DNA from: a virus | Taxonomy: Duplodnaviria > Caudoviricetes | DNA length: 64,000 bases | Strand: one strand, 5' to 3' | Virus record (IMG/VR): IMGVR_UViG_3300013830_000007 | Location: 24,323 to 88,322 of that record | In this document: one piece after another, positions 1 to 64,000 of the stretch | Layout of the letters: each line of letters starts with the position of its first letter | Position numbering within the stretch: position 1 is the stretch's first letter | Notes under the pieces: model-generated | Told to the model about the DNA's origin: nothing | What the model saw: the letters and a program-made list of their open reading frames with translations, nothing else | Database searches by the model: none | Translations under genes and position numbers: made by a program

Positions 1-103
1 CGATTTCTCTGCGGCTTATTCACTAGATTCCAGTGCCTCGGCGTAGCTGTTAGACTACCTTCGGCTTAGACCGGCTGGTACGGGCGGGTGGCTGCTGAGT
101 GGC

Positions 104-238
104 TTAGTCCTCAGCCTTAGCAGCCTTCTTGGCTGCTTTGGCCTTGGCCTTCGCTGCCTTCCTCGCAGCCTTAGCGAGGAGCTTGAGCTCCTTGCGGCTG
201 CAGGAAAGCTCAGCGTCCAGATGAAGCTTGCACTTCAT
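104..238 (-). CDS. Small Lys/Ala-rich peptide, 44 aa (MKCKLHLDAELSCSRKELKLLAKAARKAAKAKAKAAKKAAKAED), not in the ORF track
   Basis: Translated by hand from ATG at 238 to TAA at 104-106. GGAGG RBS lies 7 nt upstream, and a conserved promoter (317-355) lies upstream of that. Confidence 0.75.
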   Translation of the reverse strand: MKCKLHLDAELSCSRKELKLLAKAARKAAKAKAKAAKKAAKAED

Positions 239-316
239 GGACTGGCCTCCTTTATTGGACTAGTACCGTTTGTTGAACAACAAACAACATACAGCATCAA
301 CTAGTATAGCTTTATG

Positions 317-355
317 TCACTATAGTTATATATATTCGAGAATATTTAACCTACA
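317..355 (-). promoter_or_regulatory. Promoter copy 1, a 39-bp sequence identical to 36460-36498
   Basis: tcactatagttatatatattcgagaatatttaacctaca occurs at both loci. On the minus strand it reads TTAAAT-N11-TATATAAC, a variant of the window-wide promoter motif. Confidence 0.7.
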
Positions 356-362
356 CTGAATT

Positions 363-398
363 AAAAAAAAGAACAGCACCCCACAATCGGAGGTGCTG
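363..398 (-). terminator. Intrinsic terminator
   Basis: cagcacc/ggtgctg stem, followed on the minus strand by a T run, downstream of ORF 430-2178. Confidence 0.7.
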
Positions 399-429
399 CC
401 CTTAGTATGCATACTAAGAAATGTTACCG

Positions 430-2178
430 TTAAACTTTATTAGCCTCAAGTATTCCGTTATAATCCTTAGCTACCAGGAATAACGGATTATCAGATTTTG
501 TCTGCGTAATACTCGACATATAAACTGATCCGGTTAAGGCTTTATCTACCAAAGTCGTAAGTAACGTTTGATGTAACGAATCTGTATTAAGTAAGTTCGA
601 ATGATACTTCTCGCTCATCAGGAAAGAGAACTCAGGAATACTGTGAAGCAAGATCTTCTTACGAATCTTGTAGCTAAACACTTTCTTAAGTTCTTTATTC
701 ACTTGCGCTATCTGTTCAGCAGTTAACGTAGTTCCATAAACGAACCGATATGGTTTACTGTCTACAAAGATTGGCAATTCTCTATTGTCCAGCAATAATT
801 TCTTGTCGTCTTCTTCATTAGCATCCAGCGTTCGTTTATTATCCTTAATACCGAAGATCGCCAGCATCGATCCAGCTACAGCTGCTTTCAATGCCGCCTT
901 GAACTTAGACACATCTGTATAAACGTCATACCCCTTGTCCGCATGATCAAGATACATCTCAATATCGTTAAACGATGTTATTTCATCCTCACGACTGATA
1001 ACTGTCTTCGTTATGAAGTTGGTTACAATCTTCATGATGTTACAAAACATCTCGCAGATCTTAGGCTCAAATATATTCTGAAACTCCGCACCGCAAGCTT
1101 TAATCTCACGCATAACAGTTCTGGCTACTTTAACAAAATCAGATTTGTCCATACCAGCAACAACATCATTCACATGATTAAAAGCCTGAGTAAGCGCCTC
1201 ATTATCACCCTTAACAGTTTCAGCAGTATCTACGGTCGCCAGCACTACTGTCTTCTTGTCTACCTTAATGTTAGCTGCATCAAGATTTGCCTTAACTTCA
1301 GACACATCTTTGACTACATCCTTCATCTCGGTATCTACTGCAGTGTATCTGTCCAGTTCAGCTCCGCCATCAACAACTACCAGCTTCTCAGCCTTAGCCG
1401 TCATAAATGTCTTAGGAATGTTCTTCCCAACATACTCCTCAAACTCATAGTCAGGAATTCTTTCAATACGGTACGATACATCCGTTACCGTCTGAGTGAA
1501 TTCGGGCTGAGGTTTGGGTTCAGGCTTAGGCTCAGGTTCGGGTTCAGGAGCTTGCTGCGTTCTCTGCGGACGCCTAACCTCCTGAGCATTCTGATAATAC
1601 TGACGTTCCATATTACGATCAGGTCTGGAAGAATAGTCATCGACTCTCTGACGAGGACGATTTCTATTGTATATGTCACCTAAATCTACGCCATCATAAG
1701 CATACTGAGATCTAGGACGATTGCACATCCTATTCCCATAACCGCCAAACTGGTTCTGATTGGTATATGGATTCACCGGCATCTGACTGCCATCAATGTC
1801 GTTGAAATTCACGGCGCCATAAGCCGCTGAAATCTCATAACGTCTTCTGTCAACCATGCTCCATAACTCTTCCCGACCAGCCTGTCGAGCAGACAGATTC
1901 TGACAAATCCACTGCCACACAGGACCATTCTGACTCTGAGCGTCTCTGACTAGATCATTACGTAATCTGTTCGCAACGTTAGAGTTAAACTCGTTCTGCT
2001 GCACGCCTACTCTCAGATACCAATCAATGCAGGCAATATAATTGTCAAGATTGGCTCTCAGAATCTGCATCTGCTGATTCTGCATCTGCTGCTGTGCATA
2101 GGGATTCTGAAATGTCCCTCCTCCATAGCCATTTGCCATAGGCTGGCCATAGCCCATATTGTTTCCTGGAAAATTCAT
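430..2178 (-). CDS. Hypothetical protein with a Q/N/G/Y-rich N-terminus and a PEPEP linker
   Basis: 582-aa ORF with GGAG RBS, directly downstream of the RNAP beta-like gene; no recognisable catalytic motif. Confidence 0.8.
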   Translation of the reverse strand: MNFPGNNMGYGQPMANGYGGGTFQNPYAQQQMQNQQMQILRANLDNYIACIDWYLRVGVQQNEFNSNVANRLRNDLVRDAQSQNGPVWQWICQNLSARQAGREELWSMVDRRRYEISAAYGAVNFNDIDGSQMPVNPYTNQNQFGGYGNRMCNRPRSQYAYDGVDLGDIYNRNRPRQRVDDYSSRPDRNMERQYYQNAQEVRRPQRTQQAPEPEPEPKPEPKPQPEFTQTVTDVSYRIERIPDYEFEEYVGKNIPKTFMTAKAEKLVVVDGGAELDRYTAVDTEMKDVVKDVSEVKANLDAANIKVDKKTVVLATVDTAETVKGDNEALTQAFNHVNDVVAGMDKSDFVKVARTVMREIKACGAEFQNIFEPKICEMFCNIMKIVTNFITKTVISREDEITSFNDIEMYLDHADKGYDVYTDVSKFKAALKAAVAGSMLAIFGIKDNKRTLDANEEDDKKLLLDNRELPIFVDSKPYRFVYGTTLTAEQIAQVNKELKKVFSYKIRKKILLHSIPEFSFLMSEKYHSNLLNTDSLHQTLLTTLVDKALTGSVYMSSITQTKSDNPLFLVAKDYNGILEANKV

Positions 2179-2187
2179 AATAACTCC

Positions 2188-3861
2188 TTACTTATAATTG
2201 TCTACTGGCTGAATATCCGCATACCACGGCATTCTGCTTTTATCAAAATTACCGTTTTGATCTATCTGTGCATACGGATTAATATCGCCAGCAATTCCTG
2301 GATTAGATGACGGATAACTCCACATTCCCTCGATCGCAGAAAATGTTGAAGAAAACTTATGTTCAGCGGATTTGATCAGATTTCCGTTGGACTTCTTTTT
2401 ACCCTCACCTTTACCACTGCTACCATTTTCCCTTGACTGATCAGGACGTACTTTCTTTACCAGCATACTTAACAAGATGTTATCATTGTAAAATGCCGGT
2501 TTAGACTTTACGCCTTCAGTCATATGGAAACTATCCATGACAACAGTGGGATTGAGCCGTAACGCTTTCTTTACGGCAGAACTATCGGACTTTTTCTTAC
2601 TAACTCTGGTCAATGTGTATACTGCATTGAAGAGCTTTTCAACTGTCCCTGAATAGAGAAGATTGATACCTCCCAATTTCTTTTCAAACAAATCATTGGC
2701 TTTATAACCAGCAAGCCACCCATTAATGTTATAAAACACCAGCACGAACAAATGAAATATGTCCTCAACTGGTACGTGTAATTCTCTCTCCAACTCAACT
2801 TGCGACATTCTATCAAGATACATACGTAACGATTCAAGATGAGATTCCCCATGACTGCCCGCCAGGAGCATTTTCCCGGGATTAGTGATATCGTAAATAA
2901 TTGCCCCCAATAGCATCCTATAAGCGGCCTTACTCAACACTGTATTCTTTCCTGTTTTCGTTACTTCTAAACTTTCCGGATTATTCGGAAAATAAGCGTC
3001 TTTCGTGTACGGTTTCCATATATACAGAATCGACGCAACAATGCACTTGACATCGTCGTCTGACATTGCCTCCTTTCGTACTTTCAGATATATATCATTC
3101 TTAATTTCAAAATAAGTAAATTCTTCGCTGGGCATCTCCGGGATGTGGTCCACAAAGCCAAGAATCTTATCTGAAACATAAAGCATTTCCATCGCTCCGA
3201 GAAATCCATACTCGGCCAGCAAGTATAGAACTATAGTAGTCTTTTCAGATCTGCTACTTTTACTCTGAGAGCGATAATGTGCCTGAACAGTTATTATATC
3301 TGCATTGGGATACTGATTTCCATCGGTATCCTCAATCGTGTACTTAATATTACGCCAAAACCTAAGAGGAGATTGCATAACTTTGATAATTATACCTTTC
3401 CTCTCATTGGTTCTTACAATTACGGATTGAACGATCACATTTTCAATCGTATATTCTGTATCGTTAGTGACCAGCACTTCGTTATGAAGATACGGTATGA
3501 AAAGTGGAACGCTAAACTCCTCATTTTCGTGTCTGAAGTAGAATGCGACTAATACGGCTTCAGAGCGCTGCACATTGACAGTGTCGCGACTCAGCTGTCC
3601 ATTGGCCAACAGTTTAACCTGCTCGTCAGGCGACAGCACCCTGCAACCAAGATATTCAACATTCTGAAATGTACCAGACAGAACTTTAACAGCCTGCTTA
3701 TACACGTCATCCATGTAATCGATACCACTAGCTATCTGTTTTCGTCTAAATTCTTTCAACAATTTGTCGTTGAACTTAGGCAGTTCATCAGATACACTTC
3801 CAATTACTTCATCCCACATACGCAAAAATACCTCACCAGAACCAACTAGATATAGTATCAC
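2188..3861 (-). CDS. Non-virion RNA polymerase beta subunit, N-terminal part (phiKZ gp123-like); probable start at ATG 3819
   Basis: C-terminal SAIEGMWSYPSSNPGIAGDINPY resembles the gp123-type SIAEVGQ..PKNNP.GRG.LN.Y segment; size and overall layout fit. GAGGT RBS precedes ATG 3819. Confidence 0.75.
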   Translation of the reverse strand: MILYLVGSGEVFLRMWDEVIGSVSDELPKFNDKLLKEFRRKQIASGIDYMDDVYKQAVKVLSGTFQNVEYLGCRVLSPDEQVKLLANGQLSRDTVNVQRSEAVLVAFYFRHENEEFSVPLFIPYLHNEVLVTNDTEYTIENVIVQSVIVRTNERKGIIIKVMQSPLRFWRNIKYTIEDTDGNQYPNADIITVQAHYRSQSKSSRSEKTTIVLYLLAEYGFLGAMEMLYVSDKILGFVDHIPEMPSEEFTYFEIKNDIYLKVRKEAMSDDDVKCIVASILYIWKPYTKDAYFPNNPESLEVTKTGKNTVLSKAAYRMLLGAIIYDITNPGKMLLAGSHGESHLESLRMYLDRMSQVELERELHVPVEDIFHLFVLVFYNINGWLAGYKANDLFEKKLGGINLLYSGTVEKLFNAVYTLTRVSKKKSDSSAVKKALRLNPTVVMDSFHMTEGVKSKPAFYNDNILLSMLVKKVRPDQSRENGSSGKGEGKKKSNGNLIKSAEHKFSSTFSAIEGMWSYPSSNPGIAGDINPYAQIDQNGNFDKSRMPWYADIQPVDNYK

Positions 3862-5755
3862 ATGCGTTACTAATTACAGATTTGCATCCGCTATAGATTG
3901 ATGAAACGGTATCACAGACTGTGCGTGCACAGCCAGATACTACATCAGCTGCTTTACTAACGCATGTTTTGACACCATCATAAACAGATGTTACCACCTG
4001 TTTGCCCTTGTTATAGAGGATCTTTGTGACGGATGCAGCCGTACGTGCTGCACCCGCAACAACTTCCTTTCCTCTGTTAAACACTTTCTTCACTGCTTTC
4101 GTCGCCGCTTTAACTACTTTCTTTCCGCAGGAAATAGCAGTCTTAGCGGCACACTTAGCTCCTTTGCATAACCCAGTTACGCCTTTGACAGTAATAGTGA
4201 TACCTTTCTTTGCGCCAGTCATAAGAGTAGTACCTACTGTCTTAAGAGCTTTACGTGCTTTATGAAGAACGATTGTTATACCTTTCGCTACTGTTTTTGC
4301 TGTCTTAGTAACCAGTACCGTGACAGGTTTTGCTACGACAGTAGCTGCTGCAGCGGTCGCCAGTACCGCTGCTGCAGGCGGTGCTGAACAAGCTACACAC
4401 CCAGCTGTAGCAGTTGCGGCTGCATTGGTTTTAGCAAATGCATATATGCCTGCGCCAATAGCTATCACAGCAGGGATAATAACCGCTGCTGCTTTAACAG
4501 TATCTGCTACACTTGACTTCTCTGCGGATTCTTTGGACAATCTAGCTATATCAACTTTAGTTCTGGCTACTTCTTCGTCTGCAGCGGCCTTCGTCTTCTC
4601 TACTTCGGCTTTCAACGCCTCGAGATCCTTCGACTGCTTTGCTGCTTCTTCTGACATCCGTGCCAGTTCAACTTTAGATTCAGCTATTTCCGAATCGGCT
4701 TTAGTCTTTACCTCTGTTGCTCTAAGTTTCATCTCACTCATGTATTCTTCGTGAGTTCTCTTAGTAGCAGTGTTTCGCCCATTTAACTCGTCTTCAAAAT
4801 ACTTACATTTATTCTGTTCCTGCGTTACTCGTTGAGATAATAACTCATTATTCTCCTTCAATCTCCGATTTTCATGTGCTATTTCCTCAGTTTCACGTTT
4901 AACACGTTCCTTAACTTCAGTTTCCGTAAACTTCTGAGCCTCCAGAAGTTTCTTCTTTTGCAACTTTGCAACTAATGCATCTCTATCAATGGAAAAGTAC
5001 CAGACATTTCCATCTTTATCACTTACTTCAAGATCAGCTAATGTTTTCGCATTTAACTGACTTTCTTTGCCATCTATGGATGTAACTGTGTAGAGGTTTG
5101 TATCTTCCTTAGCATGGGACTCACCTATAGTTGTTCTAAGAACAACACCTTCAGGCTTAGCGACATCATGCGATACACCGCACAGAACAACTCCTCCGTT
5201 AACAATAGTGTAAATATTTTTAACGGTTTTGTCATATGTGTTGATACTGCAGAGAACTGACGTAATGCCACTTACCACTCGCTGGACATTACGTTCCAGG
5301 TCATCCTGCAGACTACCACAAGCATATGGATGGGCGTCTCTTAAACTTTGATCATTCCTAAATCCAATAGCTATTCCTAATTGCGGAATATATACTGGAC
5401 CTTTTTCCAATTCGGATTGTAATACGGTATACGAAGTCTGCTGACGATTGCTTAAATCATTCATCGGTTTCGTACATCCGCGAATATTCAAATCAGAAAC
5501 AGAACGAACAAGTTCGGTTATAGTTACGCCGTATTTCTCCGGTATGCCAGTAAATGTAGTGGATGCGATGTGCTGTACGGCGCCGCTTTGTCTCAGGACA
5601 AAGACCGATCTGCCACAGTCATTTCTAACCGTCCACTCCCCATATACATCGACATTATCCAGGTCGGCAACAAGTCCGTAATTTATAGTTCGATTACGGA
5701 TAATAACATTGTTAGACATAGATAATATTTTTCCTGTATAAGTCACATATAACAA
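3833..5755 (-). CDS. Coiled-coil protein with one transmembrane helix and a C-terminal amphipathic 11-mer repeat tail; probable start at ATG 5719
   Basis: Long EK-rich coiled coil, hydrophobic AAAVIIPAVIAIGAGIYAFA segment, then K/V/A/T/C repeats ending in SWFW. Confidence 0.75.
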   Translation of the reverse strand: MLYVTYTGKILSMSNNVIIRNRTINYGLVADLDNVDVYGEWTVRNDCGRSVFVLRQSGAVQHIASTTFTGIPEKYGVTITELVRSVSDLNIRGCTKPMNDLSNRQQTSYTVLQSELEKGPVYIPQLGIAIGFRNDQSLRDAHPYACGSLQDDLERNVQRVVSGITSVLCSINTYDKTVKNIYTIVNGGVVLCGVSHDVAKPEGVVLRTTIGESHAKEDTNLYTVTSIDGKESQLNAKTLADLEVSDKDGNVWYFSIDRDALVAKLQKKKLLEAQKFTETEVKERVKRETEEIAHENRRLKENNELLSQRVTQEQNKCKYFEDELNGRNTATKRTHEEYMSEMKLRATEVKTKADSEIAESKVELARMSEEAAKQSKDLEALKAEVEKTKAAADEEVARTKVDIARLSKESAEKSSVADTVKAAAVIIPAVIAIGAGIYAFAKTNAAATATAGCVACSAPPAAAVLATAAAATVVAKPVTVLVTKTAKTVAKGITIVLHKARKALKTVGTTLMTGAKKGITITVKGVTGLCKGAKCAAKTAISCGKKVVKAATKAVKKVFNRGKEVVAGAARTAASVTKILYNKGKQVVTSVYDGVKTCVSKAADVVSGCARTVCDTVSSIYSGCKSVISNACDTISSWFW

Positions 5756-5782
5756 GAACTACCGTTAGTTCTTGTCGGTATA

Positions 5783-5809
5783 ATAATATATATGTAAAAT
5801 TAATTTGAA
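5783..5809 (-). promoter_or_regulatory. Early-type phage promoter motif
   Basis: Minus strand TTCAAA-N11-TATATATTAT; the same spacing recurs at about seven sites. Confidence 0.65.
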
Positions 5810-5856
5810 AAAATAACCAAGTACTCTACCTTTTATCAAGGTAGAGTACTTAATAA

Positions 5857-7707
5857 TTACTTTCTTCCAAATGAATAAAAAGCTGCCTGAGATAATGCTC
5901 TGTTTTCGCTTCCCATATATGCATCTACAATAGACGTATTGGAAGAAGACATCAGTGCTATCTGTTTAGATGATAATGCAAATACTGGCGTATTCTCTTC
6001 TTTAACTAAATCTTCTACTGTCATATTGCACGCTTTCAAAGTTGCGTCGTAATCGTCATAATCTGTTTTAACTTTATCTTCATTCATATTAGCAGTTAAA
6101 ATGGAAAATGTTTTCTTAGGTTCAGTTACTGTAGAAGGTCCCACCGCATTCACTGCTGCTTTCATAGTAGAAGCATTACCCTCTTTAGCTATACCGGGTA
6201 ATTTCTTTCTGATAAGATTCATAGTTCTCTGATCAAGATATTTCTGAGCAGCACCGCAATTTGCTAATTGAGTTAACAAATCGCTCATACCTAAATCAGC
6301 GCATAACCCTAATAGAATATCATAAAAATCTTTATTAAACGCATAATCTATACCAGAATTATCTTTAATTCCTGAACATAGCGTTTTTGCTAAATCATAG
6401 AGTCTCTTAGAAGTAGCAGAATCAGCACTACCTGAGCCAGATATAAAAGAACCGTCAGCGTTTGTGTTAGATCCATACTTACCTCCTAATGAAGAAAACA
6501 TACTGAAGATATCATCAGCTGATGAAATACCTTCAAGTTTATTCATTATGTCGGAAATACGACCAAATTTAGATTTAGCTAATTTATTGGATAATTTGTC
6601 AAAATAATTATTCGATAAAGCATTAAGATTCTTACCTATGGAACCAGGAAACGCTGAGGCTATCGAGGATGCCATATCTCTGCCAGTATTTAATACCTGA
6701 TTAGGTAACTCCATGATAGGTTTGGCAAAAGACATCGTAGCTTGAAGTCCAGCTTTAGCTGTACTTACCACAGATGATACAACACCATTAGCAGAATTCA
6801 TCACACCGCTAACTGTATCCTTAATACTGTCAACAACGCCTTCAACTGCACCTTTAGCTGTTTGTACCGCGGTATCAACTGTTTCTGTTGCTTCCTTCAT
6901 GAAATTCTGAATAGAAGCACTTGCCTTTTCAGAATTCTCTTTAAGTTCATTGGAAAATTTTGTTATTGTATCGGCAAATCCAGATGTTCCTGCTTCTTTA
7001 GCTTCTTTAGCTAATTTACCATTTTTAGGAAGATCTTCTTTATCAGTTTCTTTAGGTTCCGATTTGGTAGATTTAGTAGTTTGCTGTACTGTTTGCGTTA
7101 CAAATGAAACCGGTTTAGCCTGAGCACTTTTATCATCGCCAGATAAAGTTTCTACTTTAGTATTCGCTTCTTTTGCGCCTTTATCTGCTTTAGGTGAATT
7201 AAGAACTGCCTGAGCTTTCTTTTCATCTTCATCTGACTTAAAGAGATTGCTTATTGAATCTGAAGCACTTGATAATGCAGAGCCTATACCTTTAATAGCA
7301 GTATCAGTTGTCGTAGTAACAAGTTCTACTCCTTTAGATACCCCTTCGGCTAAAGCATTAACTGTACTTGTTACTGTTGACACGGCTGTATTAGCCACAT
7401 TAACCGCTTCTGTAGCTACGTCGCTTACCGTATTAGCTATACCGCCTATAGTATCTTTAACATTATCTACGATATCATTCGCAATATTAGTAAAGGAATT
7501 TGAATCAGTTGACTGCTGTGCTTTTTGCTGTTCTGTCACATTTTCCTGCACTGCTGCTTTAGCTCTGGCTACTCGAGCTTCAGCTTGTTTTCGTGCAGCT
7601 GTATTATTACCAGCTTTTTTAAGTTCAGCTTCTGCCTTATAATACTCGTCATAAGAAGCTGACACCTTAGTTGATTGAGTATTTTTAGAAGTATTAATTA
7701 TTCCCAT
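5857..7707 (-). CDS. Putative virion structural protein with 11-mer amphipathic repeats
   Basis: 616 aa with periodic V/A/T/S repeats (ANDIVDNVKDT IGGIANTVSDV ...); cotranscribed with a virion RNAP subunit gene. Confidence 0.55.
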   Translation of the reverse strand: MGIINTSKNTQSTKVSASYDEYYKAEAELKKAGNNTAARKQAEARVARAKAAVQENVTEQQKAQQSTDSNSFTNIANDIVDNVKDTIGGIANTVSDVATEAVNVANTAVSTVTSTVNALAEGVSKGVELVTTTTDTAIKGIGSALSSASDSISNLFKSDEDEKKAQAVLNSPKADKGAKEANTKVETLSGDDKSAQAKPVSFVTQTVQQTTKSTKSEPKETDKEDLPKNGKLAKEAKEAGTSGFADTITKFSNELKENSEKASASIQNFMKEATETVDTAVQTAKGAVEGVVDSIKDTVSGVMNSANGVVSSVVSTAKAGLQATMSFAKPIMELPNQVLNTGRDMASSIASAFPGSIGKNLNALSNNYFDKLSNKLAKSKFGRISDIMNKLEGISSADDIFSMFSSLGGKYGSNTNADGSFISGSGSADSATSKRLYDLAKTLCSGIKDNSGIDYAFNKDFYDILLGLCADLGMSDLLTQLANCGAAQKYLDQRTMNLIRKKLPGIAKEGNASTMKAAVNAVGPSTVTEPKKTFSILTANMNEDKVKTDYDDYDATLKACNMTVEDLVKEENTPVFALSSKQIALMSSSNTSIVDAYMGSENRALSQAAFYSFGRK

Positions 7708-7709
7708 AG

Positions 7710-8378
7710 TTACACTCCCGATGCGTTAGCTTCAATATGCATACCTGAATAAAGTACATCAAGAGTTACAGCCGAACGAACAACTGAACCAGTATCCTGA
7801 GCAATAGTAGCAGAACCATGTTCCTCAAGTTCACGCTTGAACTCACCAAATGCTACTACATCGCCACCTCTAAACTTAGTCACTTCTCTAATGGTGGATT
7901 TTAATCCACGGGCAAAAAGTGTTTGAACTTCAATCTGTGAAATTTTAGATGCCTCATCTGGTTTGACTACCTGACCTGACAACATATCAATTCTCTTATC
8001 GCCTTCAGCAACTGAAAGTTTATGATCAACAAACTGAGAGAATCTTCTTACAGGAAGTTGTAAGATAAGAAATTTTCTTGGTGTATAATAATAAGTTCCT
8101 GTAGCTACGCTATATAAACGAAGTCTTTCAAAGAGAAGTACGTCATATTTGTGACATAATGAAATTAGTTTATTGATATCGTTGTGATGCATCATATTCG
8201 GCGCATAATAAACCAATACATCATCGCCGTCTCTGATACGTTTCATATAGTCATCAAAATCTTTATCTGATAACTTAGCAAACAATTGAGTATAATATTC
8301 AGTATTAGTACCGGTACTGTCGAGATCTTTGACTACTGATAAAATTCTTTCCTGAACTTTCTTTCTTTTAGGTGTCAT
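7710..8378 (-). CDS. Virion RNA polymerase beta subunit, C-terminal part (phiKZ gp149-like)
   Basis: LPVRRFSQFVDHKLSV, DMLSGQV, SKISQIEVQTL, KFRGGD and GMHI match the beta C-terminal motifs of phiKZ-type vRNAP. Confidence 0.85.
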   Translation of the reverse strand: MTPKRKKVQERILSVVKDLDSTGTNTEYYTQLFAKLSDKDFDDYMKRIRDGDDVLVYYAPNMMHHNDINKLISLCHKYDVLLFERLRLYSVATGTYYYTPRKFLILQLPVRRFSQFVDHKLSVAEGDKRIDMLSGQVVKPDEASKISQIEVQTLFARGLKSTIREVTKFRGGDVVAFGEFKRELEEHGSATIAQDTGSVVRSAVTLDVLYSGMHIEANASGV

Positions 8379-8412
8379 ATAACCTCCACTGATTCTACTA
8401 TATCATAAAAAC

Positions 8413-8445
8413 AAAAAAAAATAAAAAGCCGCATTGCTGCGGCTT
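8413..8445 (-). terminator. Intrinsic terminator
   Basis: aagccgca/tgcggctt stem plus a long T tract on the minus strand. Confidence 0.75.
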
Positions 8446-8470
8446 AACAATAATCAAATCAGAAACTAAA

Positions 8471-8881
8471 TCACTTCATACATTCGAGATAATTCGTAAT
8501 GAAGTAATCGTAATTCTTCTTAAGAAATTCACCGTGAGTCTTGGCCACTTCACGAAGTTCCTTAAAACCACTGGGATGATAATCCCAGTAATCGTCATGG
8601 AAGTATTCGACCACTCTATCCACTTCCTTAGATGGAGCAGTGAACACATCGTGTACCTTAGTGACCGGATTAGTCATAGAAATAACGCCGGTCTTACCAT
8701 CGTCGTGCCACTCAATCACCGTATCGTCAGCCTCAACACGATACCCGTCTTCATGACTATCTGATGCATCATCAGAGTCACGGAGATAAAGTGCTTCGAA
8801 TACCGTTGAAACAGAAAGCTCTTTAGGGAGCTTAAACTGCTCATAATACTTACTCATTATCATACTCCTCAGTTCCTTCAA
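8471..8881 (-). CDS. Hypothetical early protein
   Basis: ORF in a two-gene unit between the promoter at 9470 and the terminator at 8413. Confidence 0.7.
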   Translation of the reverse strand: MKELRSMIMSKYYEQFKLPKELSVSTVFEALYLRDSDDASDSHEDGYRVEADDTVIEWHDDGKTGVISMTNPVTKVHDVFTAPSKEVDRVVEYFHDDYWDYHPSGFKELREVAKTHGEFLKKNYDYFITNYLECMK

Positions 8882-9437
8882 GTTTCGTTAAAGTACCGTC
8901 TTTAGCAAATGTCCACAACAGTGCTGCCTCCTCATAAATTTCCCTATTGAAGTTTTCATTAAACTTAGCAACTCGATATGCAAATTTCATCGTACCCTGA
9001 TCAGGTTTCTTTGCATACGCAAGTGCGCCATTCAGTTTCTCATTACTATCAATTTTGCTAATTATAATGTTAGCAAGTACATCCGGTATACGCACCTTAA
9101 GTTCCTTCGTAAAGAATTTCTCTAATGAAGGAGAATGCGCAAGCTTCTTCGCCAACTTCTCAGCGCAATTATGCGCGTCATGATGCACTTTCTCAAGTAT
9201 TTGAATATAATTACCCCAATACCAATCACACTGCTCCGGATTATCTTTTGCAGGTTTGTTTGAGTTGTAAAGCCTCTTAGCTCTGTCAAAAGTCCAGTCT
9301 ACTTCCTGATTCAGCTGCTCATAATCGGCACCAGTTGCTGCCAAAACATCTCTAGCAGTTTTGATAGCATCTAGCACAACAACACCAGCTAAAGTTCTCG
9401 CATATTCTACACGAGATGTAGATTCCATGAAATGCAT
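8850..9437 (-). CDS. Hypothetical early protein
   Basis: 195-aa ORF with GGAGG RBS, directly downstream of a promoter motif. Confidence 0.75.
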   Translation of the reverse strand: MHFMESTSRVEYARTLAGVVVLDAIKTARDVLAATGADYEQLNQEVDWTFDRAKRLYNSNKPAKDNPEQCDWYWGNYIQILEKVHHDAHNCAEKLAKKLAHSPSLEKFFTKELKVRIPDVLANIIISKIDSNEKLNGALAYAKKPDQGTMKFAYRVAKFNENFNREIYEEAALLWTFAKDGTLTKLEGTEEYDNE

Positions 9438-9469
9438 ATATACGACCCTCCTATATAAAAGTCACTTAT

Positions 9470-9496
9470 ATAATATATAACCGAAAAGAACTTGAA
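9470..9496 (-). promoter_or_regulatory. Early-type phage promoter motif
   Basis: Minus strand TTCAAG-N11-TATATATTAT. Confidence 0.65.
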
Positions 9497-9534
9497 AATA
9501 GCTCATACCTTATAATAAAGGTATGAGCCTTTAA

Positions 9535-10068
9535 TTATGCATTAGGAAGAACAGTCTTCAATATCTCAGTATTACCTACGTGACGATCGTCAGGCAGAAA
9601 CACATTCAGCATTCGTTTAAACAATGACGTTTTATTAGATATCTTAAAGATAAACCTGGTTAAATCCGCTGAGATAACTACCTTAGATTTCTCATAGATG
9701 TATACGCCATGATTATACTCAATCTGCACCTTGGCATACGAACATGGCGTTTTAACAAATTTATCTTTCTCAAACATCTTACGCAGGATTTTCAACGAAT
9801 TAGCTTCGTTAACACCCTGCTTGGTTACACTATTATCAATCCTGAACTTCTCTTCTAAATCAGTTGAGATTTTAGTCAAGAAATTCTTATTCTGTGCATC
9901 ATACGTAACGATTAATGAATAGTCGTCAATTGAATTACCTACCAAATCCAGTAACAGAAAAGGAAGTTTCCTACAGAGACTTCCAATACTTGCTGTCCCA
10001 TTATCAAAGTACTTCTTCATTACTTCGATATCTCTCTTGGTTGCGGTTGCTGCGTTTGTAATGTTCAT
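9535..10068 (-). CDS. Hypothetical protein
   Basis: 177-aa ORF with GGAG RBS, downstream of gyrA. Confidence 0.7.
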   Translation of the reverse strand: MNITNAATATKRDIEVMKKYFDNGTASIGSLCRKLPFLLLDLVGNSIDDYSLIVTYDAQNKNFLTKISTDLEEKFRIDNSVTKQGVNEANSLKILRKMFEKDKFVKTPCSYAKVQIEYNHGVYIYEKSKVVISADLTRFIFKISNKTSLFKRMLNVFLPDDRHVGNTEILKTVLPNA

Positions 10069-10262
10069 AATTACAGCTCCAATGTAAAATTATCGATGCC
10101 CTGCGATTAGAGTACCATACCTCCAATACAGAAAAGGAAGTTTCCTACAGAGACTTCCAATACTTGCTGTCCCATTATCAAAGTACTTCTTCATTACTTC
10201 GATATCTCTCTTGGTTGCGGTTGTTGTGTTTGTAATGTTCATAATTACAGCTCCAATGTAAA
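9954..10262. repeat. 135-bp direct repeat (9954-10088 / 10128-10262) around a 40-bp copy of internal gyrA sequence (10089-10128 = 11419-11458)
   Basis: Direct comparison: 2 mismatches in the 135-bp repeat and 1 mismatch in the 40-bp copy. Confidence 0.9.
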
Positions 10263-12530
10263 TAATGTTCTCACCTGATCATGTCTCTTAAGTTTTTTAC
10301 CTAATGCGCTTGCCTTATTTACATCGATCAGATGGTGATCGTCATTATCGTTAAACAGTTTACCTATGTTACATATCTTTAGATGTTGTATACTAATATT
10401 TTTAGTACAATCATCAGGTATATTCAGATAAATGTCTTTCTTATTCATAGGACAAATAGCAAGAACATGCCAGTTATTACCAGGAGTCATAATCAGTTTA
10501 CCTAAGGAATCTTTCTTAAGTATTCTGTCGACTCTGACAATATTAGGTGCGCTTGCAACCATGTGAAATACAATAACATTTTCTACCTTATTAGGCAATG
10601 CATATACTAAATCAGTACGAGCACCTTTCGAAACATTTTTCCTAACTGTAAAATTAGATACTGTTTCTTCTGTTATTGTTCCGTTTCTATGAATTGCATA
10701 AAACGTTCTTGTTATCGGACAAATAACCCAATCTTTAAATATACCTTCGACCGATTTCTCAACTATTGAAGTCGATTTATCTGTCTTATTGATACATAAC
10801 GTAAGTTCCTCTTTCGTATTCGGATAGCACAATACATCCTGACACCATATCTCACGAGATGGGTTGATCATTGGCTCCATACGATTATTCTTAACGATAT
10901 ATCTCCTTGGATACTTCGAATCATAGAAATGTATAAACTTCCTGCAAGACCATTTAGTCTTAAGAAGATTAAGCATATCACGTTCATCGAAGAAATTGAT
11001 TATACCTAAGTTTCCATATTGTACATACCCCTTAAATTCATCAGAATACCTTGTAATTCTGGATGTTTTATACTTTTTCTTGAGATATGAAACATCATCG
11101 ATGATCATATCATCAATCCTATCCAACTGCTTCAGATTGTTAGACTGATTTAACTTATTCTGTTCAAGCTTATTGAGTATTGCGGTTTTATTAGCTCTGG
11201 CTAAAGTAGCTAATGGCTGACCAACAATAATTTCAGCTTGCTTATAAGTTATCTTTTTATCTCTGAAAGCTCTATACAATTTCTCAGTAGCTTCTTCAGT
11301 AGTACTGCTGCTTCTGATAGTTTGAATAACTTTATCTACTTCATCACAGACTAATAGAATAGCTCTTAACTTAAGTTCTTCATGAAGCAATTCAGAACGT
11401 TTGTAGTTAAGATCACCTATTATCGATGCTCTGCGATTAGAGTACCATACCTCCAATAATTTCAACGGATTAACAGTAATAGCTTTACCATCTATCGAAT
11501 AATTATAGATAGGATGGAAACTACTGGAAAAACATAACTCCGTTTTAATTGCCTCCCATGCTTCAAACGGATTTCTACCTGACTTAACTGGAAACAGATA
11601 TTCAGCTTCATCTGCCGATAACTGATTGGCTGTTGCTATATAACTAAGATAATATTTAGCTTTACTTCTATTCTTATCAGAACCAGACTTAGTCGCTAAG
11701 ATATTTCTAAAGTTAGATGTTACCACACCAAAATCAAATTCATACGGTACAGCTTTCAGCGTTATATCGTTTCCCGTAATTTCGACACAACCATCCATCT
11801 CGATAGGAACTGTATAATCCTCATTAGCATAGGCTTCTTCCAATGCTTCACGATTCTTAATCAGATTTCTTACCGGAAAAGACGGTATCATATACTTAAC
11901 GTATTCCTTAGGATGCGGTATGTACAGACGATTGGTTCTACGCATAGTTGCGTAATGAATCACCATATCGCATACATCTTCAAATTGAATCATAGGGACT
12001 TTCGATTTGAATCCGTATCCTATTGTCGTATTGCCTAAAATCAACGCCGTTGGTAATCTGGGAATCAGATGCACTGGCTCTACGGTAAGAAAATCCTTAG
12101 TTGCGGTCATAGGCAATGTACGACTATTCACGCCTTTCAAAAAGACGTCAGTGGCAAAGTCACTGTTTATAGCCTTAAGATAACGTGAACCCGCAGCACT
12201 GCCCGGATCGTAATATTCTCCATTCTTACCATCAATACGTACGAGCGGATTTCCTACTTTAAAATCCTGCGACATACGTATTGTAGCATCTTCAATAGAG
12301 GACTCACCACCAGTATGAGCTTCTCCTACGACTCCTAATAACTTCGTCAGTCCAGCGGGTCTTTCAAGCTTTCTACAGAACCAAACAATTCTCCGTTGTA
12401 TCGCCTTAAGTCCATCAATAATATTGGGGAACTTATCGGCAATCACTGAAGATCCATAAGTAATAGAATCTTCTATAAGTTCCTGAGTACTGTTCTTATT
12501 CTTAGTGGTGATGAGATCCTCTTCCTTCAT
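10245..12530 (-). CDS. gyrA: Type IIA topoisomerase subunit A (GyrA/ParC-like)
   Basis: DGLKAIQRRIVW, HTGGESSIED (HPHGDS-equivalent), catalytic AAGSRY, and a long C-terminal domain. Confidence 0.85.
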   Translation of the reverse strand: MKEEDLITTKNKNSTQELIEDSITYGSSVIADKFPNIIDGLKAIQRRIVWFCRKLERPAGLTKLLGVVGEAHTGGESSIEDATIRMSQDFKVGNPLVRIDGKNGEYYDPGSAAGSRYLKAINSDFATDVFLKGVNSRTLPMTATKDFLTVEPVHLIPRLPTALILGNTTIGYGFKSKVPMIQFEDVCDMVIHYATMRRTNRLYIPHPKEYVKYMIPSFPVRNLIKNREALEEAYANEDYTVPIEMDGCVEITGNDITLKAVPYEFDFGVVTSNFRNILATKSGSDKNRSKAKYYLSYIATANQLSADEAEYLFPVKSGRNPFEAWEAIKTELCFSSSFHPIYNYSIDGKAITVNPLKLLEVWYSNRRASIIGDLNYKRSELLHEELKLRAILLVCDEVDKVIQTIRSSSTTEEATEKLYRAFRDKKITYKQAEIIVGQPLATLARANKTAILNKLEQNKLNQSNNLKQLDRIDDMIIDDVSYLKKKYKTSRITRYSDEFKGYVQYGNLGIINFFDERDMLNLLKTKWSCRKFIHFYDSKYPRRYIVKNNRMEPMINPSREIWCQDVLCYPNTKEELTLCINKTDKSTSIVEKSVEGIFKDWVICPITRTFYAIHRNGTITEETVSNFTVRKNVSKGARTDLVYALPNKVENVIVFHMVASAPNIVRVDRILKKDSLGKLIMTPGNNWHVLAICPMNKKDIYLNIPDDCTKNISIQHLKICNIGKLFNDNDDHHLIDVNKASALGKKLKRHDQVRTLFTLEL

Positions 12531-13051
12531 ACCTTCTCAGCCTCCTTACTGTCTAAGGCAACCCGATTACCCATCGCATCAGTAGTGTTAACTACTATCT
12601 GCTTAGCGGAATCAAGTGTCTTATCAAAATCCTTTGGTATTCGACTGCTCTCGCTTAACGAGATTTCATGCAACTTACCATCCTTATCTTCAACCTTTAA
12701 GATGAGATCAACCAGCTGAAGATTAAGTAATGGAAGAATGTGCTCAGTCAAAAACTTCCAAGAAAGCTTATCCTTATAAAGCCCCTTCCTGGTGTTGCCT
12801 CTGTCACTTCCAGCAACATCCTCACGCATACCCTCTCGATTGGCAAATGCTTTATGCAGCTCAGTGTACTTAGCCTTACCAATACGATTCTTGATGAACA
12901 ACCACCTGATGATTCGGGCTATTGCGTTACAATGAATATCCATCAACTGCTCAGGAGTAAAGATGGCGTCATTGCTATCTACATAATCATCTGGCGGTGT
13001 ATCCACGGTCTTAGCGTGTATGTCCTGAAAGATTTTATCAAAATCTACCAT
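12527..13051 (-). CDS. Hypothetical protein between gyrB and gyrA
   Basis: 174-aa ORF whose stop overlaps the gyrA start; preceded by a promoter motif. Confidence 0.75.
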   Translation of the reverse strand: MVDFDKIFQDIHAKTVDTPPDDYVDSNDAIFTPEQLMDIHCNAIARIIRWLFIKNRIGKAKYTELHKAFANREGMREDVAGSDRGNTRKGLYKDKLSWKFLTEHILPLLNLQLVDLILKVEDKDGKLHEISLSESSRIPKDFDKTLDSAKQIVVNTTDAMGNRVALDSKEAEKV

Positions 13052-13138
13052 ACTAATTCCCTAACCTGATTAAAAAAATTCTGACTGGCATTCGCAACGT
13101 CATGCTAAACGTTACCAATCAGAATCCCTTGCACTTCA

Positions 13139-13165
13139 GTGATATATATCTTGAGATATATTGAA
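13139..13165 (-). promoter_or_regulatory. Early-type phage promoter motif (variant)
   Basis: Minus strand TTCAAT-N11-TATATATCAC, immediately after the gyrB stop. Confidence 0.55.
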
Positions 13166-13166
13166 T

Positions 13167-15704
13167 TTAGTACTGCTCACCTCTCAACTCAATAAGTTTC
13201 ATTGCATTAGTTAACGCGCCATTGTGAGTCAGTAAGACTTTCTTGGTTGAAGAATCGTCTTTACTGATTAACTTATAGTTATACTCAATATCACCTACAT
13301 GAGTAATATGCGTTAACGACCTTGTTTTAGGATCCATAATAGTCTCAAGGCAATGCTCAGTCTCCATTTCACCCAATCCTTTATAACGATGAACATGCAT
13401 AATATTTCTCAGACTTACCATGCACATATACAGCTGCATAGGCGACATTCTGGTAAAATTATGCAACTCAGTATTGGAATACTTGGATCTTACCATGAAA
13501 TTCAAATCGTTATACCTAAACTTTTTAAGGTCTGGCATAATCTCGTTAATAATGGTTCTGCCTACATCATTAAGACCTATTGCGTAATCTTCATGTCCGA
13601 TAGAGATTATCATTGACTGACTTTCTCTATTACATCTGACAACTGCTGAAGAATTCGCAAAATACTTATCAATCGCACCATAATCAATCACTGGATATAG
13701 ATAATCAACTATGTACGCTAATTGCTCAAGTATAAGCAAAGGTACAGATAACTGATCAGCTAAAATTGAGAACCTATCTCCCAGCATCTCTACGACATAG
13801 CAAAGTTCTCTATACAAATCTTCATCCGGTACTATCTCCTTCATTCCGTGCACTACATTGTATACAAGCTTAATGTCAAGTACAGGTCTATAAATAAACT
13901 TGATCTTGGCATCCATCAACGCACTCTTGTCTCTTACATAGAAATAAGAATTATCGCTAATCTGAATTGAATATAGCGGTGGATTAGCTATCCAAACCAT
14001 CCCAGATGAGATAATTTTCGGATTGATAATATACAGATTATTCAGATGAAGTTCTCTGATATGATAACCATCTGAGTCAGCATCTGTCGCTATAATTATC
14101 TTACCAAAACGTCTCTTAGTGAAATCAGATGTATTAGGCGTTATACCAAGAATCTTCATGATATCCTGATATATCGGATCTTTCATCAATCTATTTCTGT
14201 TTTCGACTATCTGATTAAGTCTGGTAGCTGCATTATACGGTTTGCCTCTGGTACAATACACCGCCTGATAACGATTGTCTCTGGTTGAATTGATGTTACC
14301 GGCTGAATTTCCTTCAACTATGAACAGTTCAGTTTCATTTCCATAATTCGCTATAGCGTAATCATTATCTATCGCCTTACATTCAGAAAAATTCTTAGGG
14401 AAATTAAGATCCATGAAAATCTTAATAACGTCCTGTTTCTTTGTTGGAACATCGTAGTAAGTAGCATACCTATATTGAATATCAGGCATAACTGCTGACA
14501 GCAATTTACTCCAGAAATCATCAGACTGCTTTAAGAATTCATTCTTTAACTCTTCATAAAACTGTACTCCAAAATTAGCATCCTTAAACGAGAATTTAGT
14601 TGTACCAGATAACTCAGCTCCCTGATACATAACACCTATAGCTAACGATAACGTAGAAAAATTATACTCAGAGCTTACAAACTGTTTATATTTTTCATCA
14701 GTTAGCTTAGATGATATTAATTCTCTAAGTACCTGCATAGCTGTTATGGTCGCAGTGTTACCAGTTTTATCAGGTAACACCACATTATTCACAGATACAA
14801 AGTACTGAGGATTGCCATTATTACTCCTCTTGGTAAAGAATAACCTTATACTGAATCTAAGTTTATCCTCTTTACTTACTGGCATCTTATCACAAGAATA
14901 ACCAAACAGAATAGCTGAACGGGTCTTCCAGATTTCAAACAAATATTCAGCTTTATTCGAAACTGAAGACGAAAGATATTCCGATTTAGCTTCTGGTGAA
15001 TTGATGAATTCAACTAATGAATAATTAACATCAGCTGTACTTTCTGTCCAGATACGATCAGGCAATAATTGGTCTATTACGTATATGCTAAAATTAATAT
15101 TTGTATTAAAAATATTCAATTGTTTGCATAACGATACTAAATCAAGATAACCTGATGATGCAAAATCTTTGGCTTCATAAAAGAACTGATCAATATCCGG
15201 TTCAAATATGATCAAAACGCCATCTGGAGTTGCAGCTGTATCTTTAGTCAAACTTACTACTTTGCCATCATTCAGATACAACGTATAAGTAGCAGATTCG
15301 AGATAACTTTTAGATGATGCTCTGAACTTAGTTGAAAGCGCTGCACCTGCTTTTGCGCCTTGTCCGAACTGACCTCCTGCTGAGTAATATGCTGAATCAC
15401 TCGCAATCTTACCTGAAGTCTTAAGTTTGGTATAAGCTGGTTCAAGAGAATCAGAAGGAATACCTCTTCCGTTATCTCTGATAACTATCTGAAATCTGCC
15501 AGAAGACAATTCTCTGAAGATGCCAATGAAGATATCACCGCCATCGGGTCTGAGAATAAGTTCATCCATAGAGTTGGAAATATATTCCCAAATCATATGA
15601 ATCACACCAGCTGAATCTTTGGATGGAATCAGACTATTAGGACGCTGTCTGATATAATCCATATCTTCATAATGGTGTATAGTTTTTGCAGTATACTCTG
15701 CCAT
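13167..15704 (-). CDS. gyrB: Type IIA topoisomerase subunit B (long-form GyrB-like)
   Basis: GHKL motifs EYISNSMDE, DNGRGIP and GGQFGQG; TOPRIM motifs EGNSA and TDADSDG; C-terminal RYKGLGEM. Confidence 0.9.
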   Translation of the reverse strand: MAEYTAKTIHHYEDMDYIRQRPNSLIPSKDSAGVIHMIWEYISNSMDELILRPDGGDIFIGIFRELSSGRFQIVIRDNGRGIPSDSLEPAYTKLKTSGKIASDSAYYSAGGQFGQGAKAGAALSTKFRASSKSYLESATYTLYLNDGKVVSLTKDTAATPDGVLIIFEPDIDQFFYEAKDFASSGYLDLVSLCKQLNIFNTNINFSIYVIDQLLPDRIWTESTADVNYSLVEFINSPEAKSEYLSSSVSNKAEYLFEIWKTRSAILFGYSCDKMPVSKEDKLRFSIRLFFTKRSNNGNPQYFVSVNNVVLPDKTGNTATITAMQVLRELISSKLTDEKYKQFVSSEYNFSTLSLAIGVMYQGAELSGTTKFSFKDANFGVQFYEELKNEFLKQSDDFWSKLLSAVMPDIQYRYATYYDVPTKKQDVIKIFMDLNFPKNFSECKAIDNDYAIANYGNETELFIVEGNSAGNINSTRDNRYQAVYCTRGKPYNAATRLNQIVENRNRLMKDPIYQDIMKILGITPNTSDFTKRRFGKIIIATDADSDGYHIRELHLNNLYIINPKIISSGMVWIANPPLYSIQISDNSYFYVRDKSALMDAKIKFIYRPVLDIKLVYNVVHGMKEIVPDEDLYRELCYVVEMLGDRFSILADQLSVPLLILEQLAYIVDYLYPVIDYGAIDKYFANSSAVVRCNRESQSMIISIGHEDYAIGLNDVGRTIINEIMPDLKKFRYNDLNFMVRSKYSNTELHNFTRMSPMQLYMCMVSLRNIMHVHRYKGLGEMETEHCLETIMDPKTRSLTHITHVGDIEYNYKLISKDDSSTKKVLLTHNGALTNAMKLIELRGEQY

Positions 15705-15794
15705 TCTAACACTCCATTTGCAAATTAATGCATATTATTATATAAGTACATTTTTATACAAAAATTACCCAGTACTATAGTACAGACTATTTTA

Positions 15795-15821
15795 ATAATA
15801 TATATTCATTAAACATCTGAA
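15795..15821 (-). promoter_or_regulatory. Early-type phage promoter motif upstream of gyrB
   Basis: Minus strand TTCAGA-N11-TATATATTAT. Confidence 0.6.
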
Positions 15822-15869
15822 CTAAATCATATCTGATCATGCAATAGTAACTCAAACGGGAGAATCATT

Positions 15870-16442
15870 ATGTCTAATGAAAATGATCCTTTCAAAGAAT
15901 TTGATACAGCAGAACAAAACAAACCTGCTGATAACGTTTTAGAAGATTACATTGCTCCATATAAGCAAAATGACGATATCAATTCACTTGATAGTTCAAT
16001 GCGAAAATATGATAGCAATACTATAAGTACACAAATCCTTAGACAGAAATTACTTCAGAAAATACTTCCTAATGTAATGAATCTGAATCTGGATGAAAGT
16101 GCTGAAACTGACCCTGACATGTATGTAGCTAAATCCAAATTGATTGCTGAAACCCGAGCTTTACTCAACGACATGGATTCAGTAAGTAATAAGCATGTTA
16201 GTGTTAAACTTAAACAAAAAGATAGCGAGACTCAGGCAAGTATGGCATTTAACGCAGCTGATTTACTTAATAAGATTAAACTTTCTGCTTTTGAAGAGAA
16301 AGGCACTATCGTTCTCAATCGTGACGAAATTGAGAAAGAGTTGCAGAACAAGTTCGATGAATCGGGTTCTGTAATTCTTGATTCCGAACTAGAAGATGGT
16401 AAGAACATGCTTCCTACCAATGAGGATAAAAAAGAAGAATAA
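15870..16442 (+). CDS. Hypothetical protein
   Basis: 190-aa acidic helical ORF with GGGAG RBS. Confidence 0.75.
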   Translation: MSNENDPFKEFDTAEQNKPADNVLEDYIAPYKQNDDINSLDSSMRKYDSNTISTQILRQKLLQKILPNVMNLNLDESAETDPDMYVAKSKLIAETRALLNDMDSVSNKHVSVKLKQKDSETQASMAFNAADLLNKIKLSAFEEKGTIVLNRDEIEKELQNKFDESGSVILDSELEDGKNMLPTNEDKKEE

Positions 16443-16447
16443 CATCA

Positions 16448-16477
16448 GTCTTCTCCGTATCTTACTACGGAGAAGAC
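16448..16477. terminator. Bidirectional terminator between convergent genes
   Basis: 12-bp stem gtcttctccgta/tacggagaagac. Confidence 0.7.
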
Positions 16478-16487
16478 CTTTAATATT

Positions 16488-17084
16488 TTAACGGCTTAAT
16501 TGAATAGCTACCCAATTAGCGATTTCATCTGAATTAAAAATTGTACGAATCATATTGATTGATGTATTCTTTCTGGTTGCAGTTCTTCTTGCTAACCCAA
16601 TCATAACCGAATAAAAGATACGAATACGATAATGCTGAGTAAGATCTACTGTAGTGATACCTTGAAGTGCATTCTGCTCCTGAATGAAATCTTCATTCTT
16701 ATACTTTCTAAAGAATGCTAATACTTCGTCTAACACGGATTTCTTAGGAGTCTTAGAAACGATATCAATCATTTTAACTAATGCTGTAACCTTAACAGAT
16801 GAGCCATTAGGTGCTGTTCTAAAATTCTCTAAGCACACCTGAAGATTATCTTTGACTTTCTTACCCTTAGTAGATGTAGTCTTGACTCCAACAATAACTT
16901 TAGGAGCATTAGTAAGTGCAACAGTCTGCTCAGTCTTAGCCTTCTGTACCTCTACCTCATCTGGTGTTGCTGCATCGACTACAATATCCTTAGTCCTTAA
17001 TGCCTCTTCAGCTTCCTGTACAGTCTTAATCTTAGCTGTTAACATCTCAGCGATATCGCCTGAATTGAGATCAGTATCAGTCAT
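16488..17084 (-). CDS. Hypothetical protein, possibly virion-associated
   Basis: 198-aa ORF downstream of the vRNAP beta-prime gene. Confidence 0.7.
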   Translation of the reverse strand: MTDTDLNSGDIAEMLTAKIKTVQEAEEALRTKDIVVDAATPDEVEVQKAKTEQTVALTNAPKVIVGVKTTSTKGKKVKDNLQVCLENFRTAPNGSSVKVTALVKMIDIVSKTPKKSVLDEVLAFFRKYKNEDFIQEQNALQGITTVDLTQHYRIRIFYSVMIGLARRTATRKNTSINMIRTIFNSDEIANWVAIQLSR

Positions 17085-17154
17085 TTGTTATTTTCCTATA
17101 TTTAAACGTTTAAATTTTTGAGAATCGATCGGTTTTCTCATAATATTCTCAAGA

Positions 17155-18585
17155 CTACTTTTCAACTACATACTGATTAAGATCAGTAAGTTCTTTGGTA
17201 CTAACCTGAGAAGTATGCATCGTTTTCATCGCATCAGTGGTGAATGCTGAAGTTATAGTAAGAGTCTGCATACCTATTGCTGCCTGTTTGGTTTCTTCAA
17301 AGATCTTACCACAACACTTATAGCAATAACCACCTTTGGTTTTACAGGTCATCGGACTTCTTATTCTCACCGTTTTACCTATAAGCGAATCAGCATTAGA
17401 TTCATCGATAATTTCGCCAGATACCAGATATCTCGACATTAATGTTTTGATATTGTTTTTAGTGATTTTAATAGTCATACCTCTAGTGTCATGACAGTCA
17501 TCTTCTATAATTTTAACTTCCTGGAAAATACGAAGAATGAATTTAGACTCAGAACCACCTTTAGCCGTTTCAAGGCTACGGCCATATGTACCACGTCTGG
17601 CACTGTTACAGCAATTGGCAAAATTAAGTTGATTCCAACCGTCCTCAAGACTCTCTTTAGTAAAAGTAAATCCGCTCTTTTCCACATCGCCGAATGCTCT
17701 GGTCATACCATACAAGCAGAAAAACTTTTTACGAGCCTCTTTTGTTTTCTTACCAGCACCTAAGAAAAATGGTTCAGATTCATCTCCTTTAATATAAGCA
17801 TTCTCCATATCCGCTAATTCTTTCTCAATAGCAGTAAGTACAGTAGGATCGTCCATACGATCTTTATACTTCTCGTATAACTCTTTACGTTTAGCAGTAA
17901 GTTTAGGATCATATCCTACTGTTTTTTCTGAAAGAGCTGCGGCAAACATAGTTCCATCTTCGCCAAACCAGAAAGCATTATTGATATATCTGTTAAATTC
18001 TTTTCTTCCTATTTTATCTTCTGATATAAGTTCGGCTACTTTCTTATCAGTAACATCAGTTTTAATCGTATCATTGATATAAGGAATCTTATCTCCAAAT
18101 GGCTCGGCTAATACAATATAATTAACCAGGAATTTACCCACGTCAGTTCTTACTGGTTTGGTGCTGGTATAATTGGCTATCATACCGTCTTCAAGCATAA
18201 ATTCATCAGCTACCCAATACGGAGGATTAAGTGCATTATCAGATAAAAGCATTAACAAGAAATAATCATCCTGCTTCATTACGCCATAGACATATTCATT
18301 TTCTTTTGGATCGGAAAGACCCAATTGTTCTTCTGTTGGATCTTTATGAAATACGTGAACGGTTGATAATCTCTCTAAAACCATAGATTCGGTTTCATCT
18401 GCTTTCATGCCTATAAAAGGCTGACCTTTCAATTTATCCGGAATACCTATTAATGTAGGTCTCTGACATGCAGTAAACCACTGAACAAGAACATTTTTAT
18501 CCAATACAGTAGAAATATTCTCTACAAAGAAATAAAACTTGGGTTTAGTAATATCTTCATTTGTGGCTTCTGAAAATTCTATCAT
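17155..18585 (-). CDS. Virion RNA polymerase beta-prime subunit, C-terminal part (phiKZ gp80-like)
   Basis: Bridge-helix-like RRGTYGRSLETAKGG, EDDC, zinc site IRSPMTCKTKGGYCYKCCG, and trigger-loop-like AMKTMH. Confidence 0.85.
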   Translation of the reverse strand: MIEFSEATNEDITKPKFYFFVENISTVLDKNVLVQWFTACQRPTLIGIPDKLKGQPFIGMKADETESMVLERLSTVHVFHKDPTEEQLGLSDPKENEYVYGVMKQDDYFLLMLLSDNALNPPYWVADEFMLEDGMIANYTSTKPVRTDVGKFLVNYIVLAEPFGDKIPYINDTIKTDVTDKKVAELISEDKIGRKEFNRYINNAFWFGEDGTMFAAALSEKTVGYDPKLTAKRKELYEKYKDRMDDPTVLTAIEKELADMENAYIKGDESEPFFLGAGKKTKEARKKFFCLYGMTRAFGDVEKSGFTFTKESLEDGWNQLNFANCCNSARRGTYGRSLETAKGGSESKFILRIFQEVKIIEDDCHDTRGMTIKITKNNIKTLMSRYLVSGEIIDESNADSLIGKTVRIRSPMTCKTKGGYCYKCCGKIFEETKQAAIGMQTLTITSAFTTDAMKTMHTSQVSTKELTDLNQYVVEK

Positions 18586-19565
18586 TTAGTCTGCTCCATA
18601 ACTGGTAAAACAGCTTTCTTCATTTGTTCAATAAGATCTATCTGAGACTGATTGAAAATGCTTCTTCCTTTTTCAATCATATTCTCAACTTCTTCATCAA
18701 ACTCTTTGGGAGTTGTACCTATCTCAACGTGATGAGCTACTAATAATACTAAATTCTCAACTGTTGGAGTGGGTTTAGGATTTTTCTTTGGATCTATCCA
18801 ATATTCAATATGATGAAGTGATCTTTCATGATGAATCTGCATTTGCTGTTTAGCATAGTTGTATAATCCAGGAGGAATCTGATCAGTATCTATTACTGAA
18901 TATATACCAATAGTACTCGGAGAAATTTTATCCATGTCGTAATCTCTGAGTAGCTTATTGATAACCGACATATCAACATCAAGATGAAGAGTGTTGATAA
19001 TGACATAAGAATATTTATTAGCTAATTCTCTTAATTTTTTGGTTTTAGCTAAATAAGCACTGGCTTTCTCAGGGTCATAAGTATAGTTATCCTGTTTCAA
19101 TTCTCTGAAAGCTCTTATTTCTTCTTTTATATAATCTTTGAATTTATCATCAGTATATAAAGAGTCAATAATATAAATTATCTCTTTATGTTCGTACTTG
19201 TCTGAATTAATAATCTCATAAATCGTTTTGAAGAAATTGATATCAGGTTCCACATCATTCAAACATGTTTCAATACGATCGCAAATGTCTTCAGTTAAAA
19301 GAAGTTTGAGATCATCCATGTACTTACGGACCAAATACAAATAACCGCATAAAAATAAATCTCCCTGATATTGAAGATCTGTGGTTATTCCCATATCTTC
19401 CAGTTCGCCTACTATAACGTCATAGCAATTAACCAATAAACTTTTAGGTGTATAATCATCTGGTCCAAAATCAGCTATATATGCTTCTGAATCTATATAG
19501 TTGGCTACATCTTCAGAGATATCTTTTAACTTCTGAAAATGTTCAGGCAAAGTTAAGATATACAT
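18582..19565 (-). CDS. Hypothetical protein coupled to the vRNAP gene
   Basis: 327-aa ORF overlapping the next start codon. Confidence 0.75.
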   Translation of the reverse strand: MYILTLPEHFQKLKDISEDVANYIDSEAYIADFGPDDYTPKSLLVNCYDVIVGELEDMGITTDLQYQGDLFLCGYLYLVRKYMDDLKLLLTEDICDRIETCLNDVEPDINFFKTIYEIINSDKYEHKEIIYIIDSLYTDDKFKDYIKEEIRAFRELKQDNYTYDPEKASAYLAKTKKLRELANKYSYVIINTLHLDVDMSVINKLLRDYDMDKISPSTIGIYSVIDTDQIPPGLYNYAKQQMQIHHERSLHHIEYWIDPKKNPKPTPTVENLVLLVAHHVEIGTTPKEFDEEVENMIEKGRSIFNQSQIDLIEQMKKAVLPVMEQTK

Positions 19566-19655
19566 AAGCTTTCCTTATAATCTTTGGTTTAACTATACCA
19601 TGAGAATTGAGCATGTGATGAATCAATTGCCTTAAAACCTAAGAGGATAAAAAAT

Positions 19656-20363
19656 ATGGCAACCGGGGAACAGAACAAATTAAATGCTATTAAAGGTATA
19701 GCCAGATTGGTTAGCTGTTCTGCTGAAGAAAAAACTAATTTAGCTAATGAAACTATACCTAAAAATGTTGTTGTCAAAGTAGACGACGAAAATGACGTAT
19801 ATATAGGAGATGGAGTTTCTTCATTATCAATCTTATCTCCGTTTAAACCGTCTACTGCTGGCAACGCAGATAGCGCAAACGAATTCACTGAAAATCAGAC
19901 CATTGAATTAAGAGGAGATATAGCAGGAACTGCTTCTTCTAAAGCTGGTTGGACTATAGATGCTGCTCTTAATGAAACTGGTGTAACTGCTGGTACCTAT
20001 GGGCTTGATAAAGATACAGTTGGAAATAATAACACTATTATAAATATACCGCAGATAACAGTAAATGAAAAAGGGTTAGTCACTCTTATAACCACGCATA
20101 CACTTCAAACAGTTAACACTACAACAGATCCATATGAAGTATCTGCTGATGAAGCTATTGAAGGTGTATCCGTTCAAGCCGGAGTTATATCTGCTGCTAC
20201 ATTAGAAAGCAAAATTAATAATTCTTTTACCAAATATGAAGCATCTTCAGACGATATAAACAATTTATTTATTGACAATTCAGATATAACATCTGAGACT
20301 GATGCTTCTGACACTTCCGATACTACTGAAACTTCTGATACCACTACTGATACTACCGAATAA
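19656..20363 (+). CDS. Tail fibre-associated protein (Mtd N-terminal-like segment plus a tail-fibre repeat)
   Basis: VYIGDGVSSL resembles the K.GDG...W..L motif; GVTAGTY...PQITVNEKGLVT is a fibre repeat; C-terminal EASSDDINNLF. Confidence 0.6.
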   Translation: MATGEQNKLNAIKGIARLVSCSAEEKTNLANETIPKNVVVKVDDENDVYIGDGVSSLSILSPFKPSTAGNADSANEFTENQTIELRGDIAGTASSKAGWTIDAALNETGVTAGTYGLDKDTVGNNNTIINIPQITVNEKGLVTLITTHTLQTVNTTTDPYEVSADEAIEGVSVQAGVISAATLESKINNSFTKYEASSDDINNLFIDNSDITSETDASDTSDTTETSDTTTDTTE

Positions 20364-20446
20364 ATTTCTTATTGAATAGCTTATTTAATGAAACTATGAA
20401 ATGATAGCTACGACTATCTTTTATCAACTAACATGAGGACTCAAAT

Positions 20447-21025
20447 ATGTCTGTAGTTACTAATAAGCTTATTGACCTCGGGCGCCTCTCTAAGTTCAAG
20501 GAGCTCATGGATGGTTCCGTTGACTCCAAGCTTGCTGCACTTAAGGTCAAAATTTCTCAGATTGTTTCTTCTGTTCCTACTGTAGACACTGCTGAGGAAG
20601 GTGTTCTTTACTGGGTTCCTGCCAAGGGTGATGGCGAGTATGAGATCTGGGCGAAGGAGAACGTTGACGGTACTCCTACCATGGTCAGGAACTCTTCCAT
20701 CTCCATCAGCGGTGATCTTGACGGACTTCTTACCAAGGATGAGGCTAAGGCTACTTACTTTAACGGAGTAACTGTTGCTGATGCTACTGTAACTCTGTCC
20801 CGTCCGGATGGTTCTTCTGTACCTGTTACCGTTGATAATGTTGCCAATGCTGGTAAGGCTACTAACGATGGTAACGGCAACAGCATCGTTGATACCTATG
20901 AGACTAAGGCTGATGCCAAGGCTCATGCTGATGCTGCTGAGGCTACTTATCAGAAAGCAGATGACATTACTCTTGCAGAGGATTCTGATATTACTGCGCT
21001 CTTTGCTACTTCTACACAGTCTTAA
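20447..21025 (+). CDS. Putative tail fibre segment or adaptor
   Basis: N-terminal KLIDLGRLSKFK, VDNVANAGKATNDGNGNSIVDTYETK fibre motif, C-terminal AEDSDITALF. Confidence 0.6.
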   Translation: MSVVTNKLIDLGRLSKFKELMDGSVDSKLAALKVKISQIVSSVPTVDTAEEGVLYWVPAKGDGEYEIWAKENVDGTPTMVRNSSISISGDLDGLLTKDEAKATYFNGVTVADATVTLSRPDGSSVPVTVDNVANAGKATNDGNGNSIVDTYETKADAKAHADAAEATYQKADDITLAEDSDITALFATSTQS

Positions 21026-21047
21026 TTAAAATCATTGGACAATAACT

Positions 21048-21362
21048 ATGGCAGTTAAAGCGACTAAGCTTATCAACATTGATCGTCTTAAGACTTTCAA
21101 GGATAAACTTGATGAAGCTCATAGTTCACTTATAAATACCAGAATAACTAACGATCAGACCAATCGCATCAGTAGCATAACTGTCGATAGTACTACAAAG
21201 TTGCCAAGTGCTGCATCTATGGTTACTGGTAACCTGTATTATGTAGCTGATGGCACTACGGTTACGTTATATTTCAAAGATAGTGAAGGCAACGTATATC
21301 AAAATGCTTCAGCTGCTGTTGAAGAGGCTACTGTTGATGATATTAATAATCTGTTCAGTTAG
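21048..21362 (+). CDS. Putative tail fibre segment or adaptor
   Basis: N-terminal KLINIDRLKTFK and C-terminal EATVDDINNLFS, both shared with neighbouring genes. Confidence 0.6.
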   Translation: MAVKATKLINIDRLKTFKDKLDEAHSSLINTRITNDQTNRISSITVDSTTKLPSAASMVTGNLYYVADGTTVTLYFKDSEGNVYQNASAAVEEATVDDINNLFS

Positions 21363-21423
21363 TTAATATCTTATATAAAATAAGGGTAGGATAATATGAA
21401 TCCTACTCTTATTTGTTTTTATT

Positions 21424-22884
21424 TTGAGGATTTTACTTATGAGTGGAATTATCACAATTGACCTACTTAGAGATTTCTTAACTAATCTTAAAGGATTATT
21501 TGTAACCAAGACAGATGCTGAAAGCACTTATGAAACTAAGGCAAACGCAGCTAATATCTATGAAACTAAGGCAAACGCAGCTAATATCTATGAAACAAAG
21601 GAAGATGCGGCTACTCACTTAACCAAGACTGAAGCAAGTAAAACTTACATTACTAAAGCCAGTGCAGTCAGTCTGATTTTAGCTGGAAGCAATGCAGCTA
21701 CACATCTGACTAAGACTGAAGCAGCTGATACTTATGTCACTAGAAACGAGTTAGGAATGTATGACTATTCCATCATTATTGATTTTAGTTTAAGCGATCC
21801 AGCTTCTATGATCACTTATACTGATGACGTCGATATAGCTCCTATGGATACACGATGGTTCGATGTATTAGGGCTTAAACTCTGTGTGCTCAAGAATGGT
21901 GTAGTTCAGTATTATCTTAATCCCAATGATGTTACTAAGAAATTAGATGGCAGTGCTGCTGATATTACCACACTTGGTAATGATGTCATGCTTGAAATAC
22001 CTAGAATGGGAACCAACTGTTTATGGCTGGATAGTAACCGTCTTAAAATCACTATTACCACTGCTCCTAACAGAACCGGATACGACTATCGTGCATTCAG
22101 TCTTCATAAATACAACGACTGTGATAAAATTTATATAGGAAGATATCACGCCTGCTTAGACAATAACAGACTGTATAGCAGCAGCGGTAAAACTCCTATG
22201 GTATCGCAGACTCTAGCACAGCACCGTACCTATGCTACTAACCGCGGTGTTGGATATACTAATATCGGTATCTGCGACGATATACTGCTGCAGTGCTTAT
22301 ATCTGCTTATTGTAAGAAACTTCAACTCGCAGAGTGCAGTTGGCAGAGGTATTTGCGATCACGCAAATACGCGCAACACTACTGGCGGAGCTAATACCTT
22401 CGGTTGGCTTAATACTGGTTCTCCCAGAAAAAACGACGGATTTAATACGGCTGTTTGCTGTTTAGGTATCGAGAATTTCTGGGGCAATATTTATGTATGG
22501 GAAGATGGTATAATCCGCAACAGTAATCGTCAGTTTTTCATGGCTCAATACGCTGATCAGTATAATTCAGATGCTACAGGATATGAATATATAGCTCAAG
22601 CCAGTCCTACTGAATCTGGATATCAAGGCAGGTGTGCTGGCATACCTAAATTCATCTTCATGCCTGATGCATCTATTGTCGCTGCTTCCGGTCGTGGTGA
22701 ATCAACCTATATGTGCGACTATCAATGGATTGACGAATCTCGTACGGTCATTGCTGTTTTTGGTGGCCACTGGTACCTTCGTTCGAAGGTTGGTGCTTTC
22801 TGCCGTAGTTTGTGCTATCCGGTTTCGGATGCTGAGACCTATGTTGGTTCGCGCCTGTGTTTTAAAAAAATAGCTGAGAATTGA
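21424..22884 (+). CDS. Tail fibre / receptor-binding protein with C-terminal FGE-type C-type lectin domain (DGR-target-like); probable start at ATG 21439
   Basis: YETK repeats, GIENFWGNIYVWEDG, and C-terminal FGGHW...GAF....VGSRL typical of DGR target variable regions. Confidence 0.75.
   Translation: MRILLMSGIITIDLLRDFLTNLKGLFVTKTDAESTYETKANAANIYETKANAANIYETKEDAATHLTKTEASKTYITKASAVSLILAGSNAATHLTKTEAADTYVTRNELGMYDYSIIIDFSLSDPASMITYTDDVDIAPMDTRWFDVLGLKLCVLKNGVVQYYLNPNDVTKKLDGSAADITTLGNDVMLEIPRMGTNCLWLDSNRLKITITTAPNRTGYDYRAFSLHKYNDCDKIYIGRYHACLDNNRLYSSSGKTPMVSQTLAQHRTYATNRGVGYTNIGICDDILLQCLYLLIVRNFNSQSAVGRGICDHANTRNTTGGANTFGWLNTGSPRKNDGFNTAVCCLGIENFWGNIYVWEDGIIRNSNRQFFMAQYADQYNSDATGYEYIAQASPTESGYQGRCAGIPKFIFMPDASIVAASGRGESTYMCDYQWIDESRTVIAVFGGHWYLRSKVGAFCRSLCYPVSDAETYVGSRLCFKKIAEN
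21529..21597 (+). repeat. 30-bp tandem repeat inside the fibre gene (YETKANAANI x2 plus a partial copy)
   Basis: tatgaaactaaggcaaacgcagctaatatc is repeated perfectly. Confidence 0.9.
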
Positions 22885-22897
22885 TGGATGAAAATGC

Positions 22898-23100
22898 TTT
22901 TGGGGTCTGGGGCCCCAAAAGTGTCCTTACATTTTCATTCTCAATTCTCGCCGTGAAACGAATATAAATACAGCAGCTGTCTTACTGAATTGGACATGGG
23001 CAGAATAGCTGCAATGAAAGGTTGGCTATCTAATAGTACTGAGCAACTATTTATGAATCAATTACAGCTCATCAAATTGATTAACTATATCAAATACAAC
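22898..23100 (+). pseudogene. Putative collapsed DGR remnant: hairpin after the variable region, plus a degenerate RT C-terminus
   Basis: Hairpin ttttggggtc-tgg-ggccccaaaa; a start-less frame from 22957 encodes ELDMGRIAAMKGWLSNSTEQLF, resembling the S(Y)xGWL thumb end of DGR RTs. Confidence 0.4.
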
Positions 23101-23104
23101 TTAC

Positions 23105-23380
23105 ATGGAGATTTTACCGAATATGATAGACAATGGGAAAATACAATGTTCTGACGATAAAGAAATCATCTATGCTAAAGATTATGTATATGTTCATAAA
23201 GATATAGAGAAAGTTGAAATAGAAGATAACGGTAAGACTGGTGTTGTATACAAGTGTCATGAGTATAAATATCCAGTTATGGAATATATTGAGTTAATGA
23301 AAGCTCAGGCAGATTCCACTGAACAGCAGAGTGCTATTTCGGCACTTCGCATCAGTAACCTTCTTCAGAGTGAGGATTAA
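23105..23380 (+). CDS. Small tail-module protein
   Basis: 91 aa; resembles the small proteins that follow fibre genes in gut phages. Confidence 0.6.
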   Translation: MEILPNMIDNGKIQCSDDKEIIYAKDYVYVHKDIEKVEIEDNGKTGVVYKCHEYKYPVMEYIELMKAQADSTEQQSAISALRISNLLQSED

Positions 23381-23383
23381 ACT

Positions 23384-23905
23384 ATGGATAGCAAGATAGT
23401 CAACGGACTTGCAGCTGGATATAAAAATAAGTTAGTAGACCGCAATGATCTTATTCAGTCTTATACCAACTGGTTATGCGGCGGTGATGGCTTAACTCTT
23501 GATGACGTTAAGCTTGTCACTGGTGTATCATCTATCGATGAGTTCCTCAGCATCGATGAATACAAAGAAGTTCTTCATAAGGTACTTAAAAATGTTATGA
23601 AGACTAAGAGGAAGACTGTAACAGTAGCATATGACAATGATGTCTTTGATGCAAATGAAGATGCTCAAAACAACATGATGGTACTGCTTAAGTCTCTTGA
23701 CCTTGGTGCTACTACTGCTTATATCAGAAGCACTAATGAAACCACTCACGCACTGACTAAAGCTCAGTGTAACGAATTATCGTTTTTAATGTTACAGGCA
23801 GTACAAAATCTGTATGCTACTTATTGGCAACTTAAGGATAAGTTAGCTAAATGTACTACCTATGACGAACTCAATAACTTTGATTTAACCTGGCCTAAAA
23901 ATTAA
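23384..23905 (+). CDS. Tail fibre assembly protein (DUF4376-like)
   Basis: VFDANEDAQNNM...LYATYWQLKDKLAKCTTYDELNNFDLTW matches the DUF4376 pattern. Confidence 0.6.
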   Translation: MDSKIVNGLAAGYKNKLVDRNDLIQSYTNWLCGGDGLTLDDVKLVTGVSSIDEFLSIDEYKEVLHKVLKNVMKTKRKTVTVAYDNDVFDANEDAQNNMMVLLKSLDLGATTAYIRSTNETTHALTKAQCNELSFLMLQAVQNLYATYWQLKDKLAKCTTYDELNNFDLTWPKN

Positions 23906-23953
23906 AAAAAAAAATAAAAAAGATAGATGCACCCACATAGGAGTGCATCTATC
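23904..23953 (-). terminator. Terminator between convergent units
   Basis: gatagatgcac/gtgcatctatc stem with a long A/T tract. Confidence 0.7.
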
Positions 23954-23983
23954 CGCTATATTAACAGATCAGGAACTTAAAGA

Positions 23984-24625
23984 TCAAAACTTAATATCTT
24001 CGTATTCTTTCTCAAACTCAGGCATGTCACTGAGAATAAAGCTATCCTGATCGATTATCTTTTTATTGTTATCTATAGCAACAAAATGAAGTCCATCTGC
24101 ATTAGTCTCAATAATCAAATAAGAACCAGCTCCTTTTGGCTTATTGCGTCTAACTGCCAGATCAATTGCTTCATTCTTAGATTCTTCGTATGATAACTGT
24201 TTATCGTTTACATAGTCATAATCTATCATAAACTTGAAGTATTCATCGATGTATTCATCAGCAATAAAGCGCCGCTGATATCTATCGATAGCTTCAGCTA
24301 CTGAATCTACTTTTTTGCTAAAAGCGTAAACCAGTAACTTATCTGCATCGAAAATACTTTTAAGTTCGCACAGCTTACCCTCATCATACAGTTCAGAGTA
24401 ATAGAAATCGTGATCTACTAAAACCGTACATCCAGTAGCAATAGCTGCATTCTTAAGTTCAGTCATTGACTTAACGCCAAGACTTCTGAAAAGTGGCATG
24501 CTTACCAGATTGTAAGTCATCATGGTCATCTTATCGCTCTCGACTGAGTCGCACTGTCTATCGGAAGCAAGCAACTCAGTAATCGTCTTAAAATGATTGA
24601 GATGAGTATAAATACAGTGTATCAT
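23984..24625 (-). CDS. Hypothetical early protein
   Basis: 213-aa ORF with GAGGA RBS. Confidence 0.7.
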   Translation of the reverse strand: MIHCIYTHLNHFKTITELLASDRQCDSVESDKMTMMTYNLVSMPLFRSLGVKSMTELKNAAIATGCTVLVDHDFYYSELYDEGKLCELKSIFDADKLLVYAFSKKVDSVAEAIDRYQRRFIADEYIDEYFKFMIDYDYVNDKQLSYEESKNEAIDLAVRRNKPKGAGSYLIIETNADGLHFVAIDNNKKIIDQDSFILSDMPEFEKEYEDIKF

Positions 24626-25014
24626 CCTCTTTTATCTCCTAAATCATAAAAGTCAGTAAAATACTGCCTAATAGCCTTAGGCAACGGTTCATCGTCAAAC
24701 TCTAAGATATGTTCATGTATTGTCTCCTGTCCATAAAAAGCATCATCTGCTTCATCGATAACTGACCAATAATCAACGAACGCTTTAAGTGATGATTCAA
24801 CAGTGTCCTGATCATAGTCTTGCTTAACTGATTTCTCAATCCATATTTCAGTTGCCAGTCTAAGTGCAAGCATTCGTTCGAGAGCGGTATTTGTTATTAA
24901 GCAAATCCATACTCCGTCTTTCTTGACTTTATAATACTCGTAATGCATCTGATCAGAATGAATAGCAACAGTAACATGACTATGTTTATTAAGTTCCTCC
25001 TTAATTTTCCGCAT
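24622..25014 (-). CDS. Hypothetical early protein
   Basis: 130-aa ORF with AGGAGG RBS. Confidence 0.75.
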   Translation of the reverse strand: MRKIKEELNKHSHVTVAIHSDQMHYEYYKVKKDGVWICLITNTALERMLALRLATEIWIEKSVKQDYDQDTVESSLKAFVDYWSVIDEADDAFYGQETIHEHILEFDDEPLPKAIRQYFTDFYDLGDKRG

Positions 25015-25016
25015 AT

Positions 25017-25069
25017 AACCTCCTAAAAATCCAGCACAAATATTTCACGTGCTGGATCACTTCAAATAA
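25017..25069 (-). repeat. Hairpin plus RBS cassette, copy 1 (copy 2 at 25556-25608)
   Basis: 53-bp repeat with 1 mismatch; atccagcac/gtgctggat stem, then TTTT and AGGAGG on the minus strand. Confidence 0.85.
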
Positions 25070-25086
25070 GATTAATTAAACTCAGA

Positions 25087-25551
25087 TTATTTCACTTGCG
25101 ATCCAAAACCGTAATGATCTGGTTCATATTTTCCTTCAGCCACATCTTCGAGAACTCCAAACATTTTCAGTACACGTTCCTGAAGTGCCTCTGTATGAAA
25201 ACTCAAGTTGAATCTTAACTCGTGATCAGAACCATCCGGAGTTATGATAATAGCAAACTCTCTAATCTGTTGAGCATTCTTCGGAGGATACGTTGCAATG
25301 ACATAACCCATGGTTCTGAGATGCAGATATCCTTCGCCTTTAACCTTCACAACTTCCTTAGTATCCGGATCGATAACCTCAAGATCAATCTTCCACATCT
25401 TAGGATCATCTGGAGTACGAGAATGCGAAGCCAGCAAATACTGTTCACTTTCAGGATGCTCAGCATTAACCTGAATAAAGTTGCACTTCTCTACTTTGAG
25501 ACTAAGTAGCGAATAATACTTAGTCTCAGGTACGTCTTCGATTTTATACAT
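25087..25551 (-). CDS. Early paralog-family protein (start MYKIED at 25551)
   Basis: AGGAGG RBS supports the shorter start; shares the D.DT.E.V.V.G.GY pattern with the 26046 and 26552 ORFs. Confidence 0.75.
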   Translation of the reverse strand: MYKIEDVPETKYYSLLSLKVEKCNFIQVNAEHPESEQYLLASHSRTPDDPKMWKIDLEVIDPDTKEVVKVKGEGYLHLRTMGYVIATYPPKNAQQIREFAIIITPDGSDHELRFNLSFHTEALQERVLKMFGVLEDVAEGKYEPDHYGFGSQVK

Positions 25552-25555
25552 ATAA

Positions 25556-25608
25556 AACCTCCTAAAAATCCAGCACGAATATTTCACGTGCTGGATCACT
25601 TCAAATAA
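25556..25608 (-). repeat. Hairpin plus RBS cassette, copy 2
   Basis: Near-identical to 25017-25069. Confidence 0.85.
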
Positions 25609-25619
25609 AGTTAATTAAT

Positions 25620-25997
25620 TTAGATTACGTTCAGAATCTGTTTAGGCGCACAGAGCGCTGTTGCTACTGCTCTCCTGCTTTCTTTCGGAACAAACACCTG
25701 AGTTGAAACCATGTGATTATTTGTCCAAACAGTCACAATACCCGTAGCAATGTAATTAGTCGTAGGGTCAGTAACATCGCCAAAGTCAACTTCAAGATCG
25801 TGCGAATTTAATTCGCCAGCAATCGTGACGTTGTGCATCGGATTGCTCTGTTCTACAATAGAAAGCTGAGCACTAACATGCTTCGTACTAGAATCACAAC
25901 CACAAACCTTGGAAATCGCACCGTTATTAGCATCAAAATCCAGTTGTGTCTCTGAACGCTCAGACGTTCTAACACAGATACAATTAAAAACGTTCAT
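25620..25997 (-). CDS. Hypothetical early protein
   Basis: 125-aa beta-rich ORF with GGAGG RBS. Confidence 0.7.
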   Translation of the reverse strand: MNVFNCICVRTSERSETQLDFDANNGAISKVCGCDSSTKHVSAQLSIVEQSNPMHNVTIAGELNSHDLEVDFGDVTDPTTNYIATGIVTVWTNNHMVSTQVFVPKESRRAVATALCAPKQILNVI

Positions 25998-26045
25998 ATA
26001 AAACCTCCGTATAACTAAACAAAAGATGACAATGATTATTATTCA

Positions 26046-26546
26046 CTAATCATCGACATCGTACGCTCCTTTATTAAATAAGTCATCTTTTTCAAAGCAG
26101 TGGATGAGCTTTTGTGCTGCTACTTCACTCATACTAAGTACATATTTTGAGTAATTATCTACACTCCAATCAGCTTTCGATAAATCCCACACAATTAATT
26201 CAAGCGTCTCAATTGATCGCTTCGAATTATTTAGTTTAGAACGAATGCACAAATCTGCACGTCCATTAATGGAAATCGTTTCATGCGTATCTATACCCTC
26301 AAGCATTCCAGAAACCTTTGGTGTACAACCAAGGTTTTTAATACCTGTGGTTCTAACGTAGCCATCACCACGTGCTATAGTGTAACTGCGACCAGGAAAT
26401 GTAACGTTCAGAAGTTTAATATTAAACTTCTTGTCTTTCAGTCCCAACTCATCCTCAGGATGCATTTTAACGTGCTCTAAATCAGAGCATCCTCTGACAT
26501 GCTCTATGTCAGAGTGTCCTCCAAGTTCGTCAAAACTCATACTCAT
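26046..26546 (-). CDS. Early paralog-family protein
   Basis: TIARGDGYV and YVLSMSEVAAQKLI match motifs in the 26552 ORF. Confidence 0.7.
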   Translation of the reverse strand: MSMSFDELGGHSDIEHVRGCSDLEHVKMHPEDELGLKDKKFNIKLLNVTFPGRSYTIARGDGYVRTTGIKNLGCTPKVSGMLEGIDTHETISINGRADLCIRSKLNNSKRSIETLELIVWDLSKADWSVDNYSKYVLSMSEVAAQKLIHCFEKDDLFNKGAYDVDD

Positions 26547-26551
26547 ACGAT

Positions 26552-26887
26552 CTACTCCTCCATTCCGAATGCACTAATGATGGCACGTTGCGCTGCAGTG
26601 TCAGTAACGTGCAACACATAGTGATCTCTGCCACCATCAGCATCAACAATACTCAAATTGATCTTGCCGCCAACGACATTCTTAAAAATGCCTCTAGTAG
26701 CAGTCTTATAAGTAATGAAACCGTATCCAGAAACCAGAGCCTCTTCTCCGGTTTCCTCGTCAATCAAATGTGCTTCCACCTTAGAGTCATCGGCAGAACC
26801 AATTGTCATGCTCACATAACCATCTCCCGCTGCAACGATAGTTGAGCAATTGCACTGCAGTACCTGAAGTGATTTAATTTTGTACAT
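26552..26887 (-). CDS. Early paralog-family protein (start MYKIKS at 26887)
   Basis: GGAG RBS before 26887; TIVAAGDGYV and YVLHVTDTAAQRAII motifs. Confidence 0.7.
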   Translation of the reverse strand: MYKIKSLQVLQCNCSTIVAAGDGYVSMTIGSADDSKVEAHLIDEETGEEALVSGYGFITYKTATRGIFKNVVGGKINLSIVDADGGRDHYVLHVTDTAAQRAIISAFGMEE

Positions 26888-27200
26888 TGTTTTTCTCCGT
26901 TTTATCAAAAACAAGACGTCCCGGCAACCAGTATGCATTAACCTTAGGGTCAAGTACACCTATGTCCTTAAACATCTTATCTATCAATTCTAGCTGATGA
27001 CTATCAGTAATTTCTATCTGAACAATGTCATTGGTCTTAACATCATGGACCGCTAGAATCGAGTTACCTGCAAAATAAATAGCAAAACGTCCTTTAAAAA
27101 GGATGTTCTCATTTTGTTCGTTAGATGCAACAGTATAGAACTTAGTATCCTCCAATTTACCAGAATCATCGGTCATCATAAACTTAACAAGTTTATACAT
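26874..27200 (-). CDS. Hypothetical early protein
   Basis: First gene after the promoter at 27243; GGAGAGG RBS. Confidence 0.7.
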   Translation of the reverse strand: MYKLVKFMMTDDSGKLEDTKFYTVASNEQNENILFKGRFAIYFAGNSILAVHDVKTNDIVQIEITDSHQLELIDKMFKDIGVLDPKVNAYWLPGRLVFDKTEKNNVQN

Positions 27201-27242
27201 AAACCTCTCCTAAAACTAACTTGATAAATTCAAGTCAGTTAA

Positions 27243-27269
27243 ATAATATATAGATATTTTTATTTTGAA
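27243..27269 (-). promoter_or_regulatory. Early-type phage promoter motif
   Basis: Minus strand TTCAAA-N11-TATATATTAT. Confidence 0.65.
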
Positions 27270-27305
27270 ATATATTATGCTAATTCAAAATATAAGGTAT
27301 TTCAA

Positions 27306-28142
27306 ATGAATGATATCTTACGCAACTCACTTATGTTAAGACGAATAAGATTGGATATTTACCTATGTACTCAATGCGATCTTAAATGCAAGTACTGCTA
27401 TAGATTTTGTAATATCGCCGATAATGATAATTATGATTATAATCACTTGATTAAGGATTTAACTAAATTAAAAAAGAAAAATATCGCATTTAGAAAATTC
27501 ATTTTAAATGGCGGAGAACCTTTGCTATATCCTAATTTGCTTGATTCTTTTAAAAGAATAAGAAATATTTTTCCAAATATCCCAATTTGTTTACAAACCA
27601 ATGGAAAGCAATTTCTTAAAAAAGCAGATATTTTAATCCCAGCAATGAAAGAAAGCAATATCAATCTCAATATCAGTGAATACAGAAAAACTAATATTGA
27701 TTATAATAAAATCTTCAATTTATGCAGCAAAGCTGGTATTTTGTATAATGATGTATGGAGTATTCGTCTTAATAATAAAGAAGTGCAATTTGATACTGAA
27801 AAAATAGGAATGAAAAAGAAATCAATGCAGGAGACATTGATCAATTATCAGAACAAATGTAGATGCACCTGTATTTGCTTATGGAAAGGTAAATTTTATA
27901 GATGCGGTAAAAGTGCTTGGATAAATATCTTAAATAAAAAATATAATACTGAATTTAAAGTAGCTGAAGATGATTATCTTGATGTAGATAGTGTTAATTC
28001 CACAAAGCAACTTTTGAATTTTATTAAAACGCCAGGTTCATTTTGCAGATATTGCTTTAATAATAAATCTGGAGCAAATGACTGTTGCCCATGGTCTAAC
28101 GATTCACCGTCAAAATCCGATTGGATTGTGGAGGAAGAATGA
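27306..28142 (+). CDS. Radical SAM protein with a Cys-rich C-terminal (SPASM/twitch-like) region
   Basis: CDLKCKYC (CX3CX2C), NGGEPLL, QTNG, then CTCICLWKGKFYRC and FCRYC. Confidence 0.85.
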   Translation: MNDILRNSLMLRRIRLDIYLCTQCDLKCKYCYRFCNIADNDNYDYNHLIKDLTKLKKKNIAFRKFILNGGEPLLYPNLLDSFKRIRNIFPNIPICLQTNGKQFLKKADILIPAMKESNINLNISEYRKTNIDYNKIFNLCSKAGILYNDVWSIRLNNKEVQFDTEKIGMKKKSMQETLINYQNKCRCTCICLWKGKFYRCGKSAWINILNKKYNTEFKVAEDDYLDVDSVNSTKQLLNFIKTPGSFCRYCFNNKSGANDCCPWSNDSPSKSDWIVEEE

Positions 28143-29095
28143 AAATCGCATTCATGTCCTATGTTATCGGCTCAAAACGTTTTATAGATATGGCTATCGT
28201 AACTATCATGTCTTATCTTGAAACCAATCTCACTGAAGTGGATTGGTTAATATTCGGTGATACTGACGATGATCTTAAGTGTATAAAAGACAGATTGAGT
28301 TTCATTAAAGATAACCAAGTACATATTAAAGTTTTACCTTTTACTAATATTGAAGATAACGTTAACTTTGTTAATCATAAAGGTTGGATAACTGATTTAG
28401 CCTGTACGATGTTTTATAAACGTATAAAGTTAATCGATAAGTATAAAAAAGATTACGACCTTTTGGTAATGGTTGATTTGGATATAATTTTTGTAGGTGG
28501 TATCTCAGCTTATCTTCAAAAAGCATATAACGATGATAATGTCTGGATTTCTGGGCAAGAACAAAACAATCCTGAAGAAGATATTATTAAACTTAATAAC
28601 AATCAGCATTATATAAATTTCGGATTTGCTATATTAAAATGCAGCAAATTAAGAGATAATGAATTTGATCATCTATGTAAATTCCTTGATACTCCAAATA
28701 TTATTCTTTCTTGTCAGGATCAATCCTATTATAATAGTTCCTATCCGGCTGATAAATATTTTGTTTATCAGGATTTACAATTATGTGAATGGAATTTTCA
28801 ATGGTTTAAACGAATAAAACCTCAATATAAAATTTATCATTATTCACCAATGCGTTATATGGATCAAAATAAAACAGTAATATACAATAATAAAGCTAAT
28901 GAAAATATTAAATACGGCTGGAGTGTTATCAGTTTATTAGCTTATGATAAATATGCAGAATGCACTGAAAGATACAAACAATATCTTTCAGGAGACTTTC
29001 TAAAAAATGTAAAACTCAACAATCAGCGTTTTCTAAACGAAAGAAACGCTGATAAAATATCTTATTATTGCTATAAAAGGCGTTACAGATTATGA
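28121..29095 (+). CDS. Glycosyltransferase, GT-A fold (GT8-like)
   Basis: MFYKRIK..., VMVDLDIIF (DxD), YINFGF and CQDQSYYN follow the GT8 pattern. Confidence 0.75.
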   Translation: MDCGGRMKIAFMSYVIGSKRFIDMAIVTIMSYLETNLTEVDWLIFGDTDDDLKCIKDRLSFIKDNQVHIKVLPFTNIEDNVNFVNHKGWITDLACTMFYKRIKLIDKYKKDYDLLVMVDLDIIFVGGISAYLQKAYNDDNVWISGQEQNNPEEDIIKLNNNQHYINFGFAILKCSKLRDNEFDHLCKFLDTPNIILSCQDQSYYNSSYPADKYFVYQDLQLCEWNFQWFKRIKPQYKIYHYSPMRYMDQNKTVIYNNKANENIKYGWSVISLLAYDKYAECTERYKQYLSGDFLKNVKLNNQRFLNERNADKISYYCYKRRYRL

Positions 29096-30066
29096 AAGAA
29101 AAAGTTGCTGTTATAGGTGCTGGATTCTACGGGCTTATGCTTAGCACCTTTCTTGCTAAAAAATATAATGTAACTATTTTTGAAGAAGAATCTGATGTCA
29201 TGACTAAAGCTTCCAATCTTTGTCAGGCAAGAATCCATACAGGAATGATGTATCCCAGACACATCAGAACTGCTATTTCCTGTTTAATGACATTCAGACC
29301 ATTCATGACCAGATTCAACGAAGCTATCGTAGATAATTTTACTTCGATATATGCCGTAGCCAAGAACTCCAATATCTCAAGTGAAGAATTCTACAAAACT
29401 CAAAAAGGAATGGGTCAACATATTGTAAAAATCAAAAATGAATTATTTAATCCTGATCTAGTAGAAGGCGTTTACAGTTGTGAAGAATTTACCTTTGACC
29501 CATTGATCATCAAAAATGTACTTCTTCATGAATGCGATAAAGAAGGTATTGATATTGAACTAGATACCAAAGTAGAGAAATTAGATCTTCTGTATAAGAA
29601 GTATTCTAAAATATTCTTATGCAATTATGAAGATATCAACAGAGTACTGACTAATAGTTACTTATCTCCTATTCCTATGAAAAGTAATAAATTTGAAAAG
29701 ATTTTTTATAGAGATAACTTAGGAAAAATAGCCGTATGCGTAGTAGATGGAAATTACTTTAATACTATGTGTTTACCTGATAGATATGAAGGCATCAAGA
29801 CTATAACAGCACCCGATTTAAGTATCTGTAAAGTAGGAGATATGTGGGATACATTAGTCAAGAGAGTTAAAAAGTTTATTCCTGATATTGCTATGGCTTA
29901 TAATCATTCTCAGATTGGTTATAAAACTGTTTGCACCGATAAAGAGACTTTCAGAACCTGCTATATCAATCAACAGAACTACAGAGGTATAGACATCTAT
30001 TCAATATTGGGTGGTAAGATAACTAATGTATTCAATTTGTTCGATGATCTTAAATCGATGTTATAA
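29092..30066 (+). CDS. FAD-dependent oxidoreductase
   Basis: VIGAGFYG Rossmann motif, ASNLCQARIHTGMMYPR, C-terminal ILGGKITNV. Confidence 0.8.
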   Translation: MKEKVAVIGAGFYGLMLSTFLAKKYNVTIFEEESDVMTKASNLCQARIHTGMMYPRHIRTAISCLMTFRPFMTRFNEAIVDNFTSIYAVAKNSNISSEEFYKTQKGMGQHIVKIKNELFNPDLVEGVYSCEEFTFDPLIIKNVLLHECDKEGIDIELDTKVEKLDLLYKKYSKIFLCNYEDINRVLTNSYLSPIPMKSNKFEKIFYRDNLGKIAVCVVDGNYFNTMCLPDRYEGIKTITAPDLSICKVGDMWDTLVKRVKKFIPDIAMAYNHSQIGYKTVCTDKETFRTCYINQQNYRGIDIYSILGGKITNVFNLFDDLKSML

Positions 30067-30071
30067 CAAAA

Positions 30072-30102
30072 GAGTACGGTCAGCTCTAAGGCTGCCGTAC
30101 TC
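30072..30102. terminator. Terminator between convergent island genes
   Basis: gagtacgg/ccgtactc stem. Confidence 0.6.
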
Positions 30103-30112
30103 CGATTGTCAA

Positions 30113-32014
30113 TTAAATGTTTTTAATTTTCTGAATAAGTTCATCGATATTTTCAATACCAAGTGCGGTAGCTATACGAGTAATGAATACTTCACTTAGT
30201 TCTACACAATTGTGCTTAACTGAAGACTTATAAATAGAAATCAAGTCATCCAGCAGATTACCTATACAAGAATTACCTTTAGGCCATCTAAGTTGAATAG
30301 ATAAATCTCCATTGGATAATCTTCTATAGAAGATATTCTCAAGTCTTAAGTCGCCATGATGGAACATTGCTTTCTTAAATACATCGTAGTTATCAAATTC
30401 CTGAGGAATCTGAACTTCAGCATCGCTCTTAATTGCATCTATATACGAACAATAATTAGCTGCTAGCTTACTGATAATTTCTGTAGCTTCATCTTTCTCA
30501 TCAGTTAAAATACACTTATGTGTTTCAACCTCAGTAAAATGAAGACTCTCATTACCATTATCATCTCTCGATGCAAAAGTGGCAGGTAAGAATATCAAAG
30601 GAAGATCAGAATGACTATTCAGTACTTCAGTTATCGAATTATAATACTGAACTTCCTGATTGAGTAACTGCTTCTCTTCATCAGTAGCATTAGGATGAGC
30701 TACCAATTTAATATAATCAACTGGATTGACTCTGAATAATCCGAATTTATCATCAATACTCAGAACAGCTTTAGTGTTTCTGCTAAAAAATTCATAAACC
30801 GTAGGAAGATCTCTAAGATTGTCATATTTAGCAGTAGAAATATATTCAAATGCTAATAACACCTGAAGTATAGTTCTATCCATATTCAGATAGTTATAAG
30901 TAGCTAATCTTCCAACATGAAGAATAACTGCTCCAGGAATACTATCTACATCAACAAATACATTAGTTCCATCGAGAAGAGATAATACTCTGAGTTTATT
31001 ATCTGGATAATTCTCAATCAGGTATTTGAAGATATCTACATCTTCAAACGGATACATCGGAATATCATTAGTATATGCATCTCTAGGATATTCAAAATTC
31101 AATATCTTACCACTTCTATGAATACGGGTATACGGAAATATAGTATCCGGTACATTGATAGCCATAGGAAGTCTGGAATACTCTTCGTTATGATCATATC
31201 CATAAATAAAATCGCAAGTACGATAAGGCAACGAATTCTTGCAATTGTAGAATTTATCTATCGGAGTTGTATTGATTATCAATACTCCTTTATAATTCTC
31301 ATCATCTTTGAAATTAAAACTGGAAATACTGAGAGTATCATTAAAATAAAATTTAATATCTTTTCTCTTAAGAAGTTTGGTATTCGAATAATCCATCTTA
31401 AGAGGAATACACTGATATTTATCTCTGAAAGTAACATTGTGATAATCATAGTAGATTTTCACTCTGTCTTCAATAGTTTTACTAAATGTATGTTCTCCCC
31501 ACTGTTTTTTGGAATAAGGAAGAATCAATGCATTGTACAGTACATTGCATCTATGAAGAAATTCAGCATCATTGCTAATACTCTTCATATCGGTAAACGA
31601 ACTTCCACTGGGAAATTTCTTAAATAGCTGAAGAATAGTTTTTTCACTGAATCCAAACTTACTCAAAGTATCTGCATTGATAGGCCAAGCATAGGTTCTA
31701 TCCTGAGATAATGATAAAGTCTTCATCTCAAATACTTCAGTATCATAAATTTCATTGAATATTTTGTAACAGATTTTATTATCAGTGTGAAAAACATGAT
31801 CGCCGTAACGGCAGGGAGAATAAGTTAACTTTCTGAATTCATCAGAATACTGGTTAATGAATTCATTGTTATGAACGTCTACAAACCAGTTGGCACAAAG
31901 TCCGCCAGCTACTCGCTCCTTCTCATATACTACAGTAGAAGGGCAATTCTTAATATCAGCTGCTGTCAGTCCAGCCAACCCTGCACCAACAACAATTTTC
32001 TTTTTAATCTCCAT
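30113..32014 (-). CDS. glf: UDP-galactopyranose mutase-like protein fused to a C-terminal phosphotransferase-like domain
   Basis: GAGLAG, YGDHVFHT, YSKKQWG, KYQCIP, YTRI and GRLATYNYLNMD are UGM motifs; the C-terminal HGDLRLENI is an APH/kinase catalytic-loop motif. Confidence 0.75.
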   Translation of the reverse strand: MEIKKKIVVGAGLAGLTAADIKNCPSTVVYEKERVAGGLCANWFVDVHNNEFINQYSDEFRKLTYSPCRYGDHVFHTDNKICYKIFNEIYDTEVFEMKTLSLSQDRTYAWPINADTLSKFGFSEKTILQLFKKFPSGSSFTDMKSISNDAEFLHRCNVLYNALILPYSKKQWGEHTFSKTIEDRVKIYYDYHNVTFRDKYQCIPLKMDYSNTKLLKRKDIKFYFNDTLSISSFNFKDDENYKGVLIINTTPIDKFYNCKNSLPYRTCDFIYGYDHNEEYSRLPMAINVPDTIFPYTRIHRSGKILNFEYPRDAYTNDIPMYPFEDVDIFKYLIENYPDNKLRVLSLLDGTNVFVDVDSIPGAVILHVGRLATYNYLNMDRTILQVLLAFEYISTAKYDNLRDLPTVYEFFSRNTKAVLSIDDKFGLFRVNPVDYIKLVAHPNATDEEKQLLNQEVQYYNSITEVLNSHSDLPLIFLPATFASRDDNGNESLHFTEVETHKCILTDEKDEATEIISKLAANYCSYIDAIKSDAEVQIPQEFDNYDVFKKAMFHHGDLRLENIFYRRLSNGDLSIQLRWPKGNSCIGNLLDDLISIYKSSVKHNCVELSEVFITRIATALGIENIDELIQKIKNI

Positions 32015-32120
32015 TAATTTTATCCTCTATTAGAAAGAACTATTTAATAGTCAGCATATTTATCAATGTATATTTAGGACTATCATGCGATAGTCTTTAC
32101 TATTGGAGTAATATGACCAA

Positions 32121-32921
32121 ATGGATGCGTTAATCGGCTTTAATGGGTTTGTAGGAAGTACACTACTTTCTCAGCTTCCTAGCAAACCAGAATTATATAA
32201 TTCCTCTAACCTTGAAGATATAAAGTTTAAAACATTTGACAATCTTTATATCTGCTGCCCTACCGGATCTAAGTATTACGTTAATGAGCATTCTTATCAG
32301 GATTATATGAATATGAGAGATATCCTGAAATTACTGGCTACCGTTAATTGTAATGATTGCTATCTGGTATCTTCCCAGGATTGTAACAGTACTCTGTATT
32401 CAGATGAAACTTTTATCTGTTATCCGTTTACTGAGTATGGAAAGAACAGACTGTTCTTCGAGGATGCTATTCGTGATTTATTCGAAAATCATCACGTAAT
32501 GCGAATAGGCTGTTTATTTGGTAAGGGTCTTAAAAAGAATATCATTTTTGATCTTCTTAATCATAACTATCTGGAGAATATCAAATCAGATTTTGCATAC
32601 CAGCTGTACAATATGGATTATCTGTACAAAGATATGCAAATTATGAAACAGCTTGATATTCATCTCTGGAATAGATTTTCTGAACCAGTCTACATTTCAG
32701 AGATAATCAAATTATTCAATGAATGCGGATATGATTATCATTTTGATCTTCCTCTCGATGATGACCTTAGTTATCGAAACAAAGGTTCATTGATAAAGAA
32801 AAGTGCAATCATGTCCGAATTAAAAGATTTTATTCTTAACTACGAGCACAACTCAGATGATAGGCATCAACGGGCTAACGGCGAACAATTCGATCTCAAC
32901 TTTACAGACCCTAAGTCGTGA
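32121..32921 (+). CDS. NAD-dependent epimerase/dehydratase (extended SDR)
   Basis: LIGFNGFVGS, YGKNR (YxxxK-like), RIGCLFGKGLKKNIIFDL. Confidence 0.75.
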   Translation: MDALIGFNGFVGSTLLSQLPSKPELYNSSNLEDIKFKTFDNLYICCPTGSKYYVNEHSYQDYMNMRDILKLLATVNCNDCYLVSSQDCNSTLYSDETFICYPFTEYGKNRLFFEDAIRDLFENHHVMRIGCLFGKGLKKNIIFDLLNHNYLENIKSDFAYQLYNMDYLYKDMQIMKQLDIHLWNRFSEPVYISEIIKLFNECGYDYHFDLPLDDDLSYRNKGSLIKKSAIMSELKDFILNYEHNSDDRHQRANGEQFDLNFTDPKS

Positions 32922-33522
32922 GGGGTTAATCGATACTTACGAATGCAACAGACGAATGTATCTTAATAACAAAAATGTTTTAAGGAACTTAAATATCAGA
33001 TGTGATACATTCAGTTCATTAGTCACAGGTGATTACAATCTCGATACTGTTGAAGGAAGGATTGGGTTCTTCAACGAATTTCTTGAAACTATAAGTTTTG
33101 CCGATGACATAGGTGCTTACAAGCTAATGTTCGGTTTGGCAAGATATAGACAGGAAATGAATAGTGATAAATTGAAATTCTTTAAAGAGCTTAGAGAAGT
33201 AGCCAAGGATAGAGATAAAATATTATTATTTGAAGCTATCTCTTCTTATGGAAATAAGTTCTTAACTAATCATAAGGAATTAATTGAATTTTCTAAGGAA
33301 ATTAACCTTAGCGGCATTCATGTTGACTTTGGTACATTAAGAGATTGTCACGAATCTTTTACTGAGATATCCAAGCAGATAAATGTCATTAATATTCATT
33401 TTCCTTATGGTGAGTACAACACTACAGAGGTTGAGAATTTCGATATAAGTATTGAGAATTATACTAACAAAAAATTAAATGTTAATGACCTTGCTGACTA
33501 TTTTTCCAAAATTAAAAAATAA
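32857..33522 (+). CDS. Sugar-phosphate isomerase/epimerase, xylose-isomerase-like TIM barrel
   Basis: LMFG, LLFEAI, IHVDFGTL, NIH and ISIEN metal-binding pattern; context beside the epimerase. Confidence 0.65.
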   Translation: MIGINGLTANNSISTLQTLSREGLIDTYECNRRMYLNNKNVLRNLNIRCDTFSSLVTGDYNLDTVEGRIGFFNEFLETISFADDIGAYKLMFGLARYRQEMNSDKLKFFKELREVAKDRDKILLFEAISSYGNKFLTNHKELIEFSKEINLSGIHVDFGTLRDCHESFTEISKQINVINIHFPYGEYNTTEVENFDISIENYTNKKLNVNDLADYFSKIKK

Positions 33523-33524
33523 GG

Positions 33525-33553
33525 ATCTTGGGACATGCTAAATGTCCCAAGAT
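33525..33553 (+). terminator. Hairpin at the island end
   Basis: tcttgggacat/atgtcccaaga stem. Confidence 0.55.
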
Positions 33554-33691
33554 TCCAAGCCATGCAATGAATTATTTTCAGAGGTATAACTTCATTGATA
33601 TTATCTTTATTTTGTAGAATCATAATGTCTTTTATCTTAGTATCGGGTTTCTTTCTGATGTTAAGATTAATTCTGAATTAGAGGTAACTTA

Positions 33692-34180
33692 ATGGCTACT
33701 CTTAGTACTATAAGCGGTATCACTAAATTACTTAAGTTATCTGAAGCTGAAGTATCCAAATATGCTTCCAAAATTTTTCCAGCTAATATACTTATTCTGG
33801 AACCCAATGGTAAGATACTTCTTTCAGATGGAATGTCTTCATTGTCAGATCTTCCTACCCGTATAGACCAGACTTTAACTCAAAGTGAAAAGAATGCATT
33901 AAATGCAGCTTTTGTTACTGGTAAATACAAGATAGCGTCTGGCGGTGTAGTAGTACATGATAACAAAGGTAAAATAGACGATGCTTCATTGAAATTAGTC
34001 AGTGATGGAAAGATAGTCGCTTCTTACTTATCTGACTATGTAGATCCTGAAACTAATAAGATTAAAGCAGATGCTATTTCCTCGGACTCAGGAGCAGAAG
34101 CTCAGGGTGCTGTGATGTATGATCATCCAGTAGATATGAGCATTTCGCTTACTGATTTGATCAACTTATCAAAGGTATAA
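33692..34180 (+). CDS. Putative structural protein with an Mtd N-terminal-like segment
   Basis: ILEPNGKILLSDGMSSLSDLP resembles the ETDTGK.K.GDG...W..LP motif. Confidence 0.5.
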   Translation: MATLSTISGITKLLKLSEAEVSKYASKIFPANILILEPNGKILLSDGMSSLSDLPTRIDQTLTQSEKNALNAAFVTGKYKIASGGVVVHDNKGKIDDASLKLVSDGKIVASYLSDYVDPETNKIKADAISSDSGAEAQGAVMYDHPVDMSISLTDLINLSKV

Positions 34181-34184
34181 AGCT

Positions 34185-34388
34185 ATGACAAATGTACTTC
34201 AGTCGGTAGCGATAGATCTGCTCATTCTGCTGGTCTCTGTTATCATAGGAATCATTGGATTTTATTTAGGAAGTGAATTAAAAAAGCACGAACGAAGAAT
34301 TGATAATTTAGACAAAGTTGTAATGAGACACGACAGCGAAATAAAAAATCTCAGAACAGATGTTGACAATATCATGAACAGCAAGTAA
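34185..34388 (+). CDS. Small transmembrane plus coiled-coil protein (holin-associated type)
   Basis: One N-terminal TM helix followed by a short coiled coil. Confidence 0.55.
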   Translation: MTNVLQSVAIDLLILLVSVIIGIIGFYLGSELKKHERRIDNLDKVVMRHDSEIKNLRTDVDNIMNSK

Positions 34389-34435
34389 AATGAATATGCT
34401 ATGCCTTAGGTAAACCGGAGGTTAAACTAAGTATC

Positions 34436-34894
34436 ATGATTTCAAGACACGGCATGGTTTCATTCTTAACTAGCAATAAATTATATTTACTGGCAGTTGT
34501 ATATTCAAAGGCTAGCGAGAACGAATTAGACGCATTAACCGCTGCAATAAAACATGAAACCGGTGTTGATCTTAGCAGAGATGACTATTACAATATCAAA
34601 TTAGAAGATCTTGAAAAAGTCAGAGAATTCGAAGGTAAACGACATGGATATTTAATCGCATTAACCAGCAATAGCATCTATAATGACGATAAAAGAAAAG
34701 CTGAAATTAAAACTCTCAATTTTAAATTCATCATCGCTTCTATCGGAATAGTATTTGCTTTGACCTGGTTTACATTATTCATGTTTATATCTGTACCTCC
34801 TGAAAATGCCAAGTTTATCGATGCTGGTATAGGATTATTGTCATCGCTGGTTGGATGCTTTGTCTACGGATATTTTAAATCAGATAAAAAATGA
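34436..34894 (+). CDS. Putative holin with two C-terminal TM helices
   Basis: Helical soluble N-terminus, two hydrophobic helices flanking VPPEN, and a basic C-terminal tail. Confidence 0.5.
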   Translation: MISRHGMVSFLTSNKLYLLAVVYSKASENELDALTAAIKHETGVDLSRDDYYNIKLEDLEKVREFEGKRHGYLIALTSNSIYNDDKRKAEIKTLNFKFIIASIGIVFALTWFTLFMFISVPPENAKFIDAGIGLLSSLVGCFVYGYFKSDKK

Positions 34895-34904
34895 TCAAAA
34901 TAAA

Positions 34905-34937
34905 CTATACCCACCGATTAACTGTCGGTGGGTATAG
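34905..34937. terminator. Bidirectional terminator
   Basis: 13-bp stem ctatacccaccga/tcggtgggtatag between convergent genes. Confidence 0.75.
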
Positions 34938-34940
34938 GAT

Positions 34941-35384
34941 TTATACTATCTGGTTGATTCGGGCACAACAGGCTAAAGAATCGCATACTTCATTGTACAC
35001 ATTTCCGACATGACCTTTGACCCAATGACGGTATACAACATGTCTCTTAAGCAAATCAAGTAATTGGAGCCACAGGTCAAGATTGGGAATATCCTGACCT
35101 TTGGTCTTCCAGTGTTTTTTAGCCCATCTCTTGCTATAATCAATACCATCAAGTACATACTTACTATCAGAGTATAAATGAACTATGCATCTGGTGGTAA
35201 GTTTGGACAGTGCCATTATAACCGCAGTTAATTCCATTCTGTTACTGGTGGTATCGTAAGCCGAACCGCATAAATTCCACTGCTGACCATTCCAAATAAG
35301 AACACTCGCCCAACCGCCCATTCGAGACTTACAACTTCCATCGGTATATATAGTAATTACTGGTAATGGCAACTCCATGAACAC
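34941..35384 (-). CDS. rnhA: Ribonuclease HI
   Basis: YTDGSC, TTSNRMELTA, SDSKYV, WVKGH and NEVCDSLA give the full D-E-D-D catalytic set. Confidence 0.95.
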   Translation of the reverse strand: MFMELPLPVITIYTDGSCKSRMGGWASVLIWNGQQWNLCGSAYDTTSNRMELTAVIMALSKLTTRCIVHLYSDSKYVLDGIDYSKRWAKKHWKTKGQDIPNLDLWLQLLDLLKRHVVYRHWVKGHVGNVYNEVCDSLACCARINQIV

Positions 35385-35387
35385 CTC

Positions 35388-36092
35388 TCAGCTTATTCGG
35401 ACAGCATACAATCTAATGTGCTTATCCTTAATTTCCTTCTTAAAGTTATCTATAGATATTTTGTATCTATAGGGAAGCAATCTGGCAAGATGCTCCTGCG
35501 GTGTGAGAATGATATTATCTTTATCAATCTCACTGATTTTCATAATCAGATTCTCAGACTCTTCAGATATAGTCCAAGTCTCATCAAAAGATCTTAATGA
35601 TGCTCTCAGGTTGGCAGAATCCATACCTGTGAGAATAAAATCATCAGCTACAGTTGCACTATTGACTTTGGCTAATTCCAGCCAGGCGTTGAGCTCATCT
35701 TCGGTATCTACAATACCAAGCTCAACATTATCATAATCAGTGAACAGATAAGCAAATGACATCTTGACTTCAAGCATAATCTCAACTATCCACATAGGCA
35801 GATTATTGCGAATAAAAATGCCATATCTGGGTACTGAACTATCTGAAGTTTTCTTACCGTTCTCATCAGTAACGTACATAATCTTAATCGCATCGTCATG
35901 ATCGATTATTCCATTACTGGTAAGATGACAGTTTCTGAAAATATCAAAAAAGTCAACAACACTGTTAGTAGTGTTTCTCATACGGATAGACATGAGCATA
36001 GTGTATTTGCTCGGTATCTCTTCCTCTGGTTTAAAAGCCCCTGCTGTTCTGGCTTTAACCATCATCTGAAATGTATCTTTCACATCATACAT
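35388..36092 (-). CDS. Hypothetical protein
   Basis: 234-aa ORF upstream of rnhA. Confidence 0.75.
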   Translation of the reverse strand: MYDVKDTFQMMVKARTAGAFKPEEEIPSKYTMLMSIRMRNTTNSVVDFFDIFRNCHLTSNGIIDHDDAIKIMYVTDENGKKTSDSSVPRYGIFIRNNLPMWIVEIMLEVKMSFAYLFTDYDNVELGIVDTEDELNAWLELAKVNSATVADDFILTGMDSANLRASLRSFDETWTISEESENLIMKISEIDKDNIILTPQEHLARLLPYRYKISIDNFKKEIKDKHIRLYAVRIS

Positions 36093-36176
36093 TTTGAGTA
36101 TTCAATTCCTATAAAACCTTTATACAAAATCCCTGTATCTATTGATACCACTGCATACTCTCAATATATTAAAAAT

Positions 36177-36213
36177 GAAAAAAAAAAAAAAATAAGCTGT
36201 CATTTCTGACAGC
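36177..36213 (-). terminator. Intrinsic terminator with a GAAA tetraloop
   Basis: Minus strand gctgtca-GAAA-tgacagc followed by a long T run. Confidence 0.85.
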
Positions 36214-36460
36214 CTATTTCCGAACGGACTCAGTGATCGTTGCGCTTGGTCTGCTCGTATCAGACCCGATCACTGCCGCTCTTCCGCATCCAGGGCTTCT
36301 CTCCAGTCACCTGTGCGGCTCATCCCCGTGTGCATCCGAGGTCTGCTACGAGCAGCGTTCACTGTCTGAGTGCTAGGTATTCCTAACACCTTCAACAGCG
36401 CTCCCGCTTTTTAATGCACTTATTGCACGGGAGGATATATGCACATTGCTGTACACATAT
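36214..36460 (-). ncRNA. Candidate structured ncRNA of about 250 nt
   Basis: GC-rich non-coding island with at least five stems, bounded by a promoter (36460-36498) and a terminator (36177-36213). Confidence 0.55.
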
Positions 36461-36498
36461 CACTATAGTTATATATATTCGAGAATATTTAACCTACA
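36460..36498 (-). promoter_or_regulatory. Promoter copy 2, identical to 317-355
   Basis: 39-bp exact match. Confidence 0.7.
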
Positions 36499-36681
36499 GT
36501 TTAAAATAGTAGTCCCCGATTTCTCGGAGGCTACTAGGTTATCAAGGTTCAATAGAGGTTAGAGATTTTAGCATCATGGGAACAACCAGTAACGATAACC
36601 CAAGCAGGAGGTTAAATGAAAATCACAAATCCGAAATTTTCATTGTTACTAATTATCTCAATTAATAGCCCGAGTTAATTT

Positions 36682-38946
36682 TTATTCAACATGTGCTAAC
36701 GCTTTCTTTCCTTCCTCTTCGCTTACCCATCCATAGACATTGGAAAATATTATATCTTTCTTGGCATCGCCAACTGATATTCCAAGTGAACCCAATATCA
36801 GATACAAAGGTTTGGAATTTGCCGATACCAATTTGTTATAGTCAATCACTGGCTGCAGTTCTGCAGGTATAGTATTAAACGACGGGTTAATCGGTATTCT
36901 ATTCAAATCTTTATCAGGATACTTTTCTTTAAATCTCATTAACTTCTGATAAATCCCAAAATCTTTTTCTTTCAGCCAATCCTGATATTTTAAACTCTCC
37001 ATACCAAAAAGCGGAACTATATAACACTTAGTAGGTATCTGGATTTTACCATACTTATCTCCGAATACTTCTTCCCATAACAAATAATTAAAATATACGG
37101 ATGAATCGGCATTAGCATATTCATCTTTGTTTTTAATTGCAGTCATGGGTAAAAATTCAGTCTGTAAGTGTCTCAATGAGTCTCTTATCATTCTTTCGAA
37201 TCTTAATACGTCAATTAATTTCTCTTCCGCAACAACCGTAGATTTCGAATAAATATCATCGATTACAGACCTAATAAACCACTCAGTGTAGGATAGTACT
37301 CCCTTACTAAAATTAGATCCTCTTAACCCAACTCCTTTGATATCAAGACGTGGAGTTTTGAATACAACACCTTCCTGAATTTTCAGTATACTGGCATAAT
37401 GTTTTTTCAACGATGTCAAAATATCAACTGGCATCATGAATTCGTTTTTCATCGCCATACCAGTCAAATCTTTACCAAGTGCGCCGAATGCTTCGCTTAC
37501 ATGAAACAAAACATTGGCATTGGCTTTACTCAGCCAATAGACGATCAGAGAATTGATCTGATACGCTTTACTGTCCATGACTGTATTACCTTTGTACCAC
37601 TGTAACCAGCTCTTGGTAGTAAAAATAATACTATCGGTATCACTGACAACTACGGCATCACGATATTGATTTTTATGCTCAACAACGTATGAAACGTTAA
37701 CGTTGTGATTCATAAACAAATCAAAAACATCCATGAAACTTTTAAGCATTATTTCAAGATGCTTTCCATAAGCCGCTAATCTCCGGGCTAATTCAGGGTT
37801 GACTTTAATACAATCGTAAATCGAAATAGCATTTCCCTTATCGTTCAGAGGCAGCATTTCGTTACATACGGTACTCAGGATAATGGCAACATCTCCATCG
37901 ATGTTGTTAATATCATCGGGTACAATATTCTGATCAACTTCAACTTTACTGAAATCAAAAAGTTTTTGAGTCCAATCTCTGAACCAACTGTCGTTAGTAA
38001 AAACAAGATGTTTCATATTGCTCATGTAAAATACGAAACACAGTTGTTCTTTACTGAAAGTCCGGAGTAGTCGGTCAATTGGTGAAGTCTCAGCCAGAAA
38101 ATCATATCGTTTTAAAGCTTTAAATAAAAACTCTTCAACCATTTCGAAACTAGGATAAACGAATCCGTATTTATCCATAATCTCGTCGATTTTCTTACTA
38201 TCAGGACCACACCGCAGGCACCCCATCAAAAAGTTAATAACCTGCTCAGTATTCAGGAAATAGAAATTACTTTCAAGAAATCTTTCAGCATGAGCATATG
38301 AGTTCATGATGAAGAATCTTCCGATACTGGTAACACTGTTAAAATCAGCTACTGAACTCAGACTGCTGAACCCACTTCCCATTCCGCCAGCTATTGAGTT
38401 CATCAGTACTTTGATAGTACTCTGGTTGTTGTTGTGGAATACTTCAGCGACTTTGTTACATTCTTTCTTAGCCTTGAGCATAAGCTTTTTCTCCTGCTTA
38501 CGCTGGCTTTTTTTCATATCAATCATTCCCTTCAGATAACTTACGCATTTATCAGTAGTTTCAAAAACTACTCCGAAAGGAGAGATAATTTTATCAGAAT
38601 ACCGTTTGGTGAATTTATACAAATCCATATCAGGAATTTCGATATAATCACCATATACGTGAGCTCTGTTGTGAATATTATTACTATCAGAGCTTCGAAT
38701 ACAACGAAGAGTAGGCCACAATTGGTCATCCCCGAATCGGGGAGTGTTAAGGTCTAATCCTTCGTTCCTGGCCCTTTCAAGATTGCCTATCAGTACGCCG
38801 ACTCTCCGATTAACTTTATCAGCTACCCATTCACGAATCTCTTCATAGTCAAACTCAGGATGAGTTCGTTTCAAATAATCTGACATTACCGAAATGTAAG
38901 ATTCAAATACATCTGGCCGTTTAATAGGAACAGTATTAAAATTCAT
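36682..38946 (-). CDS. Family B DNA polymerase, polymerase domain (phiKZ gp50-like split PolB)
   Basis: KVLMNSIAGG (motif B), VVSDTDS (motif C), KKHYA, LDIKGV; no exonuclease motifs seen. Confidence 0.8.
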   Translation of the reverse strand: MNFNTVPIKRPDVFESYISVMSDYLKRTHPEFDYEEIREWVADKVNRRVGVLIGNLERARNEGLDLNTPRFGDDQLWPTLRCIRSSDSNNIHNRAHVYGDYIEIPDMDLYKFTKRYSDKIISPFGVVFETTDKCVSYLKGMIDMKKSQRKQEKKLMLKAKKECNKVAEVFHNNNQSTIKVLMNSIAGGMGSGFSSLSSVADFNSVTSIGRFFIMNSYAHAERFLESNFYFLNTEQVINFLMGCLRCGPDSKKIDEIMDKYGFVYPSFEMVEEFLFKALKRYDFLAETSPIDRLLRTFSKEQLCFVFYMSNMKHLVFTNDSWFRDWTQKLFDFSKVEVDQNIVPDDINNIDGDVAIILSTVCNEMLPLNDKGNAISIYDCIKVNPELARRLAAYGKHLEIMLKSFMDVFDLFMNHNVNVSYVVEHKNQYRDAVVVSDTDSIIFTTKSWLQWYKGNTVMDSKAYQINSLIVYWLSKANANVLFHVSEAFGALGKDLTGMAMKNEFMMPVDILTSLKKHYASILKIQEGVVFKTPRLDIKGVGLRGSNFSKGVLSYTEWFIRSVIDDIYSKSTVVAEEKLIDVLRFERMIRDSLRHLQTEFLPMTAIKNKDEYANADSSVYFNYLLWEEVFGDKYGKIQIPTKCYIVPLFGMESLKYQDWLKEKDFGIYQKLMRFKEKYPDKDLNRIPINPSFNTIPAELQPVIDYNKLVSANSKPLYLILGSLGISVGDAKKDIIFSNVYGWVSEEEGKKALAHVE

Positions 38947-39020
38947 AACTAACCTCTGCTTGAAATTTTCTAAAATATTTCAGCAGTAACTTATTAGTGA
39001 TTTGCTTAAAAATGTCTACC

Positions 39021-39980
39021 CACTAGAATACAACACCTACCCATATAAAATTGAAATAATCATAAATTTTATACCGTAAGAATAGGCTTTACAGATAAAG
39101 AAAATAACTTGATAACCAAAAGGGTTGTTGATCTAAGTTGATATTTTTAAGATAAAATATTTCAAAAAATTTTTCACCCGAAAAATTTATTCGTGATGGC
39201 TATCTGCATATAGGCTTTGATTATTGCTAAAACCCCTCTAGCCTAAGGTAATAGGCTTTTCTTATAGCCTATATCTTATATATCTAAGTAAATAAAGGAA
39301 TAACATATAAGCCTATAGCGTCACTTCGTTCCGCTATAGGCTTATATGTTATATTTATACTACCCCATCCTTTTTTTTAATACTTTCCTTCCCCTAACTT
39401 GGAGAATTCAAGCACAACATAACGATGCATTGTACAAAAATATTTTGCCGTATTTCTCGGCTTAAAATAAAACCTATAAGAATTTGACTGAAAATTTTTA
39501 AAATCGTTATAGAGATATATCAAAATTTGCCTAGGATAAGTCGATTTTAAACTCTTTTACGATTAATCGGCACCTTTTAATCTCTAGCTAATGTAAAATA
39601 GTCTTATCACTAGAATACAACACCTACCCTAGTTTAGAATGAATTATTGAATAATTTGTGCCGTATGAATCGGCCTTACAGCAAAGAAAATTTTCATGAT
39701 AACTAAACATAGTCTCGACCTATATTCGATTTTTGACCTGAAAATTTTAGATACCGAAGTTAGAACCTTACCCCAGAAGAGGTAAGGTTCAACTTTCGAC
39801 CCCCAAAAATTTTTATTCGTGATGGCAATCGGCAATAGGCTTTGATTATGGCTTATCTCCCTCTAGCCTAAGGTAATAGGCTTTTCTTATAGCCTATATC
39901 TTATATATCTAACTATATAAAGGTATATCTAATAGCCTATAGCGTCACTTCGTTCCGCTATAGGCTATTAGATATATTAT
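39021..39980. repeat. Two imperfect tandem non-coding units, each with a 21-bp perfect hairpin (39300-39352; 39924-39976); candidate origin or regulatory region
   Basis: 22-bp identity at 39021/39608; shared core of about 53 bp at 39234/39860; identical 11-nt hairpin loops. Confidence 0.8.
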
Positions 39981-40224
39981 TTTCTATCCTATTTTCTCCA
40001 GTCCTCCTCTTCCCTTACGAGAATGGTGTTGGTTCACATCATACCTATCAAGTTGTACAGAAATATATAGTCGAGCCGCTCAGCTATATTGAAGAATAAG
40101 CTTTTTTATATTAAATATTATAATCTTACCTATTATTTTAATACAGCTGTAACAAAATTACGCAAAGGTTTTTGTTAAATAATATGTTCTGGTCATTTAC
40201 TTTAAAACCAAAATTGAAATTGAT

Positions 40225-40264
40225 AAAAAAAAATAACCCACGCATTTAAATTGCTATGCGTGGG
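40225..40264 (-). terminator. Intrinsic terminator
   Basis: cccacgcat/atgcgtggg stem plus a T tract on the minus strand. Confidence 0.65.
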
Positions 40265-40277
40265 CTTGACCTCTCCA

Positions 40278-40484
40278 TTAAATCTCGAAGAGGTCAATAG
40301 ACAGCTTATACAGCTTAAACCGTAACTCGGCTATTCTCTCCCACTCTGGAGTGCCGATCTCCAGAGCGTTGTCAACAGTCTTGACCTTCTCAATAAGGTC
40401 AAGAACCATTTTACGTGCTGCCTGTTTTTCTTCCGGAGAAGCAGCAGCAATCTCCTCCGGAGTTATGAAGATCCAATCATTCAT
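40278..40484 (-). CDS. Small hypothetical early protein
   Basis: 68 aa with AAGGAGG RBS; its own promoter variant near 40542-40567 and its own terminator. Confidence 0.75.
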   Translation of the reverse strand: MNDWIFITPEEIAAASPEEKQAARKMVLDLIEKVKTVDNALEIGTPEWERIAELRFKLYKLSIDLFEI

Positions 40485-40605
40485 GATGGAACCTCCTTTT
40501 AAAAGCCCGCTAGGAAGGCAAGAACACCTAGCATCATCCGAATTATATATAATCGTTTTTTTTTGAGTTACACAAAAATAAAATTAAAATTATTTGTAAT
40601 ATGAG

Positions 40606-41499
40606 ATGCTGATAAATTCAGAGGAGATGGTTATGTCAATTACCTATAAAAATTCTGGAGCTGATATTCAGTTCCTTTACGATTGTCCGGTTAATCAGAT
40701 TCCTTTTAGGGATGAAGTTAATCGTATCTATGTTGGTTATCGTCAGTGCTATTCGAAAGATCCGACTGCTCCGATTGTTCTTTCAGCTGAAGGTGAGGAC
40801 AATATTCTTGAGATCTATAAGAACTTCTGCAAGGATTCGATTTTCGTAGATGATCAGTATGGCGGTAAACCCACTATCTTTGATCCTGTAGATCAGAGTA
40901 TCGAATATACTGCCGCAAATGTCGATGCTTATGTTAAGAGTCAGTGCGAGCTGTACGGCAGAAAAGAGTTTTGCGTGTTTCTGACTGAGTGCATGTTTAT
41001 TAAATCTCATCTCAAGCATGAGTCACCTTTTGAGCATGCTGGATTAACTGTCAGAATCACCAATGCTTCCAGAAGTTTCAGTCATCAGTGGGTCAGATCC
41101 AGAATTGCAAGTCACTCTCAGCAGTCTCAGAGATATGTAAGTGAGAAGAATGGTAATTTTACTTTGGTACTTCCGGATAAGATTTATGATAATCCAGAAG
41201 CCAAGAAAATTGTAACTGATTACCTTGACCAATTACCTGAAGTTATCAACAAGCTTGCAGATGCCGGTATCAAGAATGAAGATATCAGATGCATTTTCCC
41301 TAACGCTATGAGTACTTCGATAGTATCAACTATGAATTTCAGAGAGTGGAAACATCTCTTTGGCCTTAGAATTGATTCCCATGCTCAGAAGGAAATCAGA
41401 GATATTTCTTATGCAATCTGGGAATATCTGAATGAAAAAATTCCTTTTGTCTGGGCTGATTGCTGGGATAGAATTATCAAGACATATACAAGCTATTAG
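40606..41499 (+). CDS. thyX: Flavin-dependent thymidylate synthase; probable start at ATG 40633
   Basis: HESPFEH, SRSFSHQWVRSRIASHSQQSQRY (RHR-X7-S motif present as RSR), EDIRCIFP, MNFREWKH, HAQKEIR. Confidence 0.9.
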   Translation: MLINSEEMVMSITYKNSGADIQFLYDCPVNQIPFRDEVNRIYVGYRQCYSKDPTAPIVLSAEGEDNILEIYKNFCKDSIFVDDQYGGKPTIFDPVDQSIEYTAANVDAYVKSQCELYGRKEFCVFLTECMFIKSHLKHESPFEHAGLTVRITNASRSFSHQWVRSRIASHSQQSQRYVSEKNGNFTLVLPDKIYDNPEAKKIVTDYLDQLPEVINKLADAGIKNEDIRCIFPNAMSTSIVSTMNFREWKHLFGLRIDSHAQKEIRDISYAIWEYLNEKIPFVWADCWDRIIKTYTSY

Positions 41500-41797
41500 C
41501 TCCTCAAGTCGATGCAATGAAGATTAGACCTGAGAATGAAAAAATTCCTTTTGTTTGGGCTGATTGTTGGGATAGAATTATCAAGAAAGAGGTGGCTTAA
41601 TGGCGCTTTCTGAGGCAGGTTGGATACGAAGTTATCCTGGTTGGTATCGATATTGCAGAAAATTTTTACAGAAAGTTTCTGCACCAGGAGAATATGGAAA
41701 GTATTATGCGAATTTGGGAGATAGTTCTGTTGAATTCATATATAAACTATTAGCTCCTCAAGTCGATGCAATGAAGATTAGACCTGAGAATGAAAAA
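41430..41797 (+). repeat. Interleaved repeats A-B-A-X-B (53 bp at 41430/41534; 61 bp at 41483/41737)
   Basis: Direct comparison gives 2 mismatches in each pair. Confidence 0.9.
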
Positions 41798-42142
41798 GAT
41801 CCGAAAGTACCGACATTTGATTTTGGCGATAGCATTAATATATTTGAGTACACAGCAGAAAATCAAAAACCACCTGTAGAAGATCGGCTGGAGGCTATAA
41901 TGCATAATGAATATCATAAAAACGAAGCTCCGATATTTCCGTATTGTGTAAGACTTACTGCTGAGTATTCAGAGCTTTGCGATCGAATCGATAAGCTTAG
42001 TACGTTTATTGATAACTACAATAGAACTAAGACGCCTAAGCTTACTTGCCCGGTTGAACTTTTGATTCAGCAGCTTGCAGCTATGCAGACTTATGCAACG
42101 ATTCTCAAACAGAGATTAGCTTACGAAGGTGTCACCGATTGA
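41600..42142 (+). CDS. Protein with a C-terminal crAss001_48-like helical domain
   Basis: RLTAEYSELCDRIDKL...CPVELLIQQLAAMQTYATILKQR. Confidence 0.65.
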   Translation: MALSEAGWIRSYPGWYRYCRKFLQKVSAPGEYGKYYANLGDSSVEFIYKLLAPQVDAMKIRPENEKDPKVPTFDFGDSINIFEYTAENQKPPVEDRLEAIMHNEYHKNEAPIFPYCVRLTAEYSELCDRIDKLSTFIDNYNRTKTPKLTCPVELLIQQLAAMQTYATILKQRLAYEGVTD

Positions 42143-42501
42143 TGAATGATCTGAGAGAGAAAATTGCTAAAATATGCAAGCAAATGCATTTTGAAGGCAA
42201 ACTTAAAATCGAATCAATTCCAGAAGAACCAACTCAAGAGGATTTTTTGAAAGGTATGGTACAAGATGAGATACGTGAGAAATTGGATCCGATAATTCCG
42301 TATAGAGTAAGACTTTCCGGTGAATATACTGAACTTTGCATGCGAATTGGCAAACTCAGCGATTTTATTGATAATTACAATAAAACTAAGACGCCTAAGC
42401 TTACTTGCCCGGTCGAACTTTTGATTCAGCAGCTTGCAGCTATGCAGACTTATGCAACGATTCTCAAACAGAGATTAGCTTACGAAGGTATCACCGATTG
42501 A
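42139..42501 (+). CDS. Paralog of 41600-42142 (crAss001_48-like)
   Basis: The last 118 bp match the upstream gene except for 2 nt. Confidence 0.7.
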   Translation: MMNDLREKIAKICKQMHFEGKLKIESIPEEPTQEDFLKGMVQDEIREKLDPIIPYRVRLSGEYTELCMRIGKLSDFIDNYNKTKTPKLTCPVELLIQQLAAMQTYATILKQRLAYEGITD

Positions 42502-42601
42502 TTCAGATTTGTCCTCTGATCTGCAAGCATGATGTGTCTAATACTAGTTTAGACACATCTTTTTAATCATTAACGTTAATGTTTAAAAATTAGAGGATTT
42601 T

Positions 42602-43549
42602 ATGAGAAAGTTTCTTAGCGTACAGCTTTGCGATGATTACGAAGCTTCGCAATTAAATCCGGTATATGCTGATACTCCCGAGGGAGCTGCTCAGCATGAT
42701 GCCGCTGTAACCGAGATTAAGGATATGCCTGAGAAGGACAATATGCGAGCTCGTATTGCCGTTTTCGAGGCTATTATCGATACTGTTGTTGAAGATGAAC
42801 TCAAGGATGCTACTTCTCCTGAGGATGAGTCTCCGCGCACTGAAGATGTAACTCAGACTGCTGAGGAGATTACAGATAAGGCAGTTGCTATGCATCTGAT
42901 TCCTTACAATTTCAAGAGTCGTATTCCTGGTATTGTTGCAAGACATCTTAGACGTTCCGACCCTAGGGTCCAGCTTTTAGCCAAGGCAGCTCATTTTGTT
43001 ATGGATGCCGAGACTGCTGTTCCTGCAGCTGCTGAGACTCCGGGTGAGACTATTGATACTCCTGAGACTACTAAGGACAATGGTCAGTCGGGACTTGATC
43101 AGGAGATTAAGGATTCTACTAACGGCGATATTGAGAATGTTGGTGTTGAGCAGTCTCCTCAGGCTGAGTCGGCTTCTGCTATGAGAGCTCGTAGAGTTGC
43201 TATGGCTTATAACCGTCTTATGGAAGGTGAAATTACCGAGCAGGAGTTCAAGGAGGAGGCTGAGGAAGCTGGTGCCAATATGAATCCTTCTGCTGCTGCT
43301 CCTGAGGCTGATACTGTTGAGGAACCTTCCTCAACTCCGGTAGTTGAGGATTCTGATGTTGATGTTCCGGCTGATGTACCGACTCAGATGTCGAGAGCTC
43401 TTCGCTATCTGGCATCTTCGTCGGTCAATCACAGGAACGCAACTACTCTGCTGTCTCGTAAGCTGTCCGGTCCTATGCTTACTGAAATGCTGCACATGCT
43501 TCGTTATCATCTGCCTGCAAAGTTTATTCGTAAGTACAATGTTAAGTAA
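42602..43549 (+). CDS. Acidic low-complexity protein, possibly head scaffold or internal protein
   Basis: E/D/A/P/T-rich, codon usage of highly expressed genes, several A-x-E sites, own terminator. Confidence 0.55.
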   Translation: MRKFLSVQLCDDYEASQLNPVYADTPEGAAQHDAAVTEIKDMPEKDNMRARIAVFEAIIDTVVEDELKDATSPEDESPRTEDVTQTAEEITDKAVAMHLIPYNFKSRIPGIVARHLRRSDPRVQLLAKAAHFVMDAETAVPAAAETPGETIDTPETTKDNGQSGLDQEIKDSTNGDIENVGVEQSPQAESASAMRARRVAMAYNRLMEGEITEQEFKEEAEEAGANMNPSAAAPEADTVEEPSSTPVVEDSDVDVPADVPTQMSRALRYLASSSVNHRNATTLLSRKLSGPMLTEMLHMLRYHLPAKFIRKYNVK

Positions 43550-43569
43550 TTTAATTTAATATTATCCTA

Positions 43570-43602
43570 AGTTAGTACTCACTGTAATGGTGAGTACTAA
43601 CT
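43570..43602 (+). terminator. Terminator
   Basis: 13-bp stem agttagtactcac/gtgagtactaact. Confidence 0.7.
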
Positions 43603-43690
43603 ATTTGTATTTATATTTATAATTGAGAGACCTAATATAGCTCAGCGATTAGCTGAAGAGTTAGTATCGTTAATTAATTGGGATAACCAA

Positions 43691-44422
43691 ATGGAAGATA
43701 AAAATTTAAAGAAGCGTACTGCCCGTAGACTGCGCAATAAGCAGATGAGACTGTCCAGACAGAAGCAGTCTATCAGAGATCGTCGTGCCAAGAAGAGTTA
43801 TCACGACATTGGTTCTTTTGCTAAGGGATTTGTAATGGATGTACTCGGACTTGTTGAGTACAGAGAGCAGCTTCGCAGTTCTATTAAGGAACGTATCAGA
43901 ACTATTCGTAAGCTCCGTGAGGAGAATCACCGCTATAGTAACCTTAGCACTGATATGTTCGATAAGTGCCTTGAAGATTTTAATGAGTTTGATACTAAGG
44001 TCGAAGATCTTGCTAAGGCAGCCGCAGAGGTTGAATCTGCTACCAAGCTGTCTGAGAAGATTGATCTTGTTACCAAGCGTGTTAAAGATCTGGCTGAAAT
44101 TCAGCTTACTATTGCTGATGTTACTACCAATATTTCTAACGCTAATACCGATTTTATCAATAAGATCAAAGCTATTGATAATCCTGCAGAGATAACTACC
44201 GAAATTCCAACTGAAAATGATACAGTGGAATTTGATGAGCTTCTTGATGAGTCCAGAGGATCTGGTGATTATGAAGCCGATGTTCCTGCAGATGCTATCC
44301 CGGAAGTGACAGTAGAGCAGCCTAAGGTTGAGACAATAGTGACTCCAGTAGAAGTTAAGCCTGCTCCTGAGCCTGAGGTAGTTGACGCTGTCCCAATTGA
44401 GAATGCGGAAATTATTAACTGA
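43691..44422 (+). CDS. Coiled-coil protein with a basic N-terminus and acidic C-terminus
   Basis: 243-aa ORF; composition. Confidence 0.75.
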   Translation: MEDKNLKKRTARRLRNKQMRLSRQKQSIRDRRAKKSYHDIGSFAKGFVMDVLGLVEYREQLRSSIKERIRTIRKLREENHRYSNLSTDMFDKCLEDFNEFDTKVEDLAKAAAEVESATKLSEKIDLVTKRVKDLAEIQLTIADVTTNISNANTDFINKIKAIDNPAEITTEIPTENDTVEFDELLDESRGSGDYEADVPADAIPEVTVEQPKVETIVTPVEVKPAPEPEVVDAVPIENAEIIN

Positions 44423-44473
44423 TAATTACTTAGCAATATAATTCTTTGAGGTTAAAGATTAGGGATTTTATCA

Positions 44474-45268
44474 ATGACTGAAGAAGAATTAAAAGTTATG
44501 TGTAAGTTTTATCTTACCATACTGTCAGCGAGAGCTGCGCATTATTGCTATTTTAATTTTAGAGATAATAAAGTAATCCTCTGTAATTCGACTACCAGTA
44601 CAACGGCCCGGCATGGAGACAGATTGATGGATTTCTCAGTAGGAGAATTGGGACTTCATTTAATCGAATTTCGTGACAGGGCTATTATTCCGGCGATAAA
44701 AAAGTTATTGCATATACCGGAAAAACAATTTTACGGTATTCATATCGTTAACTTTATGAAAGACTGGAATAAGTGTACTTTTGATGAGTTACCAATTGAA
44801 TTTACCAAAGACCAATTATTTCTTAATGGAAAGTTATGTGGGTCTGTTATTTATAACTTTCATGTAATCATGATGCTTGATCGTTATGCCAGCATAATGG
44901 AAAGTATTATGGAAAGAGATAACGTTATTGAAGCTGAGGTAGATATTCATCCGGAACTTACTGGAAATTACTACATGATTTCAGTTGATACCGGACTCTT
45001 TTATAATTATAAAGGTGAAAGAGTATTCCGGGATGTTGTTCCTAAAATGAACATTCCGTGTATTGATGGATTAACAACTGTATCATTTAAGTCGTTTCTT
45101 CCGAAAGTTAAAGAGGATTATGAAATCAAACGTTACTTTTGGAATGAAGATATCAGAATTTATTCTATAACTTATTATTCTGATAGTAATGTTATCGTTA
45201 AATCTTTCAGACCGAATATTTTGTCCATACCTATTGCTAATATAACCAGTATGGATAAGGAGAACTAA
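44474..45268 (+). CDS. Hypothetical protein
   Basis: 264-aa ORF. Confidence 0.75.
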   Translation: MTEEELKVMCKFYLTILSARAAHYCYFNFRDNKVILCNSTTSTTARHGDRLMDFSVGELGLHLIEFRDRAIIPAIKKLLHIPEKQFYGIHIVNFMKDWNKCTFDELPIEFTKDQLFLNGKLCGSVIYNFHVIMMLDRYASIMESIMERDNVIEAEVDIHPELTGNYYMISVDTGLFYNYKGERVFRDVVPKMNIPCIDGLTTVSFKSFLPKVKEDYEIKRYFWNEDIRIYSITYYSDSNVIVKSFRPNILSIPIANITSMDKEN

Positions 45269-45273
45269 AACAC

Positions 45274-46896
45274 ATGGCTAATATTACATTTACAGCTAAG
45301 GAGACCGCTGCTCCCGAGCCTACTCCTGAGACTGCTCAGACAGCAGCTCCTAATCCTGCACCTGAGGTTAAGAAACCTGAACCTAAGGAAGAGGTTAAAG
45401 CTAAAGAGATTCCGGTAGATGATTCTGCTTTTGAGGATAATTCTTCTCCTAAGCAGGATGCGGAATTTGATATTTCTGAAGTTAATGATTATAAAGAGAG
45501 CGTCGCTAATGATGATGCTGAAGTATCAGGCTGGGATAAGTTTGGTTTGTGCGTTCCTCTGAGTGATGCAGAGAAAACTGTTCAGCATTACGAGCAGATC
45601 AAAACCAGTCTTGGAAGTGATGCTACCAAAGCACTGAGTGATGTAAACTCTGATATCAATACCGTTATGGAAGCATCCAGAGCTATCACTTCTGCATCAC
45701 TTCTTCTCAAGGAGGCACTTGAAAGAGTAGCTCATATTGATAAGCTGAAGGATAATCAGACTGGTCATGGTTTTACTAAGGCTAATTTAGGTAAGCATTA
45801 TCAGGATATTGATTCTAAGGTTGTATCCGGAGATGAGGCTTTAAGAGTATTCACTACTATCACTGGTGGACTTCGTAAGGTTACTCTTTGGAATTCTGGA
45901 TTCAGTATTAACATTAAGAATATGTCTCTTGATGCTCTGAGCTCTTTCCTTAAAGAGATGCATAAGAGTGATTACGAGTACGGTAAGGAGTACGGCGGAT
46001 TCTATTATCTGTTCGCTGATCTCAGTATCACTGAGTATATTATTGATAAGCTTCTTCCTCTGGTAATTACCGGAAGTAACTATGCCGACTATAAGGATAT
46101 TTCCAAGCTCAGGAAGGCTATTTCGTTCCAGGATTATCCGGTAATTCTCTGGGCATTAGCTTCGATGATGTATCCTGATGGTACTAATATCAGATATGTA
46201 TGTTCTGAGCCTGATTGTCATCACATTGAGTCTGCCCGTATTGATCTCGAGAAGCTTCGTCTCAATAACGAGGATCTGATCAATGAGGATATGCGGACTT
46301 TCATGGCTGATCACGTTAAGACTAAGGTAACCGATGAGGATCTCGTTAAGTATCGCGAACTCTGCAAGCTTGAGAAGGATGTTGAGTTTGAGTATGGTGA
46401 TATCGAAGAGACCAAGAAGAAGTGGAAGGTAACTCTTAAGCAGTGCTCACTTCAGGAGTATATGGATCTTGGCAATGAGTTTAATGAAGAGCTTATTTCC
46501 AGGGCAAGTGCAACTTCCCGTGAAGAGGTAGCTCAGTTCATTGCTTATAACCAGATGAAGACTCTGCTTCCTTGGATTAAGTCTATGACTCTTACTACTA
46601 ATGTTAAGGGTAAGGCTAAGACTTTCACTGTAGAGAATAATGAGCTCAATAAGGAAACTATCAATGCAATGCTCGATGAGTTTATGATGAATAAACCTGA
46701 GTTCTCTGATATGGTCAAGAATTATATTCTCGATACCAAGATCAGTCATATCGCATTCTACTATCCTAAGTGCCCTAAGTGCGGTAAGGCTCCGTATAAC
46801 AGTATCGGCGGATTTATCCCGTATGATCCTATGCAGAATTTTTTTATCCTCGGTCTAACCAGGCTTCTACGGGCAACATCGAAACAAAACAGCTAG
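45274..46896 (+). CDS. Zinc-binding putative tail/baseplate assembly chaperone
   Basis: CSEPDC and CPKC motifs as in baseplate-hub assembly proteins; slippery site near the 3' end. Confidence 0.5.
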   Translation: MANITFTAKETAAPEPTPETAQTAAPNPAPEVKKPEPKEEVKAKEIPVDDSAFEDNSSPKQDAEFDISEVNDYKESVANDDAEVSGWDKFGLCVPLSDAEKTVQHYEQIKTSLGSDATKALSDVNSDINTVMEASRAITSASLLLKEALERVAHIDKLKDNQTGHGFTKANLGKHYQDIDSKVVSGDEALRVFTTITGGLRKVTLWNSGFSINIKNMSLDALSSFLKEMHKSDYEYGKEYGGFYYLFADLSITEYIIDKLLPLVITGSNYADYKDISKLRKAISFQDYPVILWALASMMYPDGTNIRYVCSEPDCHHIESARIDLEKLRLNNEDLINEDMRTFMADHVKTKVTDEDLVKYRELCKLEKDVEFEYGDIEETKKKWKVTLKQCSLQEYMDLGNEFNEELISRASATSREEVAQFIAYNQMKTLLPWIKSMTLTTNVKGKAKTFTVENNELNKETINAMLDEFMMNKPEFSDMVKNYILDTKISHIAFYYPKCPKCGKAPYNSIGGFIPYDPMQNFFILGLTRLLRATSKQNS

Positions 46897-47309
46897 AGCA
46901 ATACTTTAAAGAATTTGTAGTATTTGCCGCGAAGATCCAAAATGAGTCGCGGCATATCGCGACTCATTGGCTTATTCGCAGATTTAATACCAGATTTTTT
47001 AACAGAGAATATTATAATTCTCATACTCCCAATCCATTCAATCTTGACTATGAAGAAAATATGGAGTATAAGGATGAGCTGTTTGAAGATGTTATAACCT
47101 TTTGTATGGACTGCGAGGTGCCTAAACTGTTAGGATTAACGCCCGTAGATATCATGAGAAATTTTGATCTTCCTTCTTATAACGTTCTTAAAGATATCGT
47201 GATTAAACGCAATCAGGAACGCTATAAACATCTCAGTGCCGTTCAGGATAAACTTGAGAAGAGACAGGAAGAGATACTTAACAATGCTAAAGGAAAAAGA
47301 GATGAGTGA
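46827..47309 (+). CDS. Frameshift-extension frame (T-like part); the track ORF 47061-47309 is only its 3' half
   Basis: Frame open from 46827 with no ATG/GTG/TTG until 47061; entered by a -1 slip at 46839-46845; LLGLTPVDIM resembles tail-chaperone T-part motifs. Confidence 0.55.
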   Translation, partial: SYAEFFYPRSNQASTGNIETKQLEQYFKEFVVFAAKIQNESRHIATHWLIRRFNTRFFNREYYNSHTPNPFNLDYEENMEYKDELFEDVITFCMDCEVPKLLGLTPVDIMRNFDLPSYNVLKDIVIKRNQERYKHLSAVQDKLEKRQEEILNNAKGKRDE

Positions 47310-49278
47310 AGCTCCTGAAATAGATCCGAGCATGCGTGCTGTGATAAACACCAATTTCGATACCAGTAATATTGTATCGATGGAGAAATCATTACCGCAA
47401 ATTCAGAATACTCTCAGAAGGTGTCAGTCTATTCTGAAAGACCATTGCGGTCCTCAAGCCGGATACGCAATGCTGGTTAACAATATGTCAGGTGGTATCA
47501 ATTTTGAACCGAATGTTTTTACCAGGGATGGTATTAAGATTCTCAGTTCAATTGAGTTTTTATCACCGTTAGAAAGATATGTTAAAGATCTTTTAACTTA
47601 TGTAGGAACAAGAGTTGATAATAATGCCAAGGATGGCACTACAACCTCAATGCTTTTTTCCTCATTATTCCTGGATAAAGTATTGGGTTCTACTAAGAAA
47701 TTACAGGATCTTAATCTGTCATTTTTCCAGATGAACAGATGCATAGAACGTACATTCAATACTATCCTACAGGATATAGAGAAATATACGTATTCTATTG
47801 AAAAGATAGTCGGTAAACCCGAGAATGAAATCACTGAAAATGAGAAAGTAAGAACAGCTGGGTTGATAGCTTTTATGCAGGCGTTATCATCTTCAGGTGG
47901 TAATGTTGAATTAGCTATAGCAATGAAAGAGATTTTCGAAAAATCTCCTTCAGTATCCTGGGAGTTTATCACTTCGCATAATTCGATTAAAGAAACTGGA
48001 AAATCATTTGAAGTTGAGACTGCTCCTTATGATACTCACTTCAAGTGTATCACCAGTCAGGCAAATGTTCTTAATGCTGCGTTAAGTACCGAATACGAAG
48101 ATGAGAATGTAACCTGCTTAATCATTTCAAGTGTCTTGAGTGCTGGAAGTTTCAAGACTACTCAGGTACTTGAGTGGATCAAGAATTTTGATACTAATAA
48201 ACCGTTAGCTATTTTTGCTCAGTTTATTGATGCATCGTTCCAATCTGAGTTAGCTAAAATCAATCAGCTGAGAAATAAGTTTATTTCTCTCTGGTGCTAT
48301 AGCGCTGAAACCAGAGTAGCAAGTATGAATTACCCTTATGAGTTAATGATTGCTGCTGCTATCGCTGGTGCAGAGCCTTTTGATATGGATAATAACTCAG
48401 ATGTAATTACTGATAAGCATATCTTTGTAGCCAAGAAACTTCATTGGCATGATAGCTTTATGGATTTCTACGGAATAGTACACACTGTCGATGACAGTAA
48501 CTTACATCCGTTCTATGCGAATCCTTCTACTGCTACTCAGTTCTACAAAGATACCAGAGAAGCTATTGAGAAACAGTTATCTTTGTATAAGAATGGTCAT
48601 AAGCCTGATGGAAGAATGTGTGGTCTGTTTATGGAGATGCTGAATAAATTAGCATGTATTCATAGACCTACTCTCAGATTAGGCGGACCTGTTCATGAGC
48701 AGTTAGCTAATAATGATGTTGTTCAGGATGTTCAGGGTGCGATTATGTCATCGCTTAAGCATGGATTCTTAATCAATGGCCCGTTAGCGATGTATCATGC
48801 ATTCTGTTCTACCTATACAAAATTTCAGAAGTTAGCTCGTGAAGCTACCGGTATTACCAGGAATATGTATATTTTCTCAACTATCATTCTTAGTGATATG
48901 TGCGATTCAGTAAGTGAGATTCTTAAAACAGTATATTCACTTCCTGACATCAGCTATGAGAAAATTATTCCTGATGAACTGTGTAAGAAGATGATGGATA
49001 ATAGTGATATCTATAGAAATGTACTTGACGCTAAGGCAAGAAGTTTTAAAGATTTTATCACTATGCTGAAGAGTATTAAAGAAATCTCCAATGATTCTGA
49101 AGAAGGTTTAGAGTTAGGTGTAACTTATCCAGTACTTCAGCCATTAGCTATTACTACTGAGTTACTTAAGCGTGTTCAGGAACTTTTAATGAAGTTCATT
49201 AACACTAATAAGATCGTAGTATATGGTGGTGTGGTAGTCAATAAGGAAAACACAGATGTCAATTCAAAAGATAAGTGA
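47236..49278 (+). CDS. Divergent chaperonin (GroEL/TCP-1 family); probable start at ATG 47302
   Basis: CGPQAG, FTRDGIKIL, KDGTTTS (GDGTTT), LRLGG...VVQDVQGAIMSSLKHG (IKVGA...VEDALHATRAAVEEG). Confidence 0.75.
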   Translation: MPFRINLRRDRKRYLTMLKEKEMSEAPEIDPSMRAVINTNFDTSNIVSMEKSLPQIQNTLRRCQSILKDHCGPQAGYAMLVNNMSGGINFEPNVFTRDGIKILSSIEFLSPLERYVKDLLTYVGTRVDNNAKDGTTTSMLFSSLFLDKVLGSTKKLQDLNLSFFQMNRCIERTFNTILQDIEKYTYSIEKIVGKPENEITENEKVRTAGLIAFMQALSSSGGNVELAIAMKEIFEKSPSVSWEFITSHNSIKETGKSFEVETAPYDTHFKCITSQANVLNAALSTEYEDENVTCLIISSVLSAGSFKTTQVLEWIKNFDTNKPLAIFAQFIDASFQSELAKINQLRNKFISLWCYSAETRVASMNYPYELMIAAAIAGAEPFDMDNNSDVITDKHIFVAKKLHWHDSFMDFYGIVHTVDDSNLHPFYANPSTATQFYKDTREAIEKQLSLYKNGHKPDGRMCGLFMEMLNKLACIHRPTLRLGGPVHEQLANNDVVQDVQGAIMSSLKHGFLINGPLAMYHAFCSTYTKFQKLAREATGITRNMYIFSTIILSDMCDSVSEILKTVYSLPDISYEKIIPDELCKKMMDNSDIYRNVLDAKARSFKDFITMLKSIKEISNDSEEGLELGVTYPVLQPLAITTELLKRVQELLMKFINTNKIVVYGGVVVNKENTDVNSKDK

Positions 49279-49672
49279 GGTTGCAGTAGGAGATGAAGTC
49301 AGATTTAAGACCAGTTCTCCTCATGACAATGTATTGTGGTCTGGAAAAGTTATTGGTATCTGCAGCTACGCTATAGCAAGAAACTTTTATGATGTTGACA
49401 GTTATTATGCTGACATTAAAAAGTATAAAGCTGATATAGTTGCTAAGGAAGCAGCTGAGTACATTGTACTTCAGGTTGCTACTTCTGATAATTCCAGTAC
49501 CAATGTAGCATTTGCCAAAGATTGGATAGATCCATCAACAGTTGAATACGTAACAGCTAATGATTATGTAGATATTCGTATTTACAATATCAGTAAAGAT
49601 AAAGCTACAGATATTCTGAATTATATTCAGACTTCGTATCTTGGATACACTGCTGAAATTCTTGATAATTAA
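49256..49672 (+). CDS. SH3-like putative virion protein
   Basis: VGDEVRFKT...WSGKVIG...WIDPSTVE beta-barrel pattern. Confidence 0.5.
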   Translation: MSIQKISEVAVGDEVRFKTSSPHDNVLWSGKVIGICSYAIARNFYDVDSYYADIKKYKADIVAKEAAEYIVLQVATSDNSSTNVAFAKDWIDPSTVEYVTANDYVDIRIYNISKDKATDILNYIQTSYLGYTAEILDN

Positions 49673-49680
49673 ATAGAGGT

Positions 49681-49718
49681 ATACTCACCTTCCTTACGGA
49701 GGGTGAGTATACTTTTGT
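49681..49718 (+). terminator. Terminator between convergent genes
   Basis: atactcaccttcc/ggagggtgagtat stem plus a T run. Confidence 0.75.
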
Positions 49719-49719
49719 T

Positions 49720-50856
49720 TTACTTAATGTTGATAGTAGGATAACGGGAACCATCACCATAGTCAACCATACCGTCAATAGCCTTGGTAACTACAGTAGA
49801 GTTCTCATAGTCGTTGCATACTACGAATAATCCATTTTCATCCTGAGAGTTGCAGACAGTTGCTAAGTCATCTACCGGAAGAATATCTTTTCCACCTTTC
49901 TTACAACCGATAATATTGATAGTAATCTTCTCTTTGGCAAATCTGTTAGCTGCCTTGATTTCATCGCCAGTACCTTTCTGGTAATCCTCTAACAGAATCA
50001 TAGGCCAGGACAGATTCTTATCAGTAGACTTAACAGAGCAGTTGATGAGATTAACTACAATGCCAGAGACATTGTCCTTATTGGAAAGACGAAGTACCTG
50101 AGATACATTGCCAAATGTACAATTCTTAATATTAATAACAGCATTGGGCTGAGTATTGAAAATAAGAATAGAGTTATTGGAAGTATCTCCGAAGTTACAG
50201 TCCTCAATGGTGACAGCCTTAGGAGCTGCATTGGTTAATCCAATTTCAAGAGTATTATAACCTGTCTGACTGAAATCACAATTCCTGATAGTTACATAGC
50301 CGTTGTTATTGATACTTATTCCAGCGTTGCTGACAGATTTAGCTAATTTACCAGAAGTGATAACATCTGTTAAAGTAACATCATCTGCAGCAGCAACAGT
50401 CACATGAGCAGAATCAATAGTTGAACTTGCAAGATCAACACTCTTTGCTGCTATTTTAGTGACACCAGCAGGAATTGCTACATCCTTAACTACAGCATCT
50501 ACAGTAGTATCATTGTATCCAGCAGATACATCAGTTACTACAGTAGAATTGGCTGTCTTAAGAGTATGTACCTGATCTTCAACTATAGAAATCCTGCCAG
50601 GAAGATCAGTAACAACATTGAGAACAGAAGTGATAGCGCTATTGATAGCAGTTAATTTGGTATTGATACCATCAATAGAAGAAGCATTAGTCTGAACAGA
50701 GGTATTAACGTCATCTACAGACTTTTTAATCTCACTTACAGTTGTATCAATAGATGTAACTGCATCGGAAATAGCTGAAATACCATTTTCGATATTATTT
50801 AGTTTAGCAGAAGTGATAACATCACCTTTCTGCCATTCACTTTTAGTATAGCTCAT
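49720..50856 (-). CDS. Fibre/spike protein with a coiled coil and a beta-helix (pectin-lyase-like) C-terminus
   Basis: N-terminal YTKSEWQKGDVITSAKLNNIENGI anchor; repeated TIxNCxF parallel beta-helix strands. Confidence 0.6.
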   Translation of the reverse strand: MSYTKSEWQKGDVITSAKLNNIENGISAISDAVTSIDTTVSEIKKSVDDVNTSVQTNASSIDGINTKLTAINSAITSVLNVVTDLPGRISIVEDQVHTLKTANSTVVTDVSAGYNDTTVDAVVKDVAIPAGVTKIAAKSVDLASSTIDSAHVTVAAADDVTLTDVITSGKLAKSVSNAGISINNNGYVTIRNCDFSQTGYNTLEIGLTNAAPKAVTIEDCNFGDTSNNSILIFNTQPNAVINIKNCTFGNVSQVLRLSNKDNVSGIVVNLINCSVKSTDKNLSWPMILLEDYQKGTGDEIKAANRFAKEKITINIIGCKKGGKDILPVDDLATVCNSQDENGLFVVCNDYENSTVVTKAIDGMVDYGDGSRYPTINIK

Positions 50857-51992
50857 ACAAGATCCTTTAAGTTGTGATAAAGTATTCTATTAAGAGTGAA
50901 TCTGAATCTGGAAAAAATATGATAATCCAGATCGGCTGATTTTGACAATACTCTCCAACCATTGGTGGCAATACCGATAACGCCTCTATTCCAATAAAGT
51001 GAGAAAATAGTTGGTGACATTAAAATCGCACCTGCTGTTTTTGGTATTCCACTAAGGAACGTACTAAGAGATGTGAAAATATCTCCCATCTTCCAGCCAG
51101 CATGAAACATTGCATCAAGAGAGGTAGTACCGATTTTCCAATAGCCCGGATATGTTTTATCAACATGCTTTACATTATTCAACCTTTCAAAAATCTTATC
51201 AGCTGTATCTTCAACATCAGAAACTTTTAATCTATCGAGGTTAAGAGTATTATAATTTTTAACACTGGTGCTGAGAAGATTATCGATAAGTTCGTATTTT
51301 GCATCAATCTCTGCAGCCATTTTCCTTAATTGACGAGCAGCACTTTGAGCTTTTTCAGGATAACCAAAAAATTTATTGTTAGTTAAATTTTTCATCAGAG
51401 TATTAGCCTGTTCTCTGTATGAATCAGTATCAGCAATCTGTAATGCTTTTTTAAATTGCTGCATATCCGGTGCATTAAGATTACCTTGCAACGGAACATT
51501 TTTATTTTTCTTCAGAGTATTTAATCGGTCTTTGACTTTTTCAATAGCACCGCTGTAGTCCTTTAAACTCTGTAACCATCTATAGCCAGCACTGAAAGGT
51601 TTAATGAAATCTTCTATCATTGCCATCGAAAGATCACCCATCATGTTGGCGAAACTTTCACCACCAGCAAAAGATAATCCTTCAATAACCTGATTACAGA
51701 TATTTTGATCTATAGAAGTAAAATCTTCTAATGAAGGTAATGAAACATGAGTTACTGTACTTAATTCGTTGTTTTTGTTAAACATGTACAATAAAGATTT
51801 ATCTATTCCGCAGTGCTGTATAGTATCAATTAATTTAGATAGCTGCTCATACTGCATAACTTTGATATCATTCTGATAAGCGATTTTATCGATATCGGCA
51901 CTGGCTTTCATGATATTAGTAAAATCGCCATCATCTTCGATATCAGAATATTCATCTGCAAGTTTATCAGAGAATACTGCTGATAAATTCAT
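50853..51992 (-). CDS. Internal head protein family member (phiKZ-like)
   Basis: LL...N..NEL...VSLPSLEDF and VIEG propeptide pattern shared with 61713-63083. Confidence 0.6.
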   Translation of the reverse strand: MNLSAVFSDKLADEYSDIEDDGDFTNIMKASADIDKIAYQNDIKVMQYEQLSKLIDTIQHCGIDKSLLYMFNKNNELSTVTHVSLPSLEDFTSIDQNICNQVIEGLSFAGGESFANMMGDLSMAMIEDFIKPFSAGYRWLQSLKDYSGAIEKVKDRLNTLKKNKNVPLQGNLNAPDMQQFKKALQIADTDSYREQANTLMKNLTNNKFFGYPEKAQSAARQLRKMAAEIDAKYELIDNLLSTSVKNYNTLNLDRLKVSDVEDTADKIFERLNNVKHVDKTYPGYWKIGTTSLDAMFHAGWKMGDIFTSLSTFLSGIPKTAGAILMSPTIFSLYWNRGVIGIATNGWRVLSKSADLDYHIFSRFRFTLNRILYHNLKDLV

Positions 51993-52077
51993 GACGTACC
52001 TCGTTACGAATTAAGTTTGGTTTTTATTTTTAACAGGAATTAAATCAATTCAGCTTTTTATTTTTTCAAGGTATTGA

Positions 52078-52758
52078 TTATTCAGACAAAACTGAACCAT
52101 TAGCTTCTAATGCTGCAACTTTCTCTTCTAATGTAGCGATACGTGTAAGGAGTGCATCAAGCAGAGCATTAACACCACCTACAGTGATCAGTTCATCATC
52201 AGCAGTATATGCGCCAGAAGTCTTATCTTTGGTATAGTAAACACCATGGTTAGTGAAGTTTACACGAGTACCAAGATTAGCTGTCTGACCAGCAGCCTGG
52301 TTGTTAGCAATGAACTTAGCATAGAACTGAGCCCAAATGTCGTTATCATTCTGACCATTGTTAACACCGATGAAAGAGATGATGTTAGCATCAGGGTTTT
52401 TAACCTGAACACCACCACCAGAAGCCTCATTCCAAACAGTAGAAACAACGTTACCAGTAGTAACCTTGTTAGTTACCAGATTATACTTACTCTGAGCATT
52501 AGTACCTGTAGCTGTTTCAGCTTTAGATACGAAATTCTCTTCAACAGCAGCAACTCTGTCATTTAAAGCAGAATGTTCACCAGGTAAGTTATCAACTGCT
52601 TCAGTAAGTGCAGTGATATCTTCCTGAATGTTATCTAATTTAGTTGAGTTAGAGTTAGCTACTTCTAAGGTATTAGCAATACCAGATTCAATGTTATTCA
52701 GTTTTGAAGAGGTGATCTTATCACCCTTTTTCCATTCTGTACTATTATATTCAGCCAT
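52078..52758 (-). CDS. Fibre-like protein sharing an N-terminal anchor with 49720-50856
   Basis: YNSTEWKKGDKITSSKLNNIESGI plus a coiled coil. Confidence 0.6.
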   Translation of the reverse strand: MAEYNSTEWKKGDKITSSKLNNIESGIANTLEVANSNSTKLDNIQEDITALTEAVDNLPGEHSALNDRVAAVEENFVSKAETATGTNAQSKYNLVTNKVTTGNVVSTVWNEASGGGVQVKNPDANIISFIGVNNGQNDNDIWAQFYAKFIANNQAAGQTANLGTRVNFTNHGVYYTKDKTSGAYTADDELITVGGVNALLDALLTRIATLEEKVAALEANGSVLSE

Positions 52759-52844
52759 GATTAACCTCGACTTATAATTTTCAGAACAAAATGCGAAGTA
52801 TTTAAATTGCTACTTCGCAGAGCAAAAATCATCTTGTATGACGA

Positions 52845-53927
52845 TTATTCTTCTAATACTGTTTCGTCAACAGTTGCATCATCTACAGTTGGTTGGTTGT
52901 CAGTTGGGTCATCGACGACTTCTCCGCCTACTGAGAATTTGACATATTTACGAATAATCGTCTTACCACAAATTAATTCAAATCCAATTTGAGCATCTGC
53001 TCTGTTGGTACGTACTACTAAGTTAGCTATATCCTTGTTGATAGTAGCAGACTTTCCATAGATGGTTCTGATTTCACCCTGCTTAATAGTGCCTAACAGT
53101 CCTGCAAAGCCGAATACCTCGCAGCCAAAAGGACTTACCCTTAATTCCATGATCTTGTTATCTTTATCGTTGACGTTCACACCAGTTATAGGGCTGTCAG
53201 CGCCTAATACGATATTAACATTTTCGGGGATAGTTAATTCAGGGATAGATGGTTGCTCATTGTGTAATACGGTGAGCTTAACAGTAGCAGAAACAACACC
53301 TTTTGAACTCTCAGTACTATCATCTCTTACTGTAACAACTACGCTGGCATCACCATAGTCGCAGCCAACGAAATAAATAGAACGAAGCAGATTGTTAAAG
53401 GTCTTGACAGTACCCCTAACTACGTATGTGGTATTAGGGCTGCAGATATTAAGATCAGTGATACCAACGATATAACCATTGGTAGGAGTAATAGACATAG
53501 TTAACTTTCTGGCTAACGGATCTCTGAAAGTAATACGTGTAGTTACCTTGGTAGGAACATTAGTATAAACCTTAAGACCAACTGATTTATCTTTCTTAAC
53601 AATAGGAATATAAGAAGCAACCGCGTTCTCAGGCTTATGATCTTTGTCATACATGTAAGCAACACCATCTTCAATAGCGAGGAATTGCTTAAGCATGTCT
53701 CTGCGGGGATCTTTAGGCCTATTGCAGTAAGTTAACTTAAACGCTTCTGACTGATCAGCTAATCCGAAGTAATCAGCAATATCACGCCAAGTGGTATGAG
53801 TTTCCTTGATAGCTTTGAGAGCGGTGCCTATACGCATACCGCCAGTATACTCTAACGGCTCGATAATGTAACGATGATTGTCAAAATCTGCTCTAGCCTT
53901 AGGCTTAATTCCAAAAACTTTAAACAT
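52845..53927 (-). CDS. Putative virion protein with Ig/cadherin-like domains
   Basis: Two beta-rich repeats (ITDLNI../ITGVNVNDKD; VRGTVKTFNNLL/IYGKSATINKDI; VVTVRDD). Confidence 0.5.
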   Translation of the reverse strand: MFKVFGIKPKARADFDNHRYIIEPLEYTGGMRIGTALKAIKETHTTWRDIADYFGLADQSEAFKLTYCNRPKDPRRDMLKQFLAIEDGVAYMYDKDHKPENAVASYIPIVKKDKSVGLKVYTNVPTKVTTRITFRDPLARKLTMSITPTNGYIVGITDLNICSPNTTYVVRGTVKTFNNLLRSIYFVGCDYGDASVVVTVRDDSTESSKGVVSATVKLTVLHNEQPSIPELTIPENVNIVLGADSPITGVNVNDKDNKIMELRVSPFGCEVFGFAGLLGTIKQGEIRTIYGKSATINKDIANLVVRTNRADAQIGFELICGKTIIRKYVKFSVGGEVVDDPTDNQPTVDDATVDETVLEE

Positions 53928-54105
53928 GTCTTGTACCTGCGAAGGTTAAATTAAAAAATAAAACACCCAGACTTTCTGGATATACAAGTGCGCACTTGTA
54001 TCTTACAGCAGAAAGTACGTGCAGACTTGTAGAGATGAATAGGATATCACTAGCATCTGTTCATATTATTGCCGAAAGACATGGATAGCCAAAAATAAAA
54101 GATAA

Positions 54106-54137
54106 GTTATCCTCACCTAAATGTAGGTGAGGATAAC
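54106..54137 (-). terminator. Terminator
   Basis: 14-bp stem gttatcctcaccta/taggtgaggataac. Confidence 0.7.
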
Positions 54138-54160
54138 CCGATTAAATAAAACCAGAAGTG

Positions 54161-54520
54161 TTAACTGTGATGAAAATTAAGTTTGCCTTTAATAACATCT
54201 GTTCTCTTTGCGCATTCGATCTGAAGTGCTACGTCTACACATCTATAAATGCAATCTTCACGTTTTTCGTTTTTATTAGGATCCATAAATTCTGTTATGT
54301 TCAGCCAGCCTCCTTTTACTCTGGTATACTGCTCAATGCCAAAATCATCTTCATCATCGTAACGATAATTCAGTTCGATAGTAGTGTCCAGTGGTGCTCT
54401 CTTCAGTCTGCGAATCAACGACTGTGTATCTTTTCTACAGTCATTCTTGGTCACCAATCGTCCCATAAATTCATCAAAATCTTTGTCACTCATTTTTCTC
54501 TCCTTCATTAACAATGTCAA
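54161..54520 (-). CDS. Hypothetical early protein
   Basis: ORF in the unit driven by the promoter at 55595. Confidence 0.65.
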   Translation of the reverse strand: MTLLMKERKMSDKDFDEFMGRLVTKNDCRKDTQSLIRRLKRAPLDTTIELNYRYDDEDDFGIEQYTRVKGGWLNITEFMDPNKNEKREDCIYRCVDVALQIECAKRTDVIKGKLNFHHS

Positions 54521-54983
54521 TGAACTGCTTGTACAATGAATCTTCAGAACATTCTATTTTATCAGTCCAATAAAAGTCATTAAGATTCAAAGGCAATGTT
54601 ACGTTATCACTAAGAAAATACTTCATTCTGGGATCACAGTTAGGTTTAAATGCCCAACCTAATAACTGATTGATAGGGAACCAATCTATCCCTGAAGAAG
54701 ATTTTAATTTAACCCAAGGGTAAGGAAATTCAGGATCTTTCCTTACCGTAGGTAAACAATTTCTGGTAAGTATACCAAAGGTATTGGTGTAAATACTTCC
54801 TCTGTCCCAAACCGCACCAAAATCGGTTATCAGATACTGTTCAGCACCGATGAAGTCAAGCATACATACTTCACAATTAAATTGGAACAGTTTGGTTCTG
54901 AGTCTTCTTCTGTCTGAAGATCTTACATTAACAGACATCAGGTTCCTCGAAGAAACTAAGTCCATCATACGTTCTCCTCGCAC
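54486..54983 (-). CDS. Degenerate NUMOD4/HNH-like protein
   Basis: YLITDFGAV and WVKL...FPINQLLGWAF echo NUMOD4-HNH; the catalytic His and Asn are absent. Confidence 0.4.
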   Translation of the reverse strand: MRGERMMDLVSSRNLMSVNVRSSDRRRLRTKLFQFNCEVCMLDFIGAEQYLITDFGAVWDRGSIYTNTFGILTRNCLPTVRKDPEFPYPWVKLKSSSGIDWFPINQLLGWAFKPNCDPRMKYFLSDNVTLPLNLNDFYWTDKIECSEDSLYKQFIDIVNEGEKNE

Positions 54984-55590
54984 ATGGCTGTAAATATAAT
55001 CCTACTTCGGAATAATCAAAGTCGTCAGCATTTTCATATGCCAGACTTAAATAATCATTAAACTCATCTCTAAACTGTTCTATGATTTGGTATCCGAAGA
55101 ATTCACGAAAAGTTAATTCAGCTGAATCAACAATTAGTTCTCTGTTGTATATATCTCGCAATGCTACTAGTTGTCTATATGAATTGCCAAATGAAACAGT
55201 AGCTATTCTTGAAGCAAAACTATCGTTGTAAGTTTTACGATAACTACGAATACTGTTATCGGTTTTTTGCATTTCGGCTGAATAGATTCTAAAGATATCT
55301 CCATGATGAGTAATACCGTAACCTGTTAAAAGTGGCATAGTGACGATACTTCTGCACATTAAAGTTTCACCAGGTACAATTGCGTTACTCAGATAAGTGC
55401 CGATAGGTAAATGACGTTCAGCCCCTTTCAGATAATCATCGAGGAAAGCATCAAGTACCATAGAAGACATAAATCGAAAATACTGATAAATATACGGGTG
55501 CTTATTGCCGAAGTAAGTTACTGTAGGTAACTTACGTTCCTCTTTATTGTAAATCATAGTTAAATCCTCCTTATAAAATAAGCTGGTCAA
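54928..55590 (-). CDS. Hypothetical early protein (start probably MIYN, after the GGAGG RBS)
   Basis: ORF directly downstream of a promoter motif. Confidence 0.7.
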   Translation of the reverse strand: MTSLFYKEDLTMIYNKEERKLPTVTYFGNKHPYIYQYFRFMSSMVLDAFLDDYLKGAERHLPIGTYLSNAIVPGETLMCRSIVTMPLLTGYGITHHGDIFRIYSAEMQKTDNSIRSYRKTYNDSFASRIATVSFGNSYRQLVALRDIYNRELIVDSAELTFREFFGYQIIEQFRDEFNDYLSLAYENADDFDYSEVGLYLQPCARRTYDGLSFFEEPDVC

Positions 55591-55594
55591 ATTA

Positions 55595-55621
55595 ATAATA
55601 TATAAATAAAATGCTGATGAA
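55595..55621 (-). promoter_or_regulatory. Early-type phage promoter motif
   Basis: Minus strand TTCATC-N11-TATATATTAT. Confidence 0.6.
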
Positions 55622-55655
55622 CACTGCGTACCAAAGTACGCAGTGCTCAGATGAT

Positions 55656-55904
55656 TTAAGGTTGTTGATCTTGTGGCTGAAGTGGTTTTTTGATTTTACC
55701 AGTTCTTTCATCTACTTCAGGTAATCCAGCTACAGAAGTAAGTAAACTCAGTAATCCGGATAATAAAGAAGCAGATATAATTAATTTCCAATCTACGTTT
55801 TCTATCACAGAGGCAGTGCCTAAAGTAGCTGCAGCAGTCTGAGCTATGGTTTTAATGGCTCGTATACCAGCAGCTTTAAACCAGTTTCTAGTAATGATTG
55901 TCAT
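55656..55904 (-). CDS. Phage holin, r1t family
   Basis: WFKAAGIRAIKTIAQTA...VDW...SLLTSVAGLPEV is the family signature. Confidence 0.85.
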   Translation of the reverse strand: MTIITRNWFKAAGIRAIKTIAQTAAATLGTASVIENVDWKLIISASLLSGLLSLLTSVAGLPEVDERTGKIKKPLQPQDQQP

Positions 55905-55916
55905 AGTAGTTAGCCC

Positions 55917-57608
55917 TTATTTATATTTGAGTTTATCACTTAAATAGAACAGTTTATTGCTGGAGAGATCATCAAGATTATCTTCAAGAACCTGAAGATC
56001 CTGAATAATGTTACCGTTATTCAGATAAGCATACCATTTGACTGGGTTGGTTAAAGATTGGAATATGTTAATAGCAGCCTGTCCGGCTTTAGTATCCCTT
56101 ACACGTTTGGCAGCATTGACATTGTTTTCAATTTCTTTAACCTTATTCATCCATGCTACTACTACATCTTTAGGAGCTTTATCAGAAGCTTTAAAGAATG
56201 CGTAGGTATCCTGGGCTATTCGTAATGCTCTTCTATATTGGTTTTCATAGATAGCTGGATCGAACCAAGCAAAAATATCGGCGAAACTTAAAAGTTTGAG
56301 CACGATAGTGAGCATTATTTGTCCGATAGTACTATTTCTCAAAGAAGTAGAATCAGTTATGCCATTAATGGCATCGTGATCGACTAAAGTATCGAATTTA
56401 TTTAAAGCGGACGTTAAATAATTACCATAGCCGTGTCTTGCTACGAATTCATCAGCCCATCTCTCAATAACAAAAGCACGGTTGCGATTAGCACCTACAT
56501 CGCTAAGTTTCTCACCTCTCCAGTTTCTATTCTTATCGGTACATCTCTTCTCTAATTCAGCGATAACTAAGAAGCCAGTGAGTATCATCACTATACTCAT
56601 GAAGATAGTGAGTATGAGAATGAATATTGAAACAAATAAAGTTGCGGTTAATCCAATAAGAGTACCGAATACTGCGGCAATAACAGAATCATCACCTTTC
56701 TTATCAGATTTATCTTTCTTATGTTTAGTTACATTAACAATAAGCTGATGACAGCTATCAATCATAGAAAGTAATCGTTCTTTAGTTACAGCTCCTTCAG
56801 CTCCTGAAAGATCAGCATCTTCTACCAAGGAACGTACTTTAGAAGTAAACTTGGTATCGAGCTGCTCAAGAGTTTCCTGTAATTCATCATCATTTAATTT
56901 ACTGTTTTTAAGATTAAGATTAATCTCCTGAACTCTTGATTTCATGAAGTATAAATCAGCTGCATGTTCAATAGTAGACATAGCGTGACCTATCTCATGC
57001 ATCATCACAGCTGCTACTTCTTCAGGGGTCATAGGTTCACAAACATCTTCACTGACAAAATCATCCGCAAGGAATGACATATTAGCATCGAAGTACATAG
57101 CAGGTACATAGATAGGACGATTACTTTTACCAAATACTCTGGTATTCAGTTTGGAATCAAAAGCATTGAACGTAGTTGCCATAGTAGCAACATCTGCTAC
57201 ATCTTTTTTAGCCTTCTCAGTATCACCTGCTACATAGCCGCATGAACCAGATGATCTGGAAATAATTTCAAACATTTCATTCAGATCACTGATATTGATC
57301 AGTACAGCATATGCTCCGCATAATCCTCTGTCTTTACCACCAACACAGAAGAATTTCTTGATATAAAGATTACAACACTCTAAAACGATTTTACCGAATT
57401 TAGGCATAGTAACTTTTTTAACGAAGTCATATACCTTTTCAATACGATAAGTTCTCTTAGCGTCAGTGGTGTTGGGAATATCAGAGTAGTCAAGACTCTC
57501 TTTATAATCCTGTACTTCTTTAAAGCATTCAGTCAGCAGTCTTCCTAATTTAGAATTAACTTGGAAGTCTACTGCTTCATTACCTATAATAAGATCAAAA
57601 TTGAACAT
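55917..57608 (-). CDS. Virion zinc metallopeptidase-like protein
   Basis: MMHEIGH (HExxH), ERWADEF (third ligand), N-terminal EAVDFQ, central hydrophobic helix. Confidence 0.7.
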   Translation of the reverse strand: MFNFDLIIGNEAVDFQVNSKLGRLLTECFKEVQDYKESLDYSDIPNTTDAKRTYRIEKVYDFVKKVTMPKFGKIVLECCNLYIKKFFCVGGKDRGLCGAYAVLINISDLNEMFEIISRSSGSCGYVAGDTEKAKKDVADVATMATTFNAFDSKLNTRVFGKSNRPIYVPAMYFDANMSFLADDFVSEDVCEPMTPEEVAAVMMHEIGHAMSTIEHAADLYFMKSRVQEINLNLKNSKLNDDELQETLEQLDTKFTSKVRSLVEDADLSGAEGAVTKERLLSMIDSCHQLIVNVTKHKKDKSDKKGDDSVIAAVFGTLIGLTATLFVSIFILILTIFMSIVMILTGFLVIAELEKRCTDKNRNWRGEKLSDVGANRNRAFVIERWADEFVARHGYGNYLTSALNKFDTLVDHDAINGITDSTSLRNSTIGQIMLTIVLKLLSFADIFAWFDPAIYENQYRRALRIAQDTYAFFKASDKAPKDVVVAWMNKVKEIENNVNAAKRVRDTKAGQAAINIFQSLTNPVKWYAYLNNGNIIQDLQVLEDNLDDLSSNKLFYLSDKLKYK

Positions 57609-57626
57609 AGATAATAATCCTATAAG

Positions 57627-59369
57627 TTATTGACGAAATTTTAATTTATCACTGAGATAGAAGAGTTTATTGTTGGTCATATCATCAAGATTATCTTCCA
57701 GTAACTTAAGGTCACCGTCAAGATTTCCGTTATTGACGTAATCAAACCATTTAGCCGGATTTGTCAAAGAAGTTACTAAATTAAAGAAAACCTGACCAGG
57801 TTTAGTATCTATGAGACGTTTTGCTTTTTCTGCTTCTGCTTCAGTCTGTTTGACATTTTGCATCCAATCGTTTATATCTTCCCGTGAGACATTTTCATCG
57901 TGTTTGAAGAAGGCATACGTGTCTTGAGCAAGACGAATCAAGCGTCTGTATTCGTTTTCATATAAAGGACTATCGCAAAACCAAGTCAGACGCATAACTC
58001 TCTCTATGTTGAGACATATAGTCATTAATGCCTGAACTAATTTGCTTTCTTTTAAGCGTATAGAACCAAAAAAGAATGGATTTTGAATAGTCCACGCATA
58101 CTGACCAATACGATGGAGCTTATTTAGACAACTTGCGTGATATGATGCATATCCTTGTCTGGCCACAAATTCATCAGCCCATCTCTCAATAACTGTTTTT
58201 CTATTTCTATTAGCGCCTACGTCACTTATTTTTCTACCATCACCATTCCGATTGCCAACCATTCGATTTTTAACTTCGGTTAATATCATTCTTGTTGTAA
58301 GTGACTGAATAATCCAACATATCGTTTCTATGCATCTCGTTGTGCATATAACAACAATCATATAAATGTGATCGTAAAGCATAGATGTAAGTCTTGCTGC
58401 AAGTCGCAGAATATCTGCAAAAAAATTAGTGCCAGATTCTGCTCCTTCATCTCTGTTGATATTTCGTATAGCTGTACTGATCGTATCTAATTTTTCAGTT
58501 AACATATTTTTTGTGGTGCTATCCATATCAGCAGTATTTTTAAGTTCTTCTTTAGTTCCCTGTACTAATGTTTTATCTATTGAAGATAATAACTTTTTAT
58601 AATCGCTTTCAGTTAATTTTTCAGTTTGTACTTTTGTACAAAAAGTATCGATTCTTGATTTCATAAAATACAGATCTCCGCAATGCTCAAATATCGTCAT
58701 TGCGTGACCTATTTCGTGCATTATAAGTCCTGCTAATTCCGGAGCAGTAATTGGTTCTGCTACATCTGCAGATACAAAATCATCTGATAAAAATGCCGCA
58801 TTTATATCAAAGCGTAAACGTACATAGAGCGGTCTTTTACTTTTTCCGAATACTCGACTTTTTAGTCTTGACTTTGATTTATCCACAACATCAGATATTG
58901 ACATTATATCTTTTATGTATTCATCAGTTTGACCTGATCTAATTATTTTTGCTAAAGGAATATTCATAAATGAAGATACTCTAATCTGATATGATCTATC
59001 TCCGGATATTCTAGCAAGTGTTTCCCATAATGTTTCTATATCCATATCAGTTATACGAATATCTAATCCAAATGTTCCTCTTAAGCCGCATAAATCGCCA
59101 TAGTAACATTTGGTATCTCGTATATCTAAATTACAGCATTCTAATACAGCTTTTCTAAAACGAGGAATGGTCTTGTGAATAAAATAATCAGCGACGGCAC
59201 TGATACGATATTTTCTTCGGTCTTCATCTATGTTAGGAATTTTAGAGTAGTCTAATTTTTCTTTATAATCGAATACGTCTTGAAATACAGCAGTAAGTGT
59301 TTTTCCCAATTTAGAGTCGACTTGGAAATCGATAGCCTCATTTCCTATTACGGCATCATAATTAAACAT
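57627..59369 (-). CDS. Virion zinc metallopeptidase-like protein, paralog of 55917-57608
   Basis: IMHEIGH, ERWADEF, EAIDFQ, and the same C-terminal NKLFYLSDKLK. Confidence 0.7.
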   Translation of the reverse strand: MFNYDAVIGNEAIDFQVDSKLGKTLTAVFQDVFDYKEKLDYSKIPNIDEDRRKYRISAVADYFIHKTIPRFRKAVLECCNLDIRDTKCYYGDLCGLRGTFGLDIRITDMDIETLWETLARISGDRSYQIRVSSFMNIPLAKIIRSGQTDEYIKDIMSISDVVDKSKSRLKSRVFGKSKRPLYVRLRFDINAAFLSDDFVSADVAEPITAPELAGLIMHEIGHAMTIFEHCGDLYFMKSRIDTFCTKVQTEKLTESDYKKLLSSIDKTLVQGTKEELKNTADMDSTTKNMLTEKLDTISTAIRNINRDEGAESGTNFFADILRLAARLTSMLYDHIYMIVVICTTRCIETICWIIQSLTTRMILTEVKNRMVGNRNGDGRKISDVGANRNRKTVIERWADEFVARQGYASYHASCLNKLHRIGQYAWTIQNPFFFGSIRLKESKLVQALMTICLNIERVMRLTWFCDSPLYENEYRRLIRLAQDTYAFFKHDENVSREDINDWMQNVKQTEAEAEKAKRLIDTKPGQVFFNLVTSLTNPAKWFDYVNNGNLDGDLKLLEDNLDDMTNNKLFYLSDKLKFRQ

Positions 59370-59387
59370 AAATTAGTTTCCTAAAAA

Positions 59388-59942
59388 TTAAGATAAACGA
59401 GTGATTCGGTTAAGAGGTATAGGATCGCATTCTACTGCAAAATGTTTGATATACATATAACGAAACATAGTATCGTTATGTTCTTTGGAACCCTTAATAG
59501 CCTCTTTGTGATATTTATCCAGATGAGTTTCAAATACCTTCCATGAAACTTTAGTCTGTTTTTTACCTAAAAATAAAATAGGCTGATTAGTTGCATATTC
59601 TTTGAGTACTGTGATAGGAATAGCAAATTCAGTAACAGGTGATTTATATTCAATTCCCAGAGAGTGCACATCCGCAAAGGCAAAGAATATACATTTTGCA
59701 GTACAAGGCAATCTATAATGATTTAACCAATAGATTACATCTTCTGGTGTGGGATTAGATTTATGCATATCTTCAGCACATCTACCAGAATAAATGTGAT
59801 AAGATGTTCTCATGAATAAATCACGATCTGCTTTATAGATACTTTCAGGAGAACATATACCTATATCAGCAATATCTCCTTTAATTACATGATACACACA
59901 GCTTCCAGGAAGTGAAGCTGAAGCATTAGCTTGAGCAATCAT
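59388..59942 (-). CDS. Hypothetical protein
   Basis: 184-aa ORF. Confidence 0.65.
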   Translation of the reverse strand: MIAQANASASLPGSCVYHVIKGDIADIGICSPESIYKADRDLFMRTSYHIYSGRCAEDMHKSNPTPEDVIYWLNHYRLPCTAKCIFFAFADVHSLGIEYKSPVTEFAIPITVLKEYATNQPILFLGKKQTKVSWKVFETHLDKYHKEAIKGSKEHNDTMFRYMYIKHFAVECDPIPLNRITRLS

Positions 59943-60007
59943 TTTAAAATTCCTAAAAAATAAAAGAGCGTTGAATAGTAACGCTCTTATGAATAGAACA
60001 TCAGAAT

Positions 60008-60256
60008 TTATATTCTGAGTTTATCTGAGTTATAGATGTTCTGAAGATTAAGCCAGAACTCAGAAGTGGTTCCAAAAAATGCAGAAAGACGATTCGCAAT
60101 ATCAGTAGAAATATCTCTTGTTCCATTAAGAATCATATCGACTTCTGATTCTGAAAGTTGGATATTTTTAGCAAATTGCTTAGGTGAAATGTGCATTGGT
60201 TCTAGAAATTCTTTAAGCAGAATTTCACCAGGCGATACTGGTTCAATATCAGTCAT
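60008..60256 (-). CDS. higA: HigA-family antitoxin (HTH), orphan
   Basis: SPGEILLKEFLEPM...ILNGTRDIS...RLSAFFGTTSEFWLNLQ is the HigA signature; no toxin gene adjacent. Confidence 0.85.
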   Translation of the reverse strand: MTDIEPVSPGEILLKEFLEPMHISPKQFAKNIQLSESEVDMILNGTRDISTDIANRLSAFFGTTSEFWLNLQNIYNSDKLRI

Positions 60257-60358
60257 ATACTTCTCCTATACTAAGCATTCATAGCATTCCAAAAAATAAA
60301 AGTGCCTCTATATTGCAAGAGGCACCCATTTTAATTTAAATTATGATTAATTCAATTA

Positions 60359-61234
60359 CTACTTATTGAGTTTATTGATCCGTTCATTTTCAATGACTTT
60401 ACTGATCCGTTCATTTTCAATGCTCATTCTATCTACATCACGGAAAGCAGCTACAATTGCTTCCGCGAATTTGATAGAAGTGGCAACGATCATCGAGGCG
60501 ACCACTGACCTCTTGTGGAAGTCATAGTCTTGACATATATCAGAACGATAATCACGACAATCCCACATTTCAAGCGTAGAGATTGGAATATACTCCGCGC
60601 ACATGCTAACAAGCGGTGACAATATGCGAACTTTCTTATCATCTGGACGTCTGTTAAGCCATCTCTCGTTTTTATGCCTTCTCCAAATTTCCCAAACCGA
60701 GCAATAACGTGCCTCGGCTTCAGTAATTTTTGGAAGATGATGCTCTTTTTTAAGGCAATATGAACGTGCATCTTTCTTGATCTCCTCAGCGCTACGGTCG
60801 TCATAGGAGAAGATACCTACACGATTATAGGCAGAATTGATCTCTGACTCGGCAACACTGTAGCCAAGTCCAGTCTTCTTATGGAAGATCTTCTTAGCCT
60901 GTTCTTTAATGAACTGCTCATCTCCAGGATGAGCTGATGAGAAGACATGCTTCTCTGCGATTGCTTTTCTGACAGAATCTTCAGCGATCTTCTTCAGATC
61001 AAGATCCTTACGGTACTTAGCAAAAGCATTCTTGAAAGCGTTGCCAACAAGATCCTTACTTTCTTTGGTGTAAGGCTTGACATCAGAGAAGGAGACTGAC
61101 TTAACACCAGTCTCCTTCTTCTCAGTCTTAGTGCTGAAGAGCTTGGTAGCAACATCCCCTGCTACCTTGAGGTACTCCTTGGTCTCCTCCTCAGTAAGAG
61201 AGAGACCTGCCTTAAGATTAAATTTAATCTTCAT
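60359..61234 (-). CDS. Hypothetical early protein
   Basis: 291 aa, Lys-rich; C-terminal IENERI repeated in a 27-bp duplication. Confidence 0.75.
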   Translation of the reverse strand: MKIKFNLKAGLSLTEEETKEYLKVAGDVATKLFSTKTEKKETGVKSVSFSDVKPYTKESKDLVGNAFKNAFAKYRKDLDLKKIAEDSVRKAIAEKHVFSSAHPGDEQFIKEQAKKIFHKKTGLGYSVAESEINSAYNRVGIFSYDDRSAEEIKKDARSYCLKKEHHLPKITEAEARYCSVWEIWRRHKNERWLNRRPDDKKVRILSPLVSMCAEYIPISTLEMWDCRDYRSDICQDYDFHKRSVVASMIVATSIKFAEAIVAAFRDVDRMSIENERISKVIENERINKLNK

Positions 61235-61253
61235 AAATATTACTCCTAGTTAA

Positions 61254-61580
61254 TTAAAGCTGCAAATACTTCTGCAGAATATCCTGCTTTTTCCGCTCGT
61301 AAATTGCAGCTACCACAGCGAACATGAAGGTAGCTGAAGTTTTAGCAACAGCATCGTTCAGCTTCTCTTCCTTGTTCCTCCCTTCAAAACCCTCGAGCTG
61401 ATCAGCTTTGATTACGACAAGATCCTTAATATCATAATCAAAATTGTCATTGGCGTCTCTAAAATTGTCGTGATACCGTGCCCACAATTCAGATATCGGT
61501 AAATACGCATTGTCAACCGATAATGCATCGCACGTCACTTTTTTTCCAAATAGTACATCGATGTATTGCCAAGCATTCAT
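61254..61580 (-). CDS. Hypothetical early protein (start MNAWQ at 61580)
   Basis: AGGAGG RBS before 61580; the longer track start overlaps a promoter motif. Confidence 0.7.
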   Translation of the reverse strand: MNAWQYIDVLFGKKVTCDALSVDNAYLPISELWARYHDNFRDANDNFDYDIKDLVVIKADQLEGFEGRNKEEKLNDAVAKTSATFMFAVVAAIYERKKQDILQKYLQL

Positions 61581-61609
61581 TTGATTCCTCCTATGCAATA
61601 GATCAATTA

Positions 61610-61636
61610 ATAATATATTTATGATTTTTGGTTGAG
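61610..61636 (-). promoter_or_regulatory. Early-type phage promoter motif (variant)
   Basis: Minus strand CTCAAC-N11-AATATATTAT. Confidence 0.5.
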
Positions 61637-61654
61637 TTTTCATTATACGATATT

Positions 61655-61688
61655 AACTGATATACCACATAAATGTGGTATATCAGTT
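61655..61688 (-). terminator. Terminator after the head-protein gene
   Basis: 16-bp inverted repeat aactgatataccacat/atgtggtatatcagtt. Confidence 0.65.
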
Positions 61689-61712
61689 TAATGTAATTCA
61701 ATTGATTTAAAA

Positions 61713-63083
61713 TTAACTTGATTTACACATCGATTTTATAGTGCTAAGATTTTTAAACATAAGATTGACTATTTTTGCCAAAAATGTTGACATAGATCCG
61801 GCTTTAGTAATTATCTGCTGTGCTGTTGATACGGATCTAGTGATGGCTTCACGTGTATCAAGATCCATACCAGCTCCATTCTTCGAAATAGCATTACGCT
61901 CAAGTCTGTCTAATGCTGTTTTAAGAGCAGGAGAAAGTAAAGAATTACGTTCTTCTGACTTACGTATGTCTCCAATAGTGACTTTAACCGCTTCAAGTAC
62001 AAATTCCACCCACGGGCAATTTGAAGGATAGTTGCTATTACCAAATTTTACATTAGTGCCTAATTTAAATTCTGAAGCGGCTTTAGGATCATTATTGTCA
62101 CATAAAGTATCATAAGAATTGTTGTTTCTGCTTAATATTTCACTGGCATCTTTTTCTTTAGCATCACTAATTTTATCATCAAATTTCTCATCAAACTTAT
62201 CTCGTGCTTCTTCAAGCTTGTCAAGAACTTTGTCTCTAGCTTCTTGAGCTTTCTCGCCAAGTTCATCAGCTAATGCTTTTATATTGCCAGCATCATTACC
62301 TGCTAACTCAGCTGAATCGGATGACGCTGTTGTTGCTGCACTTGAAGAGCCAGCACGTAATACGGCATCGATGACCTTATTTGCATCTGTAACAAGACGT
62401 GCTGCAGCATCTGCATCTTTATCAGTGCCGCCAGTGCCTTCTATAAATTTATAATAGTCGTCTATTATGCTGCCGATATCTTCAGATTCCATGAAGAAAC
62501 CTTTAAAGCCATCTAAGTCGTCTTTCTTTTTGAAACTTGCGTTGGCTCCATCTTTTCCAAAGAAATCTTCAAACTGCTTCAGTCTGGTCTCATAGTTACC
62601 AGAGATGTCACGCCACCACTGCCCCATCTTAAGGAAGAAGTTCTTGATAGCTCTGACAATCTTGGAGATGAACTCCTTAAACTTAGCCCACAGACCCTCA
62701 CTGAGTGCCTCAAGACAAGCGATGGATGTAGCAGACCTAGGGCTACCAACAGAGTCGAAAGACTCCATGGAAGGAAGCCTGAGGTTAAGAGCACGACCAA
62801 GAATGTTGTTCCTGTTGCACAGTGCAAGTAATGTTCTGTCTACACCGAAACGTGCGATATGCTTGTGCAGTGCACAGAGCTCAGTAAACTGGTGAGCGAA
62901 TGCTTCAGCTGCAGTAGAGGTCTCCTCTGCCTCAGACTGGGTCTCTGCACCTTCAGTAGCAAGATCCTCAGCCTCAGTAGCAGCAGATGCTACATCACCA
63001 GAATCACCGGTTGTGCTGATATTGACATTAATATCACTATCAAATACTTCACAACCTGGAAATAATAATGATAATTTAGACAT
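61713..63083 (-). CDS. Internal head protein (phiKZ gp93-97-like family)
   Basis: Acidic propeptide with many A/S-x-E sites; LPSMESF; ACLEALSEGLWAKFKEFISKIVRAIKNFF. Confidence 0.7.
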   Translation of the reverse strand: MSKLSLLFPGCEVFDSDINVNISTTGDSGDVASAATEAEDLATEGAETQSEAEETSTAAEAFAHQFTELCALHKHIARFGVDRTLLALCNRNNILGRALNLRLPSMESFDSVGSPRSATSIACLEALSEGLWAKFKEFISKIVRAIKNFFLKMGQWWRDISGNYETRLKQFEDFFGKDGANASFKKKDDLDGFKGFFMESEDIGSIIDDYYKFIEGTGGTDKDADAAARLVTDANKVIDAVLRAGSSSAATTASSDSAELAGNDAGNIKALADELGEKAQEARDKVLDKLEEARDKFDEKFDDKISDAKEKDASEILSRNNNSYDTLCDNNDPKAASEFKLGTNVKFGNSNYPSNCPWVEFVLEAVKVTIGDIRKSEERNSLLSPALKTALDRLERNAISKNGAGMDLDTREAITRSVSTAQQIITKAGSMSTFLAKIVNLMFKNLSTIKSMCKSS

Positions 63084-63154
63084 TATTGATTCTCCAAAAA
63101 ATTAAAAAGAGCACACAAAAAATATGTGCTCTTGAATAAATCTAAATAATAAGA

Positions 63155-64000
63155 TCAGACAGTCTGACACATCGATTTTATAGTGCTAAGATTTTTAAAA
63201 TCGATATTAAGCAGTTTGGCCTTATAGGTAGCAAGTGATCCGGCTTTAGTAATTATCTGCTGTGCTGTTGATACGGATCTAGTGATGGCTTCACGTGTAT
63301 CAAGATCCATACCAGCTCCATTCTTCGAAATAGCATTACGCTCAAGTCTGTCTAATGCTGTTTTAAGAGCAGGAGAAAGTAAAGAATCACGTTCTTCTGA
63401 CTTACGTATTGCTGTTAAATACTCTTTTGCCTGCTTTATATATGTAGACGCGGCTGAACCCGCATCCGTCTCATAAGTAGCACCGTTTCCTATAGCTTGG
63501 AAAATCTCCTCAGGATCTGATTCTTTAAGATCGCTAATCTTATCGTCAAGCTTTTCATTGACTTTATCTCGTGCTTCTTCAAGCTTGTCAAGAACTTTGT
63601 CTCTAGCTTCTTGAGCCTTCTCGCCAAGTTCATCAGCTAATGCTTTTATATTGCCAGCTTCATTGCCTGCTGACCTAGCTGAATCGGATGACTTTGTTTG
63701 TGCTTCACCTGAAGAGCCAGCACGTAATACGGCATCTACAACCTCATTAGCTTGTTTAAGCAGATTTGCCGCGGTCGCATTGTCCCCAGTAGCACCGGTG
63801 CTTGTGATAATTGATTCATAATCAGAATTGATAGACTTTATATCAGCTTCTTTCATGAAGAAACCTTTAAAGCCATCTAAGTCTTCTTTCGTTTTAAATT
63901 TAGGTTGCTTTAAAAAGAAATCATCAAACTGCTTCAGTCTGGTCTCATAGTTACCAGAGATGTCACGCCACCACTGCCCCATCTTAAGGAAGAAGTTCTT
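63155..64000 (-). CDS. Internal head protein paralog, 5'-truncated by the window edge
   Basis: Large blocks nearly identical to 61713-63083; the frame continues past 64000. Confidence 0.75.
   Translation of the reverse strand, partial: KNFFLKMGQWWRDISGNYETRLKQFDDFFLKQPKFKTKEDLDGFKGFFMKEADIKSINSDYESIITSTGATGDNATAANLLKQANEVVDAVLRAGSSGEAQTKSSDSARSAGNEAGNIKALADELGEKAQEARDKVLDKLEEARDKVNEKLDDKISDLKESDPEEIFQAIGNGATYETDAGSAASTYIKQAKEYLTAIRKSEERDSLLSPALKTALDRLERNAISKNGAGMDLDTREAITRSVSTAQQIITKAGSLATYKAKLLNIDFKNLSTIKSMCQTV

Follow-up and report, generated by a model that had tools for sequence, protein, structure and literature searches.

Phage morons are promoter-gene-terminator cassettes that lie between core genes (the Hendrix/Juhala concept). 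To our knowledge, nearly all known accessory cassettes and counter-defence loci of phages consist of protein genes. Anti-defence loci include anti-CRISPR loci, which carry variable cargo behind a conserved promoter, and RNA anti-CRISPRs and pseudo-ToxI are examples in which RNA is used. Base-pairing sRNAs of phages and prophages are established as well, and tRNA genes are the typical neighbourhood of the RNAs ROOL and GOLLD. T4-like phages carry PeSL (promoter-early stem-loop) cassettes; through their composites of a terminator and a promoter, non-essential cargos that are unrelated to one another are exchanged by homology within hyperplastic regions (PMC2839356, PMC4122927).

The stretch of DNA analysed here (64,000 nucleotides, "the window") is part of an 88-kb viral IMG/VR record. 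Its minus-strand segment 36498→36174 is almost certainly a real and expressed accessory cassette for a non-coding RNA, RNA-1. Like a moron, this cassette has its own (predicted) promoter and its own intrinsic terminator, follows directly on the terminator of a core gene, is missing in close relatives, and stands out by its base composition (GC 0.57 vs 0.37). Unlike in a moron, the cargo is a structured non-coding RNA instead of a protein gene, and the carrier is a lytic-type rumen jumbo phage instead of a lambdoid prophage. With PeSL cassettes, it shares the composite of stem-loop terminator and conserved, predicted promoter next to non-essential cargo in a hyperplastic region, at which unrelated cargos are exchanged behind an identical promoter among close relatives. 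However, the lineage (∼240–260 kb, rumen) encodes a divergent family-B polymerase (PF20286) and is not a T4-like myovirus, the motif is present in two to three copies per ∼90 kb instead of the dozens in T4-like phages, and the cargo is RNA; the cassette is a PeSL analogue, not a member. Judged from its sequence context, it may be called an "RNA moron" that probably occupies a recombination-prone promoter/terminator slot. RNA-1 also shares traits with ROOL, GOLLD and HEARO, as it is GC-rich, multi-helical and highly expressed, and is encoded in rumen/gut phage DNA at a spot where relatives have a tRNA; in contrast to these RNAs, it is much shorter (∼280 nt), matches none of the respective Rfam models and occurs only within a narrow lineage, its copies being at least 94% identical. 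Anti-defence loci are comparable in that the slot of RNA-1 has a conserved, predicted strong promoter, fast-exchanged unrelated small cargos and a patchy distribution among near-identical phages, but RNA-1 contains neither tandem nor CRISPR-like repeats and hence shows no repeat mimicry, and an aca-like regulator was not identified. By analogy, patchiness and fast turnover behind what appears to be a conserved strong promoter resemble the behaviour of such loci.

The locus and its boundaries

The 88-kb source record is estimated to be 34% complete, which translates into a phage genome of roughly 250 kb (∼240–260 kb); relatives of its polymerase are encoded on contigs of ∼220–250 kb from gut samples. 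The 601-nt locus was found in 20 public runs from nine studies, nearly all of them of bovine gut, six of the runs being metatranscriptomic. The sequence-only reading from which this analysis started had pointed out a GC-richer stretch near the polymerase gene, and this was borne out (GC 0.49–0.57 at 36175–36440, compared with a window mean of 0.37). Upstream on the minus strand lies the gene for the divergent family-B DNA polymerase (36682–38946; PF20286, E = 2e-106); downstream on the same strand, a gene for a 234-aa protein without known function (35388–36092) is followed by an RNase H gene.

The polymerase gene has an intrinsic terminator (tagtagcctccga-gaaa-tcggggactacta followed by tttt; 36505–36535, minus strand), visible in the sequence and in the terminator scan, immediately upstream of the cassette. 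It is kept in contig L013, in which the site is empty, and in contig L018 its inner stem and loop are inverted with the pairing retained. RNA-1 itself ends in an intrinsic terminator (36174–36221, minus strand) with a 15-bp stem, a GAAA loop and a U15 run (terminator scan, 36221→36188 plus the T-run; TRF, A15 at 36178–36192). That the polymerase gene has a terminator of its own and the element a minus-strand U15 terminator identifies the latter as an independent minus-strand unit.

At the other end of the unit is a conserved 39-nt motif (TGTAGGTTAAATATTCTCGAATATATATAACTATAGTGA; 36460–36498, minus strand), which we infer to be the promoter of the cassette. It contains a possible −35 box (TTAAAT/TTGAAT) and −10 box (TATAGT), and its core (AACTATAG) resembles that of T7/SP6 promoters (CACTATAG). 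The core can be read in two ways, either as a sigma-70-type −10 box, TATAGT, with a start at ∼36456, or as T7/SP6-like with a start at G36463. A search for T7-like RNA polymerase (PF00940) gave no match in G000, G001 and G002, all three being fragments, and none in the control genomes either. An imperfect 18-bp palindrome (ATATAACTATAGTGATAT; centre CTATAG; 36457–36474), found in the repeat search, overlaps the −10 box and the start site and is a possible operator.

The 88-kb record has only two copies of the motif, identical to each other (36498→36460 and 355→317), and the 95.6-kb contig L021 has one; the motif heads RNA-1 also in contigs L008/L009 and, in L021, an unrelated RNA-2. Across contigs, the copies vary only upstream of −16, with the core AATATATATAACTATAG-TGA invariant. 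The motif is conserved at no fewer than three independent cargos, conservation stops at the start site, and a terminator immediately precedes the motif in three of three contexts. The copy at 355→317 belongs to a sister cassette (104–355, minus strand), which comprises a 44-aa ORF (238→104; GC-rich, K/A-rich) preceded by the ribosome-binding site AAGGAGG, then a trailer that is likewise GC-rich, and finally a terminator that extends past the window start. The element had originally been delimited to 36196–36498, with a promoter and a GAAA-loop terminator as its bounds. The terminator and the start at 36498 stand, and so does the promoter as a conserved motif of predicted activity; the other end had to be moved, as the unit runs from 36498 to ∼36174, that is, from the promoter motif to the end of the U-run.

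Fold and coding potential of RNA-1

RNA-1 is a ∼280-nt non-coding RNA (36178–36463, minus strand), as delineated by folds, covariance model, metatranscriptome contigs and homology to L008. Its 5′ end would be G36463 in the T7-like reading of the promoter or ∼G36456 in the sigma-70 reading; its 3′ end lies within the U-run (36192–36178). Folding of 311 nt of the minus strand yielded −125.6 kcal/mol (z −7.7), which was reached by none of 100 shuffled sequences, and the segment 36456→36176 (281 nt) yielded −114 kcal/mol (z −6.6; 0 of 200 shuffles as stable), whereas the z of the plus-strand fold was only −3.6. The RNA candidate proposed from the sequence is therefore real, but its reading direction was corrected to the minus strand. 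All of the stems listed for it are present where they had been placed and were recovered in the computed folds.

For comparison, six distinct natural copies of RNA-1 (98% mean identity) were aligned and folded using RNAalifold; covariance model R1 scored 339 bits on the window copy and 334 bits on that of L008. Since all copies are at least 94% identical, most helices are thermodynamic predictions. The RNA starts with P1 (36434–36461, minus strand, as for all helices below), a 12-bp hairpin with a GCAA (GNRA) tetraloop that is invariant in the six sequences; A36438>G in RNA-run contigs turns one of its U-A pairs into U-G. A multi-branched 5′ domain of ∼110 nt follows (36324–36432), in which the long-range helices 36432–36427/36329–36324 and 36419–36413/36336–36330 enclose P3 (36400–36360; tip loop AAUA) and P4 (36355–36343). 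Within this domain, a set of local hairpins and the long-range closure lie within 3 kcal/mol of each other, the former being the MFE structure of the window sequence and the latter that of four of the six variants. The exchange U36432>C breaks the local hairpin and converts a long-range U-G pair into C-G. The ctcccg/cgggag hairpin of the sequence-only reading is thus present, but not as the sole pairing, as it competes with 36432–36427/36329–36324, which fits the natural variants better. P5 (36284–36318), with arms ccgca.../...tgcgg, is the sole internal helix with a compensatory double change (C-G to U-A at 36314/36286 in L018). P6 (36222–36281), a 60-nt hairpin with arms cagtgatcg/ggtctg and an 8-nt internal loop (AAGCGCAA), is invariant in all copies.

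The apex of P6 (36251–36266) is complementary to the P4 region (36340–36355) at 15 of 16 positions, which may reflect a further alternative, or an intermolecular, pairing. If the latter, it could, together with kissing via palindromic internal loops (GCGC, UGCA), lead to homo-oligomers, and RNA-1 would be a self-assembling "ornate" RNA particle like ROOL, GOLLD or raiA. A GC-rich multi-domain RNA in an AT-rich rumen phage, its very high abundance (see below) and the tRNA found at this locus in relatives would agree with such a particle, which we nevertheless consider improbable: RNA-1 has at most half the length of ROOL, none of the Rfam models for ROOL, GOLLD and raiA matches, and the complementary P4/P6 segments are invariant among copies, their complementarity being explained equally well by intramolecular alternative pairing.

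Covariation support for RNA-1 is thin. Among the homologs, two compensatory pair changes were found, one in P5 and one in the terminator, both in the same sequence (L018), with most helices being energy-based. The terminator of L018 carries A-U in place of G-C and G-C in place of G-U, that of L015 A-U in place of G-U. In covariation shuffles, the observed score was reached by 12–13 of 500 for the long-range fold and by 102–131 of 500 for the local fold. RNA-1 of L018 diverges by 2.8%, compared with ∼1% for its flanks, and thus shows no sign of unusual purifying selection.

The original claim that the stretch lacks a credible long ORF was upheld: the longest ORF overlapping it has at most 48 aa. 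The ORF list contains a 41-aa frame with a TTG start (36270–36395, minus strand), which includes a 17-aa frame (MSRTGDWREALDAEERQ; 36323→36270); both were judged non-coding. Insertion of a G after 36360, present in L008, L009, L018 and in RNA-run contigs including most of the X17 contig depth, reduces the 41-aa frame to 16 codons. The 17-aa frame, which the sequence-only reading had recorded as a short internal frame, does exist in six of six variants, and its AUG lies in an unpaired linker, AUGAG. Given this conservation, and given that the sister cassette encodes a 44-aa protein behind the same promoter, RNA-1 might be a micro-peptide mRNA, but there is very little to be said for this: the ATG is abutted by GGGG, with no spaced Shine-Dalgarno sequence, whereas protein cassettes under the same promoter class have an AAGGAGG ribosome-binding site; the larger frame is broken by the indel; and RNA-2 and RNA-3, the other RNAs found in such slots, contain no credible frames. 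Moreover, the only two changes within the 17-aa frame in L018, one synonymous and the other Ala>Thr, fall on the two bases of one P5 pair, which indicates selection at the RNA level.

RNA-1 belongs to no described RNA family. A search of the 64-kb window with Rfam 15 at gathering score gave 0 matches, and at E ≤ 10, the region 36050–36720 produced only chance-level scores of 12–21 bits, none over the RNA body; ARAGORN found 0 tRNA or tmRNA genes in the window, and the loci of RNA-2 and RNA-3 gave no Rfam match. The earlier statement that no known signature is recognizable therefore agrees with the searches for Rfam families, tRNAs and tmRNAs, and the interpretation as a stand-alone novel ncRNA holds (no known family, sequencing depth confined to the element, a discrete cassette in genome comparisons). 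Three specific identities found no support. Nothing points to a 6S-like architecture of RNA-1, which has five or six separate domains, no rod, and no Rfam 6S match. Nor does it resemble a ToxI-like type III antitoxin RNA, as 36100–36600 contains no tandem or direct repeats save the A15 run; the neighbours of the cassette are the genes for polymerase, the 234-aa protein of unknown function and RNase H. A DGR template-repeat RNA was dismissed because both strands of RNA-1 align to 21400–23200 of the window at shuffle level; blastn-short of RNA-1 against the 88-kb record hit nothing in the DGR-like variable region.

Another explanation would be a base-pairing sRNA, an exposed loop or linker of which (AUGAG, AAGCGCAA or AUACGAG could be seeds) recognizes by pairing an mRNA of the host, or one of the phage from beyond the sampled 34% of the genome, and alters its translation or stability. 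The layout, a stand-alone gene from promoter to terminator whose transcript has a U-rich 3′ end, is shared by many trans-acting sRNAs and is compatible with that role. We regard it as unlikely, because ∼280 nt in almost fully paired form are atypical for the seed type, because complementarity to RNA-1 in the 88 kb of phage DNA does not exceed chance (10–11-mers, none longer than 11 nt), and because the unrelated RNAs that take its place would have to act on wholly different targets.

Gain, loss, relocation and exchange

Eight contigs encode a 234-aa neighbour identical to that of the window, and six of them (L014–L018, L020) have the cassette. It is absent from one or both of the other two, L013 (a contig seen in five samples) and the masked L019, in which the intergenic region measures 284–286 nt. 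Flanks of contigs with and without the cassette diverge by 0.4–1.4%. Over most segments of its flanks, L013 differs from the window by 0.3–1.1%, with up to ∼4% in that of RNase H; where the cassette would be, it has ∼45 nt of filler sequence that is unrelated. Relatives whose polymerases are 77%, 61% or 46–55% identical likewise have no RNA-1 next to the polymerase gene and therefore informed the comparison of gain and loss, but not that of covariation; in them, this place is taken by nothing, by a crAss001_48-like gene together with a tRNA-Met, by two or three small ORFs, or by other non-coding sequence. By comparison of these sequences, the spot downstream of the polymerase gene is a hyperplastic accessory locus.

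A scan of JGI metagenomes with a 24-mer identified L008, with L009 alongside. In both, RNA-1 with promoter and terminator is present at 98.4% identity over exactly 322 nt (36498–36178), at a second, unrelated locus, where the cassette stands opposite a convergent gene and follows a 170-aa ORF in a cluster of sugar-modification genes. No nucleotide or protein similarity between L008/L009 and the 88-kb record was detected beyond the cassette. The IMG/VR contig L021 shows the same second locus, with the same promoter, T-run and flanks, but with the unrelated GC-rich RNA-2 (∼240 nt, z −5.1) in between; L008/L009 and L021 are identical in the left flank plus promoter and in the right flank from the T-run onward. 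At the polymerase locus, a third case is L024 (polymerase 88% identical), in which a diverged promoter copy is followed by an unrelated RNA-3 (∼300 nt, with terminator, z −3.2). When RNA-1, RNA-2, RNA-3 and the transcript of the sister cassette at 104–355 were compared, only their T-runs were common. In all cases, the swapped segment spans the region from the start site to the terminator stem/U-run.

Such exact borders fit a swap of cargo by homologous recombination, for which the T-run and the composite of terminator and promoter would serve, as described for PeSL cassettes. Neither terminal inverted repeats nor target duplications mark the cassette ends, and a mobility gene is lacking. Model R1 detected no distant homologue in any of the comparison loci or in record G002, blastn of 36100–36700 against 50,697 annotated phage records gave no match, and an exact-word scan of IMG/VR with two 20-mers from the RNA core and 33 nt of the promoter returned nothing; a scan of IMG/VR with a 20-nt promoter core returned the L021 contig only. 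A 22-mer scan of 185,579 species genomes in GTDB was without a match and thus gave no hint of a copy in a prophage or of host origin.

Presence, absence and exchange of the cassette bear on two further explanations. RNA-1 could be a replication transcript, that is, the R-loop or primer RNA of an origin, like ColE1 RNA II or the T4 oriF/oriG transcripts. Its position between the genes for DNA polymerase and RNase H, the G-richness of the RNA relative to its template (plus-strand GC skew −0.19 to −0.23) and the predicted strong promoter are what such a transcript would call for. This role is highly unlikely, however, because the element is dispensable (missing in L013 and in relatives with a 77% identical polymerase), resides also between sugar-modification genes at an unrelated locus, can be replaced by unrelated RNAs and accumulates as a stable species. 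The better origin candidate is a 1.3-kb ORF-free region with two ∼625-nt units upstream of the polymerase gene.

Alternatively, the cassette could be a selfish or neutral passenger, spread via recombination at promoter and T-run, and transcribed only through that promoter without benefit for the phage. Its patchy presence and absence, the interchangeable cargo and the fact that RNA-1 is conserved no better than its flanks are in accordance with this. Against a passenger, which seems to us hardly probable, stand a fold far beyond chance stability with compensatory changes, the strong structure of every other cargo in the slot (z −5.1 and −3.2), the cost of a hugely expressed but useless RNA, and the lack, at the cassette ends, of the features of mobility searched for.

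Abundance in rumen RNA data and possible role

Contigs of four RNA runs (X15, X17, X18 and X19) were placed on 35950–36849. Contigs of X17 within 36220–36400 had a depth of 585–2950, compared with 10–73 for the flanks, and those of X18/X19 within 36280–36460 a depth of 8,000–141,000 (maximum 141340), compared with 62–78; these are depths of assembled contigs, from which strand, ends and true level cannot be read, and the numbers of X18 and X19 are nearly identical, as the two are probably one data set filed twice. In X17, X18 and X19, runs of independent rumen metatranscriptome studies, k-mer depth over RNA-1 was thus 10²–10³ times that of the flanking contigs, whereas it was flat at ∼30 across the locus in X15. 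An 81-nt contig with a depth of 14,977 overlaps a 2,365-nt flank contig with a depth of 64, and strain-specific variants common to both imply that the abundant RNA derives from this cassette. For a contrast in depth restricted to the element, there is hardly an explanation other than a very abundant, stable RNA.

A few features of the contigs were set aside and not counted as evidence, namely the flat depth of X15, the uncovered bin 36250–36279 in X18/X19, the low depth of the 5′ part of RNA-1 in X17, and chimeric loose ends of contigs at 36280 and 36308. In one X17 contig, an Illumina adapter adjoins 36225, which, as contigs cannot show ends, is only a weak hint at a discrete RNA end.

RNA-1 seems to rank with the most abundant phage products found in RNA data of the cattle rumen, and its cassette behaves genetically like an accessory weapon: it can be acquired or lost, can change its locus, and can give way to unrelated RNAs behind the one conserved promoter. 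A length of ∼280 nt, almost complete pairing, extreme abundance, the lack of an antisense target in the sampled phage DNA, and the fact that the RNA is dispensable and replaceable argue for a stable protein-binding RNA over a seed-type regulator. Tentatively, and with somewhat less than even confidence, we propose that RNA-1 resists nucleases and, very abundant as it is, binds protein in trans, be it as a decoy, a sponge or a scaffold. Of the roles suggested in the sequence-only reading (decoy, RNAP regulator or antitoxin mimic), a decoy, or else a sponge, is the one we favour. Such an RNA would aid host takeover or counteract a host defence, and a role of this kind would explain the patchy, fast-turnover distribution. 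For the statement as a whole, accessory RNA cassette plus trans-acting protein-binding function, our confidence is evenly balanced.

A broader version of the proposed protein-binding role is rather doubtful but follows the same pattern. The lineage might keep "RNA expression slots", consisting of a near-invariant promoter and a terminator, into which unrelated, hyper-abundant, structured RNAs (RNA-1, RNA-2 and RNA-3) are shuffled by recombination. Such slots would be the RNA counterpart of anti-defence protein islands, with each RNA neutralizing a different host immunity factor or other host protein, or forming an RNA-only particle. If the function were confirmed, the conflict between phage and host in one of the major gut ecosystems would gain an RNA layer, and a compact, very strong promoter/terminator module as well as three new RNA folds for structural study would become available. 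Natural strains with and without the cassette are already represented in public data, which makes the question directly testable.

Cargo of the slot downstream of the polymerase gene and of the second slot

The slots at which the cargo differs among relatives, one downstream of the polymerase gene and one at an unrelated locus, were occupied by different elements in related phages. In contig L024, which encodes an 88%-identical polymerase, the polymerase-downstream slot (L024:3880–4232) had a diverged copy of the promoter, followed by RNA-3, an unrelated RNA of ∼300 nt (folding z −3.2), and by a terminator. At the second locus, contig L021 (IMGVR_UViG_3300013830_000006) contained a GC-rich structured RNA of ∼240 nt (RNA-2, L021:3598–3860; folding z −5.1), which was flanked by the same promoter and the same downstream flank as RNA-1, the structured RNA of the window, in contigs L008 and L009; the RNAs themselves are unrelated. 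Neither RNA-2 nor RNA-3 matched any family in Rfam. Where the polymerase was 61% identical (L006), the polymerase-downstream slot (L006:5293–5880) carried an 80-aa gene of the crAss001_48-like type (PF21825), a candidate tRNA-Met (CAT) gene recognized by eye, and a hairpin-rich stretch of ∼200 nt with a terminator at its end.

The polymerase terminator itself (window 36514–36529) differed in the relative L018, where inner stem and loop were swapped for their own reverse complement (CCTCCGAGAAATCGGGG in the window, TCCCCGATTTCTCGGGG in L018). This change is a hairpin flip with pairing kept.

Complementary segments within RNA-1

Two 16-nt segments of RNA-1 (36251–36266 and 36340–36355), complementary at 15 of 16 positions and without variation, connect the apex of helix P6 with the P4 hairpin. 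Their pairing could act as a switch, make a contact of the pseudoknot type, or join two RNA molecules in a kissing interaction.

Protein-coding cassettes and an ORF-free region

A sister cassette at the start of the window (104–355, minus strand; L002:1165–1560) is headed by a 39-nt promoter motif identical to that of RNA-1. Its cargo is a GC-rich 44-aa ORF, preceded by an AAGGAGG ribosome-binding site and followed by a GC-rich trailer of ∼120 nt and a terminator extending beyond the window start. Lysine, alanine, and arginine make up nearly all of the C-terminal half of the ORF, which is reminiscent of a histone-H1 tail. A second small cassette upstream of the polymerase gene (40278–40572, minus strand) comprises a diverged form of the motif (…GATTATATATAATTCGGATGATG), an AAGGAGG site, an acidic 68-aa ORF (40484→40278), and a closing terminator. 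Neither ORF had a match in Pfam. Between a small ORF and the polymerase start lies an ORF-free region of 1.3 kb (38950–40250), which is a candidate for an origin of replication or for a regulatory region. Two diverged direct units are spaced about 625 nt apart within it, both with an identical 33-nt palindromic element (39310–39342 and 39934–39966).

Follow-up and report, generated by a model that had tools for sequence, protein, structure and literature searches.

A putative -1 frameshift site at the end of the phiKZ gp77-like gene of jumbo phages and their relatives

Xu, Hendrix and Duda reportedly described, in 2004, a tail-assembly-chaperone frameshift conserved among long-tailed phages, to which the gpG/gpGT pair of lambda belongs. 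The contractile-tailed phage P2 uses the slippery sequence T TTT TTG for its E / E+E' frameshift, for which we know of no elaborate stimulator. Outside phages, the heptamer A AAA AAG of Escherichia coli dnaX lies between an upstream Shine-Dalgarno (SD)-like element and a hairpin further downstream; slippage there gives the shorter of the two products. Two products are also made from gene 26 of phage T4, whose product gp26 has been proposed to be a chaperone or cofactor of hub assembly (PMC9024508).

We analyzed a stretch of 64,000 nucleotides from a virus of the Caudoviricetes (hereafter the window), in which all features of the locus described below lie on the + strand. The gene at 45274-46896 encodes 540 aa and ends with the TAG stop at 46894-46896. 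Close to this end it reads ATG CAG AAT TTT TTT ATC, with the heptamer T TTT TTT at 46839-46845 in X XXY YYZ phase, the codons AAT TTT TTT specifying N522, F523 and F524. The -1 frame is open from 46827, directly after a TGA and only 4 codons ahead of the T-run, to the TGA at 47307-47309; the extension that it would add (46845-47309) comprises 154 codons plus the stop. The predicted fusion has 524 + 154 = 678 aa and, by sequence inference, shares residues 1-524 with the 540-aa product. In the dual-coding overlap (46846-46896), the 0-frame tail ILGLTRLLRATSKQNS precedes the stop, and the -1 frame reads YPRSNQASTGNIETKQL. The first ATG/GTG/TTG of the -1 open reading frame (ORF) is the ATG at 47061-47063, its codon 79, which lies inside the conserved domain and has no SD: its energy against the anti-SD is -1.0 kcal/mol, compared with a median of -5.95 kcal/mol for the first-ATG starts of the long ORFs of the window, 83% of which are at -4 or below. 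By the same measure, a ribosome-binding site (RBS) was absent from all candidate starts of the -1 frame in the window. An earlier note made from the sequence had pointed to the heptamer, to a -1 frame open at 46827-47309 without a start for 78 codons, to the poor RBS of ATG 47061 and to a fusion of about 678 aa; all four were confirmed, the heptamer being in slippage phase.

Together with the comparison described below, these features suggest a programmed -1 ribosomal frameshift that would give products of 540 and 678 aa in a manner analogous to G/GT, a reading to which we assign a probability of roughly 0.72. Ribosomes translating the gene would arrive at AAU UUU UUU with tRNA-Phe on the UUU codons, and a fraction of them would move back one base on U UUU UUU and read the 154 codons of the -1 frame up to its TGA. 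We infer both the slipping machine, the ribosome rather than the RNA polymerase, and the frequency of slippage. The short form would end in a short conserved helix (..FFILGLTRLLRATSKQNS), and in the long form this tail would be swapped for a conserved all-helical domain. Since the extension has neither a start codon nor an RBS of its own in this phage, frameshifting would be its sole expression route. A fixed ratio between the short and long forms would matter as it does for lambda gpG/gpGT.

The proposed arrangement resembles lambda gpG/gpGT in that the -1 shift would take place towards the 3' end of a gene for morphogenesis and yield two products, one short and one long, that have the same N-terminal part. 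Here, too, the extension has no start of its own, and the layout is kept across very divergent phages whereas the sequences are not. In contrast to lambda, the upstream protein has 540 aa instead of roughly 100-150, a difference of about fourfold, and its gene is not located between the tail-tube and tape-measure genes. Pfam, including its tail-assembly-chaperone families, gave no match at E 0.01 for either part of the fusion, the HK97 chaperone (2ob9) was at noise level (Z 3.6), and a Microbacterium-phage chaperone was matched once, at E 2.4. The likeness to G/GT is one of logic; it does not extend to gene position, and homology is not supported. The G/GT-like pair announced in the earlier note holds in this sense, as two products predicted to arise by a -1 shift near the 3' end, but the gene position differs and family membership is not supported. 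With P2 E/E+E' the locus shares the type of U-rich X XXY YYZ heptamer, found there too in a myovirus tail-assembly gene pair, whereas the protein families and sizes differ, P2 E being a small chaperone whose gene adjoins the tape-measure gene. The dnaX gamma/tau pair is similar as a bacterial-type -1 frameshift on a homopolymeric heptamer setting the ratio of two products, but the stimulators of dnaX were undetected here and the shifted product would be the longer one.

In the AT-rich window, T7 matches were as frequent as expected (33 observed vs 34.8 expected), and only two of them lie inside a gene on the sense strand. The T7 alone being within chance, its significance comes from conservation in relatives and not from the window by itself. 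The second sense-strand T7, at 58419-58425, is followed by just 51 low-quality codons in the -1 frame and makes no case for recoding.

Relatives were drawn from a protein index, from ENA/Logan/JGI contigs and from GenBank phages. Neither a megablast search for close relatives among phages nor scans of IMG/VR with either protein or with the alignment gave a match. The comparison set comprised 29 lineages, eight metagenomic and 21 cultured, the latter including phiKZ, 201phi2-1, SPN3US and a Bacillus phage. In all 29, a T-run occupied the homologous Phe-Phe (FF) site and the gene downstream lay in the -1 frame, which stayed open from the run to the end of that gene. The conservation of the U-run and of the frame overlap in orthologous pairs, which the earlier note had named as a check, thus held throughout. 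The heptamer was T TTT TTT/C/A in 27 lineages; the two exceptions to a strict X XXY YYZ, FLC9 (G TTT TTT) and Psa21 (A TTT TTT), retained six T's. In the 20 lineages tabulated, the -1 frame remained open for 151-178 codons after the run and the +1 frame closed after 3-75 codons.

Codon choice at the run pointed in the same direction. The first Phe codon was always TTT and the preceding codon ended in T in 17 of 19 lineages, whereas elsewhere in the gene TTC was at least as frequent as TTT in 15 of the 19 (with TTT:TTC ratios of 0:14 in Xoo-sp14 and 1:16 in DT01). The naive joint probability of this pattern, 1e-16, is overstated because the lineages are related. In the Bacillus phage AgentSmith, the run was retained as T TTT TTA although the amino acids are now F-L. 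Judging from these codons, the putative slip site is conserved beyond the needs of the encoded amino acids.

The starts of the downstream gene showed no such constancy. The first ATG/GTG/TTG occurred 11-90 codons past the run, mostly without SD. Annotated starts were scattered (ATG, GTG, TTG and even CTG), with the first residues of 74 called homologues falling at profile positions from about -11 to 78, and the -1 frame of the 218-nt "gap" of phiKZ was conserved and free of stops. No canonical start preceded the conserved residues in the window, in the relatives L012, L013, L014 and L015, in phiKZ or in PhiEaH1, and the GTG of L004 and L005 was GTA in the window and ATA in L012. In FBKp24 (ATG, -7.7), Moabite (ATG, -5.9) and L016 (GTG, -5.9), the conserved domain is preceded by a start that has a decent SD, and separate expression may therefore coexist there. 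Among 74 matches in 1.84 billion representative proteins, all of 71-164 aa, there was no single-ORF in-frame fusion; a word search for "longer" forms, which is weak evidence, found none either. One apparent 99%-identical variant with its own ATG (P0003/L009) was uninformative because its first 28 nt are unrelated and lie at a contig end that breaks inside a hairpin.

The extension also behaved as a protein, as the earlier note had judged from its reading. AlphaFold2 (AF2) predicted an all-helical domain with a pLDDT of 90, the start-less part forming a folded helix at about 90. Between 46896 and 47006, pN/pS was about 0.25 for the -1 frame and exceeded 1 for each of the other two, from which the start-less stretch is seen to evolve as a protein under purifying selection. 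Conserved residues reached about 60 codons upstream of ATG 47061. In the overlap, synonymous divergence of the 0-frame was 0.14-0.29, against 0.44-0.87 in the gene body, a 2-4 fold suppression, and a 22-nt stretch was invariant across four lineages. The 0-frame tail motif after FF was itself conserved down to 25% identity. BLASTP found no match between the extension and the small genes of cultured phages, and profile-profile comparison was required: hhalign against the -1 ORFs of cultured phages gave a probability of 86% (E 5e-6). By this comparison, homologues of the predicted extension are the small genes listed as "separate" in phiKZ-like phages (PHIKZ076.4, 201phi2-1 gp135 and others). Its only structural match was that of its long C-terminal helix to coiled coils (Z 5.9). 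The -1 frame change at the T-run proposed in the earlier note is therefore upheld at the level of sequence by all 29 lineages, by codon usage, by selection and by the absence of a conserved start or RBS.

The same fusion could be produced by standard translation if the phage or host RNA polymerase added one U on the run of six or seven T's. The only feature that all 29 lineages shared was a run of at least six T's, the two lineages that depart from X XXY YYZ fit polymerase slippage (and single-tRNA slippage equally well), no stimulatory RNA structure was conserved, and these phages use non-canonical multisubunit polymerases of their own for transcription, enzymes for which we know of no characterisation of slippage. 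However, 6-7 T's make a short run for a polymerase to slip on efficiently, the well-studied bacterial cases having runs of about 9. The exact X XXY YYZ phase in 27 of the 29 lineages, with a free last position (T, C or A), is what a ribosomal site predicts. Slippage by the polymerase would instead favour longer runs irrespective of their phase, and only RSF1, Ea35-70 and JM-2012 have T8. We consider this origin of the fusion unlikely. Slightly less likely still is that the downstream frame is a separate gene, initiated at a start codon that is weak or non-canonical (such as ATA, ATC or GTA) or by reinitiation past the 0-frame stop, the T-run then being a mere conserved Phe-Phe. Gene callers and annotators give a separate gene everywhere, in some lineages an ATG or GTG with an SD does precede the conserved core, and even T4 gp26 has kept FF at the protein level. 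This explanation is opposed by the lack of a canonical start before the conserved residues in the window and in the relatives listed above, by the replacement of the GTG of L004 and L005, and by candidate starts without SD where nearly every gene of the phage has an SD. It also leaves unexplained the choice of TTT against the codon bias, the maintenance of the run where FF became FL, the invariable -1 phase and the suppressed synonymous change in the 0-frame tail.

An artefact would be yet another source of the layout, either because the T7 is a homopolymer error (for a true T8 and a single 678-aa ORF) or because the downstream frame belongs to a decaying gene whose start has been lost. Homopolymers are error-prone, and in one relative (P0035) the run is apparently one T shorter, with a truncated ..AFLP end. 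Sequencing error is nonetheless excluded because the same T7 was present in L010 and L011, independent metagenome contigs about 99% identical over the locus, because a 97%-identical 540-aa orthologue (P0006) has the same 0-frame tail, and because every finished genome examined has the same layout. The two-frame layout of all 29 lineages, cultured ones included, the conserved 0-frame tail and the lack of any single-ORF form in the databases searched also speak against an error. Decay is contradicted by the purifying selection on the downstream frame and by the lack of insertions in this frame in phiKZ (10.1101/2025.11.23.690004). Taken together, error or decay is highly improbable, and we retain programmed -1 ribosomal frameshifting as the preferred reading.

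RNA structures placed 5-9 nt downstream and SD-like elements placed upstream are frequent at -1 frameshift sites, but not obligatory. The 70 nt past the run fold at -5.7 kcal/mol (z +0.83), no better than shuffled sequence, and the weak hairpin that had been noted at about 46848 was thus not significant and is not supported as a stimulator. No fold was common to the 18 lineages compared, no Rfam family was matched, and no SD-like element was seen by eye upstream of the run. Some lineages have a hairpin 3-8 nt past the run (Psa21, z -3.3; L016 and DT01, z -1.8). A perfect 11-bp hairpin with a 6-nt loop (46941-46968), inside the -1 ORF, does exist as the earlier note had reported and is the only one of its kind in the window. 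Present in L010, L011 and L012 but absent from L004 and L005, it is discarded as a stimulator by its distance (96 nt 3' of the slip site) and by its narrow distribution, restricted to the closest relatives. An independent contig breaks at this hairpin.

The gene at 45274-46896 matched phrog_4585 (E 2.7e-51 over residues 16-536), and tblastn with the 540-aa protein reached 124 jumbo-phage records, including PHIKZ077 at E 4e-15; its 36 homologues are 519-641 aa long. GenBank contains roughly 230 records with a homologue of gp77. By sequence, the predicted protein is the orthologue of phiKZ gp77. The latter corresponds to cg18, among the roughly 70 core genes of nucleus-forming jumbo phages (Chimalliviridae), and carries no other description than hypothetical protein (PMC10299810 supplement). 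In the phiKZ TnSeq dataset, no insertions were recorded in PHIKZ077 (1602 bp) or in PHIKZ076.4 (243 bp), whereas the neighbours 076 to 076.3 tolerate them (10.1101/2025.11.23.690004, Supplemental Table 2). The gene is the counterpart of a core, essential jumbo-phage gene.

In the Foldseek search of BFVD, the AF2 model of the 540-aa protein (pLDDT 78) matched a dozen or more "baseplate hub subunit/assembly" models (E 3e-4 to 2e-2, probabilities of 0.96-1.0, target TM of about 0.5); many gp26-like models were among the matches, with E 3e-4 to 1e-2 and a probability of about 1. Four Cys are invariant (C310, C315, C500 and C503). T4 gp26 (PF12322, phrog_150), which ends in ..CPECGKTHAHVIRGLKEFFELL, has like this family a C-terminal CPxCG followed after about 10-15 residues by FF-x-L, and hhalign over the CPxCG region gave E 0.0019 with a probability of 15%. 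The fold and the C-terminal Zn-ribbon plus FF-x-L signature are in common with T4 gp26. PF12322, which T4 gp26 itself matches at 8.8e-64, was not found in the window protein and was found in just one of 31 family members (E 0.0098), so sequence models do not unite the two families; phrog_150 was not matched either. The model therefore suggests a distant structural relative of T4 gp26, and the fold likeness makes the gene product a probable factor for assembly of the baseplate hub or the tail that is not itself part of the virion. The Zn-binding assembly protein that had been guessed from the sequence is supported in part, by the invariant Cys and by the fold. T4 gene 26 also gives two products, but 26' comes from an internal in-frame start and not from a frameshift. 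Unlike the protein described here, gp26 has only 208 aa, its FF is encoded by TTC TTT with a stop in the -1 frame immediately after, and the downstream gene 25 is unrelated to the extension. Foldseek against the PDB returned nothing with E below 0.2 for the 540-aa model, VIA structure comparison gave Z of at most 3.8, and neither the 540-aa part nor the extension had a significant sequence match among solved structures; such a missing structural match is no proof of a new fold.

In the full-text literature and reviews searched, in which subscription journals are thinly covered, no frameshift at the gp77 gene is mentioned, and the layout appears unannotated and unreported. On balance, we lean towards an ancient, family-wide recoding in cg18 of nucleus-forming jumbo phages and their relatives, including a Bacillus phage, which would give an essential long gp26-like hub-assembly factor and be the long-missing functional counterpart of G/GT for phages with T4-type baseplates. 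The recoding site would provide the gp77 gene with a second, larger product, a stoichiometric mechanism and, through gp26, a likely role in baseplate or tail assembly. If so, the rule of two assembly proteins made by a -1 shift in long-tailed phages would extend to a phage group and a protein family for which it had not been observed. The records of hundreds of deposited genomes would be in error here, showing a "small hypothetical gene" or an "intergenic gap", and the phiKZ "gap", the CTG and TTG starts and the "hypothetical proteins" of 67-160 aa would be corrected. Knock-outs, knock-downs and tagging at the locus would be treating one gene as two.

The window neighbours of the gene are two genes of unknown function and a GroEL-like chaperonin gene (47302-49278; phrog_5725, E 1.3e-11; PF00118, E 2.7e-6, under the gathering score), whose ATG overlaps the stop of the -1 ORF (ATGAGTGA). 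The synteny with the chaperonin gene was kept in the metagenomic relatives but not in the cultured phages. In phiKZ, the gene is flanked on one side by gp78, gp79 and the RNA-polymerase subunit gp80, and on the other side by the helicase gp75.

The large gene of the window (45274-46896, plus strand, 540 aa), orthologous to phiKZ gp77, ends in its own frame, the 0 frame, at a TAG at 46894-46896, and carries at 46839-46845 (plus strand) the slippery heptamer T TTT TTT, read as ATG CAG AAT TTT TTT ATC, in the X XXY YYZ phase. A TGA formed by the conserved Tyr-Asp codons closes the -1 frame just before 46827; from there, four codons 5' of the T-run, this frame is open until the TGA at 47307-47309, its first ATG, GTG or TTG being the ATG at 47061. 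The heptamer, the open -1 frame to 47309 and the late first start, from which an earlier note had proposed a -1 frameshift, were confirmed in the sequence, and so was the size of the fusion, given as about 678 aa, since a slip at the heptamer joins 524 and 154 residues. The source IMG/VR virus record is 88 kb long, and the window is AT-rich (37% GC) with a jumbo-phage gene content; T7 occurs in it at chance level (33 found versus 34.8 expected), and the T7 alone means nothing there. The only other sense-strand intragenic T7 of the window (58419-58425, minus strand, gene 57627-59369) reads AAT TTT TTT at aa 314-316 of a 580-aa product; inspection of its -1 frame, open for just 51 low-quality codons, gave no sign of recoding.

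We compared the site in 29 lineages (34% to 59% GC), 8 metagenomic and 21 cultured, the latter being phiKZ, 201phi2-1, Psa21, DT01, FBKp24, Moabite, PhiEaH1, PCH45, SPN3US, Wellington, Asesino, Xoo-sp14, FLC9, RSF1, SA002, Ea35-70, Eowyn, Vibrio phage Yong XC32, Aeromonas phage D3, Halocynthia phage JM-2012 and Bacillus phage AgentSmith. The U-run and the frame overlap, which the earlier note proposed to look for in orthologous gene pairs, were recovered: the run was present, and the downstream small gene was in the -1 phase in 29/29 lineages. No lineage had a break in this frame between the run and the small-gene stop (a span of 151-178 codons in the 20 lineages tabulated); the +1 frame closed within 3-75 codons in the same 20. 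The site reads T TTT TTT in 18 lineages, T TTT TTC in eight, T TTT TTA in one and G or A TTT TTT in two. Elsewhere in the gene, TTC was at least as frequent as TTT in 15 of 19 lineages (TTT:TTC 0:14 in Xoo-sp14, 1:16 in DT01, 2:11 in FLC9); at the slip site the first Phe codon was TTT in 19/19, and the preceding codon ended in T in 17/19. This use of TTT against the gene-wide codon usage confirms selection on the nucleotides of the site, not on the amino acids alone. AgentSmith, a Gram-positive jumbo phage with the same device, keeps the run as T TTT TTA (L032:2273-2279) though the residues V-F-L replace x-F-F, and its annotated small gene starts 94 codons after the run.

The close relatives were the contigs L004-L008 and L012 (orthologues ~70-80% identical) and L010 and L011 (~99% identical over the locus). 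All have the -1 frame open from the run, and their gene order is that of the window: upstream gene, small ORF, GroEL-like chaperonin. In their DNA alignment T7 was invariant, the position of the 0-frame stop was identical, and the ~50 nt 3' of the run, including a 22-nt invariant block, were far more conserved than the flanks. Nei-Gojobori counts (window versus L012, L004 and L005) gave, in the 0 frame, a pS of 0.44-0.87 and a pN of 0.08-0.14 over the gene body and a pS of just 0.14-0.29 over the overlap (46846-46893), where a second constraint acts on the 0-frame tail. In the start-less stretch (46896-47006), pS was 0.70-1.09 and pN 0.19-0.28 in the -1 frame (ratio ~0.25), and pN exceeded pS in the 0 and +1 frames. 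From these counts, the -1 frame is in all likelihood translated 5' of any start codon. One homologue from a 3.6-kb Logan contig (P0035, 524 aa) ends ..MSQAFLP, as would be expected from a run one T shorter, through either a homopolymer error or natural variation in slip-site length. In the window, a sequencing error at 46839-46845, which the earlier note had named as a danger, was excluded by independent assemblies and the conserved 0-frame tail.

The window phage uses strong Shine-Dalgarno sites: the anti-SD duplex energy at the first-ATG starts of its long ORFs has a median of -5.95 kcal/mol (-4 or lower in 83%), against a background median of -0.5 kcal/mol. The ATG at 47061, said to lack a good RBS, indeed has -1.0 kcal/mol, and the remaining candidate starts in the start-less stretch have +0.7 to -2.2. 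The small-ORF start chosen by gene callers in L004/L005, a GTG 20 nt 3' of the 0-frame stop, corresponds to GTA in the window and ATA in L012 and is therefore not a conserved start. The distance from the run to the first canonical start varies between 11 and 90 codons, and this start mostly lacks an SD; deposited starts for the small gene are ATG, GTG, TTG and, in Ea35-70 (L030), CTG. In the first 20 lineages, the segments before the start comprise ~900 codons in total with 0 stops, the chance of which we estimated at ~1e-20 (assuming ~5% stops per random codon). A profile search with the -1 ORF against 1.84 billion representatives recovered 74 proteins, all of 71-164 aa and none of them a long single-ORF fusion; their ragged N-termini (profile positions ~-11 to 78) match the pattern that would be expected without a true start. 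In phiKZ, the 218-nt 'intergenic gap' between PHIKZ077 and PHIKZ076.4 (L017:3404-3621) is open in the -1 frame and encodes there motifs common to 201phi2-1, Psa21, Xoo-sp14 and DT01, so that ~90 codons were missed by the deposited annotation.

The best-supported reading of these comparisons is a -1 ribosomal frameshift at U UUU UUN, in which the ribosome would slip on the heptamer and read on in the -1 frame to give a 678-aa product. Of the 29 lineages, 27 keep the exact phase with the last position free, as predicted for a ribosomal slip site; the other two keep U6 outside the strict phase. Polymerase slippage on the T-run would make the same protein, but the runs are short for it and we consider it unlikely. 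Independent initiation of the downstream frame could draw on the SD-preceded ATG of a few lineages (FBKp24, Moabite), where it may coexist with frameshifting; as a general explanation it is quite improbable, leaving unexplained the codon bias of the run, the constant -1 phase, the missing starts and the reduced synonymous change in the tail ahead of the 0-frame stop. Frameshifting of this kind is well known from G/GT, P2 E/E+E' and dnaX; what is new in this case is the phage group, the protein family and gene position involved, and how large the upstream protein is. The deposited annotations examined mark neither slippage nor a joined CDS at the locus, and no mention of a frameshift in the gp77 gene was found in recent nucleus-forming-phage reviews or in the full-text literature covered, subscription journals lying outside it.

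Two hairpins had also been proposed. The weak one at ~46848 proved no better than chance, and no stimulatory RNA structure 3' of the heptamer was found in the window (z +0.83) or in common across lineages. The other, a perfect 11-bp inverted repeat with a 6-nt loop at 46941-46968 inside the -1 ORF, does exist and is unique in the window; its suggested role as a stimulator did not hold up, the repeat lying 96 nt 3' of the slip site and being kept in the nearest relatives only (L010, L011 and L012, arms intact, loop changed). This hairpin is exactly where an independent contig of 609 nt (L009) ends, with 28 nt of unrelated sequence. In the metagenomic clade (window, L004, L005, L013-L016), the frameshift pair is followed immediately by the gene for a divergent GroEL-like chaperonin (47302-49278; DGTTT motif, PF00118 below threshold) and a gene with an SH3DP domain, an arrangement that cultured phiKZ-like phages do not share. 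The start codon of the chaperonin gene (ATG) overlaps the stop of the -1 ORF (ATGAGTGA), so that the chaperonin may be translationally coupled to the shifted frame.

The large protein belongs to phrog_4585 (E 2.7e-51), and its homologues (519-641 aa, some as little as 25% identical) form 36 clusters, with phiKZ gp77, 201phi2-1 gp136, SPN3US gp39 and FBKp24 gp029 among the cultured-phage matches. Four Cys and, towards the C-terminus, a [YH]D-x(3)-FF-x-L motif show little or no variation, and the 0-frame tail that follows FF (L-G/A-L-x-K-L-L-R) is kept across the whole family, so the short 540-aa product appears to be real. The AlphaFold model of this product (pLDDT 78, pTM 0.79) places the FF site within its last helix (519-539), most of which the frameshift would exchange for a 154-residue domain modelled as all helical (pLDDT 90) with a 44-residue helix at its end. 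Neither model had a significant PDB match. The window-clade and cultured-phage extensions aligned with each other in hhalign (prob 86%, E 5e-6), and the best BFVD matches of the extension in Foldseek were weak (E 0.09-4), several being uncharacterised small proteins of jumbo phages (RP12, Eowyn, Psa21, PA7, Phabio). For the large model, jumbo-phage orthologues ranked first in BFVD, followed by a dozen or more T4 gp26-like proteins (220-290 aa, E 3e-4 to 2e-2, prob 0.96-1.0) named baseplate hub subunit, baseplate hub assembly protein or baseplate hub assembly chaperone. Two BFVD entries of Leptospira phage LE4, a non-jumbo myophage (A0A343LED6 and A0A343LED7), weakly matched the large protein (E 1.2e-2) and the extension (E 2.2); their accessions are consecutive and their genes possibly adjacent, and from these matches the two-gene module may predate jumbo phages.

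T4 gp26 (PF12322, phrog_150), regarded as a chaperone or cofactor in hub assembly (PMC9024508), ends in ..CPECGKTHAHVIRGLKEFFELL, with the CPxCG ... FF-x-L signature of the large-protein family. Sequence models do not unite the two families, PF12322 matching 1 of 31 large-protein members (E 0.0098), and we therefore treated gp26 as distantly related in structure but not as a fellow member. T4 lacks the frameshift device: gp26 has its FF encoded as TTC TTT, with an immediate stop in the -1 frame. At the T4 gene 26/gene 25 junction (L027:3801-3805), gene 25 is also in the -1 phase, with a one-base overlap (TAATG), but four codons earlier a TGA shuts the -1 frame, and gp25 bears no relation to the extension. 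In phiKZ, gp077 is listed as core gene cg18, 'hypothetical protein' (PMC10299810 supplement), and a TnSeq study reports zero insertions in PHIKZ077 and PHIKZ076.4 (Supplemental Table 2) and tolerated insertions in four small genes adjoining them (10.1101/2025.11.23.690004).
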